Positions 1 to 9,184 of a stretch of DNA of 9,184 bases are shown here, one piece after another. How positions within the stretch are numbered: the first letter of the stretch is position 1; every line of letters begins with the position of its first letter. The translations under genes and the position numbers were made by a program. The stretch is from a virus (taxonomy: Duplodnaviria; Heunggongvirae; Uroviricota; Caudoviricetes): IMG/VR virus record IMGVR_UViG_2695420589_000017; one strand, 5' to 3'. Under the pieces are notes generated by a model. That model worked only from the letters and a program-made list of their open reading frames with translations. It did not search any database and had not been told where the DNA came from.

Positions 1-804
1 ATGCCGCTGGATAAATGCGAGCTACGCCACTGGCTGGCCTGTTTTGACCAGCTTGCTAAGCGTAATCCGGTATCAGCCGGCTTTTTGTTGCAGGTATGCA
101 AACAGGCGCTTAAGTACTGCCGTAAACGTCGCTACGCCGTCAGTAACGTTCTTGATGATATGGTCGTAGGTGATGTGGGAAAAAAAGCAGAAATAAGCGA
201 GCGAGTGCTAACAAACAAGGAGCTTGGCGAGCTACTCCGCGCACTGGATGAAAAAATTTTCCCGCCGTACTACAGCGCTTTAATTCGCCTTCTGATTGTC
301 TTCGGATGCCGTACCACTGAGCTAAGACGCTCCGAGGTTCGGGAATGGGATTTTAAAGAAATGCTCTGGACTGTGCCGAAAGAACACAGCAAAACGAAGG
401 TAGCAATATTCAGGCCAATACCGGAAGCGATCTTGCCGTTCGTCATGAAGCTGGTGGAGCAGAACAGGCACACGGGCTTATTGCTTGGAGAACTGAAAGG
501 GCAATCATCCGTAGCAGAGTACGGAAGAACGGCACACAGACGCATTAATCAAACCCCCTGGTCGTTGCACGACATCCGGCACACATTTACAACCATGCTG
601 AACGATTTAGGCGTGGATCCGCATATTGTCGAACAGCTTACTGCCCACCAGATGCCAGGAATGCAACGCGTCTATAACCACTCCCGTTATCTCGATGCAA
701 AGCGTGACGCTCTTAATCTATGGGTAGACCGTCTCGAGCTTCTCCAGAACAATGATGAAAAAATCGTTGTTATGACCCCGCGAATTTACCCCCAAAATTC
801 TTGA
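1..804 (+). CDS. int: Tyrosine recombinase / integrase, P4-like family, C-terminal 267 codons (5' end cut by window edge)
   Basis: Open frame from position 1 to TGA at 802-804. Translation carries tyrosine-recombinase catalytic-domain hallmarks (LHDIRHTFTTML = H-x-x-R box; RVYNHSRYLD = C-terminal Tyr region) and resembles P4-type integrases. Full-length members are about 400 aa or more, so the ATG at position 1 is most likely an internal Met. Confidence 0.85.
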   Translation: MPLDKCELRHWLACFDQLAKRNPVSAGFLLQVCKQALKYCRKRRYAVSNVLDDMVVGDVGKKAEISERVLTNKELGELLRALDEKIFPPYYSALIRLLIVFGCRTTELRRSEVREWDFKEMLWTVPKEHSKTKVAIFRPIPEAILPFVMKLVEQNRHTGLLLGELKGQSSVAEYGRTAHRRINQTPWSLHDIRHTFTTMLNDLGVDPHIVEQLTAHQMPGMQRVYNHSRYLDAKRDALNLWVDRLELLQNNDEKIVVMTPRIYPQNS

Positions 805-856
805 CAAATTACGGCTGTTTTTTCTTTAAGAGATTACAGCCGTGAATAGATCTTAG

Positions 857-882
857 AATATCGGGGAATATCTGCAAATATC
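857..882. repeat. Three AATATC direct repeats phased exactly 10 bp apart (857-862, 867-872, 877-882) in the int-alpA intergenic region; possible protein-binding sites
   Basis: Read directly: agAATATCggggAATATCtgcaAATATCttc. One-helical-turn spacing is typical of arrayed binding sites for a DNA-binding protein; function not established. Confidence 0.3.
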
Positions 883-1223
883 TTCTCTTTATATGTGTCA
901 ACTATCGAAAAAAATTGAAATGTCTTCTTCTGAGTTCTTATTCTCTGTTTCTTGATTGTTCCAACACCTGATGGTTTATCTATTTGTTTTTAATGAGGTA
1001 ATTCAGGTGACATGCCAAATGACGACATTTTTTGTTGCGTCGCTTAAAAACTCGTGACACGATTTTAAACACTAACGAGCTTCTACGAACCTTAGCGAAC
1101 AAAGCCTTTAGTATGGTTGTGTTTTTAATTTAAGAGGTGAAAAAGAATCTAAGTAATATCCGATCTCATATATCTACAGCTAAGAGAAAAGTTTATATAC
1201 GTAATTTTTATGTAGGTTTTTGT

Positions 1224-1433
1224 ATGCGTGAAATAAATGAAGATCGCGTAATCCGTGAGGATGAATGTCGTAAGTTAACTGGAGTGTGTCGCACTACACG
1301 CTACGAACTGGAGAAAAAAGGGAGCTTTCCGTCTCGCCGTAATCTTGGTGGGCGTTCTGTAGGTTGGCTGCTGTCCGAGGTTATGGAATGGGTTAAAAGC
1401 CGGGATCGCATTAATTCAGGTAAGGCAGCGTAA
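1224..1433 (+). CDS. alpA: AlpA-family phage transcriptional regulator (MerR-like HTH; excisionase/activator type)
   Basis: 69-aa product MREINEDRVIREDECRKLTGVCRTTRYELEKKGSFPSRRNLGGRSVGWLLSEVMEWVKSRDRI has the size and HTH-like pattern of AlpA proteins found beside P4-type integrases. ATG 1224 is preceded by AGG at 1214-1216; the longer GTG-1137 start lacks an RBS (the GTG lies inside GAGGTG). Confidence 0.75.
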   Translation: MREINEDRVIREDECRKLTGVCRTTRYELEKKGSFPSRRNLGGRSVGWLLSEVMEWVKSRDRINSGKAA

Positions 1434-1462
1434 AGGGGAGCATATGACATATAAAACAAAGA

Positions 1463-1478
1463 CGACCGGGGGCGGTCG
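1463..1478 (-). terminator. Candidate rho-independent terminator for the minus-strand unit (hairpin CGACCG-GGGG-CGGTCG followed on the minus strand by a U-rich tract)
   Basis: 6-bp GC stem with 4-nt loop at 1463-1478. The minus-strand transcript continues into UCUUUGUUUUAUAU (reverse complement of 1447-1460). No T-run follows on the plus strand, so it is not a good terminator for alpA. Confidence 0.35.
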
Positions 1479-1547
1479 CCAATGGATACACACTAAACTT
1501 GAACGCATCACCAACAATGCCACATTTGCGGCTGGTGGGCAATGTGA

Positions 1548-1721
1548 TCAGTCAGATTTTGTTCGTTCCAAGGTTTGCAACGAGAGCTTTTTCCTGTGCT
1601 CTTTAAGGAATTTCTCAAGAGCAAAAGCACATGGCGCGAATCTTTCTGATTCATGCTCTATCTTTCTGCGCCGTCTTTTCCGTGCCGGTGATAATGTTTT
1701 GGTCAATTCTTTATCGGTCAT
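1548..1721 (-). CDS. Hypothetical small basic protein (57 aa; MTDKELTKTLSPARKRRRRKIEHESERF...)
   Basis: Minus-strand ORF downstream of the 101-aa gene. The internal ATG (minus-strand coordinate 1721) is preceded by AGGA with about 7-nt spacing; the longer ATG at 1736 is an alternative. Lys/Arg-rich product and a plausible terminator 70 nt downstream. Short, so coding status is uncertain. Confidence 0.35.
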   Translation of the reverse strand: MTDKELTKTLSPARKRRRRKIEHESERFAPCAFALEKFLKEHRKKLSLQTLERTKSD

Positions 1722-1778
1722 TGTGTTGTCCTGCATAGCAATGCGCCGTAATACCTTACACCACGGCGCTGATGGTGA

Positions 1779-2084
1779 TTACTCTGGTTCTTTGGTCTTG
1801 CGACGCTGGAGTTCTTCGCGTGCAACGGTGACAAGCTGCCCGATTTCTTCCGCTGCTTTGATGCCGATTTGTTCGACCTTAGCCAGGGCATCCAGTGACG
1901 ACACAAGGGGATTTTCTCCGCTGCCTTCTGCTTGGCGGCGGGCTATTTCTCCGCGCATGGCGGTTACGATAAATCCGGCATTGCTTTCGCCGTCCAGCTT
2001 AACGGATTCCATCCCTTGCATAACATCTAGTGGGACTCTGACAGTTGTCAGTTGTGATTTTGCGTTTTTGTTAGCCGTTGCCAT
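1779..2084 (-). CDS. Hypothetical 101-aa protein, putative ribbon-helix-helix (Arc/CopG-like) transcriptional regulator
   Basis: ATG at minus 2084 preceded by AGGAG (reverse complement of 2093-2097) with 8-nt spacing. N-terminal segment TTVRVPLDVMQGMESVKLDGESNAGFIVTAMRGEI fits a beta-strand/helix/helix pattern typical of RHH repressors (inference from pattern only). Transcribed divergently from the early operon, next to a palindromic operator. Confidence 0.6.
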   Translation of the reverse strand: MATANKNAKSQLTTVRVPLDVMQGMESVKLDGESNAGFIVTAMRGEIARRQAEGSGENPLVSSLDALAKVEQIGIKAAEEIGQLVTVAREELQRRKTKEPE

Positions 2085-2145
2085 TTCTGAAACTCCTAAT
2101 CATCGGTGTGTTTCAGTATACACAAAAAAAGAAATACAAAAAGCC

Positions 2146-2183
2146 TTGACGTGTGTTTCATGCGCTCATAACATGAAACACAC
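2146..2183 (+). promoter_or_regulatory. Putative sigma70 early promoter (-35 TTGACG 2146-2151, 17-bp spacer, -10 TAACAT 2169-2174) overlapped by a perfect 12-bp inverted repeat operator GTGTGTTTCATG-N9-CATGAAACACAC (2151-2162 / 2172-2183)
   Basis: Read directly from sequence. The palindrome arms are exact reverse complements. A third direct copy of the half-site GTGTGTTTCA lies at 2106-2115 on the side of the leftward gene. Confidence 0.45.
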
Positions 2184-2281
2184 CGAAAGGATTGTTGAAA
2201 TACAAAGAGCAACGCCCCGCAGTGCCGGAAACACATACGGGGCGTCTAACCACCAACGATAACGAGAGTATCGAGGCAGCT

Positions 2282-2485
2282 ATGAGAAATCATACCATAC
2301 ACCCGCAAGGGCGGGACTCGTACAACCTGAATAAATACATCTGGCGTTTTATCGCCCTGAGCACGGCACAACCGCGCGTGATTACCATTGAGGCCAGCAG
2401 CGAACAGGAAGCACGCCAGCAATCCCCGGCTGGCTGCGTGATGGTATTCGCCGCCCGTATTCGTCAGGGGGGGTGCCATGCCTGA
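2282..2485 (+). CDS. Icd/Kil-like small protein (host cell-division inhibitor-like, P4 family), 67 aa
   Basis: ATG 2282 with GAGG at 2273-2276 (5-nt spacing). Product MRNHTIHPQGRDSYNLNKYIWRFIALSTAQPRVITIEASSEQEARQQSPAGCVMVFAARIRQGG matches my recollection of the Icd-like pattern (F.A....PRVI.IEA...EAR....FAAR..QGG) found as first gene of P4-type early operons; not verified by alignment. The upstream TTG-2192 extension has no usable RBS spacing. Confidence 0.55.
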   Translation: MRNHTIHPQGRDSYNLNKYIWRFIALSTAQPRVITIEASSEQEARQQSPAGCVMVFAARIRQGGCHA

Positions 2486-2798
2486 TATGTCAAATTACCA
2501 GTACCTGATTAATCCGCATTTTAACTGTGAGCATGATATTGCTAAAAAGGTTTATTCCGCTGCGGATGGGGCTACTGACAATATATCAATGGCTGTTGCG
2601 TCAATTGGTAGCCTGATGTGGCATGCGTCAGAAAATGAGGACTATGACGAAAAGGCCATGCGCATTGATATGGGTAATATCGGTTTGTTACTGGCAATGC
2701 TTGGACATTTTGATATTTCGTTACGGTGCACCATTGAAAATGCCACAGATGCATTAAATGCTATAAAGAAAGCGAATACTGATTCAAATCGGGGATAA
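2478..2798 (+). CDS. Hypothetical protein, 106 aa, no recognisable motif
   Basis: ATG 2478 overlaps the stop of the upstream gene (2483-2485) and follows a G-rich RBS-like tract. Acidic, compact, in operon with the replication gene. No motif I can assign. Confidence 0.6.
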   Translation: MPDMSNYQYLINPHFNCEHDIAKKVYSAADGATDNISMAVASIGSLMWHASENEDYDEKAMRIDMGNIGLLLAMLGHFDISLRCTIENATDALNAIKKANTDSNRG

Positions 2799-2804
2799 AT
2801 AATC

Positions 2805-3104
2805 ATGAGAACGTATTTATCTGGCTTGACTGCCAGCGGTTATGCACACCCCCAAATTATCCCCGGCGCTATTTATCTGGATAAGAACGGTAACAGAGTA
2901 ACGGTAAAAGAACTGATGTTTGACCGTGTGTATTTTATCCGTGATGGCTATTCATTTCTTAGTTCGCTGAACGTGGAGATCTTTATTAGCAGATTCAGTC
3001 GGGAAATCCCGCTTTCCAGAAATAACCATGTGTCATGTATGGATGTTGATAAAAAACTACAGGAACTAAAAAACATGATTGCCGCGTGGAGAGAGCAGAA
3101 ATGA
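2805..3104 (+). CDS. Hypothetical protein, 99 aa, no recognisable motif
   Basis: ATG 2805 is 6 nt after the upstream stop; its own stop (3102-3104) overlaps the ATG of the helicase gene (ATGA), indicating translational coupling. Confidence 0.6.
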   Translation: MRTYLSGLTASGYAHPQIIPGAIYLDKNGNRVTVKELMFDRVYFIRDGYSFLSSLNVEIFISRFSREIPLSRNNHVSCMDVDKKLQELKNMIAAWREQK

Positions 3105-4891
3105 AAAAAGCGCCAAATTTAAAACACCAGCCGCGTGACAAAATGACGGAAGTCATCATTTTTGCGGGTAGTGATGCGTGGGCACATGCGAAACAGTGGC
3201 AGGAACAGGACGGGCGACTGGCTGGCGATAACGTGCCACCTGTCTGGCTTGGAGAGCAACAACTTGCCGAACTGGACAACCTGCAAATCGTACCGGACGG
3301 ACGCTATCGCGTGCGTCTCTATCAGGCGGGGTTATTGCGTCCGGGGCTTGTTAATACCATCGGGCAGAAACTGGCAGTGGCAGGTGTCAGGGATGCTGAT
3401 TATTACCCTGAAGGAATGCACAGCCAGAAACGGGAGAACTGGCGCGAATATCTGGAACGTGAACGGGCAGAGCAGGCGGAAAAGAAAAAGGTAGTTGAAC
3501 TGCCTGTAAAGAAAAAAGAGCGGGTAAAAGACGATAACGCTTCATCACTGGCGCTTAACCAGATGGGAGCAAGTCAACGCGGCGAAGTTCTCCTGGCACA
3601 TTATGGCGGTGAACTGGCGATTCATGCTGACTCTGACACTGTTCACCATTACAACGGCGTTGTATGGGAGCCAGTACAGGATAAAGAATTACAGCGAGCT
3701 ATGGCACAGATTTTCATTGATGCGGAGATCAGCTATTCGCAGAACGCCATTAAATCGGCGGTCGATACCATGAAGTTAAGTTTGCCTGTAATGGGGAATA
3801 CAGCCCGTAACCTGATTGGATTCAGTAACGGGGTATTTGATACCAGAACAGGTAATTTTCGGGAGCATAACAAAAACGACTGGTTGTTAATTGCCAGTGA
3901 ATTACCTTTCAGCCCACCAGCAGAGGGGGAAACGCTGGCAACACATGCGCCGAATTTCTGGAAGTGGTTACGCCGTTCGGTGGCTGAGAATGACCGCAAG
4001 GCGGATCGCGTACTGGCTGTATTATTCATGGTGCTGGCGAACCGGTACGACTGGCAGTTATTCATTGAGGTAACAGGTCCAGGGGGAAGTGGTAAAAGCG
4101 TGATGGCGGAGATTTGCACCATGCTGGCGGGTAAGGCCAACACAGTATCGGCAAGCATGAAGGCGCTGGAAGATGCAAGGGAACGCGCGTTAGTGGTTGG
4201 CTTTTCGCTGATTATCATGCCGGATATGACCCGCTACGCTGGTGATGGGGCAGGGATTAAGGCCATTACAGGCGGTGACAAGGTGGCAATTGACCCGAAA
4301 CACAAAGCCCCCTACTCAACGCGTATTCCGGCAGTAGTGCTGGCGGTTAACAATAACGCCATGTCATTCAGTGACCGCAGCGGGGGGATCTCACGTCGTC
4401 GGGTGATATTCAATTTTTCGGAAGTTGTACCGGAGAACGAACGCGACCCCATGCTGGCAGAAAAAATAGAAGGAGAGCTGGCGGTTGTGATTCGCCACCT
4501 GCTTACTCGTTTTTCTGACCAGGACGAAGCTAAACGCCTGCTGTATGAGCAGCAGAAATCAGAAGAAGCTCTGGTGATAAAACGCGAGGGCGATTCGCTG
4601 GTGGACTTCTGCGGCTATCTCATGTCGTCGGTAATGTGTGATGGTCTGTTAGTGGGTAATGCCGAAATTATTCCGTTCAGTCCGCGCAGGTATCTTTATC
4701 ACGCCTATCTGGCATATATGAGGGCACACGGATTCGGTAAACCTGTAACACTGACGCGCTTCGGTAAAGATATGCCGGGGGCAATGGCGGAATATGGCAG
4801 GGAGTATATGAAACGGAAAACGAAGCACGGTTTGCGTTCAAATGTGACCCTGACAGAGGATTCAGAAGACTGGATGCCATCATGTGCATAG
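3101..4891 (+). CDS. Replication protein: P4 alpha-like / D5-family SF3 helicase with origin-binding C-terminus (phage/plasmid primase P4-family C-terminal domain); N-terminal primase domain not evident
   Basis: 596-aa frame; ATG 3101 with GGAGAGAG 5 nt upstream. Walker A motif EVTGPGGSGKSV followed by a hydrophobic stretch ending in D (LIIMPDM). Overall size and layout match P4-family helicase-type replication proteins. Iterons lie immediately downstream. Confidence 0.85.
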   Translation: MKKAPNLKHQPRDKMTEVIIFAGSDAWAHAKQWQEQDGRLAGDNVPPVWLGEQQLAELDNLQIVPDGRYRVRLYQAGLLRPGLVNTIGQKLAVAGVRDADYYPEGMHSQKRENWREYLERERAEQAEKKKVVELPVKKKERVKDDNASSLALNQMGASQRGEVLLAHYGGELAIHADSDTVHHYNGVVWEPVQDKELQRAMAQIFIDAEISYSQNAIKSAVDTMKLSLPVMGNTARNLIGFSNGVFDTRTGNFREHNKNDWLLIASELPFSPPAEGETLATHAPNFWKWLRRSVAENDRKADRVLAVLFMVLANRYDWQLFIEVTGPGGSGKSVMAEICTMLAGKANTVSASMKALEDARERALVVGFSLIIMPDMTRYAGDGAGIKAITGGDKVAIDPKHKAPYSTRIPAVVLAVNNNAMSFSDRSGGISRRRVIFNFSEVVPENERDPMLAEKIEGELAVVIRHLLTRFSDQDEAKRLLYEQQKSEEALVIKREGDSLVDFCGYLMSSVMCDGLLVGNAEIIPFSPRRYLYHAYLAYMRAHGFGKPVTLTRFGKDMPGAMAEYGREYMKRKTKHGLRSNVTLTEDSEDWMPSCA

Positions 4892-4929
4892 GTCACAAAT
4901 GACGATGGAAAAAATTAAACTTATGGAAT

Positions 4930-5154
4930 AACTGTTCACCACTGTTCACCCTGCAATAAATGTCTTTTATATCAGTATATTATAGGGTGAACAGTTATTT
5001 ATGAACTGTTCACCAAACTATTCACTGTTCACCTTTTTGATTCTTTATTGAGCTTTAAGGGTGAACAGTGGTGAACAGTTGGTGAATAGTTTTTGTGAAA
5101 CTGTTAACCCATTAACATCATGAATAAAAAGGGAAAATTGCAAAAGGTGAACAG
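4930..5154. repeat. Iteron array / putative replication origin (ori or crr-like): at least 8 perfect copies of CTGTTCACC / GGTGAACAG in both orientations plus degenerate copies, with an AT-rich segment at 4956-4985
   Basis: Perfect 9-mers at 4932-4940, 4942-4950, 5006-5014, 5025-5033 (forward) and 4986-4994, 5060-5068, 5070-5078, 5146-5154 (reverse); degenerate copies at 5081-5089 and 5101-5109. The core contains TGTTCACC, which I recall as the type I iteron bound by P4 alpha protein. Confidence 0.75.
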
Positions 5155-5205
5155 GTGAAGGGTTAAAATGCAAAAATTTTATTTTATTGCTGTGAGGTAA
5201 AGCCT

Positions 5206-5451
5206 GTGACAACGAAGCACGCCAAAAAACCACAATCTCACGCCCTTGATTTGACAGAACACTGGCTGAGGGTGGCGATAAAAATCATCGACCGCAACGC
5301 CGGGGAAGGATACGCGAAAGCACATCCCGAACTGATAAGCGCATTCATGACCACGACGGCGGCAAACTTTGCCACGCTGACAGAACGGGAGATTGCCGAA
5401 GCGGAACAGGTGACAACCATCAACGTTAAAACCGGAGAGCAGACAGCATGA
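5206..5451 (+). CDS. Hypothetical protein, 81 aa (GTG start)
   Basis: GTG 5206 with GAGG at 5194-5197 (8-nt spacing). Stop overlaps the ATG of the downstream SSB-like gene (ATGA at 5448-5451). No recognisable motif. Confidence 0.5.
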   Translation: MTTKHAKKPQSHALDLTEHWLRVAIKIIDRNAGEGYAKAHPELISAFMTTTAANFATLTEREIAEAEQVTTINVKTGEQTA

Positions 5452-5870
5452 CAGCACAGATAGCGGCTTACGGGCGGCTGGTGGCTGACCCGCAGTTAAA
5501 GACCACCAGCAAGGGTACGCAAATGACGATGGCGAGTATGGCGGTTCCCCTGCCGTGCAGCCAGGCAGATGACGGAACGGCGACGATATGGTTATCCGTC
5601 CTGGCGTTTGGCAGACAGGCTGACGCACTGGCAAAGCACCAGAAAGGCGAGCTGGTGAGCGTGGCGGGTAACATGCAGGTAAGCCAGTGGACAGGCCAGA
5701 ACGGAGAAACGCGGCAGGGCTGGCAGGTTATCGCAGACAGTGTAATCAGTGCCAGAACGGCGCGACCGGGCGGTAAAAAAGGCCAACAGGGGCAGGCCAC
5801 TGATGCACTGAACAGGGCCAAACAACAGGCGGGGAATGATGATCCGTACGGGGATAACATACCGTTTTAA
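5448..5870 (+). CDS. ssb: Single-stranded DNA-binding protein (SSB)-like, 140 aa, with conserved acidic C-terminal tip ...DDPYGDNIPF
   Basis: N-terminal OB-fold region parallels E. coli SSB in layout (GRLVADPQLKTTSKG...; WLSVLAFGRQADALAKHQKGELVSVAGNMQVSQWTGQNGETRQGWQV), a Gly/Gln-rich linker, and a C-terminus ending in IPF like the SSB DDDIPF tip. GGAGAG RBS 10 nt upstream. Confidence 0.8.
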   Translation: MTAQIAAYGRLVADPQLKTTSKGTQMTMASMAVPLPCSQADDGTATIWLSVLAFGRQADALAKHQKGELVSVAGNMQVSQWTGQNGETRQGWQVIADSVISARTARPGGKKGQQGQATDALNRAKQQAGNDDPYGDNIPF

Positions 5871-5885
5871 GCAACGAGTGACAGA

Positions 5886-5908
5886 AGCCGGAGCAATCCG
5901 GCTTTTTT
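5886..5908 (+). terminator. Rho-independent terminator after the SSB-like gene
   Basis: Stem AGCCGGA / TCCGGCT (5886-5892 / 5897-5903) with loop GCAA, followed by a run of six T (5903-5908). Confidence 0.65.
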
Positions 5909-5919
5909 GTAGGTACTCC

Positions 5920-6214
5920 NNNNNNNNNNNNNNNNNNNNNNNNNNNNNNNNNNNNNNNNNNNNNNNNNNNNNNNNNNNNNNNNNNNNNNNNNNNNNNNNN
6001 NNNNNNNNNNNNNNNNNNNNNNNNNNNNNNNNNNNNNNNNNNNNNNNNNNNNNNNNNNNNNNNNNNNNNNNNNNNNNNNNNNNNNNNNNNNNNNNNNNNN
6101 NNNNNNNNNNNNNNNNNNNNNNNNNNNNNNNNNNNNNNNNNNNNNNNNNNNNNNNNNNNNNNNNNNNNNNNNNNNNNNNNNNNNNNNNNNNNNNNNNNNN
6201 NNNNNNNNNNNNNN
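5920..6214. other. Run of 295 N (unresolved or masked sequence; true length unknown)
   Basis: Directly visible; no flanking repeat. Confidence 1.
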
Positions 6215-6331
6215 CCCGATGGTGCCACCGGAGGCGCTTTGTCAGCGACAAAGGATACTGCCACTACCGAAATGATGAGTCTTAATTGTGCTGGCGTGGC
6301 AATAATTAGTCAATTCTTTTGCTGGTATGAC

Positions 6332-6361
6332 AAAAATCAGAAAACACATAATCTGATTTTT
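6332..6361. promoter_or_regulatory. Perfect 10-bp inverted repeat AAAAATCAGA-N10-TCTGATTTTT upstream of the morphogenesis operon; candidate operator or activator site
   Basis: Arms at 6332-6341 and 6352-6361 are exact reverse complements. AT-rich stem makes it a poor intrinsic terminator, so a protein-binding site is more likely. Confidence 0.3.
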
Positions 6362-6434
6362 AGATAGAAAATGATTTATTTACCAGTTTTATCGATCAAT
6401 AATGATGCCCGTTAATCATAACGGAGGCAGACTT

Positions 6435-6629
6435 ATGCCAGAGAACAACAGCAGAAAACCGGATAAAAGTGCAACAGTGCACATAGACGCCGGAACTATG
6501 GAGAAGCTCGAACGCTATCAGCAGTTCATTAAAAGTCATCACCCTGGAATGCCAGTACCCACGAAAGGGCAGATTGCGAGAAGCGCGGTTGAATACTGGT
6601 ACAGGGCAACGTTAGGAGCCTGGCTATGA
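6435..6629 (+). CDS. Hypothetical small protein, 64 aa, first gene of the head operon
   Basis: ATG 6435 with GGAGG at 6423-6427 (7-nt spacing); alternative in-frame ATGs at 6402 and 6405. Stop overlaps the ATG of the protease-capsid gene (ATGA). Product MPENNSRKPDKSATVHIDAGTMEKLERYQQFIKSHHPG...; function unknown. Confidence 0.5.
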   Translation: MPENNSRKPDKSATVHIDAGTMEKLERYQQFIKSHHPGMPVPTKGQIARSAVEYWYRATLGAWL

Positions 6630-8506
6630 AAACATGGTTTTCCATTAAGGCTATGGCTGATGTTGTACATGTACGCATTTATGACGAGATCGGCGGGTAC
6701 GGTGTAAAAGCATCGGCACTTACTGACGAGATCAACGCGTGCGGTAATGTGCCTGAAATCCATCTTCGCATCCATTCACCTGGTGGCGACATCTTTGAAG
6801 GGCTGGCTATCTATAACGCCCTGAAAAATCATCCGGCAAAGAAAATTGTACACATTGAAGGCATGGCGGCTTCTATGGCCTCGTTTATTGCCATGTGTGG
6901 CGATCACATCGTTATGCCTGAAAACGCGATGATGATGATACATGCCCCCCGTGGTGTTACTGCCGGAGTGTCGGGCGACGTTCGCCGCTTTGCTGACCTG
7001 ATGGACAAGCTGGGCGACACGATGGCGGAAACCTACGCCGGAAGAACGGGCAGGAGCAAACAGGAAATCACCGCCATGATGGAGGCGGAAACCTGGATGG
7101 ATGGCAATGAGTGTAAGGCTAATGGCTTCGCAGATGAGGTTATACCCGCGATTACAGCAATGGCCAGAATTGAATCAAAACGAATCGGAGATTTTTCGAA
7201 TATGCCGGAAAATATTAAAAGCATGATCAGCCAGAAAACTGGCAGCGGAGAACAGGAACGACTCAACGGGATACGTGAATTGTTTGGCACGTTCAATGGA
7301 AGATATAACGACCTGGCTATAAGTTGTCTTGCTGATTCAGGCTGTAGCGTTGAGGATGCACGCGAACGCCTTTTACTCACTATGGGTAAAGAATCGACAC
7401 CGACAAACAAAACCACCCCCGCAAATCTTTACTACGCGTACACGGATAACGGCAACATAACCGGCGATGCAATGCGTCAGGGGCTTAATGCGCGTCTGGG
7501 ACATGAACAGGCAGAACGCGGCAACCCTTACGCCATGATGAGCCTTTTCGATATGGCACAGGCATCATTAACCCATCGCGGCATAAGCACAGGCAGCTAC
7601 AGCACACGCTCGCAGATAGTAAACGCGGCATTCACCCACAGCAGCAGCGATTTTACTTATATCCTTGCTGGTGGTGCTGAAAAATCCGTGCTTGCCGGAT
7701 GGGAACACAGCGGCGAAACGTTCCGCCAGTGGACGAAAAAAGGTTCATTGTCAAACTTCCATGAGGCACGTCGTGTTGGCCTGAATGGCTTCTCTACATT
7801 AAACAAAGTGCCGGAAGGCGCGGAATATAAATACATCACCACCAGTGACCGTGGCGAACCAATCGCGCTGGCAACTTACGGAAATATTTTCAGCATTACC
7901 CGACAGGCGATTATTAACGATGACCTGAATCAGTTAACAGTTATCCCACAGGCAATGGGGCGAGCAGCCGCCAGAACGGTGGGTAATCTGGTTCATCTGG
8001 TGCTGACAGGAAACACAAAGCTTTCTGACGGTATACCGCTGTTCAGCAAAAAACACGGAAATGATATTGATAACGGAGTCAGCACTACAGGGCTTGGCAT
8101 TGCACGCCGTGCAATGCGCACACAGAGGGATGAAAACGGTGAGGTGCTGAATATTGTGCCAAAATTCCTTCTTGTTCCTGCGGCTCTGGAAGACAGAGCG
8201 TTGCAAATGGTTAACTCAACCACGCCTTTCGGTGCCGATACAAACAGTGGTTCATATAACCCGTACCACAAACAACTGGATATTATTGTCGATCCCCGCC
8301 TTGATGAAGTCAGTGATAAGCAATGGTACATGCTTTCAGCACAGGGAACGGACACAATTGAGGTGGCTTATCTTGACGGTAATGACGAGCCTTACCTTGA
8401 GCAGCAGGAGGGCTTTATTGTTGACGGTGTGGCCTGGAAGGTCCGCATTGATGCTGGCGTTGCTGCTCTGGATTATCGCGGAATGGTCAGAGCGATTTCT
8501 TCATGA
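6626..8506 (+). CDS. Prohead (ClpP-like, S14-type) protease fused to major capsid protein, 626 aa
   Basis: Single uninterrupted frame; AGGAG 7 nt upstream of ATG 6626. N-terminal ~190 aa carry ClpP-like protease signatures (IHSPGGDIFEGLAIYNAL; GMAASMASFIA serine context; MMMIHAP histidine context). The C-terminal ~350 aa are of major-capsid size; the capsid assignment rests on size, position and my recollection of protease/major capsid fusion proteins in enterobacterial prophages, not on alignment. Strong terminator follows. Confidence 0.8.
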   Translation: MKTWFSIKAMADVVHVRIYDEIGGYGVKASALTDEINACGNVPEIHLRIHSPGGDIFEGLAIYNALKNHPAKKIVHIEGMAASMASFIAMCGDHIVMPENAMMMIHAPRGVTAGVSGDVRRFADLMDKLGDTMAETYAGRTGRSKQEITAMMEAETWMDGNECKANGFADEVIPAITAMARIESKRIGDFSNMPENIKSMISQKTGSGEQERLNGIRELFGTFNGRYNDLAISCLADSGCSVEDARERLLLTMGKESTPTNKTTPANLYYAYTDNGNITGDAMRQGLNARLGHEQAERGNPYAMMSLFDMAQASLTHRGISTGSYSTRSQIVNAAFTHSSSDFTYILAGGAEKSVLAGWEHSGETFRQWTKKGSLSNFHEARRVGLNGFSTLNKVPEGAEYKYITTSDRGEPIALATYGNIFSITRQAIINDDLNQLTVIPQAMGRAAARTVGNLVHLVLTGNTKLSDGIPLFSKKHGNDIDNGVSTTGLGIARRAMRTQRDENGEVLNIVPKFLLVPAALEDRALQMVNSTTPFGADTNSGSYNPYHKQLDIIVDPRLDEVSDKQWYMLSAQGTDTIEVAYLDGNDEPYLEQQEGFIVDGVAWKVRIDAGVAALDYRGMVRAISS

Positions 8507-8510
8507 GAAC

Positions 8511-8535
8511 AAGGCGGCAGCAGCCGCCTTTTTTG
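8511..8535 (+). terminator. Rho-independent terminator after the capsid gene
   Basis: Stem GGCGGC / GCCGCC (8513-8518 / 8523-8528) with loop AGCA, flanked by AA and T-run TTTTTT (8529-8534). Confidence 0.7.
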
Positions 8536-8588
8536 CGGGTCCTCCTGGTGGGGGGGGCCTGTCCACGGGGCGGGTCGGCGCGGAAAAA

Positions 8589-8783
8589 AACGCATTTTTG
8601 TGGTTTTATCGTCATCATCATCATGTGTGTAACCTGTTGTTTTTANNNNNNNNNNNNNNNNNNNNNNNNNNNNNNNNNNNNNNNNNNNNNNNNNNNNNNN
8701 NNNNNNNNNNNNNNNNNNNNNNNNNNAACGCATTTTTGTGGTTTTATCGTCATCATCATCATGTGTGTAACCTGTTGTTTTTA
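8589..8783. repeat. Two identical 57-nt direct repeats (8589-8645 and 8727-8783) flanking an 81-nt N run
   Basis: AACGCATTTTTGTGGTTTTATCGTCATCATCATCATGTGTGTAACCTGTTGTTTTTA occurs identically on both sides of the N run; it contains a (CAT)4 tract. Confidence 0.9.
8646..8726. other. Run of 81 N (unresolved or masked sequence)
   Basis: Directly visible. Confidence 1.
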
Positions 8784-8902
8784 ATGTGGTTGATGCAAAA
8801 AAGATGATGATTGTGGTTAATTTTTGTTCGACATCTTTTAGCGTGACAGATTCTTTACAAAAAATCTGAGCTTGTTTTCTTAACCAGCGCGATGGGGGCA
8901 CA

Positions 8903-9184
8903 ATGACAGAAGCCGAAATACTGGGATTAATCCGCCGCGTCGCCGGAATCAGCCAGCAGGTTGACGAACAGGCCATGCAACCGGACAGCGTGACCGCTGA
9001 AAATTATGCGCGTGTGGTGGATGAGGTAATGCGCCGTGACGGTATTGAGCTTAACGGCGTGGATATGCGCAACATACGAACCAGAGTTCTTGAGTTGCTG
9101 GCATACCGTCGCCGTTCTCAACAACGGAGGGAGAGCGCGAAAAATACTTACCAGTGGAGGAAGCCGGAGCACTTACGGCGGTAA
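8903..9184 (+). CDS. Hypothetical protein, 93 aa
   Basis: ATG 8903 preceded by GGGGG (4-nt spacing); stop TAA at 9182-9184 at the window end. Arg-rich C-terminus. Separate transcription unit after the capsid terminator. No motif recognised. Confidence 0.5.
   Translation: MTEAEILGLIRRVAGISQQVDEQAMQPDSVTAENYARVVDEVMRRDGIELNGVDMRNIRTRVLELLAYRRRSQQRRESAKNTYQWRKPEHLRR

Follow-up and report, generated by a model that had tools for sequence, protein, structure and literature searches.

A phage satellite island at the cspD-clpS site with classical Gram-negative PICI organisation and a prohead protease-capsid fusion gene

Classical Gram-negative PICIs are phage satellites whose published organisation runs int-AlpA-primase-ori-capsid (PMC6092414; PMC10085698; PMC10111431). 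The model members of the family are experimentally mobilised satellites, and helper-dependent induction, replication and high-frequency transfer have been shown for EcCICFT073 and a few others only (PMC6092414). PICIs have five core components, among them a capsid-morphogenesis gene, and islands with four of the five, termed Type B, are still counted as PICIs (PMC10085698). Among 29 reference Gram-negative PICIs, 21 were reported to carry capsid genes, and islands with a CLP_protease gene have been described (PMC10111431); PICIs with a CLP_protease late gene, as well as helper-embedded PICIs, were described by Tommasini, Mageeney & Williams 2023. Two reference PICIs, EcCIIHE3034 (10.5 kb) and EcCI18098 (10.8 kb), lie at cspD-clpS with the att sequence ATGATAGTTAT (Fillol-Salom et al. 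2018, Table S1). Capsid-forming islands (cf-PICIs) are about 15 kb and encode portal, head-tail connectors, HNH, TerS and TerL (Alqurainy et al.; bioRxiv 10.1101/2022.09.08.507074).

We analysed a stretch of 9,184 nucleotides (the window), which matched positions 3376-12559 of its source contig (L016, assembly GCA_001258955.1) with 0 mismatches. The att core ATGATAGTTAT, the same as that published for EcCIIHE3034, occurs on this contig at 2757 and 13097 and bounds an island of 10,351 bases (10.35 kb) inserted between cspD/yljB and clpS. The window thus covers 9184 of 10,351 bases (89%), rather than about half of the element as had been supposed, and very probably represents that share of a classical Gram-negative PICI of the E. 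coli EcCI family at the cspD/yljB-clpS site. In the source contig and six further assemblies, the att repeats lie 0.5-0.6 kb outside either window end, with cspD/yljB beyond one repeat and clpS beyond the other. The island boundaries were identical in seven complete or draft genomes.

The gene zones follow the published PICI order of integration (int, alpA), regulation, replication and a short late zone, the same four-zone architecture as in the PICIs of Tommasini, Mageeney & Williams. In the regulatory zone a YlcI-like gene faces an Icd-like operon. The replication zone comprises a DUF4222 gene, a P4-alpha-like helicase/origin-binding protein, an origin with TGTTCACC repeats and SSB, and the late zone comprises orf75, a protease-capsid fusion, cos and orf93. 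The features on which the original prediction had been built (integrase, AlpA, Icd-like gene, alpha-like helicase, iterons and protease-capsid gene) were all present where it had placed them. Judged by Fillol-Salom 2018 and the SatelliteFinder PICI model (de Sousa 2023), the island has an integrase at its end, AlpA beside int, a primase-replicase with a 3' iteron origin, a late capsid gene, a size within about 10-20 kb, an att-flanked site-specific insertion and cos, with no portal, connector, tail or holin. A terS/Rpp gene is missing, leaving four of the five core components, and for want of it the island would count as Type B. Its genes are colinear with those of EcCICFT073 and EcCIIHE3034 but not with those of P4; of 13 window proteins compared, 10 have a homologue in each of the two PICIs (32-100% identity).

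The integrase forms one end of the island. The window holds its C-terminal catalytic fragment (1-804, plus strand; PF00589, E 5.8e-18; phrog_1), which is 95% identical to the EcCIIHE3034 integrase and, over 267 aa, 100% identical to that of the cspD-clpS island in strain YJ4. In L016 the full gene is present, but its codon 118, which lies 82 nt upstream of the window, is an in-frame stop; the frame reads TYWL-stop-SYAKE, and intact relatives have E at the stop position. The N-terminal 117-aa fragment, outside the window, carries the Arm-DNA-bind_3 domain. The integrase had been called P4-type, and an arm-type DNA-binding domain is indeed common to both proteins, but identity to P4 Int is only 24%. 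Because of the premature stop, the L016 copy is probably unable to excise by itself, and with its integrase a pseudogene this copy may be decaying.

Next to int lies an AlpA-family regulator/excisionase (1224-1433, plus strand; PF05930, E 3.8e-16; phrog_2790), identical to EcCIIHE3034 AlpA (100%) and 45% identical to P4 ORF88. Two leftward genes follow on the minus strand. The smaller (1548-1736, 62 aa; phrog_21027, E 1.9e-14) has 85% identical homologues in EcCICFT073 and EcCIIHE3034; the other encodes a 101-aa YlcI/YnfO-family protein (1779-2084; NF041551, 63 bits against a cutoff of 30; phrog_6522, E 1e-63), divergent from the early operon and a candidate regulator. Between them and the operon is a putative divergent control region (2103-2186), in which a 13-nt perfect inverted repeat (TCGGTGTGTTTCA/TGAAACACACCGA) surrounds a sigma-70-like promoter (TTGACG-17-TAACAT, 2146-2174) facing the Icd-like gene. 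That gene (2282-2485, plus strand; NF033153, 69.6 bits against a cutoff of 25; phrog_6196, E 4.6e-43) heads the rightward operon, and its product is 94% identical to the EcCICFT073 homologue. The next gene encodes a hypothetical 106-aa protein (2478-2798, plus strand; phrog_15327, E 2e-71) with no match in Pfam, NCBIfam or PADLOC.

Replication genes, all on the plus strand, begin with a DUF4222 gene (2805-3104; PF13973, E 1.6e-16), whose position directly upstream of the replication gene is kept in EcCICFT073 and EcCIIHE3034. Pri-Rep itself (3086-4891, although translation may start at the ATG at 3101; D5_N, DUF5906 and Pox_D5 domains PF08706, PF19263 and PF03288; phrog_864, E 2e-188) consists of D5_N, an SF3 helicase and a P4-alpha-type origin-binding domain. 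With P4 alpha the protein shares 50% identity over residues 150-600 (E 8.5e-152), and its C-terminus matches the solved P4 alpha origin-binding domain (PDB 1KA8, E 2.3e-24), whereas residues 1-150 have no match to the P4 alpha primase domain; the score against TIGR01613 was 96 bits (cutoff 108.7). Identity to the Pri proteins of EcCICFT073 and EcCIIHE3034 is 47-48%, and to those of the relatives L001-L004 97-99%. The predicted origin (4933-5153) lies just 3' of the gene and contains eight exact and two one-mismatch copies of TGTTCACC, in both orientations, as two opposed sets. Across the window this motif occurs 16 times with at most one mismatch (expectation 7.5 ± 2.5), a number that none of 200 shuffled sequences reached; the motif is identical to the annotated 'ori type 1 repeat' of P4. 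In Gram-negative PICIs the origin has been described as lying 3' of rep, its AT-rich region bordered by two sets of iterons (PMC6092414), and the island origin agrees in position. Downstream are orf81 (5206-5451, a hypothetical protein of 81 aa; phrog_1231, E 4.7e-49), which is conserved in position before ssb and 88% identical in EcCICFT073, and the single-stranded DNA-binding protein gene (5448-5870; PF00436, E 3.9e-16; phrog_44).

The island has two lambda-type cos sites, paralleling cos1/cos2 of EcCICFT073 (PMC6739421). Both coincide with runs of N in the window (5920-6214 and 8646-8726); these runs, the cos sites and the integrase stop codon were absent from the original prediction. The first cos-like site (5886-6214) lies mostly inside the first run, whose true length is 199 bp in the gap-free sister assemblies L015 and L017. 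The filling sequence includes ACGGGGCGGGCGGTTCGCGG; cosN is present, cosQ is altered and the cosB side is different. The second run is no real gap, as 8646-8783 is an assembly artefact made of 81 N and a 57-nt exact duplicate of 8589-8645. It falls within the main cos site (8530-8864), which was aligned to the lambda cos junction and to helper-prophage cos. Here we located a cosQ-like GGGTCCTCC (8537-8545), cosN as ACG/GGGCGGGTCGGC/GCGG (8565-8583) with a 12-nt cohesive end predicted at 8568-8579 from the lambda alignment, and a cosB side extending to about 8864.

Over about 200 nt the main cos is 85-87.5% identical to the cos of Stx2_95, Stx2_112808, VT1-Sakai and others, which sits between the lysis genes and terS in these Stx phages, and for VT1-Sakai/Stx2_95-type phages the match includes the cosB side. 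A matching cos is not universal, as the prophage surrounding the O121 relative L004 has a cosB side that differs from the cos of its satellite. A helper terminase would be able to package the island from the main cos. Since this site, which follows the capsid gene, matches Stx-phage cos on the cosB side too, the island probably relies directly on the TerS of its helper and can do without Rpp, in the manner of P4 and cos-type SaPIs. Both the matching cos and the capsid type point to Shiga-toxin phages of the VT1-Sakai/Stx2_95 type as likely helpers; if confirmed, this would connect the satellite family with the biology of Stx-phage spread and interference.

The capsid gene (6626-8506, plus strand) encodes a 626-aa fusion of a ClpP-like prohead protease, a scaffold and an HK97-fold major capsid protein (PF00574 and PF25209; NF045540, 863 bits against a cutoff of 475). 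Its protease motifs, with Ser in GMAASM and His in MIHAP, were aligned to ClpP structures. The gene is under purifying selection, with dN/dS of about 0.13 (0.13-0.18) overall and 0.10-0.16 in each domain. The protein is 49-51% identical to fusions of Stx phages and mEp460-type phages, the closest (51%) being that of the Stx-converting phages with the matching cos. Loci with a fusion at least 57% identical were all satellites (6/6), whereas among those at 51% or below 41 of 42 had portal and/or terminase genes, most with tail genes as well; the remaining locus is truncated and shows only downstream head and tail genes. At the level of sequence, the satellite fusion forms a lineage separate from the phage copies.

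The start of the fusion gene is overlapped by orf75 (6402-6629, plus strand; 75 aa, or 64 aa if translated from the second Met; phrog_4934, E 1.3e-46). All six satellite-borne fusions from other genera have this gene upstream and none of the 42 in phages does; orf75 is a partner of the fusion specific to satellites. On sequence grounds, the fusion protein has long resided in the satellite as a selectively maintained copy of the helper's shell protein, and it most likely takes part in, or disturbs, the assembly of helper heads. The window ends with orf93 (8903-9184, plus strand; phrog_1561, E 2.9e-53), which closes the gene order in the E. coli PICIs compared and is 75-90% identical in EcCICFT073 (75%), EcCIIHE3034 (78%) and L001-L004. 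We rejected orf93 as an Rpp, as it had no PDB match to RppC; its AF2 model (pLDDT 63) gave no fold match. Searches by tblastn with RppA, Nu1 and the TerS proteins of EcCIIHE3034, L003 and helpers gave a best E of 0.16, and thus the island has no Rpp or TerS gene.

The original prediction had read the locus as a P4-related capsid-forming island, which would build its own small capsids, package itself and take only tails from a helper. The complete, selectively maintained protease-scaffold-capsid polyprotein fits such an island, supplying capsid and head-maturation protease as one protein, and the primase is 75% identical to that of vB_KppS-Ant, a 16.5-kb element with capsid, portal, connector and terminase genes. 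Like the cf-PICI EcCIEDL933, the island has capsid and protease functions on an int-alpA-rep backbone. Unlike EcCIEDL933, it has no portal, head-tail adaptor, head-tail connector, HNH, TerS or TerL, the genes that define cf-PICIs; it is also shorter than this prototype (10.35 v 15.4 kb) and carries a helper's cos instead of its own packaging system. Extension of the contig yielded the att repeats and, beyond them, cspD/yljB and clpS, but no terminase, portal, connector or adaptor. No portal, terminase, head-tail connector, tail or lysis gene lies between the att sites of the source contig and six assemblies, where only clpS follows the island, and no window protein matched portal, head-tail, tail or holin families in PHROG or Pfam. 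The annotated flanks and gene calls of L001-L003 and L012-L017 contain no portal, connector/adaptor, tail or holin gene. A portal gene is absent from the window and from the whole island in L012-L017, and portal references matched only phage-context loci and the prophages around the embedded satellites L020 and L087. For the first N run, a hidden portal, terminase or connector gene is excluded only through L015 and L017, which are 100% identical to the window across its right half (6215-9184) and 99% across 2444-5919. The flanks therefore refute cf-PICI membership, and we consider a self-packaging island extremely improbable. What stands of the prediction is a phage satellite with a P4-related replication module and a head protease-capsid gene that P4 lacks; a novel P4/cf-PICI chimera does not.

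A P4-like satellite whose sid-delta-psu operon was swapped for a capsid gene can likewise be given very little credence. It would account for the helicase and origin-binding parts shared with P4 alpha, the identical TGTTCACC iteron, the AlpA/Vis-type regulator and the arm-type domain of the integrase. However, int, AlpA and primase have already been noted in the literature as common to P4 and PICIs, so that among the components of the SatelliteFinder P4 model (int, Psu, Delta, Sid, AlpA, epsilon, alpha) the AlpA and integrase found here do not discriminate. No window protein matched P4 sid, delta or psu (tblastn, E 1e-3) or such PHROGs, P4 epsilon (Ash) and the P4 cI ORF had no window match, and Rfam gave no C4/isrK-type CI RNA at E up to 0.1. 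The low integrase identity, the unmatched primase domain and the PICI gene order argue against this reading too, as does the lambda-type, Stx-matching cos, found in a search for lambda-type sites only. The broken integrase, a BRO-N remnant annotated in relatives, and a capsid gene and cos of phage type might instead suggest a decayed lambdoid prophage remnant and no satellite at all. Against this, the att-bounded 10-11 kb architecture recurs in many genomes, at several sites with defined att repeats and in other genera; the island has its own replicon and SSB; its late genes are under purifying selection; its capsid lineage is distinct from every phage copy (at most 51% identity); and model members of the family have been mobilised experimentally. 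A remnant is thus highly unlikely.

As a classical PICI, the island would follow the life cycle of EcCICFT073. By this analogy a lambdoid helper phage would activate it, Int and AlpA would excise it, Pri-Rep would replicate it from the iteron origin, and the helper terminase would cut concatemers at the lambda-type cos and package them into particles of helper proteins. We infer helper identity, induction and packaging from EcCICFT073, whose own capsid module is of another kind (lambda E/D type) and which encodes an Rpp. The two islands are colinear, with two cos sites, an origin 3' of pri and conserved Icd-like, orf81 and orf93 proteins. EcCICFT073 differs in its integration site (ycfD-phoQ), and its RppA retargets helper TerS to a satellite-specific cosB, whereas our island has no Rpp and a cosB side matching a phage group. 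EcCIIHE3034 and EcCI18098 agree with the island in site, att core and size (10.5 and 10.8 v 10.35 kb), and EcCIIHE3034 also in gene order, yet EcCIIHE3034 has lambda E-type capsid, head-decoration and Nu1-like terS genes in place of orf75 and the fusion, and its Pri is only 47% identical. Like P4, the island probably relies on helper cos and terminase.

The capsid homologue of EcCICFT073 is not needed for interference, and the function of the capsid genes carried by most Gram-negative PICIs is a question of residual value. The island pairs a strongly conserved fusion with a helper-type cos and has no Rpp, which makes it a clean system for testing that function. A tentative and rather unlikely proposal is that in Rpp-less islands the conserved pair of orf75 and the fusion forms a hijack module, in which the shell protein would co-assemble with or replace the helper capsid protein on the helper portal, giving satellite-specific (smaller or chimeric) heads and helper interference. 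If true, the module would stand functionally between classical and capsid-forming islands and would be a Gram-negative equivalent of Ccm in SaPIbov5. SaPIbov5 is a cos-type SaPI whose Ccm is homologous to the helper capsid protein (PMC8569155); in function it offers the closest analogy to a satellite combining helper cos with a capsid homologue. It is Gram-positive and unrelated in sequence, and its Ccm redirects capsid size and shape, whereas EcCICFT073 is packaged in phage-sized heads.

The replication and late modules of the island recur in the O121 relative L004 (92-99% protein identity), which is inserted in a prophage terL gene; the relatives from Kluyvera and Rahnella sit within the fusion gene of the helper itself. 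In contrast to L004, our island occupies a chromosomal site, and its integrase is only 25% identical to that of L004. The island is of a known kind, being one more copy, probably immobilised, of a satellite family that is already catalogued at the cspD-clpS site and that a large share of E. coli genomes carry. Of 5426 complete E. coli genomes, 1969 contained some part of the window and 207 the fusion gene.

The element is very probably a classical, already catalogued Gram-negative phage-inducible chromosomal island (PICI) of 'Type B', nearly whole in the window, without a gene for Rpp, the protein that retargets the helper's TerS, and with a nonsense mutation in int. The window matches positions 3376–12559 of contig CXDA01000046.1 of GCA_001258955.1 (L016, the source contig) with 0 mismatches. 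Contigs from many assemblies were retrieved by exact-protein look-up with the product of the ClpP-like prohead protease/major capsid protein fusion gene, and in L001–L003 and L012–L017 (which include L016) the island lies between cspD/yljB on one side and clpS on the other. The 11-bp repeat ATGATAGTTAT, at 2757 and 13097 of L016, bounds 10.35 kb, so the window covers 89% of the element and not about half of it, as the original prediction had supposed. Between the window and the host genes lie only the 5' portion of int and about 0.5 kb that is either non-coding or holds a small ORF without annotation. EcCIIHE3034 (NC_017628: 920272–930825, 10.5 kb) and EcCI18098 (10.8 kb) occupy cspD-clpS with the same att repeat, while EcCICFT073 lies at ycfD-phoQ (Fillol-Salom et al. 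2018, supplement). No tRNA gene was found in the window, the insertion site being intergenic (cspD/yljB-clpS). A 17-bp repeat, AATGGTGTAGTTAATTT, was considered as att core and replaced by the published ATGATAGTTAT, which also flanks the island, further out; the 17-mer could represent an inner repeat or one of the arm type.

In L016 the integrase gene is interrupted at codon 118 by an in-frame stop (TYWL*SYAKE), where intact relatives have Glu. The stop (L016 3292–3294, 82 nt before the window begins) splits int into ORFs of 117 and 267 aa, so the first ORF of the window (1–804, rightward), which carries the integrase catalytic domain, is a C-terminal integrase fragment only. Provided that the stop does not stem from a sequencing error, this copy of the island is probably unable to excise by itself. 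The window also contains two runs of N, at 5920–6214 and 8646–8726, both of which fall on a repeat of about 100 bp that corresponds to cos. Gap 1 has a true length of 199 bp and was filled from L015 and L017, two island contigs that are 100% identical to the right half of the window. Gap 2 is spurious (8646–8783), consisting of 81 N plus 57 nt of 8589–8645 repeated exactly at 8727–8783, and its flanks overlap in gap-free relatives.

The 9184-base window holds 13 family-supported genes, 11 rightward and two leftward. After the integrase fragment come AlpA (1224–1433, rightward), two leftward genes for a 62-aa ORF and a YlcI/YnfO-family protein (1548–2084), an Icd-like gene (2282–2485), a 106-aa ORF, a DUF4222 protein, a replication protein with D5_N, SF3-helicase and Pox_D5 matches (3086–4891), an 81-aa ORF, SSB (5448–5870), orf75 (75 aa, 6402–6629, phrog_4934), the 626-aa ClpP-protease/major-capsid fusion (6626–8506; NF045540, 863 bits against a cutoff of 475) and orf93 (93 aa, 8903–9184), all rightward. 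Iterons of the type TGTTCACC lie at 4933–5153, eight exact and two with one mismatch, in both orientations. The genes and repeats listed in the original prediction were therefore all recovered. A 272-aa ORF at 1444–2262 (rightward) is probably not a gene; it has no family match and is antisense to the 62-aa and YlcI-like genes, which are both family-supported. RefSeq relatives carry an annotated BRO-N pseudogene remnant at its 5' end. PADLOC identified no defence cargo among ten small ORFs.

All window proteins were searched against the P4 genome (tblastn). Residues 150–600 of the replication protein are 50% identical to P4 alpha (E 8.5e-152), the N-terminal 150 residues have no P4 match, AlpA is 45% identical to P4 ORF88 and the integrase 24% identical to that of P4; no other window protein matched P4. 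The C-terminal domain of the replication protein resembles the solved structure of the origin-binding domain of alpha (1KA8, E 2.3e-24), and the TGTTCACC iteron is identical to the annotated 'ori type 1 repeat' of P4. By similarity, then, the replication module is P4-related. However, P4-like elements are defined by int, Psu, Delta, Sid, AlpA, epsilon and alpha, and no Sid, Delta, Psu or epsilon was found among the window proteins, so that the element falls outside this definition. An Rfam search of the window for the CI-type RNA immunity of P4 gave no C4/isrK match; its sole match, the plant miRNA family MIR5380 at 4991–5104 (32 bits against a gathering score of 150), was spurious and caused by the palindromic iteron array.

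EcCICFT073 and EcCIIHE3034 are both colinear with the window. The shared order is int, alpA, a leftward YlcI/YnfO gene, an Icd-like gene, small ORFs, DUF4222 and primase, followed by a small ORF, SSB, a small ORF, the capsid module, an Rpp/TerS-like gene (in EcCICFT073 and EcCIIHE3034 but not in the window) and the 93-aa gene. A capsid gene in such an island is an already known PICI feature. 'Capsid morphogenesis' is one of the five PICI core components in SatelliteFinder, which sets capsid-forming PICIs (cf-PICIs) apart by portal, head-tail adaptor and connector, and TerL (PMC10085698). PICIs with a CLP_protease gene are already described (PMC10111431), and according to PMC6092414, deletion of the EcCICFT073 capsid genes leaves interference intact and the DNA of the island goes into heads of phage size. 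The RefSeq product name 'ClpP-like prohead protease/major capsid protein fusion protein' is likewise already in use.

The rival reading, a new chimera of a P4 satellite with a capsid-forming island, is partly right: the element is a satellite, its replicon is related to that of P4 and it carries a capsid gene. It is neither a capsid-forming island nor a new chimera. Four of the five PICI components are present and every component specific to cf-PICIs is absent, and extending the flanks, the check proposed with the prediction itself, revealed no gene for portal, terminase, connector, tail or lysis. Megablast of the window against the phage collection gave one partial match only, to the primase of a cf-PICI-like record of 16.5 kb (75% identical; LR881103.1, 'Escherichia phage vB_KppS-Ant'). 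Unlike the window's island, this record has terS, terL, portal and connector in addition to int, primase and capsid. It was deposited as a phage, its tail-related annotation is a single ORF labelled tape measure and lysis genes are not annotated; it looks like a cf-PICI recovered from an induced lysate.

Protein identities show that the classical PICI in the window is a mosaic inside the E. coli PICI gene pool. From int through orf106 it is 99–100% identical to the YJ4 island (L003). The replication protein is 97–99% identical to those of L001–L004 and 47–48% to those of EcCICFT073 and EcCIIHE3034; the fusion protein shares 92–93% identity with its counterparts in L001, L002 and L004 and 62% with that of L003; and orf93 is 75–90% identical across EcCICFT073, EcCIIHE3034 and L001–L004. 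The late cassette (small ORF, fusion, cos and orf93) is joined to three unrelated replication proteins: P4-alpha-like, DUF927-type (L014, 6178–8301) and a RepA-family helicase (L096, 2139–3548, at a third site adjoining yejO). It occupies at least three integration sites, including prophage terL: O121 strains carry the same replication and late modules inside terL of a lambdoid prophage (L004 3552–13208), the helper-embedded configuration of Tommasini et al. 2023 (PMC10111431). Among 5426 complete E. coli genomes, 1969 matched some part of the window, 207 the fusion gene (143 nearly full length) and 199 the cos segment.

Satellite and phage copies of the fusion alike retain the Ser (GMAASM) and His (MIHAP) motifs of ClpP type, and dN/dS among satellite copies was 0.13–0.18. 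Compared with L002, dS rose from 0.04 in the protease domain through 0.26 in the linker to 0.78 in the capsid domain, and dN/dS was 0.10–0.16 in each, a pattern that means recombination within the gene and constraint on every domain. Genomic context was surveyed in a one-genome-per-species collection. All six full-length relatives with at least 57% identity (L019–L022, L031, L087) lay in satellite contexts, each with an orf75 homologue upstream, whereas 41 of the 42 with at most 51% identity carried genes for portal, terminase or both, in most cases together with tail genes. The remaining locus is truncated, with only downstream head and tail genes visible, and alpA, primase and orf75 occurred at none of the 42. 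Two of the satellites, in Kluyvera and Rahnella, sit inside the helper's own fusion gene. The satellite fusion is thus an old, maintained lineage and not debris. The presence of orf75 with all six satellite fusions in other genera and with none of the 42 phage-borne ones makes it a candidate functional partner of the fusion; orf75 overlaps the fusion gene start. A literature search returned no reported function for E. coli PICI capsid genes, and SaPIbov5 Ccm would be the best analogy for the satellite fusion.

The intergenic segment 3' of the fusion gene aligns to the lambda cos junction, with a cosQ-like GGGTCCTCC at 8537–8545 and ACG|GGGCGGGTCGGC|GCGG at 8565–8583, from which the cohesive end is predicted by analogy with lambda. 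In a second copy after ssb, within gap 1, cosQ is altered and the cosB side differs; the two copies mirror cos1 and cos2 of EcCICFT073 (PMC6739421). Among 50,697 phage records, 13 matched the cos segment, nine of them at 85–87.5% along about 200 nt that take in the cosB side (among them Stx2_95, Stx2_112808, Stx2_12E129 and VT1-Sakai). The matching segment of Stx2_95 has the lysis genes on one side and terS on the other, and the phages sharing cos are those with the closest phage fusion homologue (51%). No homologue of Rpp, Nu1 or DUF1441 was found in the window (best match E 0.16); the 144-aa protein of EcCICFT073 (L010:10660–11094) matches RppC (6HLK, E 5e-31), confirming RppA. The shared cos and cosB side, with no Rpp homologue, point to direct packaging: the terminase of Stx2_95/VT1-Sakai-type helpers would act on the island, and Rpp would not be needed. 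In the O121 contig L004, the satellite cos (12669–12927) and that of the surrounding prophage (~1600–1861) have cosQ and cosN in common and differ on the cosB side, so the embedding prophage may not be the phage that packages its satellite.

In the E. coli PICIs compared, orf93 comes last and lies 3' of cos, where phages have TerS. Its position about 200 bp downstream of cos, like Nu1, raised the possibility of an Rpp or TerS mimic, which was rejected. A PDB sequence search gave no match to RppC. Its AF2 model was poor (pLDDT 63, pTM 0.40), Foldseek against PDB returned nothing below E 2, and orf93 has no family, structure or fold match; a weak PDB match to QmcA (E 0.009) was judged to be chance. 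The nearest homologue of orf93 in the databases, at 99%, carries the label 'MAG TPA_asm: Bacteriophage sp.'. In the sibling YJ4 island, a 161-aa DUF1441 protein (L003 14672–15157) lies between cos and orf93. It is not a known Rpp, having no PDB match and no similarity to RppA–C. With the N-terminal 76 residues of helper-type DUF1441 TerS it shares 47% identity, and it may represent an uncharacterised counterpart of Rpp that works with terminases of the DUF1441 type.

What the first reader, a model, noticed from the sequence alone, without database searches (positions are those of the whole stretch)
1548..2084. Divergent minus-strand module: putative RHH regulator plus a small highly basic protein
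These are the only genes on the opposite strand. The 101-aa gene has a good RBS and an N-terminus compatible with a ribbon-helix-helix DNA-binding fold. It is followed by a 57-aa Lys/Arg-rich ORF and a minus-strand terminator-like hairpin. The arrangement could be the element's repressor module, which would be notable because P4 itself uses an RNA-based immunity system, or a small two-gene toxin-antitoxin-like cassette.
Basis: inference. Interest (0 to 1): 0.5.

Follow-up and report, generated by a model that had tools for sequence, protein, structure and literature searches.

The report
Phage-satellite repressor module with antisense ORF
Between the activator gene and the replication genes of an E. 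coli phage satellite sits a small backward-facing operon; its first protein looks like the satellite's sequence-specific repressor, a role no protein has yet been given in Gram-negative satellites, and the whole operon lies inside a stop-free reading frame on the opposite strand.

Summary
ORFs of 101 aa (1779-2084, -) and 57 aa (1548-1721, -), a good RBS and a strong minus-strand terminator are all present, in an EcCICFT073/P4-like E. coli satellite.

The 101-aa protein belongs to the uncharacterised YlcI/YnfO (DUF3950) family. It is predicted as a ribbon-helix-helix (RHH) domain plus a long C-terminal helix.

Three exact GTGTGTTTCA repeats bracket the -35/-10 of the rightward icd-primase promoter and the RHH gene's own 5' region. 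Across 28 related loci the RHH cassette is swapped among at least nine types, and the repeats change with it while the promoter scaffold, AlpA and Icd stay the same. This is strong comparative evidence for an operator-specific repressor and autoregulator.

The 57-aa protein is real (purifying selection, invariant helical core) and confined to Escherichia. It stays the same beside unrelated RHH cassettes and has no toxin fold, so a toxin-antitoxin pair is unlikely. Its function is unknown.

Unexpectedly, the module lies antisense inside a stop-free + ORF (1444-2262). That ORF starts at a conserved RBS/ATG right after alpA, as P4 eta does. It is open in 26 of 28 loci.

No experiment supports any of this yet.

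The parts
1779..2084 (-). RHH gene. 101-aa YlcI/YnfO-family protein: RHH DNA-binding domain (about residues 9-52), a linker, and a long C-terminal helix (59-98).
2093..2097 (-). Shine-Dalgarno AGGAG of the RHH gene, 8 nt before its ATG.
   Evidence: Read directly from the sequence.
1548..1721 (-). 57-aa basic protein with a disordered K/R-rich N-terminus and one long helix. The core ERFAPCAFALEKFLKE is invariant. Function unknown.
   Evidence: 51 homologous clusters, all Escherichia/Shigella. PGAP gene. phrog_21027. AF2. dN/dS 0.41. A fixed 57-nt spacer after the RHH stop in all 18 E. coli loci.
1451..1480 (-). Intrinsic terminator of the minus-strand operon: 8-bp G+C stem at 1480..1461, then a U-rich tail.
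   Evidence: -16.2 kcal/mol, z = -4.7. On the + strand there is no T run after the stem.
2103..2115 (+). Operator-like repeat O1 (TCGGTGTGTTTCA). It overlaps the candidate -10 (TATACT, 2120..2115) and the likely start site of the leftward promoter.
   Evidence: The position is conserved and the sequence co-varies with RHH type.
2146..2174 (+). Rightward sigma-70-type promoter for icd and the replication genes: TTGACG, 17 nt, TAACAT.
   Evidence: The TTGAC -35 sits at the same position in the related loci.
2151..2160 (+). Operator-like repeat O2 (GTGTGTTTCA), abutting and overlapping the -35.
2174..2183 (-). Operator-like repeat O3, the inverted copy of O2. It overlaps the last base of the -10 and the expected start site.
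1444..2262 (+). Stop-free 'bridge' ORF (272 codons) antisense to the whole module. Its ATG lies 11 nt after the alpA stop, behind AAGGGGAG, and it ends 19 nt before the icd ATG. It is the positional analogue of P4 eta.
   Evidence: no stops in this frame against 5-40 in each of the other five frames. (noncoding part P about 3e-5 in the window). (conserved RBS and ATG). with PMC10111431 for P4 eta. No protein-level selection.
1224..1433 (+). alpA (activator/excisionase family), the upstream neighbour to which the bridge ORF is coupled.
   Evidence: Pfam Phage_AlpA E = 4.8e-16. PGAP annotation.
2282..2485 (+). icd-like (P4 kil-like) gene, the first gene of the rightward operon that the operators would control.
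   Evidence: NF033153 E = 3.4e-19. The P4 Eta C-terminus hits the same model at E = 1.4e-20.

Best explanation
The module is the protein repressor (immunity-like) cassette of an EcCICFT073/P4-type satellite.

**Transcription unit.** A weak leftward promoter (candidate -10 TATACT at 2120..2115) transcribes the RHH gene and the 57-aa gene up to the terminator at 1461-1480.

**Proposed repression.** Dimers of the RHH protein insert their N-terminal beta-ribbon (residues about 10-17, KSQLTTVRV) into the three GTGTGTTTCA sites. The long C-terminal helix probably joins the dimers into higher oligomers. Occupancy of O2 and O3, which flank the -35 and -10, shuts the rightward promoter for icd and the replication genes. 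Occupancy of O1 limits the repressor's own synthesis.

**Specificity.** It is set by the exchangeable RHH cassette together with its operators.

**The 57-aa protein.** It is a co-transcribed, lineage-specific accessory protein that does not depend on which RHH is present. Its target is unknown.

**Proposed induction.** When a helper phage switches on alpA, the alpA transcript continues rightwards through the module. It is translated along the stop-free bridge ORF, as P4 eta is. That would protect it from Rho, carry expression past the repressed promoter into icd and primase, and collide with repressor transcription.

**Shown here:**
- the genes, the RHH fold prediction and the family assignment;
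- the repeats, their position on the promoter and their co-variation with the RHH type;
- the conserved openness and start of the bridge ORF.

**Inferred:** DNA binding itself, the sign of regulation, oligomerisation, and the whole read-through switch.
For: **Family and fold**
- NF041551 at 63 bits against a cut-off of 30.
- AF2 pLDDT 82, with helices 19-28 and 35-52 after an extended strand, then helix 59-98.

**Operators**
- GTGTGTTTCA occurs exactly three times in 9184 bases, all within 2106-2183.
- O2 and O3 form a palindrome whose loop carries the -10.

**Co-variation, with the promoter scaffold kept**
- SQLTTVRVP and SQLFTVRVP go with GTGTGTTTCA. This holds in Escherichia, Xenorhabdus, Photorhabdus and Serratia.
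- SQMTTIRVP goes with ATGTATATCWCA.
- SQLKNIRIP and SQVKNVRIP go with GTGTGTATTTA.
- SQSLTARIP goes with GTGTAAGAC.
- SQQINARFP goes with TGGGATTCA.
- SQTVAARVP goes with GTGTTCAACAC.
- SKRIDARVP goes with GTGTCCGACAC.
- The DUF3950 type SAKKNIRFP goes with TGTGCGCACA.
- The Arc-like types PPYQMRLP and PPFQFRLD go with ATGGTAATTACCAT and TGTAATGT..ACATTACA.

**The repeats track the RHH, not its neighbours**
- Loci L002 and L003 encode the identical AlpA (WP_000953272.1) but have different RHH genes and different repeats.
- The window and L003 share 95% identical Icd but differ in repeats.

**Position**
- The gene sits divergently between alpA/int and the replication genes in most of the genome-survey loci where neighbours could be identified.

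**Bridge ORF**
- Open for 242-522 codons in 18 of 18 E. coli loci and 8 of 10 loci from other genera.
- The probability that the noncoding part is open by chance is 1e-4 to 1e-9 per locus.
- The start, TA(A/G)-GGGGGA-ATG-(A/G)CA-CAT-AAA, lies 9-11 nt after the alpA stop and is conserved.
- The ORF is in frame with icd in 12 of 18 E. coli loci.
- P4 Eta consists of Phage_ASH plus an Icd-like domain. According to PMC10111431 it is coupled to the alpA homologue, and its translation prevents termination.

**Literature**
- Fillol-Salom 2018 (PMC6092414) state that a global repressor in Gram-negative PICIs is unclear.
Against: - There is no experimental evidence for binding or repression.
- The promoter match is 9 of 12 and no better than chance for the region as a whole. 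The leftward promoter is only a candidate -10.
- The motifs in related loci were picked out with an exact-repeat script and by eye, not by a blind statistical method. The roughly nine types are not all independent.
- In Gram-negative PICIs the known master regulator is the activator AlpA, and a deletion phenotype for this gene has never been reported.
- Two loci (Erwinia L009 and L012) lack the open bridge frame.
- In the window the bridge ORF stops 19 nt before icd and is out of frame with it.
- The function of the 57-aa protein remains unexplained.
Confidence: 0.7

Rival explanations
1. A two-gene type II toxin-antitoxin cassette, with the RHH protein as antitoxin and autorepressor and the 57-aa basic protein as toxin.
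For: - The gene order (RHH first, small protein second, autoregulatory repeats upstream) matches many RHH-antitoxin operons.
- There is a weak Pfam hit to PSK_trans_fac/VapB-like at E = 0.02.
Against: - The 57-aa protein has no hit in Pfam, NCBIfam or PADLOC.
- It is predicted as a disordered tail plus one helix, with no toxin fold and no membrane segment.
- It is missing next to RHH orthologues in Xenorhabdus, Photorhabdus, Enterobacter, Serratia, Erwinia and Phytobacter.
- It stays near-identical beside RHH cassettes from different families. These are only 57-65 aa long and have no C-terminal extension that could neutralise a toxin.
- O2 and O3 sit on the neighbouring operon's promoter, not only on the module's own.
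Confidence: 0.05
2. The RHH protein only autoregulates a small accessory (moron-like) operon and has no role in controlling the satellite's early or replication genes. The repeats near the rightward promoter are incidental to a shared compact intergenic region.
For: - O1 lies in the module's own 5' region.
- AlpA is the experimentally shown master regulator of Gram-negative PICIs.
- L028 keeps a full P4-type RNA immunity set as well.
Against: - Two of the three sites flank the -35 and -10 of the rightward promoter. This geometry is kept through at least nine changes of operator sequence.
- In the Arc-like cassettes the rightward -35 even overlaps the RHH start codon.
Confidence: 0.12
3. The + strand ORF (1444-2262) is the real gene and the two minus-strand ORFs are non-functional shadows of it.
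For: - The + frame is stop-free in 26 of 28 loci and has a conserved RBS and ATG.
- PGAP and other callers sometimes annotate it, for example as an 'Icd-like pseudogene' or as 239-321-aa genes.
Against: - The protein-level selection is on the minus frames. RHH has dN/dS 0.14 and a mean BLOSUM62 score of replacements of +0.15, against 0.29 and -0.98 in the open + frame. The small ORF has 0.41 and -0.14 against 0.66 and -1.20.
- The minus ORFs match curated families and fold confidently.
- The + translation has no family hit and is Ser/Cys/Arg-rich.
- Its sequence changes completely when the RHH cassette is swapped.
Confidence: 0.03
4. The RHH protein is an Stl-like sensor. It represses the early promoter until a helper-phage protein binds its highly conserved C-terminal helix and removes it from DNA. 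The read-through bridge would then be secondary.
For: - The C-terminal half (NPL[VL]SSLDAL..VE.IG) is more conserved than the DNA-binding half across genera. L60, S62, S63, L64, L67, E71, I73 and G74 are invariant.
- This pattern is what a conserved partner or oligomer interface would produce.
- SaPI Stl works this way (PMC6092414).
Against: - Many cassettes (57-65 aa) lack this helix altogether yet occupy the same place with the same operator geometry.
- No partner is known.
- The helix could simply be a tetramerisation domain, as in P22 Mnt (from my own knowledge of that protein).
Confidence: 0.1

Closest known systems
P22 immI repressors Mnt and Arc (ribbon-helix-helix)
   Same: - Small RHH proteins that bind repeated operators overlapping divergent promoters and autoregulate.
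- Mnt, like the 101-aa protein, is an RHH domain followed by a C-terminal helical oligomerisation domain (my own knowledge of Mnt).
- Short Arc-like cassettes occupy the same slot in relatives (L002, L022).
   Different: - No sequence match to Pfam Arc for the window protein.
- It sits in a satellite and controls icd and primase rather than an antirepressor.
- It is embedded antisense in a translated ORF.
- Many exchangeable specificity types exist.
P4 immunity/early region (vis/alpA homologue, eta with nested kil, PLE, CI RNA, seqA)
   Same: - The same place in the genome, between the alpA homologue and the primase operon.
- A long ORF that starts at the end of the alpA homologue, contains an internal promoter and runs into an Icd/Kil-like domain (PMC10111431).
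   Different: - P4 has no opposite-strand genes there and uses the CI RNA.
- The window has no C4 or isrK RNA and no Phage_ASH domain.
- In the window the bridge ORF is out of frame with icd.
SaPI/Gram-positive PICI master repressor Stl (Rpr)
   Same: A repressor gene transcribed divergently from the excision and replication operon of a phage satellite (PMC6092414).
   Different: - Unrelated fold and size, as I recall that Stl proteins are larger helix-turn-helix proteins.
- Stl lies on the integrase side and is co-oriented with int, whereas here int and alpA are on the other strand.
- De-repression by a helper protein has not been shown here.
YlcI (DLP12) and YnfO (Qin) prophage proteins, DUF3950/PF13132
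   Same: The same N-terminal domain family. Short 59-65-aa members fill the same slot in other E. coli satellites.
   Different: - The K-12 proteins lie in lambdoid prophages (per NCBI's family name; my recollection is that they are near the terminase genes).
- They have no known function.
- I found no paper on their function.
- The window protein has an extra helix of about 45 aa.
Plasmid RHH copy-control repressors CopG and omega
   Different: Those genes are co-transcribed with, or lie upstream on the same strand as, their targets. There is no sequence relationship.

Membership tests
YlcI/YnfO family (NCBIfam NF041551; Pfam DUF3950) | Match to the family profile above the curated cut-off | tested here: met
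   NF041551 at 63.2 bits against a cut-off of 30, residues 9-50. Pfam DUF3950 itself is not hit by the window protein, but it is hit by the 65-aa cassette in L016.
Ribbon-helix-helix (Arc/MetJ/CopG) DNA-binding superfamily | N-terminal beta-strand followed by two helices | tested here: met
Ribbon-helix-helix (Arc/MetJ/CopG) DNA-binding superfamily | Dimer whose paired strands form the DNA-reading ribbon | not testable with these tools
   Only monomer prediction was available. DSSP shows no strand in the monomer.
Ribbon-helix-helix (Arc/MetJ/CopG) DNA-binding superfamily | Binds short repeated operator sites near its own or target promoter | tested here: inconclusive
   Three exact 10-bp repeats lie on the divergent promoters, and the repeats co-vary with beta-strand residues in at least nine cassette types. 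This is comparative evidence only, with no binding assay.
Type II toxin-antitoxin system | Downstream partner has a recognisable toxin family or fold | tested here: not met
   No Pfam, NCBIfam or PADLOC hit. AF2 gives a disordered tail plus a single helix.
Type II toxin-antitoxin system | The two genes are conserved and exchanged as a pair; the antitoxin carries a toxin-binding extension | tested here: not met
   The small ORF is absent outside Escherichia. It is kept beside swapped RHH cassettes of 57-65 aa that have no extension.
P4 eta/kil nested-gene arrangement | Long ORF starting at the end of the alpA homologue (translational coupling) | tested here: met
   The ATG at 1444 lies 11 nt after the alpA stop, behind AAGGGGAG. 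The same start is found in 8 of 12 distinct loci.
P4 eta/kil nested-gene arrangement | The ORF ends in, and is in frame with, the Icd/Kil-like domain | tested here: not met
   In the window the ORF stops at 2262, 19 nt before the icd ATG and in another frame. The feature is met in 12 of 18 E. coli relatives and in 6 of the loci from other genera.
P4 eta/kil nested-gene arrangement | Phage_ASH domain and internal CI (C4) and seqA (isrK) RNAs | tested here: not met
   No Pfam hit for the window ORF. No Rfam hit even at E up to 10. P4 and L028 do have these features.
PICI master repressor (Stl/Rpr-like role) | Represses the satellite's early operon and is relieved by the helper phage | not testable with these tools
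   The position and operator geometry fit. Function would need reporter and induction experiments.

The most novel reading that the evidence does not exclude
The stop-free, alpA-coupled ORF that runs antisense through the repressor operon is a selected 'translational bridge'. On helper induction, AlpA-driven transcripts translated along it would escape Rho. They would then bypass the RHH-repressed promoter to express icd and primase, and silence the convergently transcribed repressor. This would be a satellite genetic switch built from an exchangeable RHH immunity cassette nested inside an eta-like ORF. It would be the missing repressor arm of Gram-negative PICI regulation.
Probability: 0.3. 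Interest if true: 0.75.

Novelty: new variant of a known kind. Interest (0 to 1): 0.55.

Why it matters
Gram-negative phage-inducible islands are known to be switched on by AlpA, but whether they have a repressor has been left open (PMC6092414). This module offers a concrete, widespread candidate. Part of the region is found in 1452 of 5426 complete E. coli genomes, and 356 of them carry at least 80% of it.

The candidate comes with natural 'immunity types' that predict which operator each protein should bind, so the prediction can be tested directly by swapping cassettes. It would also give a first function to the uncharacterised YlcI/YnfO/DUF3950 family.

The antisense-embedded arrangement is a clear case of a reading frame kept open without selection on its protein sequence. 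It could show how satellites couple activation to silencing of their own repressor.

Practically, it explains recurrent PGAP 'Icd-like pseudogene' calls at this position.

Tried and rejected
- **RNA immunity in the window.** Rfam scans at gathering threshold and at E up to 10 found no C4/CI or isrK RNA, so this was rejected. The same scan finds both RNAs in P4 and L028.
- **Phage records.** tblastn of both proteins against 50,697 phage records gave no match.
- **Solved structures by sequence.** The only match was a weak one (E = 0.43) of residues 47-88 to the helix-hairpin-helix domain of Hef. I rejected an HhH reading because the first glycine of the G-h-G hairpin is not conserved (Q/K/E/A in the family) and AF2 models one continuous helix.
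- **Bridge ORF as an ordinary shadow ORF.** Partly true, but not a sufficient explanation. Synonymous resampling shows the parts opposite the genes would be open by chance in 13-81% of trials. The 116-289 noncoding codons would not. My first assumption about the frame relation was wrong and was corrected.
- **AlpA as the binder of the repeats.** Rejected, because L002 and L003 have identical AlpA but different repeats.
- **EcCICFT073 in the CFT073 chromosome.** Two attempts to locate it by coordinate guess returned only the helper prophage and core genes, and I abandoned the search.
- **A 60-aa ORF upstream of the CFT073 prophage terminase.** It is not a YlcI/YnfO member.
- **Literature searches.** Two were badly phrased and returned nothing useful.
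- **Fold search for the 57-aa protein.** Not run, because a single helix gives meaningless matches.
Full report
**Context.** The window is a phage satellite of the EcCICFT073/P4 kind, integrated between cspD/yljB and clpS in E. coli. In the locus of strain D5 the 901 bases around the finding are 99.9% identical to the window. The gene order there is integrase, alpA, two minus-strand genes, icd-like, a hypothetical gene, DUF4222, primase, a hypothetical gene, SSB, a ClpP-protease/major-capsid fusion and DUF1441. Part of the 901-bp region around the finding occurs in 1452 of 5426 complete E. coli genomes, and 356 of them carry at least 80% of it.

**Check of the observation.**
- The 101-aa ORF lies at 1779-2084 (-), with AGGAG 8 nt before its ATG.
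- The second ORF is listed as 62 aa, but its conserved start is M6. This gives the 57-aa protein at 1548-1721 with its own AGGA, as PGAP annotates it.
- The 57-aa protein has 17 K/R in 57 residues and pI 10.3.
- A minus-strand intrinsic terminator lies at 1461-1480 (-16.2 kcal/mol, z = -4.7).
- These are the only minus-strand genes annotated in the element.

**The 101-aa protein.**
- It matches NCBIfam YlcI_YnfO_N (E = 1.6e-17, residues 9-50) and fills phrog_6522 end to end. No Pfam model passes its cut-off.
- It has 216 homologous clusters in Escherichia, Salmonella, Citrobacter, Klebsiella, Enterobacter, Yersinia, Serratia, Xenorhabdus, Photorhabdus and Edwardsiella.
- The family is nevertheless small: 73 clusters at 50% identity among 1.84 billion proteins. 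Members are either long (about 100-130 aa) or short (about 55-65 aa).
- AlphaFold (pLDDT 82) gives an extended N-terminal segment, helices 19-28 and 35-52, a Gly/Ser linker and one long helix 59-98.
- I found no paper on the function of YlcI, YnfO or DUF3950.

**Operators.**
- The 197-bp gap between the RHH ATG and the icd ATG holds three exact copies of GTGTGTTTCA, and the window holds no others.
- O1 (2106-2115) overlaps a candidate leftward -10 (TATACT, 2120..2115).
- O2 (2151-2160) abuts the -35 (TTGACG, 2146-2151) of a rightward promoter.
- O3 (2174-2183, inverted) overlaps the end of its -10 (TAACAT, 2169-2174).

**The decisive comparison.** I collected 12 loci from other genera through the RHH protein and 15 more E. 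coli loci through homologues of the small ORF. Two further E. coli loci came from BLAST.

In all of them the intergenic scaffold is kept: RBS, site, -10-like TATAxT, an A-rich stretch, TTGAC, site, about 10 nt, then the inverted site. The repeated motif, however, changes with the RHH cassette, and in particular with the residues of the predicted beta-strand. At least nine pairings are seen:

| RHH cassette (beta-strand residues) | Repeated motif |
|---|---|
| SQLTTVRVP, SQLFTVRVP | GTGTGTTTCA |
| SQMTTIRVP | ATGTATATCWCA |
| SQLKNIRIP, SQVKNVRIP | GTGTGTATTTA |
| SQSLTARIP | GTGTAAGAC |
| SQQINARFP | TGGGATTCA |
| SQTVAARVP | GTGTTCAACAC |
| SKRIDARVP | GTGTCCGACAC |
| SAKKNIRFP (DUF3950) | TGTGCGCACA |
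| PPYQMRLP (Arc-like) | ATGGTAATTACCAT |
| PPFQFRLD (Arc-like) | TGTAATGT..ACATTACA |

Two natural controls show that the repeats follow the RHH and not its neighbours:
- L002 and L003 encode the same AlpA protein but have different RHH genes and different repeats.
- The window and L003 have 95% identical Icd but different repeats.

This is the pattern expected of an immunity repressor and its operators. I take it as strong, though purely comparative, evidence that the RHH protein binds these sites. Two sites bracket the -35 and -10 of the rightward promoter and one lies on the module's own 5' end. The likeliest action is therefore repression of icd and the replication genes, together with autoregulation. 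The long C-terminal helix is more conserved than the DNA-binding half. It may join dimers bound at separate sites, as the C-terminal domain of P22 Mnt does (my own knowledge), or it may be a docking site for a partner.

**The 57-aa protein.**
- It is a real gene. It has 51 homologous clusters, all in Escherichia or Shigella, with the invariant core ERFAPCAFALEKFLKE and in-frame indels.
- Its dN/dS is 0.41, with conservative replacements. Every antisense frame is worse.
- AlphaFold gives a disordered basic N-terminus and one helix.
- It has no hit in Pfam, NCBIfam or PADLOC. Its only family is phrog_21027, of unknown function.
- It is absent after the RHH gene in the other genera.
- In E. coli it always starts exactly 57 nt after the RHH stop, whichever RHH cassette precedes it.
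- Some of those cassettes are only 57-65 aa long and have no tail that could bind a toxin. Together with the absence of a toxin fold, this makes a toxin-antitoxin pair unlikely.
- My best reading is a lineage-specific accessory protein made together with the repressor while the island is quiescent. Its target is unknown. The basic tail is itself variable, so it is probably not the essential part.

**An unexpected overlap.** On the + strand, one frame is free of stops from the end of alpA to just before icd (window 1363-2259, first ATG at 1444). The other five frames carry 5-19 stops over the same stretch.
- The same holds in all 18 E. coli loci and in 8 of 10 loci from other genera, for 242-522 codons. 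It holds across unrelated RHH cassettes and non-homologous flanks.
- Opposite the two genes an open frame is not surprising: it is open in 13-81% of synonymous resamples. Over the 116-289 noncoding codons the chance is 1e-4 to 1e-9 per locus.
- The frame has a conserved start, TA(A/G)-GGGGGA(G)-ATG-(A/G)CA-CAT-AAA, 9-11 nt after the alpA stop.
- In 12 of 18 E. coli loci it runs in frame into the Icd-like domain.
- Its amino-acid sequence is not conserved and has no family hit. Selection therefore acts on openness, not on the product.
- This matches P4 eta. The P4 eta ORF (X51522 8168-8812, -) follows the alpA homologue ORF88 and ends in an Icd-like domain, which is Kil.
- I therefore read 1444-2262 as an eta-like bridge. 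It would let AlpA-driven transcripts cross the inserted, oppositely oriented repressor operon. That such read-through also bypasses the repressed promoter and silences the repressor by convergent transcription is my inference.
- In the window the bridge stops 19 nt before icd and is out of frame with it.
- The bridge also explains why PGAP calls an 'Icd-like pseudogene, missing C-terminus' on the + strand of L002 and L003.

**Relation to RNA immunity.** The window has no C4/CI or isrK RNA. L028, which has the same RHH type and the same operators, carries both RNAs downstream inside a Phage_ASH plus Icd gene. The protein module is therefore an addition to the P4-type region rather than a simple substitute.

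**Novelty and limits.**
- RHH repressors with repeated operators are a well-known kind.
- What is new:
  - the assignment of this role to the YlcI/YnfO family;
  - its place as a candidate repressor in Gram-negative satellites, for which Fillol-Salom et al. wrote that a global repressor is unclear, and for which I found no later report;
  - the cassette-like exchange of specificities;
  - the antisense nesting inside an eta-like ORF.
- All functional statements rest on sequence comparison and structure prediction, and nothing has been tested experimentally.
- The paper library does not cover most subscription journals, so prior work may exist that I could not see.

Noticed in passing
window 2213-2276 (+): A conserved two-hairpin leader lies between the rightward promoter and the icd ATG. 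The first stem pairs CGCCCCG (2213-2219) with CGGGGCG (2238-2244) and has an inner AGTG/CAC stem. Single-stranded TCTAACCACCAAC follows, then a second hairpin (2257-2273) next to the SD. The element is present in all 18 loci compared, with compensatory changes in both stems, and has no Rfam match. The ...ACCACCA tail recalls the tRNA-like ends of RNase P substrates such as C4/CI precursors, which is my own recollection and was not tested.
   Followed up: partly
L002 3807-4400 and L003 3807-4254 (+); also L019 2556-3275 and L021 2361-3326: Annotation pipelines call the antisense bridge frame a gene or an 'Icd-like pseudogene, missing C-terminus'. In O157:H7 (L002) the RHH and small genes on the other strand are left unannotated.
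   Followed up: yes
L028 2145-2333 (-): An E. coli satellite with the same 101-aa RHH type and the same GTGTGTTTCA operators also carries C4 (P4 CI-like, 78 bits) and isrK (seqA-like, 62 bits) RNAs. They lie inside a Phage_ASH plus Icd gene downstream. Protein and RNA immunity elements therefore coexist in one element.
   Followed up: partly
window 1779-1925 (-), protein residues 54-101: The C-terminal helix of the RHH protein is more conserved across genera than the DNA-binding domain (invariant L60, S62, S63, L64, L67, E71, I73, G74). All E. coli cassette types of the YlcI/YnfO kind end in the same tail, (Q/R)RRKAKE(P/S/Q)E, whereas the Arc-like cassettes end in QQRGIEPKG. This suggests that recombination breakpoints lie inside the 3' end of the gene.
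   Followed up: partly
window 6626-8506 (+): The ClpP-protease/major-capsid fusion is only 61.6% identical to that of strain D5, although the integrase-to-SSB part is 92-100% identical. The late region is therefore mosaic.
   Followed up: no
window 5920-6214 and 8646-8726: Two runs of N (295 and 81 bases) mask parts of the window. The sequence flanking the second run is directly repeated: the same translated stretch appears on both sides.
   Followed up: no
L004, L005, L008, L011, about 300-1000 nt downstream of the RHH gene: In Xenorhabdus and Photorhabdus the stretch between the RHH gene and the next gene has no ORF on the RHH strand. It contains short repeated DNA units, seen as repeated peptide strings such as GYPIISGQLPNPLK and SLRG(S/L)VR in the bridge-frame translation, and the bridge frame stays open across it for up to 782 nt.
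   Followed up: no
window 2282-2485 (+) and P4 X51522 8168-8812 (-): The C-terminus of P4 Eta (Kil) hits the NCBIfam Icd-like model at E = 1.4e-20, although BLASTP between it and the window's Icd-like protein finds nothing. PHROGs labels the Icd-like family 'transcriptional repressor' (phrog_6196), which looks like an inherited mislabel from the old P4 'cI gene product' ORF.
   Followed up: partly

What the first reader, a model, noticed from the sequence alone, without database searches (positions are those of the whole stretch)
2106..2183. Perfect 12-bp palindromic operator overlapping the early promoter, with a third half-site toward the divergent gene
GTGTGTTTCATG-N9-CATGAAACACAC (2151-2183) is an exact inverted repeat sitting on top of a plausible -35/-10 pair for the rightward operon, and a direct copy of the half-site GTGTGTTTCA lies at 2106-2115 next to the leftward gene. 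This is a classic switch-region architecture and probably the control point that keeps the satellite silent until a helper phage is induced.
Basis: seen in the sequence. Interest (0 to 1): 0.55.

Follow-up and report, generated by a model that had tools for sequence, protein, structure and literature searches.

The report
Satellite repressor operators at divergent promoters
The palindrome is real and is one of two paired binding sites for a small, uncharacterised DNA-binding protein encoded next door, and together they give phage satellites of E. coli, including the laboratory prototype, a candidate repressor switch that had been overlooked.

Summary
GTGTGTTTCATG-N9-CATGAAACACAC (2151-2183) is exact and is the longest perfect inverted repeat in the window. 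It brackets the -10 of the only sigma-70-like rightward promoter nearby. The "third half-site" (2106-2115) pairs with a degenerate inverted copy (2130-2139). That gives four sites about 23 bp apart, mirrored around two back-to-back promoters.

In 25 related loci from about 10 genera the site positions are kept, but the site sequence changes together with the N-terminal beta-strand of the divergent 101-aa YlcI/YnfO-family protein. This protein is predicted to have a ribbon-helix-helix fold. The site sequence does not track AlpA, the Icd-like protein or orf62.

Searches with DNA patterns alone for three operator types recovered the matching beta-strand type next door in 115 of 129 contigs. Matches were never to another type.

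A roughly 240-bp "specificity cassette" (protein residues 1-41 plus the operators) is swapped between otherwise near-identical elements.

The prototype satellite EcCICFT073 carries the same module, although the literature calls these elements unidirectional and without a known repressor.

Best reading: an Mnt/Arc-like autoregulated repressor of the early (Icd-like/replication) operon. Binding is well supported. Repression is inferred. Any link to helper-phage induction is untested, and AlpA is the known trigger.

The parts
2151..2183 (.). O_R, the strong operator. It has two inverted sites (O3 2151-2162, O4 2172-2183; conserved cores GTGTGTTTC 2151-2159 and GAAACACAC 2175-2183) that bracket the -10 of the rightward promoter.
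   Evidence: Exact 12-bp inverted repeat. Longest in the window, reached in 1% of simulations. The cores are conserved and the spacer is free in E. coli, Xenorhabdus and Photorhabdus relatives. The sequence covaries with the neighbouring protein's beta-strand.
2103..2115 (+). O1, the site next to the leftward gene (TCGGTGTGTTTCA). It lies just downstream of the putative leftward -10 and over the predicted leftward start.
   Evidence: 13-nt exact reverse complement of 2174-2186. Present at -39 to -43 relative to the -35 in nearly all of the related loci where the scan resolved a repeated site, with a class-specific sequence. Present in 48 of 48 IMG/VR contigs of this operator type that encode a YlcI-like neighbour.
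2130..2139 (-). O2, a degenerate inverted site (AGAAATACAA; 7 of 10 matches to TGAAACACAC). It pairs with O1 to form the weaker operator O_L.
   Evidence: Found at about -15 relative to the -35 in the four-site classes, and its sequence changes with the class: GTCTTACA in the SLTARI class, AAATCACA in the QISIRI class, GAATACC in the QLNARF class.
2146..2174 (+). P_R, the rightward early promoter: -35 TTGACG (2146-2151), 17-bp spacer, -10 TAACAT (2169-2174). Predicted start ~2181.
   Evidence: The only + strand sigma-70-like match in 1000-3200. The -35 reads TTGAC in most related loci, and a -10-like hexamer sits at a fixed distance. The transcription start has not been mapped.
2115..2120 (-). 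Putative -10 of the leftward promoter P_L (TATACT on the - strand). There is no good -35. Predicted start ~2108, inside O1.
   Evidence: TATACT, TATAAT or TATATT is conserved at this position across operator classes. It did not pass the promoter scan's criteria, so it remains an inference.
1779..2084 (-). Gene for the 101-aa YlcI/YnfO-family protein. It has a predicted N-terminal ribbon-helix-helix domain (residues ~9-54) and a C-terminal long helix (59-98), and is the proposed operator-binding repressor.
1961..2200 (.). Swappable specificity cassette: codons ~1-41 of the 101-aa protein plus both promoters and all four operator sites.
   Evidence: In 40-nt identity profiles against L015, L026 and L018, this stretch stays at 50-70% identity. 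In each comparison a segment within about 100 nt on at least one side is 80-100% identical, and the longer flanks reach 95-100% in L015 (right) and L018 (left). Against L015 the protein's N-terminal half is 56% identical and the C-terminal half 92%.
1548..1736 (-). orf62, a small basic protein of unknown function, co-oriented with and downstream of the 101-aa gene. Probably in the same leftward transcript.
   Evidence: phrog_21027. A 57-aa homologue sits in the same position in EcCICFT073. It does not track operator type.
1461..1480 (-). Terminator-like hairpin with a T-run on the - strand, at the end of the leftward unit. It has no T-run on the + strand.
   Evidence: Terminator scan and the sequence itself.
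2212..2273 (+). Conserved structured leader of the rightward transcript: hairpin 1 (2212-2219 / 2238-2245), a nearly invariant TCTAACC-type linker (the two central bases vary), and hairpin 2 (2257-2261 / 2269-2273) abutting the Shine-Dalgarno GAGG (2273-2276).
   Evidence: RNAalifold on 16 diverse loci gave 13 pairs, 8 of them with compensatory changes. No Rfam family matches, including C4 and isrK.
2282..2485 (+). First gene of the controlled operon, an Icd-like 67-aa protein. It is followed by orf106, DUF4222 and the D5-type primase/helicase (3086-4891).
   Evidence: NF033153 phage_ICD_like, phrog_6196, Pfam hits for the downstream genes, RefSeq annotation of a 99.4% identical locus.

Best explanation
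The window is part of a Gram-negative phage-inducible chromosomal island (PICI-type satellite). Positions 2103-2183 form a four-site operator array arranged in mirror symmetry around two back-to-back promoters. The leftward gene (1779-2084) encodes a 101-aa YlcI/YnfO-family protein with a predicted ribbon-helix-helix N-terminal domain. Dimers of this protein are proposed to bind each ~10-bp site (conserved GGTGT plus a variable 5-6 bp) through the N-terminal beta-ribbon. Neighbouring dimers, 23-25 bp apart on roughly the same face of the helix, may be bridged by the C-terminal helix.

Occupancy of the perfect pair O3/O4 would cover the spacer, the end of the -10 and the start site of a near-consensus promoter. 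This would shut off the Icd-like/DUF4222/primase operon. Occupancy of the weaker pair O1/O2 would limit the protein's own synthesis (autoregulation).

The DNA-binding half of the protein and its operators evolve and recombine as one ~240-bp cassette. This gives different elements different specificities, like phage immunity regions.

Shown computationally: the sites exist, their positions are conserved, they covary with the protein's beta-strand, and they do not track AlpA, the Icd-like protein or orf62. Inferred: physical binding, the repressive sign of regulation, tetramer bridging and autoregulation. Unknown: how repression is lifted. The likeliest link is the helper-induced activator AlpA, encoded upstream and convergent with the repressor gene. 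It could act by read-through or transcriptional interference, or directly at P_R.
For: 1. Sequence. The inverted repeat is exact, a third exact copy exists, and all exact copies lie within 80 bp. An arm this long arises in 1% of simulations.

2. Promoter overlap. The -35 is near-consensus and conserved across loci. Such a promoter needs a repressor rather than an activator.

3. Architecture. In 25 related loci from E. coli, Xenorhabdus, Photorhabdus, Enterobacter, Klebsiella, Edwardsiella, Serratia, Erwinia, Pantoea, Phytobacter and Cronobacter, sites lie at about -40, -15, +6 and +29 relative to the -35. The spacers diverge freely.

4. Covariation of beta-strand residues 12-17 with the site core:
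- LTTVRV pairs with GTGTGTTTC.
- SLTARI pairs with GTGTAAGAC.
- QISIRI pairs with GTGTGATTC.
- LKNIRI and VKNVRI pair with GTGTGTATT.
- IKNVRV pairs with GTGTGCATT.
- MKNIRF pairs with GTGTGTAC and GCACAC.
- ALKARV pairs with GTGGGCCACAC.

5. Natural swaps. L026 has AlpA 97% identical and the Icd domain 89% identical, yet a different operator and a 56%-identical N-terminal domain. The Xenorhabdus and Photorhabdus loci have AlpA at most ~30% identical where detectable, with no detectable Icd or orf62 similarity, yet the same operator and the same beta-strand. L018 has orf62 97% identical with a different operator.

6. Cassette boundaries lie at about 1961-2200.

7. Blind prediction test. Three DNA-only operator patterns searched in IMG/VR returned 51, 64 and 14 contigs. 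Of these, 48, 54 and 13 encode a YlcI-like neighbour. All of them carry the class-matching strand, except two class-B hits in which no strand motif could be read, and none carries another class's strand.

8. Class-specific 11-mers occur only in this intergenic region.

Against: There is no experimental evidence of binding, repression or transcription starts.

The RHH assignment is moderate. Mean pLDDT is 79 and about 59 over the first 10 residues. No Pfam RHH family reaches its threshold. hhalign against Arc and Mnt is not significant, and the Foldseek PDB search gave nothing.

The beta-strand is not the only determinant of specificity. QLNARF proteins sit next to GGTATTCAC (L017) or GTGCGATTCA (L027).

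Orientation of the two middle sites is flipped in the 'KN' classes, and L027 lacks a canonical O4, so the geometry is not uniform.

In EcCICFT073, which carries the same module, AlpA over-expression alone induces replication and deleting alpA abolishes induction (PMC6092414). Whatever this protein does, it is not by itself the helper-sensing lock.

Many of the IMG/VR contigs are near-identical copies, so the counts overstate the number of independent events.

P_L did not pass the promoter scan.
Confidence: 0.7

Rival explanations
1. The sites are bound by the same RHH protein, but they serve a purpose other than promoter repression. They could be a centromere-like or partition site, or a packaging-accessory site, as with the ParG, omega or ParB-C-terminal RHH proteins. 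Alternatively the protein could activate P_R or P_L.
For: The best sub-threshold Pfam hit among family members is CB_ParB_C, a centromere-binding RHH (E 2.7e-4; 4 members). Arrays of sites in variable orientation are typical of omega-type proteins (general knowledge). Related satellites such as P4 can exist as plasmids (PMC6092414).
Against: The sites keep a fixed register with the -35, the -10 and the start site of a near-consensus promoter in every class. This geometry is what repression predicts and is not needed for a centromere. No partition ATPase is encoded nearby. The paper states that PICIs have no plasmid state.
Confidence: 0.1
2. The repeats are binding sites for a protein encoded elsewhere, such as a helper-phage repressor or antirepressor or a host factor. 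Their covariation with the neighbouring gene would then reflect linkage only.
For: The helper phage is known to control induction of these elements. Covariation in linked DNA can arise from shared history.
Against: Several operator types coexist in one host species, E. coli, which excludes a host factor. The swapped cassette is only ~240 bp and contains exactly the N-terminal domain plus the sites. The same site and strand pairing recurs in distant genera whose flanks have diverged. No phage in the 50,697-record collection encodes a detectable relative.
Confidence: 0.07
3. The sites are AlpA boxes through which the known activator turns on the early operon.
For: AlpA is the established activator of these elements and activates downstream reporter fusions.
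Against: L026 has AlpA 97% identical to the window's but a different operator type. The Xenorhabdus and Photorhabdus loci have AlpA at most ~30% identical where detectable but the same operator. The sites overlap the core promoter, which is an unusual position for an activator. No copies of the site lie upstream of alpA, which AlpA autoactivates.
Confidence: 0.04
4. The palindrome acts as an RNA or DNA hairpin, such as an attenuator, terminator or processing site, rather than as a protein-binding site.
For: A 12-bp stem with a 9-nt loop would be stable if it were transcribed.
Against: In EcCICFT073 and the 'KN' classes the two promoter-proximal sites are direct repeats, not inverted, so no hairpin is conserved. 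No T-run follows the stem. The predicted start lies inside the right arm, so the stem would not be transcribed from P_R.
Confidence: 0.03

Closest known systems
Phage P22 immI region: the Mnt and Arc ribbon-helix-helix repressors with O_mnt and O_arc between divergent P_mnt and P_ant
   Same: A small RHH repressor is transcribed divergently from the operon it controls. The operator overlaps the core promoter. Mnt has an RHH N-terminal domain plus a C-terminal helical oligomerisation domain. The controlled operon begins with a regulatory or antirepressor-type gene. The beta-strand pattern x-N-x-R-x-P-x-E-V of some family members (QLNARFPHEV) resembles Arc QFNLRWPREV and Mnt HFNFRMPMEV. The Arc and Mnt sequences are from memory, and the register was given by hhalign.
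   Different: No significant sequence similarity was found. There are four sites spaced 23-25 bp apart, rather than one 17-21-bp operator with subsites about 11 bp apart. The whole region is mirror-symmetric over two promoters. The host element is a satellite, not a phage.
Stl/Rpr master repressors of Gram-positive PICIs (SaPIs)
   Same: The position in the element is the same: a divergent regulatory gene between the int side and the replication module, controlling the rightward early operon of a phage satellite (PMC6092414).
   Different: Stl/Rpr are larger helix-turn-helix proteins that are inactivated by binding helper proteins. Here the protein is a ~60-100-aa predicted RHH, helper sensing is known to go through AlpA, and no derepression mechanism is known.
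Phage P1 immI (c4 RNA-icd-ant) and phage P4 immunity (CI RNA), and the 'Bro zone' immunity RNAs reported in Gram-negative PICIs (PMC10111431)
   Same: The first gene of the controlled operon is Icd-like. A conserved, structured ~100-nt leader precedes it. The position between alpA and the replication genes is the same.
   Different: Rfam C4 and isrK do not match here even at E<=10. Control by a protein operator is not part of the P4 scheme. In P1 the operator is bound by the unrelated C1 repressor (general knowledge).
Omega repressor of plasmid pSM19035 and other RHH regulators that read arrays of short repeats
   Same: An RHH dimer binds each short repeat. Arrays occur in direct or inverted orientation over promoters, as seen here between classes (->, <-, ->, <- versus ->, ->, <-, <-) (general knowledge).
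   Different: Omega heptads are contiguous. Here the sites are two helical turns apart.
Lambdoid immunity regions (imm434, imm21 and similar)
   Same: The repressor's DNA-binding specificity and its operators are exchanged together as one mosaic cassette between otherwise similar elements.
   Different: The cassette is far smaller (~240 bp). The exchange point lies inside the repressor gene, so the C-terminal half is shared. The fold is different.

Membership tests
YlcI/YnfO family (NCBIfam NF041551, YlcI_YnfO_N) | Score above the curated cut-off of the family model | tested here: met
   63.2 bits against a cut-off of 30, residues 9-50. RefSeq annotates the identical protein WP_000179579.1 as a YlcI/YnfO family protein.
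Ribbon-helix-helix (MetJ/Arc) superfamily | N-terminal beta-strand followed by two helices | tested here: met
   The AF2 model has extended residues ~7-17 and helices 19-28 and 35-54, with pLDDT 83-89 over residues 11-40.
Ribbon-helix-helix (MetJ/Arc) superfamily | Structural superposition on solved RHH domains | tested here: met
Ribbon-helix-helix (MetJ/Arc) superfamily | Significant sequence match to a curated RHH family (Arc PF03869, RHH_1 PF01402 and others) | tested here: not met
   No Pfam hit reaches its threshold. Across 64 family members there are only sub-threshold hits, although they concentrate on RHH families. hhalign against Arc gives E 0.0039 with probability 8.6%, and against Mnt E 0.046.
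Ribbon-helix-helix (MetJ/Arc) superfamily | Obligate dimer with an antiparallel beta-ribbon inserted in the major groove of repeated sites | not testable with these tools
   Only monomer prediction was available. Indirect support comes from the covariation of strand residues with the site sequence.
Transcriptional operator (repressor-binding site overlapping a promoter) | Repeated sites in fixed register with the -35, the -10 and the start site, conserved while the spacers diverge | tested here: met
Transcriptional operator (repressor-binding site overlapping a promoter) | Demonstrated binding and demonstrated effect on transcription | not testable with these tools
   Requires EMSA or footprinting and reporter assays.
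Gram-negative PICI (EcCICFT073-like satellite) | int, alpA and a primase/replication gene followed by an origin; about 10-15 kb; a phage-free attachment site; few or no virion genes | tested here: met
   Integrase, AlpA (PF05930), D5-type primase, SSB and iterons are present. The 99.4%-identical complete copy is a ~10-kb island between yljB/cspD and clpS. The regulatory module is shared with EcCICFT073 itself. Helper dependence was not tested.
Capsid-forming PICI (cf-PICI) | Own capsid, protease, portal, head-tail connectors, TerS and TerL | tested here: not met
   The complete copy (L001) encodes a ClpP-protease/major-capsid fusion and a DUF1441 protein, but no portal or large terminase.
C4 / isrK / P4 CI immunity RNA | Match to Rfam C4 (RF01695) or isrK | tested here: not met
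   No match in the whole window at E<=1, nor in 2085-2330 at E<=10.

The most novel reading that the evidence does not exclude
YlcI/YnfO-family ribbon-helix-helix proteins are the missing Stl/Rpr-equivalent immunity repressors of Gram-negative PICIs, including the prototype EcCICFT073, where the gene was only added in later re-annotation. Their swappable ~240-bp 'N-terminal domain plus operators' cassettes would define immunity groups of satellites. Helper induction would work by AlpA-driven convergent transcription across the repressor gene, or by helper factors that target the repressor. This would unify the regulatory logic of Gram-positive and Gram-negative PICIs.
Probability: 0.3. Interest if true: 0.75.

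Novelty: new member of a known kind. Interest (0 to 1): 0.58.

Why it matters
The founding paper on Gram-negative PICIs states that a global repressor is 'unclear', that the elements are transcribed unidirectionally, and that it is 'a mystery' why they differ from Gram-positive PICIs (PMC6092414). The module analysed here is a divergently transcribed, uncharacterised small DNA-binding protein with class-specific operators on the early promoter. It is present in the prototype EcCICFT073, and a related module (with a different operator class) is present in an O157:H7 island. The window's own operator type occurs in about 5% of complete E. coli genomes (269 of 5426). Some part of the region matches in about a third of them (1766 of 5426). 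This gives the field a concrete gene to delete and concrete sites to mutate. It also assigns a likely function to the YlcI/YnfO (DUF3950) family. Finally, it offers a compact natural series of matched RHH strand and operator pairs for studying, or engineering, DNA-recognition specificity.

Tried and rejected
- Rfam search of the whole window and of 2085-2330. No C4, isrK or other credible family was found. The miRNA hits at 4991-5104 reflect the inverted iterons of the origin.
- Foldseek of the monomer model against the PDB gave only noise. afdb50 was not available.
- HMM profile and single-sequence searches against PDB sequences found no RHH entry. A weak hit of residues 45-86 to the Hef helix-hairpin-helix domain (E 0.0039) was noted but not pursued.
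- Pfam at relaxed thresholds on three N-terminal domains gave nothing useful.
- hhalign against Arc and Mnt (sequences from memory) put the strands in register but was not significant.
- tblastn of the protein and of its N-terminal domain against 50,697 phage records gave no match, so no evidence of a helper-encoded relative was obtained.
- Degenerate copies at 2196-2205 and 2227-2236 were rejected as operator sites. The corresponding positions are similar in all operator classes (leader sequence and hairpin loop) and do not covary.
- A search for operator copies near alpA or elsewhere in the elements found none.
- Searches of the held paper library found no description of an RHH repressor or YlcI/YnfO function in PICIs.

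Full report
**1. The observation.** GTGTGTTTCATG lies at 2151-2162, followed by nine bases, then CATGAAACACAC at 2172-2183. GTGTGTTTCA occurs again at 2106-2115. The repeat finder extends the third copy to 13 nt: TCGGTGTGTTTCA at 2103-2115 is the exact reverse complement of 2174-2186. The 10-mer occurs exactly three times in the 9184-bp window, all within 80 bp. A perfect 12-bp arm is the longest inverted repeat in the window, and only 2 of 200 composition-matched simulations reached that length. The promoter scan finds TTGACG, a 17-bp spacer and TAACAT at 2146-2174. This is the only rightward sigma-70-like site between 1000 and 3200. The two arms therefore bracket the -10, and the right arm covers the predicted start.

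**2. Context.** The window encodes, in order:
- an integrase (1-804);
- AlpA (1227-1433);
- two leftward small genes, orf62 (1548-1736) and a 101-aa protein (1779-2084);
- a rightward operon: an Icd-like protein, orf106, DUF4222, a D5-type primase/helicase, a small ORF and SSB;
- a ClpP-protease/major-capsid fusion.

A 99.4% identical copy in E. coli XJW9B277 is a ~10-kb island between yljB/cspD and clpS. There RefSeq calls the 101-aa protein a 'YlcI/YnfO family protein'. This is a Gram-negative PICI-type satellite. It lacks a portal and a large terminase, so it is not a capsid-forming PICI.

**3. The array has four sites, not three.** Twenty-five related loci were collected from one genome per species and from contigs that encode diverse homologues. 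Their intergenic regions were anchored on the -35. In the window's class and several others, the most-repeated 8-mer falls at about -40 (+), -15 (-), +6 (+) and +29 (-). In the window these sites are:
- O1, 2106-2115;
- O2, 2130-2139 (AGAAATACAA; degenerate, 7 of 10);
- O3, 2151-2160;
- O4, 2174-2183.

This pair brackets a conserved TATACT, TATAAT or TATATT element on the minus strand (2120-2115), which is a plausible -10 for the leftward gene. That element lacks a good -35 and did not pass the scan.

The whole 2103-2186 region is a large imperfect dyad centred near 2145. It holds a strong operator on the rightward promoter and a weak one on the leftward promoter. In the classes whose strand contains Lys-Asn, the two middle sites have the opposite orientation. 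In EcCICFT073 the two promoter-proximal sites are 12-bp perfect direct repeats. This rules out a conserved hairpin function.

**4. Who binds.** Across loci the site positions are constant, but the site sequence changes. It changes together with residues 12-17 of the neighbouring protein:

| Residues 12-17 | Site core |
|---|---|
| LTTVRV | GTGTGTTTC |
| SLTARI | GTGTAAGAC |
| QISIRI | GTGTGATTC |
| LKNIRI / VKNVRI | GTGTGTATT |
| IKNVRV | GTGTGCATT |
| MKNIRF | GTGTGTAC / GCACAC |
| ALKARV | GTGGGCCACAC |

Within the LTTVRV class, E. coli, Xenorhabdus and Photorhabdus keep the 9-bp cores while the spacer between them diverges freely.

Natural recombinants separate the candidate binders:
- L026 has AlpA 97% identical and the Icd domain 89% identical to the window's, but a different operator type and an N-terminal domain only 56% identical.
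- The Xenorhabdus and Photorhabdus loci have AlpA at most ~30% identical where detectable, and no detectable Icd-like or orf62 similarity, but the same operator and the same strand.
- L018 has orf62 97% identical with a different operator.

Identity profiles against three E. coli relatives put the divergent block at about 1961-2200. That is codons 1-41 of the protein plus all four sites, with more similar sequence close by on one or both sides in each comparison.

As a blind test, three operator patterns were searched as DNA only in IMG/VR:

| Pattern | Contigs with a match | With a YlcI-like neighbour | Strand of the neighbour |
|---|---|---|---|
| Window type | 51 | 48 | LTTVR(V/I); of the other 3 contigs, 1 is truncated and 2 are unrelated |
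| SLTARI type | 64 | 54 | S(L/V)TARI in 52; no motif readable in 2 |
| EcCICFT073 type | 14 | 13 | ALKARV |

No cross-class pairing was seen. Many of these contigs are close copies, so the counts are not independent events. The cross-genus cases are independent. Class-specific 11-mers occur nowhere else in the elements, and in particular not upstream of alpA.

One imperfection remains. QLNARF proteins sit beside two related but different cores, GGTATTCAC in L017 and GTGCGATTCA in L027. Residues outside the strand must therefore also contribute to specificity.

**5. What the protein is.**
- It passes the NCBIfam YlcI_YnfO_N model (63.2 bits against a cut-off of 30).
- AlphaFold2 on a 22-sequence alignment gives an extended N-terminal segment, helices 19-28 and 35-54, and a long helix 59-98 (mean pLDDT 79).
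- No curated RHH Pfam family reaches its threshold. Among 64 family members, however, the sub-threshold hits pile up on RHH families: CB_ParB_C, PSK_trans_fac, RHH_5, RHH_1, TacA1, NikA-like, Arc, HicB-like and CopG_antitoxin.
- hhalign puts the strand in register with Arc's DNA-reading Q-N-R strand, but not significantly.
- The family is small: 74 clusters at 50% identity among 1.84 billion representatives. It comes in a ~60-aa form and a ~100-aa form.
- The short form in EcCICFT073 looks like the long form without residues ~52-93.

I conclude that an RHH fold is likely, though it has not been proven.

**6. Mechanism.** The rightward promoter has a near-consensus, conserved -35, so it should fire unless it is blocked. 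The two best sites cover its spacer, the end of its -10 and its start. The most economical reading is steric repression of the Icd-like/replication operon by the RHH protein, with weaker sites on the protein's own promoter providing autoregulation. The C-terminal helix may bridge dimers bound two helical turns apart, as the C-terminal domain does in Mnt (general knowledge). These steps are inferred.

How repression would be relieved is unknown. For EcCICFT073 the literature shows three things (PMC6092414):
- helper phages switch on alpA;
- AlpA is an activator that is required for induction;
- AlpA over-expression alone triggers replication.

EcCICFT073 carries the same module, so AlpA must act upstream of this switch or override it. 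In the window alpA is convergent with the leftward unit. The hairpin between them has a T-run only on the minus strand. Read-through or transcriptional interference is therefore a testable possibility.

**7. Comparison and novelty.** The closest analogue is the P22 immI region (Mnt/Arc). By position, the protein corresponds to Stl/Rpr of Gram-positive PICIs. The Icd-like first gene and the structured leader recall P1 immI and P4 immunity, but Rfam C4 and isrK do not match.

A repressor with operators at divergent promoters is a familiar kind of system, so I rate this a new member of a known kind. Four things are new:
- a probable function for the YlcI/YnfO family;
- the mirror-symmetric four-site layout;
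- the very compact swappable specificity cassette;
- the presence of the module in the prototype Gram-negative PICI.

On the last point, the literature describes these elements as unidirectionally transcribed and without a known repressor. The EcCICFT073 genes carry out-of-series locus tags, which suggests they were added in re-annotation. Searches of the held paper library found no description of this module.

Noticed in passing
window 2184-2281 (hairpins 2212-2245 and 2257-2273): The ~100-nt leader of the rightward operon is conserved across genera and across operator classes. It has two hairpins, with compensatory changes in 8 of 13 predicted pairs, joined by a nearly invariant TCTAACC-type linker. 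Hairpin 2 abuts the Shine-Dalgarno sequence. No Rfam family matches, including C4 and isrK. It may be an unrecognised regulatory RNA, of immunity, antitermination or translational type, upstream of Icd-like genes.
   Followed up: partly
L029 (NC_004431.1 1380242-1381052): The prototype satellite EcCICFT073 carries the same divergent module: a leftward 57-aa gene and a 59-aa YlcI/YnfO gene, then the Icd-like gene. Their locus tags are out of series. Its operators are two perfect 12-bp direct repeats, GTGGGCCACACC, flanking the -10. The published description calls these elements unidirectional.
   Followed up: partly
window 4927-5155: About ten copies of the iteron ACTGTTCACC, in both orientations, lie just downstream of the primase/helicase gene. 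This is very likely the replication origin. It also explains the spurious Rfam miRNA hits at 4991-5104.
   Followed up: partly
window 1779-2084 (-), residues 52-93 of the protein: The long (~100 aa) and short (~60 aa) forms of the family differ by an internal ~42-residue segment between RRQ and RRK. That segment has a weak match to a helix-hairpin-helix domain (Hef 1x2i, E 0.0039), whereas AF2 models it as one long helix. Its role, oligomerisation or DNA-backbone contact, is open.
   Followed up: no
window 1779-2084 (-), residues 19 and 23: The window's protein has Leu19 and Gln23, where nearly all relatives have His19 and Glu23 (PHDV.E motif). This variant is nevertheless common: 42 of 48 IMG/VR copies of this operator class have PLDV.
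   Followed up: no
window 1548-1736 (-): orf62 is a very basic small protein (RKRRRRK) of unknown function (phrog_21027). It is co-transcribed with the putative repressor and conserved in EcCICFT073, but absent from the Xenorhabdus and Photorhabdus loci.
   Followed up: no
window 5920-6214 and 8646-8726: There are two runs of N (295 and 81 bases). The sequences on either side of the second run repeat each other (…CATCATCATGTGTGTAACCTGTTGTTTTTA…), which suggests a masked or unresolved repeat.
   Followed up: no
L009 and L010 (Xenorhabdus vietnamensis NZ_MUBJ01000038.1): Two copies of the module with the same operator class lie about 4.6 kb apart in opposite orientation on one contig. Elements of the same specificity can therefore be neighbours, which bears on the immunity-group idea.
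   Followed up: no
L015, L016, L026: In some relatives the first gene of the controlled operon is a ~200-260-aa Phage_ASH protein whose C-terminus carries the Icd-like domain, instead of the 67-aa Icd-like protein. The leader and its hairpins are retained.
   Followed up: no

What the first reader, a model, noticed from the sequence alone, without database searches (positions are those of the whole stretch)
4930..5154. Iteron origin with CTGTTCACC repeats immediately downstream of the helicase gene
At least eight perfect 9-mers in both orientations plus degenerate copies cluster within about 225 bp, flanking an AT-rich block (4956-4985) that could act as the unwinding element. The core TGTTCACC matches what I recall as the P4 type I iteron recognised by alpha, which ties the helicase to a cis-acting origin and supports autonomous replication of the element.
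Basis: partly seen in the sequence, partly recalled or inferred. Interest (0 to 1): 0.55.

Follow-up and report, generated by a model that had tools for sequence, protein, structure and literature searches.

The report
Satellite-island replication origin with P4-type iterons
The repeat cluster is very probably the replication origin of a roughly 10-kb phage-inducible chromosomal island of Shigella sonnei, bound by the helicase encoded just upstream; this kind of origin is already known, and the only fresh point is that it looks like two mirrored copies of the phage P4 origin.

Summary
There are eight perfect CTGTTCACC copies (four per strand) in 4932-5154, plus four degenerate copies, and 0 of 200 shuffles reach this count.

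The window is a Shigella sonnei island of the EcCICFT073 type, a phage-inducible chromosomal island (PICI). Its gene order is int, alpA, pri-rep, ori, ssb, capsid.

The repeats begin 41 bp after the stop codon of an SF3 helicase. That helicase is 50% identical to P4 alpha over the helicase and origin-binding domain (PDB 1KA8, E=2e-24). It lacks alpha's primase domain.

TGTTCACC is exactly the type 1 repeat annotated in P4 ori and crr. The cluster consists of two mirrored modules. Each is colinear with P4 ori1: two iterons, a 35-bp AT-rich spacer, one inverted iteron, then three iterons.

Across seven species the iteron columns are conserved far better than the spacers. In other lineages the iteron word changes together with a short stretch of the origin-binding domain that I read as its beta-hairpin wing.

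For the homologous EcCICFT073 island, rep plus ori was shown experimentally to drive plasmid replication (Fillol-Salom 2018).

The origin is a new member of a known kind. It was not tested experimentally here.

The parts
3101..4891 (+). pri-rep gene: SF3 (D5/P4-alpha-type) initiator-helicase of 596 aa from ATG 3101. The longest ORF starts at GTG 3086.
   Evidence: Pfam finds D5_N, DUF5906 and Pox_D5. Residues 150-600 are 50% identical to P4 alpha 320-771, with no counterpart of alpha 1-319. It is 48% identical over its full length to EcCICFT073 Pri-Rep. The 596-aa product is WP_052941910.1 of Shigella sonnei. ATG 3101 is preceded by GGAGAG.
4586..4888 (+). Origin-binding domain (winged helix) of the helicase. 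The predicted beta-hairpin wing KRKT-KH-GLRS is encoded at about 4811-4840.
   Evidence: phmmer against PDB 1KA8, 'Phage P4 Origin-Binding Domain': E=2.3e-24 over residues 502-598. The AF2 model built with an alignment is low-confidence overall (pLDDT 53) but reaches 70-75 around strands 576-579 and 582-585. The wing is the segment that differs between iteron classes.
4932..5033 (+). Module A, a half-origin colinear with the reverse complement of P4 ori1. Iterons: I1 4932-4940(+), I2 4942-4950(+), I3 4986-4994(-), I4 5006-5014(+), I5 5018-5026(+, degenerate CTATTCACT), I6 5025-5033(+).
   Evidence: Iteron offsets are 0/10/53/74/(86)/93, against 0/10/53/75/86/96 in P4 ori1. blastn matches 4929-5042 at 74.8% identity to the ori1 region of a P4-like element in E. 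coli PKF8.
4951..4985 (.). S1: 35-bp AT-rich spacer, the best candidate for the DNA unwinding element.
   Evidence: GC is 0.23, and the least stable 20-mer of 4801-5300 lies at 4965-4984. It has the same length as the 35-bp spacer between the annotated type 1 repeats of P4 ori at 9361-9395 (GC 0.17). The equivalent spacer in EcCICFT073 is also AT-rich (GC 0.23), whereas S3 there has GC 0.57.
5034..5059 (.). S2: central 26-bp AT-rich spacer and dyad centre (about 5046) of the whole origin. It is the alternative melting site under the SaPI/PICI model.
   Evidence: GC is 0.23. Six iteron positions point towards it from each side. The stretch 4925-5170 folds as one long imperfect hairpin, with ssDNA dG -46.4 kcal/mol and z = -7.4.
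5060..5163 (-). Module B, a mirrored and more degenerate half-origin. Iterons: I7 5060-5068(-), I8 5070-5078(-), I9 5081-5089(-, GGTGAATAG), I10 5101-5109(+, CTGTTAACC), I11 5146-5154(-), I12 5155-5163(-, GTGAAGGGT).
   Evidence: It spans 104 bp, the same as the six type 1 repeats of P4 ori (9310-9413). I10 is a perfect CTGTTCACC in E. coli relatives.
5110..5145 (.). S3: 36-bp spacer of module B, the counterpart of S1.
   Evidence: GC is 0.25 here, but 0.57 in EcCICFT073, so its AT-richness is not conserved. Its sequence is related to the reverse complement of S1 (alignment A1).
5206..5451 (+). Conserved 81-aa gene of unknown function directly after the origin.
   Evidence: phrog_1231, E=5e-49. 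It is present in the same position in E. coli PICIs.
5448..5870 (+). Island-encoded single-stranded DNA-binding protein, a likely accessory replication factor.
   Evidence: Pfam SSB, E=4e-16. It is conserved next to the origin in all E. coli PICIs inspected.

Best explanation
The cluster is the replication origin of a roughly 10-kb phage-inducible chromosomal island (PICI, EcCICFT073 type) of Shigella sonnei. It is recognised by the initiator-helicase Pri-Rep encoded immediately upstream.

Proposed mechanism, with the basis for each step:

1. After helper-phage induction, rightward transcription produces Pri-Rep. This is inferred from EcCICFT073.
2. The C-terminal winged-helix origin-binding domain of Pri-Rep is homologous to that of P4 alpha. 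It binds twelve CTGTTCACC-type iterons. Homology and covariation are shown; binding is inferred.
3. The iterons form two mirror-image modules. Each has the P4 ori1 layout: two tandem sites, a 35/36-bp spacer, one inverted site, then three tandem sites at spacings of about 7-12 bp (10-11 bp in module B and in P4 ori1). This arrangement would let two SF3 hexamers self-load in opposite orientations. The layout is shown; loading is inferred from P4 and SaPI work.
4. Melting starts in the AT-rich spacer 4951-4985, the stability minimum, or possibly in the central spacer 5034-5059. The island's own SSB, encoded just downstream, then coats the strands. This step is inferred.
5. The protein has no recognisable primase domain. 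Priming is therefore probably done by host DnaG or by the uncharacterised 150-aa N-terminal domain. This step is open.
For: - Statistics: eight perfect and four degenerate iterons; 0 of 200 shuffles reach the count.
- Identity with P4: the word is identical to the annotated P4 type 1 repeats.
- Initiator: the helicase's C-terminal domain matches the P4 origin-binding domain 1KA8 at E=2.3e-24, with about 47-48% identity. The helicase core is 63% identical to alpha.
- Layout: both modules align almost without gaps to P4 ori1.
- DNA-level homology: blastn detects module A in the ori1 region of a P4-like element.
- Phylogenetic footprint: in 8 sequences from 7 species, 70% of iteron columns are invariant against 33% of spacer columns (Fisher p=7e-9).
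- Covariation: every locus with a KR[KH]TK.G[IL][RQ][ST]N-type wing has at least 5 TGTTCACC-type sites downstream. Loci with other wings carry other words in the same place: CTGTCTACC, CTGTCCGC, CTCTCTACC, CTGTGCACC.
- Natural swap: E. ruysiae L006 has a 97%-identical helicase core but a different wing and a different iteron. DNA identity drops from about 4660 onward, through the origin.
- Experiment on a homologue: EcCICFT073 (48% identical Pri-Rep, same 2-1-3|3-1-2 layout with a different word). Its rep-ori supports plasmid replication, while delta-ori and delta-rep do not (PMC6092414).
- No competing site: there is no other iteron cluster in the whole island.
- No host-initiator signals: the origin holds no DnaA box, IHF consensus, GATC site, terminator or Rfam family.
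Against: - There is no experiment on this allele. Binding, melting and the initiation site are all inferred.
- The mapping of iteron word to wing is not one-to-one. EcCICFT073 and E. ruysiae L006 share CTGTCTACC with quite different wings. Rahnella L042 has TGTTCAC-type iterons with yet another wing.
- The wing assignment rests on a low-confidence model (pLDDT 53).
- This particular copy has one iteron mutated (I10, CTGTTAACC), and the island's integrase has a nonsense mutation. The origin may therefore be sitting in a decaying element.
- No primase domain is recognisable.
- Some relatives (E. ruysiae L006, Kluyvera L010) arrange their iterons differently.
Confidence: 0.85

Rival explanations
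1. The cluster is a crr-like cis-acting accessory or copy-control site. It would be bound by the helicase for enhancement, looping or handcuffing, as P4 crr is, but replication would actually begin elsewhere.
For: In P4, the type 1 repeat cluster that lies immediately downstream of alpha is crr, not ori. Module B is degenerate and could be auxiliary.
Against: The layout matches ori1, not crr. crr reads < > > > < < in two direct 120-bp repeats. The entire island holds no other iteron cluster. In EcCICFT073 the rep gene plus this intergenic region suffices for replication.
Confidence: 0.06
2. The repeats are mainly transcriptional operators for the downstream ssb and packaging genes. They would be bound by Pri-Rep or by another island regulator such as AlpA or PerC.
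For: The region is the only sizeable intergenic gap between pri-rep and the downstream operon. Winged-helix proteins are often regulators. No terminator separates the genes.
Against: No sigma-70-like promoter is found on the + strand. The sites are identical to those of a known origin. The sites covary with the helicase's own DNA-binding domain. Twelve sites spread over 230 bp with AT-rich spacers is an origin architecture.
Confidence: 0.04
3. It is a genuine origin by descent but no longer functional in this genome. On this reading it is a relic in a decaying, immobilised island.
For: The integrase has a nonsense mutation in this genome (L082:6817 G>T, against the intact copy in L081). Iteron I10 carries a C>A change relative to E. 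coli relatives. From my memory of Tocchetti et al. 1999 (J Virol 73:7308; the paper is not held), loss of single type I iterons inactivates P4 ori1.
Against: Eight perfect iterons remain, and the helicase ORF is intact. Exactly the same protein occurs on several S. sonnei contigs, within a 90%-identity cluster of 3078 members. Module A is unmutated.
Confidence: 0.15

Closest known systems
Replication origins of Gram-negative PICIs, prototype EcCICFT073 pri-rep-ori (Fillol-Salom et al. 2018, ISME J, PMC6092414)
   Same: The gene order is the same: int, alpA, icd-like, DUF4222, pri-rep, ori, small ORF, ssb, (perC), capsid. The origin lies immediately 3' of pri-rep, with sets of iterons flanking AT-rich DNA. 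The 2-1-3|3-1-2 iteron layout is identical. Pri-Rep is 48% identical overall and 64% identical in the N-terminal domain.
   Different: The iteron word is CTGTTCACC here and CTGTCTACC in CFT073. The origin-binding domains are only 32% identical. Spacer S3 is AT-rich here and GC-rich in CFT073. This allele has not been tested functionally.
Phage P4 ori (ori1) with type I iterons bound by the alpha primase-helicase
   Same: The iteron is identical: TGTTCACC, extended to CTGTTCACC in most P4 ori copies. The six-iteron layout and offsets are the same, with a 35-bp AT-rich spacer. The origin-binding domain is homologous (1KA8), as is the SF3 helicase core.
   Different: The module is present twice, in mirror image, and sits directly downstream of the helicase gene. 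In P4 it lies 2.3 kb upstream of alpha. There is no separate crr. The helicase lacks alpha residues 1-319, the primase domain. There is no Cnr homologue. The rest of the element is PICI-like, not P4-like.
Phage P4 crr (cis replication region)
   Same: Position: a cluster of type 1 repeats immediately downstream of the helicase gene. It is bound by the same kind of domain.
   Different: crr is two direct 120-bp repeats 180 bp apart, each with the layout < > > > < <. The window has two inverted ori1-type modules.
SaPI origins and self-loading Rep helicases (Staphylococcus aureus pathogenicity islands; Qiao et al. 2022, PMC9371898)
   Same: There are 6-12 iterons immediately downstream of rep, with half on each side of AT-rich DNA and pointing in opposite directions. 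The initiator is the helicase itself, acting through a C-terminal winged-helix domain. The helicase core is distantly homologous to SaPI5 PriRep (7OLA, E=1.6e-10).
   Different: SaPI iterons are penta- or hexanucleotides of unrelated sequence. Protein similarity is limited to the ATPase core. The hosts are Gram-positive.

Membership tests
Gram-negative PICI pri-rep/ori replicon (EcCICFT073 type) | The origin lies immediately 3' of the replication-initiator gene. | tested here: met
   The first iteron is at 4932, 41 bp after the stop codon at 4889-4891.
Gram-negative PICI pri-rep/ori replicon (EcCICFT073 type) | Two sets of iterons flank AT-rich DNA. | tested here: met
   There are six iteron positions on each side of the dyad. 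The spacers have GC 0.23-0.25.
Gram-negative PICI pri-rep/ori replicon (EcCICFT073 type) | The initiator is homologous to a PICI Pri-Rep, and the island has PICI gene order with unidirectional transcription. | tested here: met
   The initiator is 48% identical over its full length to EcCICFT073 Pri-Rep. The gene order matches that of L077.
Gram-negative PICI pri-rep/ori replicon (EcCICFT073 type) | rep plus ori suffices for plasmid replication, and the island is induced by a helper phage. | not testable with these tools
   This has been shown only for EcCICFT073 (PMC6092414).
P4 ori1 / alpha replicon | Type I iteron TGTTCACC. | tested here: met
   One search compared.
P4 ori1 / alpha replicon | Six iterons at near-helical spacing plus a 35-bp AT-rich region. 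| tested here: met
   Module A offsets are 0/10/53/74/86/93, against 0/10/53/75/86/96 in P4. The spacer is 35 bp in both. That this unit is the minimal ori1 is my recollection of Tocchetti 1999, which I could not read.
P4 ori1 / alpha replicon | The initiator carries an alpha-type C-terminal origin-binding domain. | tested here: met
   1KA8, E=2.3e-24. It is the only PDB fold hit.
P4 ori1 / alpha replicon | The initiator carries the N-terminal DnaG-type primase domain of alpha. | tested here: not met
   Nothing aligns to alpha 1-319. No primase family is found in Pfam, NCBIfam or PHROGs for residues 1-160.
P4 ori1 / alpha replicon | Bipartite origin, with a distant crr required in cis. | tested here: not met
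   The roughly 10-kb island has a single cluster. The P4-like Erwinia locus L016 does show separated clusters.
P4 ori1 / alpha replicon | P4 gene content (cnr, sid, delta, psu). | tested here: not met
   The 106-aa ORF at 2478-2798 has no similarity to Cnr. No sid, delta or psu families are detected.
P4 crr | Two direct 120-bp repeats, each with five type 1 repeats. | tested here: not met
   The modules are inverted, and their internal layout differs from that of crr.
SaPI ori | 6-12 iterons downstream of rep, in opposite orientation around AT-rich DNA, bound by the Rep winged-helix domain. | tested here: met
   The architecture is met (description in PMC9371898). Sequence-level membership is not implied.

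The most novel reading that the evidence does not exclude
This PICI allele and the P4-like satellites of the same hosts share the same iteron word, a homologous origin-binding wing and the same half-origin module. Their initiators may therefore cross-recognise each other's origins. P4 alpha could fire or titrate the PICI origin, and PICI Pri-Rep could bind P4 ori and crr. That would couple two satellite families thought to be independent, through cross-activation or incompatibility.

A related point is that the PICI origin would descend from a duplicated P4-type ori1. This is contrary to the published view that its organisation is shared with no other replicon.
Probability: 0.2. Interest if true: 0.55.

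Novelty: new member of a known kind. Interest (0 to 1): 0.3.

Why it matters
The result fixes the cis-acting replication site of an island type whose origin sequence is present in 669 of 5426 complete E. coli genomes and in Shigella sonnei.

It also offers a natural specificity series: the same helicase core, with different wing and iteron pairs. That series could be used to dissect how SF3 self-loading helicases read their origins.

It qualifies a published statement that PICI origins resemble no other replicon. Each half of this origin is a P4 ori1-type module.

For this allele the iteron is identical to P4's. That makes cross-talk between P4-like satellites and PICIs directly testable. In itself, the origin is an ordinary example of a described class.

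Tried and rejected
- Cnr-like copy control. The 106-aa ORF at 2478-2798 has the same length as P4 Cnr but shows no similarity to it and gives no Pfam hit.
- Host-factor sites. There are no DnaA boxes, IHF consensus sites or GATC sites inside 4892-5205.
- ncRNA. Rfam gives only far-sub-threshold plant miRNA hairpin hits, caused by the palindrome.
- Promoter or terminator in the gap. No terminator was found, and no + strand promoter.
- Primase identity of the N-terminal 150 aa. Nothing was found in Pfam or NCBIfam. PHROGs gives only a family of unknown function.
- Structure of the origin-binding domain. The single-sequence AF2 model was useless (pLDDT 38). The model built with a 48-sequence alignment was still weak (pLDDT 53). 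Foldseek returned only 1KA8.
- Internal iteron-like pair in the helicase gene (3608-3647). It is not conserved outside E. coli and Shigella, so I treat it as chance.
- Exact-protein look-up from GTG 3086 failed. It succeeded from ATG 3101.
- Literature. A full-text search for TGTTCACC returned only unrelated primer hits. Tocchetti 1999 is not held. The iteron sequences of Fig. 2a in PMC6092414 appear in neither the text nor the supplements. I therefore could not tell whether this exact allele was drawn there.

Full report
**Observation**

The repeats are present as described. CTGTTCACC occurs perfectly eight times within 4932-5154, four times on each strand. One-mismatch copies lie at 5081(-) and 5101(+). 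The whole window has 14 matches at one mismatch or fewer, against 1.8 expected, and none of 200 dinucleotide-preserving shuffles reaches that number.

Two further degenerate positions, 5018-5026(+) and 5155-5163(-), are revealed by alignment with relatives. That gives twelve iteron positions in all.

The least stable 20-mer of the whole 4801-5300 stretch starts at 4965.

**Context**

The window is identical to bases 6901-16084 of a Shigella sonnei contig (GCA_001258955.1). It covers almost all of a roughly 10-kb island inserted between cspD/yljB and clpS.

The gene order is:
- integrase
- AlpA-family regulator
- Icd-like protein
- DUF4222 protein
- a D5/P4-type helicase (3101-4891)
- the repeat cluster
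- an 81-aa ORF
- SSB
- a ClpP-protease/major-capsid fusion
- two small ORFs

This is the organisation of the Gram-negative phage-inducible chromosomal islands (PICIs). The prototype EcCICFT073, which I located at L077 2931-13655, has the same order. Its Pri-Rep is 48% identical over its full length.

The origin sequence itself is found in 669 of 5426 complete E. coli genomes, mostly at 90-95% identity.

**The initiator**

Residues 150-600 of the helicase are 50% identical to P4 alpha residues 320-771, which cover the SF3 helicase and the C-terminal origin-binding domain.

The last 100 residues match the crystal structure of the P4 origin-binding domain (1KA8) with E=2.3e-24. That entry is also the only significant fold match.

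Nothing corresponds to alpha residues 1-319, the DnaG-type primase domain (its description is in PMC2777425). Instead there is a 150-residue N-terminal domain shared with EcCICFT073 (64% identity). It has no family assignment. The 'DNA primase' label on these proteins comes from a model of the helicase part (TIGR01613).

**Relation to P4**

The GenBank record of P4 annotates TGTTCACC as the 'ori type 1 repeat', in both ori (9310-9413) and crr (4291-4590).

The resemblance goes beyond the word itself. Window 4925-5040, and the reverse complement of 5052-5170, both align almost without gaps to the reverse complement of P4 ori.

Each unit reads as follows: two tandem iterons 10 bp apart, a 35/36-bp spacer, one inverted iteron, then three tandem iterons. 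The tandem spacings are 10-11 bp in module B and in P4 ori1. In module A the degenerate I5 overlaps I6, giving spacings of 12 and 7 bp.

Offsets from the first iteron are:

| Origin | Offsets (bp) |
|---|---|
| P4 ori1 | 0/10/53/75/86/96 |
| Window module A | 0/10/53/74/(86)/93 |

Module B spans 104 bp, exactly like the six P4 repeats.

blastn independently matched 4929-5042 to the ori1 region of a P4-like element in E. coli PKF8, at 74.8% identity and E=3e-7.

The origin is therefore two ori1-type half-origins in mirror image around about 5046. This is why the whole 246 nt folds into one long imperfect hairpin (z = -7.4). It also explains the spurious sub-threshold miRNA hits in Rfam.

P4 crr occupies the equivalent position downstream of alpha, but it has a different internal layout and consists of direct repeats. 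The island contains no second cluster.

**Comparative evidence that the helicase reads these sites**

Seventy-two related loci were retrieved from Enterobacterales and Pasteurellaceae.

Footprint:
- I aligned ten sequences carrying the same iteron word, from E. coli/Shigella, Raoultella, Kluyvera, Pluralibacter, Citrobacter and Klebsiella.
- In a non-redundant subset of eight, 70% of iteron columns are invariant against 33% of spacer columns (Fisher p=7e-9).
- The invariant core is TTCACC/GGTGAA.

Covariation:
- Other lineages carry a cluster in the same place but with another word.

| Lineage | Iteron word |
|---|---|
| E. ruysiae, Kluyvera georgiana, Enterobacter, EcCICFT073 | CTGTCTACC |
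| Serratia | CTGTCCGC |
| Symbiopectobacterium | CTCTCTACC |
| Proteus | CTGTGCACC |

- EcCICFT073 and the Symbiopectobacterium locus keep the same 2-1-3|3-1-2 layout with their own words.
- The word tracks a short segment of the origin-binding domain. All loci with a KR[KH]TK.G[IL][RQ][ST]N segment, P4 included, have at least five TGTTCACC-type sites.
- Loci with a five-residue insertion there, or with YSYN/YYYN, carry other words.

Natural swap:
- E. ruysiae L006 is 97% identical to the window in the ATPase core.
- Its presumed recognition helix is nearly identical to the window's.
- It differs in this segment and uses CTGTCTACC.
- DNA identity falls from 90-97% to 63-75% from about 4660 onward, through the origin. 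This suggests that the domain and the origin are exchanged as one cassette.

Limits of this evidence:
- A low-confidence AF2 model places a beta hairpin (the wing) on exactly this segment, residues 576-585. I treat the wing as the likely specificity determinant, but only tentatively.
- The mapping is not one-to-one. CFT073 and L006 share a word with different wings.

**Mechanism**

For EcCICFT073, Fillol-Salom et al. showed that rep plus the adjacent origin maintains a temperature-sensitive plasmid at the restrictive temperature. The rep and ori mutants do not. [quoted passage not shown]

For SaPIs, Rep is a self-loading helicase. Its C-terminal winged helix binds 6-12 iterons downstream of rep, with two hexamers probably loaded on either side of AT-rich DNA (PMC9371898).

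By homology, I propose the following sequence:
1. Pri-Rep binds the twelve iterons.
2. It assembles two oppositely oriented hexamers on the mirrored modules.
3. It melts the 4951-4985 spacer. This spacer is conserved as AT-rich in CFT073 and P4, whereas the module B spacer is GC-rich in CFT073. The central spacer is the alternative site.
4. It is assisted by the island's SSB.

Priming is unresolved. The origin holds no DnaA box, IHF consensus, GATC site, terminator or + strand promoter. This is consistent with a self-contained initiator-helicase origin that is transcribed through from pri-rep.

**Rivals**

- A crr-like accessory role is unlikely. The layout is that of ori1, there is no other cluster, and rep-ori suffices in CFT073.
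- A purely transcriptional operator role does not explain the identity with a known origin. Nor does it explain the covariation with the helicase's own DNA-binding domain.
- A functional caveat remains. In this genome the integrase has a nonsense mutation, and iteron I10 is mutated relative to E. coli relatives. This copy may therefore be decaying.

**Novelty and score**

The kind of origin is known and has been tested in a homologue. This is a further allele of it.

The modest new points are these:
- Each half of the origin is a P4 ori1-type module.
- This allele shares P4's iteron and wing.
- The origin-binding domain and the origin appear to move together.

The 2018 paper states that the origin organisation is shared by no other known replicon and that Pri-Rep is only distantly related to alpha. 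The present comparison qualifies both statements.

Whether P4 alpha and this Pri-Rep cross-react is open and testable.

Interest is 0.3.

Noticed in passing
window 1-804; L082:6466-7704: The window's first ORF is only the C-terminal 267 aa of the island integrase. In this Shigella sonnei genome a G>T change at L082:6817, just upstream of the window, creates a stop codon. The otherwise identical island in L081 has an intact 412-aa integrase. The island here is probably unable to excise.
   Followed up: yes
window 3608-3616 (-) and 3639-3647 (+): An inverted pair of iteron-like words (CAGTTCACC and a perfect CTGTTCACC, 31 bp start to start) lies inside the helicase gene. It is retained in E. coli relatives, but no perfect TGTTCACC occurs in the helicase genes of six other species. 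It is probably chance.
   Followed up: partly
window 5101-5109: Iteron I10 reads CTGTTAACC in this genome, but is a perfect CTGTTCACC in the three E. coli relatives aligned. This is a point mutation in one origin site.
   Followed up: partly
window 4925-5170: The entire origin is a 246-nt imperfect palindrome (ssDNA dG -46.4 kcal/mol, z = -7.4). The palindrome produces spurious, far-sub-threshold plant miRNA-precursor hits in Rfam.
   Followed up: yes
L076 2088-3086 and 13427-14557 (E. coli 2013C-3342): An island of the same type, with a 98.8%-identical origin, is inserted inside the terminase large-subunit gene of a prophage and splits that gene in two. This is a satellite integrated into a potential helper's packaging gene.
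   Followed up: no
window 6626-8506: The island carries its own ClpP-like prohead protease/major capsid fusion gene. It is of the same kind as the prophage gene at L076 16258-18237. No portal or large terminase is present in the roughly 10-kb island. It may serve capsid remodelling or interference.
   Followed up: no
window 3086-3565: The first 150 residues or so of the so-called 'DNA primase' match no primase family (only phrog_2850, of unknown function). They replace the DnaG-type primase domain of P4 alpha. The domain is 64% identical in EcCICFT073. Who primes at this origin is unknown.
   Followed up: partly
window 3101-3104: The likely helicase start, ATG 3101 (preceded by GGAGAG), overlaps the stop of the upstream DUF4222 gene (2805-3104). 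This suggests translational coupling.
   Followed up: no
L041 7497-7800 (Proteus mirabilis); L016 (Erwinia rhapontici): Proteus relatives have only one ori1-type module (word CTGTGCACC) downstream of the helicase gene. The Erwinia P4-like locus has TGTTCACC clusters about 3 kb upstream and about 2 kb downstream of the helicase gene, resembling P4's ori/crr split.
   Followed up: partly

What the first reader, a model, noticed from the sequence alone, without database searches (positions are those of the whole stretch)
6435..8506. Single-polypeptide prohead protease / major capsid fusion as the head gene of a satellite
A 626-aa frame fuses a ClpP-like maturation protease to a capsid-sized C-terminal domain, preceded by a coupled 64-aa gene. 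A fusion fixes protease-to-capsid stoichiometry and implies self-cleavage during maturation. It gives the satellite its own shell rather than a remodelled helper shell, which could make small capsids that exclude helper genomes.
Basis: partly seen in the sequence, partly recalled or inferred. Interest (0 to 1): 0.7.

Follow-up and report, generated by a model that had tools for sequence, protein, structure and literature searches.

The report
Protease–capsid fusion gene in PICI satellite
This is a real, intact gene that joins a head-maturation protease, a scaffold-like segment and a major capsid protein in one reading frame inside a small phage satellite of Shigella sonnei. Both the gene family and its presence in such satellites are already catalogued; what the satellite uses it for has not been tested.

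Summary
A 626-aa ORF (6626-8506) fuses a ClpP-like prohead protease to an HK97-type capsid domain, and a 64-aa gene precedes it with an ATGA start/stop overlap.

It is not new. NCBIfam has a dedicated model (NF045540, 863 bits against a cut-off of 475). The identical protein is named in Shigella sonnei records. Phage Gifsy-2, whose fused capsid gene has been studied, is a full-length homologue at 48% identity.

The host element is a 9.9-kb classical Gram-negative PICI: int, alpA, primase, SSB and a helper-type cos. It has no portal, terminase or connector genes, so it is not a capsid-forming PICI and cannot build a head alone.

"Own small shell" is untested. In the model PICI EcCICFT073 the capsid gene (not shown here to be the same type) is dispensable, and DNA goes into phage-sized heads.

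New here:
- Satellite-borne fusions form one clade across six genera (300/300 bootstraps).
- They are under purifying selection (dN/dS 0.05-0.19).
- They are always coupled to the 64-aa gene, which is absent from 50,697 phage records.
- They have a shorter post-protease segment than phage copies.
- A Shine-Dalgarno-like motif precedes invariant Met193 in 49/49 genes. This suggests a nested start, so the 1:1 stoichiometry claim is doubtful.

The parts
1..804 (+). C-terminal remnant ORF (267 aa) of the island's tyrosine integrase. In this genome the 412-aa gene carries a premature stop.
   Evidence: PF00589 E 6e-18. Comparing L006 with L002 shows a stop at codon 118.
1224..1433 (+). AlpA-family regulator/excisionase, a hallmark gene of Gram-negative PICIs.
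   Evidence: PF05930 is on record for the identical gene in L002-L007. The coordinates are mapped from L006.
3101..4891 (+). Primase/replicase of the D5_N / DUF5906 / Pox_D5 type (P4-family primase C-terminal region).
   Evidence: Pfam and phrog_864, E 2e-188. TIGR01613 scores below its cut-off.
5448..5870 (+). Single-strand DNA-binding protein.
   Evidence: PF00436 E 4e-16.
5909..6214 (+). First cos-like site, almost wholly masked by Ns in the window. It follows the SSB terminator hairpin (5886-5908).
   Evidence: The unmasked sister locus L002 9385-9470 aligns with the second cos and with the helper prophage cos.
6435..6629 (+). p64, a 64-aa satellite-specific gene translationally coupled to the fusion. 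It may be a ribbon-helix-helix protein.
   Evidence: phrog_4934 E 4e-40. The ATGA overlap is conserved in 10/10 satellite loci. There is no match in 50,697 phage records. The AF2 model shows an extended segment plus two helices at pLDDT 69.5. The fold search gave nothing significant.
6626..8506 (+). Tripartite head gene: ClpP-like prohead protease, scaffold-like middle and HK97-type major capsid protein (626 aa).
   Evidence: NF045540 at 863 bits against a cut-off of 475. It is 48% identical to the Gifsy-2 fused gene over residues 3-623.
6668..7141 (+). Protease domain (residues 15-172). The putative catalytic Ser83 is at 6872-6874 and His106 at 6941-6943. Glu155 occupies the ClpP Asp position.
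   Evidence: NF045542 E 8e-60. Alignment to solved ClpP structures. Ser83, His106 and Glu155 are invariant in 49/49 fusions.
7187..7204 (+). Putative nested translation start: a GGAG at 7187-7190 and the invariant Met193 codon at 7202-7204. It would give a 434-aa scaffold-capsid product.
   Evidence: An SD-like core is present in 49/49 genes against a 4.3% background. The codon at -5 is G-ending in 43/43 genes against 16.5 expected. The same signal is present in Gifsy-2 and LLS. This is inferred, not shown.
7616..8494 (+). Major capsid protein domain (residues 331-623).
   Evidence: PF25209 E 1e-54. A 38-sequence profile hits solved Mu GpT-type capsid proteins 8rkc/8rkx/9jod at E about 7e-10.
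8513..8534 (+). Intrinsic-terminator-like hairpin (GGCGGC-agca-GCCGCC followed by T6) just after the stop codon.
   Evidence: Read directly from the sequence. The automatic scan did not list it on the + strand.
8535..8645 (+). Second cos site of helper type: cosQ-like GGGTCCT (8537-8543), cosN-like ACGGGGCGGGTCGGCGCGG (8565-8583) and a cosB-like part. The 57 nt after the N-run (8727-8783) repeat 8589-8645 and are probably an assembly artefact.
   Evidence: Near-identity to the cos region upstream of terS in the helper prophage of E. coli UTAK-6. The lambda/LLS cohesive-end sequences are quoted in PMC12315714. L002 has a spacer 138 nt shorter.
8903..9184 (+). p93, a conserved 93-aa gene of unknown function at the island's right end, just after cos.
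   Evidence: phrog_1561 E 3e-53. No Pfam, NCBIfam or convincing PDB match (best E 0.009, to QmcA).

Best explanation
The ORF is a functional member of the Gifsy-2-type 'tripartite' head gene family: an N-terminal ClpP-like serine protease, a scaffold-like middle and a C-terminal HK97-fold major capsid protein. It is carried by a classical, cos-packaged Gram-negative PICI satellite of Shigella sonnei / E. coli.

Proposed mechanism; all steps are inferred unless marked otherwise.
1. After helper induction, p64 and the fusion are translated as a coupled pair.
2. A second, shorter scaffold-capsid product probably starts at Met193.
3. These subunits assemble, alone or mixed with the helper's homologous subunits, on a helper-supplied portal.
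4. The tethered protease is enclosed in the procapsid and then removes the protease and scaffold parts. This leaves a capsid protein whose homology to the MCP profile spans about 300 residues (the mature N-terminus is not determined).
5. Helper terminase fills the head from the helper-type cos that lies directly after the gene.

Shown here: domain identity, intact catalytic residues, purifying selection, a satellite-specific lineage, helper-type cos, and the absence of portal and terminase genes. Not shown: expression, assembly, cleavage, and the size of the resulting capsid.
For: Family identity:
- (NF045540 863/475).
- 48% identity to Gifsy-2 over the full length, and 72 phage records with at least 80% coverage.
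- Capsid fold supported by PF25209 and by profile hits to solved Mu GpT-type capsids.

The gene looks functional rather than decaying:
- Ser83, His106 and Glu155 are invariant in 49 fusions.
- dN/dS is 0.05-0.19 in all three domains.

Satellite-specific lineage:
- The 9 distinct satellite copies, from Escherichia/Shigella, Kluyvera, Yersinia, Buttiauxella, Moellerella and Rahnella, form one bipartition. Support is 300/300 for the full length, 300/300 for the capsid domain and 292/300 for the middle.
- In the capsid domain the lowest satellite-satellite identity (0.65) exceeds the highest satellite-phage identity (0.62).
- All copies have the coupled p64 gene, which no phage record has.
- All have a 35-41-aa post-protease segment, against 54-78 aa in 40 phage copies.

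Dependence on a helper:
- No portal, terminase or tail genes lie in the 9.86-kb island.
- The cos is near-identical to a helper prophage cos.

Nested start.
Against: - No experiment exists for this gene in any satellite.
- In the model PICI EcCICFT073, which has the same backbone type, deleting the capsid gene c1499 had no effect on transfer or interference, and DNA was packaged at phage size (PMC6092414). I did not check whether c1499 is the same type of capsid gene as this fusion.
- In S. sonnei the island is decaying. The integrase has a premature stop in this genome, and most strains carry a truncated 381-aa allele consistent with a frameshift.
- My structure prediction of the fusion failed (pLDDT 42.5), so the fold rests on profiles only.
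- The loci sample is one genome per species and was seeded with peptide words from the query. Monophyly could weaken with denser sampling.
Confidence: 0.6

Rival explanations
1. One reading: the satellite's own capsid subunit, with its shortened scaffold segment and/or p64, builds satellite-sized small capsids on helper portals. These fit one or two 9.9-kb genomes and exclude the roughly 45-kb helper genome.
For: - The capsid and scaffold-like domains are satellite-specific, but the protease domain is not.
- The post-protease segment is shorter in all satellites.
- p64 is satellite-specific and coupled.
- Precedents: SaPIbov5 Ccm is a capsid homologue that makes small capsids, PmCI172 carries a capsid homologue and makes small heads, and cf-PICIs build small heads from their own capsid protein.
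Against: - E. coli classical PICIs are reported to be packaged as concatemers in phage-sized heads.
- The EcCICFT073 capsid gene is dispensable.
- Nothing in the sequence predicts the triangulation number.
- 9.9 kb also fits four to five copies in a T=7 head.
Confidence: 0.3
2. A redundant passenger or back-up copy. The gene was captured from a helper's late operon and merely replaces or supplements the helper gene, especially when the satellite is embedded in a helper late gene. It has no satellite-specific role.
For: - Helper-embedded copies interrupt the helper's own fusion gene in Kluyvera and Rahnella, and terL in E. coli UTAK-6.
- PMC10111431 proposes exactly this back-up idea and notes that knocking out a capsid gene was tolerated.
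- The protease domain is mosaic with phage copies.
Against: - The satellite capsid domains are a deep, separate clade, at most 62% identical to any phage copy, so this is not recent capture.
- The gene is kept at chromosomal sites where no helper gene is interrupted.
- The UTAK-6 island sits in terL yet carries a capsid gene, not a terL.
- dN/dS is 0.05-0.19.
Confidence: 0.2
3. An interference factor. The satellite subunit co-assembles with the helper subunits, or its protease acts on them, to poison helper head assembly. This lowers helper yield rather than building satellite heads.
For: - It is homologous to the helper's subunit (54% identity) and so is plausibly able to co-assemble.
- PICIs commonly interfere with helper capsid assembly.
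Against: - A poison subunit would not need a conserved catalytic dyad and purifying selection along the full length.
- Interference in E. coli PICIs maps to Rpp, not to the capsid gene.
Confidence: 0.1
4. Not a satellite gene at all, but a leftover of a degraded prophage.
For: - The integrase has a premature stop in this genome.
- Many S. sonnei strains carry a truncated allele consistent with a frameshift.
Against: - The same compact int-alpA-primase-SSB-p64-fusion-cos layout recurs at several attachment sites and in six genera, bounded by direct repeats.
- It matches the published PICI and HE-PICI architecture.
Confidence: 0.03

Closest known systems
Gifsy-2 'tripartite capsid gene' (Effantin et al. 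2010, Virology 402:355), with the same gene in phages mEp213, mEp460, LLS, cdtI, Stx2-converting phages and Pseudomonas LESphi3; NCBIfam NF045540
   Same: The same three-part architecture in one ORF, alignable over the full length (48-52% identity). The Ser/His residues are the same, as is the internal Met with an SD-like motif. The cos type is lambda-like.
   Different: In phages the gene lies between the portal and a DUF2190 gene (annotated as a putative decoration protein in phage LLS), inside a complete head module. Here the gene stands alone after a satellite-specific 64-aa gene. It belongs to a separate clade and lacks 20-40 residues after the protease.
Classical Gram-negative PICIs such as EcCICFT073 (Fillol-Salom 2018, 2019)
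   Same: An int-alpA-primase backbone, a size of about 10 kb, two cos sites with lambda-like cosQ/cosN, a capsid gene in the late zone, and dependence on helper terminase.
   Different: EcCICFT073 carries a putative capsid protein (c1499) plus a head decoration gene and RppA. I did not compare c1499 with this fusion. The window island carries the protease-scaffold-capsid fusion and has no detectable Rpp. Its cosB-like part also resembles the helper's.
Capsid-forming PICIs (cf-PICI, EcCIEDL933; Alqurainy et al.)
   Same: A satellite that encodes its own capsid protein and maturation protease.
   Different: cf-PICIs also encode portal, head-tail connectors, HNH, TerS and TerL, and take only tails from the helper. 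None of those genes is present here.
Helper-embedded PICIs (Nielsen et al. 2023, PMC10111431)
   Same: Sister islands of this one are embedded in helper terL (E. coli UTAK-6) or in the helper's own fusion gene (Kluyvera, Rahnella), while carrying a homologue of a helper late gene.
   Different: The window copy is at a chromosomal site between cspD and clpS, not in a prophage.
SaPIbov5 Ccm (a satellite-encoded capsid homologue that redirects capsid size)
   Same: A satellite-borne homologue of the helper's HK97-fold capsid protein in a cos-packaged island.
   Different: No sequence relationship was tested. As far as I know, Ccm has no protease domain. Size redirection is shown for Ccm and untested here.
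Lambda C / Nu3 nested genes
   Same: A protease gene with an in-frame internal start that yields a scaffold product. This is the proposed analogue of the Met193 start.
   Different: In lambda the capsid protein E is a separate gene. The internal start here is inferred from sequence conservation only.

Membership tests
ClpP-like prohead protease / major capsid protein fusion (NF045540; Gifsy-2 type) | Whole-protein profile score above the curated cut-off | tested here: met
   863.2 bits against a cut-off of 475. phrog_133 E 1e-272.
ClpP-like prohead protease / major capsid protein fusion (NF045540; Gifsy-2 type) | N-terminal ClpP-related head maturation protease with catalytic Ser and His | tested here: met
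   NF045542 E 8e-60 at residues 15-172. The alignment to solved ClpP places Ser83 in GMAASM and His106 in MIHAP. Both are invariant in 49/49 fusions. Activity itself was not tested.
ClpP-like prohead protease / major capsid protein fusion (NF045540; Gifsy-2 type) | C-terminal HK97-fold major capsid domain | tested here: met
   PF25209 E 1e-54. A profile of 38 C-terminal domains hits solved Mu GpT-type capsid proteins at E 7e-10. The 3D prediction was unusable (pLDDT 42.5), so support comes from profiles, not from a model.
ClpP-like prohead protease / major capsid protein fusion (NF045540; Gifsy-2 type) | One uninterrupted reading frame across all three parts | tested here: met
   The window is identical to a public contig. 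A truncated allele consistent with a frameshift exists in other S. sonnei strains.
ClpP-like prohead protease / major capsid protein fusion (NF045540; Gifsy-2 type) | Proteolytic removal of the protease and scaffold parts, so that only the C-terminal domain remains in mature heads | not testable with these tools
   Needs protein analysis of particles. From my recollection it was reported for Gifsy-2 by Effantin et al. 2010, a paper not held in the library.
Classical Gram-negative PICI | Integrase, AlpA regulator and primase-replicase in one direction at the left end | tested here: met
   The integrase is a pseudogene in this particular genome.
Classical Gram-negative PICI | Small size (about 10-20 kb), flanked by attachment-site repeats, with no tail or lysis genes | tested here: met
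   An 18-bp direct repeat at L002 3012 and 12873 gives 9.86 kb.
Classical Gram-negative PICI | Carries a helper-type cos (or terS) for packaging by the helper terminase | tested here: met
   cosQ/cosN-like sequence near-identical to a lambdoid helper prophage cos. A second copy lies upstream of p64.
Classical Gram-negative PICI | Helper-dependent induction, replication and high-frequency transfer | not testable with these tools
   Experimental property. Shown for EcCICFT073 (PMC6092414), not for this island.
Classical Gram-negative PICI | Rpp (redirecting phage packaging) protein | tested here: not met
   p64, p93 and the DUF1441 protein of sister islands give no sequence match to any solved structure that would be Rpp. 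The check was against solved-structure sequences only. Rpp is common in these PICIs but is not a defining feature.
Capsid-forming PICI (cf-PICI) | Own portal, head-tail adaptor/connector and large terminase in addition to capsid and protease | tested here: not met
   None of these lies between the att repeats. The defining list comes from PMC10085698 and the cf-PICI preprint.
Size-redirecting capsid homologues (Ccm type) | Expression yields satellite-sized capsids from helper components | not testable with these tools
   Needs electron microscopy and sizing of packaged DNA.

The most novel reading that the evidence does not exclude
The p64 plus short-scaffold fusion pair is a minimal, satellite-specific capsid-forming module. 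It would be an evolutionary and functional intermediate between classical PICIs, which steal whole heads, and cf-PICIs, which steal only tails. Under this reading the satellite supplies only the shell subunit, with its own protease and scaffold, and assembles it on helper portals into heads of satellite-determined size. The shortened scaffold segment and/or p64 would act as the size determinant, and the Met193 nested start would set the protease:shell ratio.
Probability: 0.25. Interest if true: 0.6.

Novelty: already known. Interest (0 to 1): 0.3.

Why it matters
The fusion as described adds nothing new. It is a named protein family with an experimentally studied phage member, and capsid genes are recorded in most reference Gram-negative PICIs.

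What remains open is why so many PICIs keep a capsid gene when the one knockout done so far showed no phenotype. This analysis makes that question sharper and testable:
- The satellite copies are an old, separate lineage under purifying selection.
- They have a private partner gene (p64) and a consistently shortened scaffold segment.
- The family-wide internal start signal, if real, explains how phages with a fused protease-capsid gene avoid loading one protease per shell subunit.

Tried and rejected
- **AlphaFold2 of the full fusion.** I used a 15-sequence alignment of sequences 62-92% identical to the query. The result was mean pLDDT 42.5 and pTM 0.29, too poor for a fold search, so none was run on it.
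- **AlphaFold2 of p64.** The model was moderate (pLDDT 69.5). Foldseek against the PDB found nothing significant; the best E was 4.3, with only a weak resemblance to the RHH protein SegB. The ribbon-helix-helix reading of p64 remains a guess from its sequence pattern.
- **Looking for Rpp.** p64, p93 and the DUF1441 protein of sister islands gave no credible match among solved-structure sequences.
- **Pfam and NCBIfam on p64 and p93.** Nothing found.
- **Word-based homology search with p64.** Only 6 close hits.
- **Tandem-repeat search for iterons** between SSB and p64 in L002. None found.
- **Promoter scan.** No sigma-70-like promoter on the + strand upstream of p64. The scan also missed the evident + strand terminators, so I read those by eye.
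- **Reading the Gifsy-2 paper.** It is not held, so its content is cited second-hand or from memory.
- **First bootstrap script.** It timed out and was replaced by a faster implementation.
- **P4-like classification.** Considered and rejected: no Sid, Psu or Delta family was matched in the Pfam/PHROG scans of the island's main ORFs, and TIGR01613 is below its cut-off.
Full report

Yes. The window has an uninterrupted + strand ORF at 6626..8506 encoding 626 aa. Residues 44-173 match Pfam CLP_protease (E 8e-33) and residues 331-623 match Phage_capsid_4 (E 1e-54). NCBIfam places residues 15-172 in the 'head maturation protease, ClpP-related' domain. The whole protein falls in NF045540, 'ClpP-like prohead protease/major capsid protein fusion protein', at 863 bits against a curated cut-off of 475. 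PHROGs gives phrog_133 at E 1e-272.

The 64-aa ORF at 6435..6629 has a GGAGG 7 nt before its ATG. Its TGA stop overlaps the fusion's ATG (ctATGAaa). All the coordinates in the finding are therefore right.

The frame is not a sequencing artefact. The window is identical at every non-N base to Shigella sonnei contig CXDA01000046.1 (L006 3376-12559). The identical protein is found on 113 contigs. In addition, 49 distinct homologues from many genera are continuous over the same length.

**2. What surrounds it?**

The same protein occurs in a compact island between cspD and clpS. The gene order is:
- integrase, AlpA, several small genes and a DUF4222 protein;
- a D5/P4-type primase and SSB;
- a non-coding stretch, then p64, the fusion, another non-coding stretch and a 93-aa gene.

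In the complete genome L002 an 18-bp direct repeat (AATGGTGTAGTTAATTTT) bounds 9.86 kb. There is no portal, terminase, connector, tail or lysis gene.

The sequence directly after the fusion's stop has three parts: a terminator hairpin (8513-8534), a cosQ-like GGGTCCT (8537-8543) and a cosN-like ACGGGGCGGGTCGGCGCGG (8565-8583). This stretch is almost identical to the cos region upstream of the terS (DUF1441) gene of a lambdoid prophage in E. coli UTAK-6. It also resembles the lambda and LLS cohesive ends quoted in PMC12315714.

A second cos-like copy lies upstream of p64 in L002. In the window it is hidden by the 5920-6214 N-run.

This layout matches the published Gram-negative PICI: int, alpA and pri in one direction, cos sites with lambda-like cosQ/cosN, and often a capsid gene (PMC6092414, PMC6739421, PMC10111431). 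'Satellite' is therefore right, and more exactly a classical PICI. It is not a capsid-forming PICI, because that type is defined by also carrying portal, head-tail connectors, HNH, TerS and TerL.

**3. Is the fusion new?**

No.
- RefSeq already names this exact protein with the NF045540 name.
- DNA similar to the 2.9-kb stretch spanning p64, the fusion, cos and p93 occurs in 1320 of 5426 complete E. coli genomes; 143 of them cover at least 80% of it.
- 72 deposited phage genomes hold a full-length homologue. They include Gifsy-2 (48% identity), mEp213, mEp460, LLS, cdtI, Stx2-converting phages and Pseudomonas LESphi3.
- Gifsy-2's fused prohead protease/coat gene was studied by Effantin et al. 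[quoted passage not shown] The paper is not held in the library. [quoted passage not shown]
- From my memory of its abstract, that paper describes a ClpP-like N-terminus, a central region of about 200 residues with a possible scaffolding role, a C-terminal capsid protein and T=7 lambdoid heads with a gpD-like decoration protein.
- Capsid genes in PICIs are also on record: 21 of 29 reference Gram-negative PICIs have one (PMC10111431).

**4. What the comparison adds**

I collected one locus per species and classified the context by tblastn with reference proteins. Two groups separated cleanly.

| Feature | Phage-context fusions | Satellite-context fusions |
|---|---|---|
| Identity to the window protein | at most 51% | 57-100% |
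| Neighbours | terS(DUF1441)-terL-portal-fusion-DUF2190-tail modules | int/alpA/primase islands with a p64 homologue directly upstream and no adjacent portal of their own |
| Genera | Erwinia, Serratia, Rahnella, Morganella, Edwardsiella, Pseudomonas, Shewanella, Pasteurellaceae | Escherichia/Shigella, Kluyvera, Yersinia, Buttiauxella, Moellerella, Rahnella |
| Post-protease segment | 54-78 aa in all 40 | 35-41 aa in all 9 |

Further results:
- The abundant E. coli group at 62% identity (637 aa) is also satellite-borne.
- The nine distinct satellite proteins form one bipartition. Support is 300/300 bootstraps for the full length, 300/300 for the capsid domain, 292/300 for the middle region and only 1/300 for the protease domain.
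- The capsid and scaffold-like parts are therefore an old satellite lineage, while the protease part is exchanged with phages.
- dN/dS is 0.05-0.19 in all three parts.
- Ser83, His106 and Glu155 (the ClpP Asp position) are invariant in all 49 fusions.
- In the three-way alignment with Gifsy-2 and LLS, the missing residues are a Q/P/A-rich stretch.
- p64 keeps the same 4-nt overlap in 10/10 satellite loci and has no match in 50,697 phage records.

**5. A probable nested start**

Met193, just after the protease domain, is invariant in 49/49 fusions. An RGGA core (GAGGA, AGGAG or AAGGA) lies about 10 nt upstream in 49/49 genes, against 4.3% of codon positions in the same genes.

The encoded residues vary (G/E/Q/K followed by D/E). 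Even so, the two-fold-degenerate codon at -5 is G-ending in 43/43 genes, against 16.5 expected from the same genes' codon usage. For unique sequence contexts the figures are 30/30 against 11.7. Neighbouring third positions vary freely. Gifsy-2 (Met221) and LLS (Met211) have the same signal.

This is nucleotide-level conservation of a Shine-Dalgarno-like element. The simplest reading is an in-frame internal start that gives a scaffold-capsid protein (434 aa here), as with lambda C/Nu3. It is an inference, and I found no paper describing it. If true, the fusion does not fix a 1:1 protease:capsid ratio.

**6. What does the satellite use it for?**

This is unknown. Because portal, terminase and connectors are missing, the island cannot make 'its own shell' unaided. 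At most it supplies the shell subunit.

The small-capsid idea has precedents: Ccm of SaPIbov5, PmCI172 and the cf-PICIs. It also fits the satellite-specific capsid and scaffold lineage.

The only direct experiment on a classical E. coli PICI argues the other way. Deleting the EcCICFT073 capsid gene c1499 changed neither transfer nor lambda interference, and all packaged DNA was phage-sized. I did not establish that c1499 is the same type of gene as this fusion, so the result may not carry over.

The 'back-up copy' idea of PMC10111431 fits the helper-embedded sister islands. One sits in terL in E. coli UTAK-6. Others sit inside the helper's own fusion gene, near residues 103-114, in Kluyvera and Rahnella. 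It does not fit the deep divergence from all phage copies, nor the retention of the gene at chromosomal sites.

My best account is a functional shell-subunit gene used with helper portal and terminase. Capsid size remains open.

**7. State of this particular copy**

In the window's genome the integrase has a premature stop at codon 118, and the window begins at the remnant ORF. Most S. sonnei genomes, including Ss046, carry a 381-aa allele that is identical through residue 355 and then has an unrelated 26-residue tail, consistent with a frameshift. The island is therefore decaying in S. sonnei, and the window holds the minority intact allele.

**8. Verdict**

The fusion and its satellite setting are already known, so interest is low to moderate. 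It rests on three things: the unexplained, conserved satellite-specific p64-fusion module; the shortened scaffold segment; and the family-wide nested-start signal.

Noticed in passing
window 7187-7204 (Met193 codon at 7202-7204); also L089 (Gifsy-2) and L090 (LLS): An invariant in-frame Met lies just after the protease domain, with a Shine-Dalgarno-like RGGA about 10 nt upstream in 49/49 family members. The motif is kept by synonymous codon choice (43/43 G-ending against 16.5 expected). This suggests a nested scaffold-capsid product like lambda C/Nu3.
   Followed up: partly
window 5909-6214 (masked) and 8535-8645; L002 9385-9470 and 11905-12000: Two cos-like sites in the same orientation bracket the p64-fusion module. 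Both are near-identical to a lambdoid helper prophage's cos, including the cosB-like part. EcCICFT073 is reported to have two cos sites, but with a different cosB.
   Followed up: partly
window 5920-6214 and 8646-8726; duplicate 8589-8645 / 8727-8783: Both N-runs sit on the repeated cos sequences. The 57-nt duplicate flanking the second N-run is probably a scaffolding or gap artefact of the draft assembly, because the complete genome L002 has a spacer 138 nt shorter there.
   Followed up: partly
window 1-804; L006 2941-4179: The island's integrase carries a premature stop at codon 118 in this genome, so this copy is probably unable to excise. The window starts at the 267-aa remnant ORF.
   Followed up: yes
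fusion gene codon 355 onward (window about 7690); proteins P0128, P0129, P0139: Most Shigella sonnei genomes (at least 1000 contigs, including Ss046) hold a 381-aa allele annotated 'protease/scaffold protein'. It is identical through residue 355 and then has an unrelated 26-residue tail, consistent with a frameshift. The intact 626-aa allele is on 113 contigs.
   Followed up: partly
L001 5670-18224; L013 3224-16143; L080 2645-15194: Sister islands are embedded in helper prophage late genes. One lies inside terL in E. coli UTAK-6. Two lie inside the helper's own protease/capsid fusion gene, near residues 103-114, in Kluyvera and Rahnella. This is the published HE-PICI configuration.
   Followed up: partly
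window 6435-6629: p64 has the sequence pattern of a ribbon-helix-helix protein: a conserved VH[IL]D strand, a helix, an HPxxPxP loop and a second helix. It is found only in satellites. Its role, whether regulator of the module or assembly partner, is unknown.
   Followed up: partly
window 8903-9184; L008 12171-12940: A conserved 93-aa gene (phrog_1561) of unknown function sits just after cos, where terS sits in the helper. Sister islands carry an extra DUF1441 (terS-family) gene before it. The window island lacks that gene.
   Followed up: partly
fusion gene, window against L001 14299-16188: There is a mosaic within the gene. dS is 0.035 in the protease part and 0.77 in the capsid part between two satellite copies. 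This points to recombination breakpoints inside the ORF.
   Followed up: partly
window 1444-2262 (+) and 1779-2084 (-): The 272-aa + strand ORF has no family match on record in the sister loci and overlaps a - strand 101-aa gene that matches phrog_6522 (E 7e-63). The long + strand ORF may be spurious.
   Followed up: no
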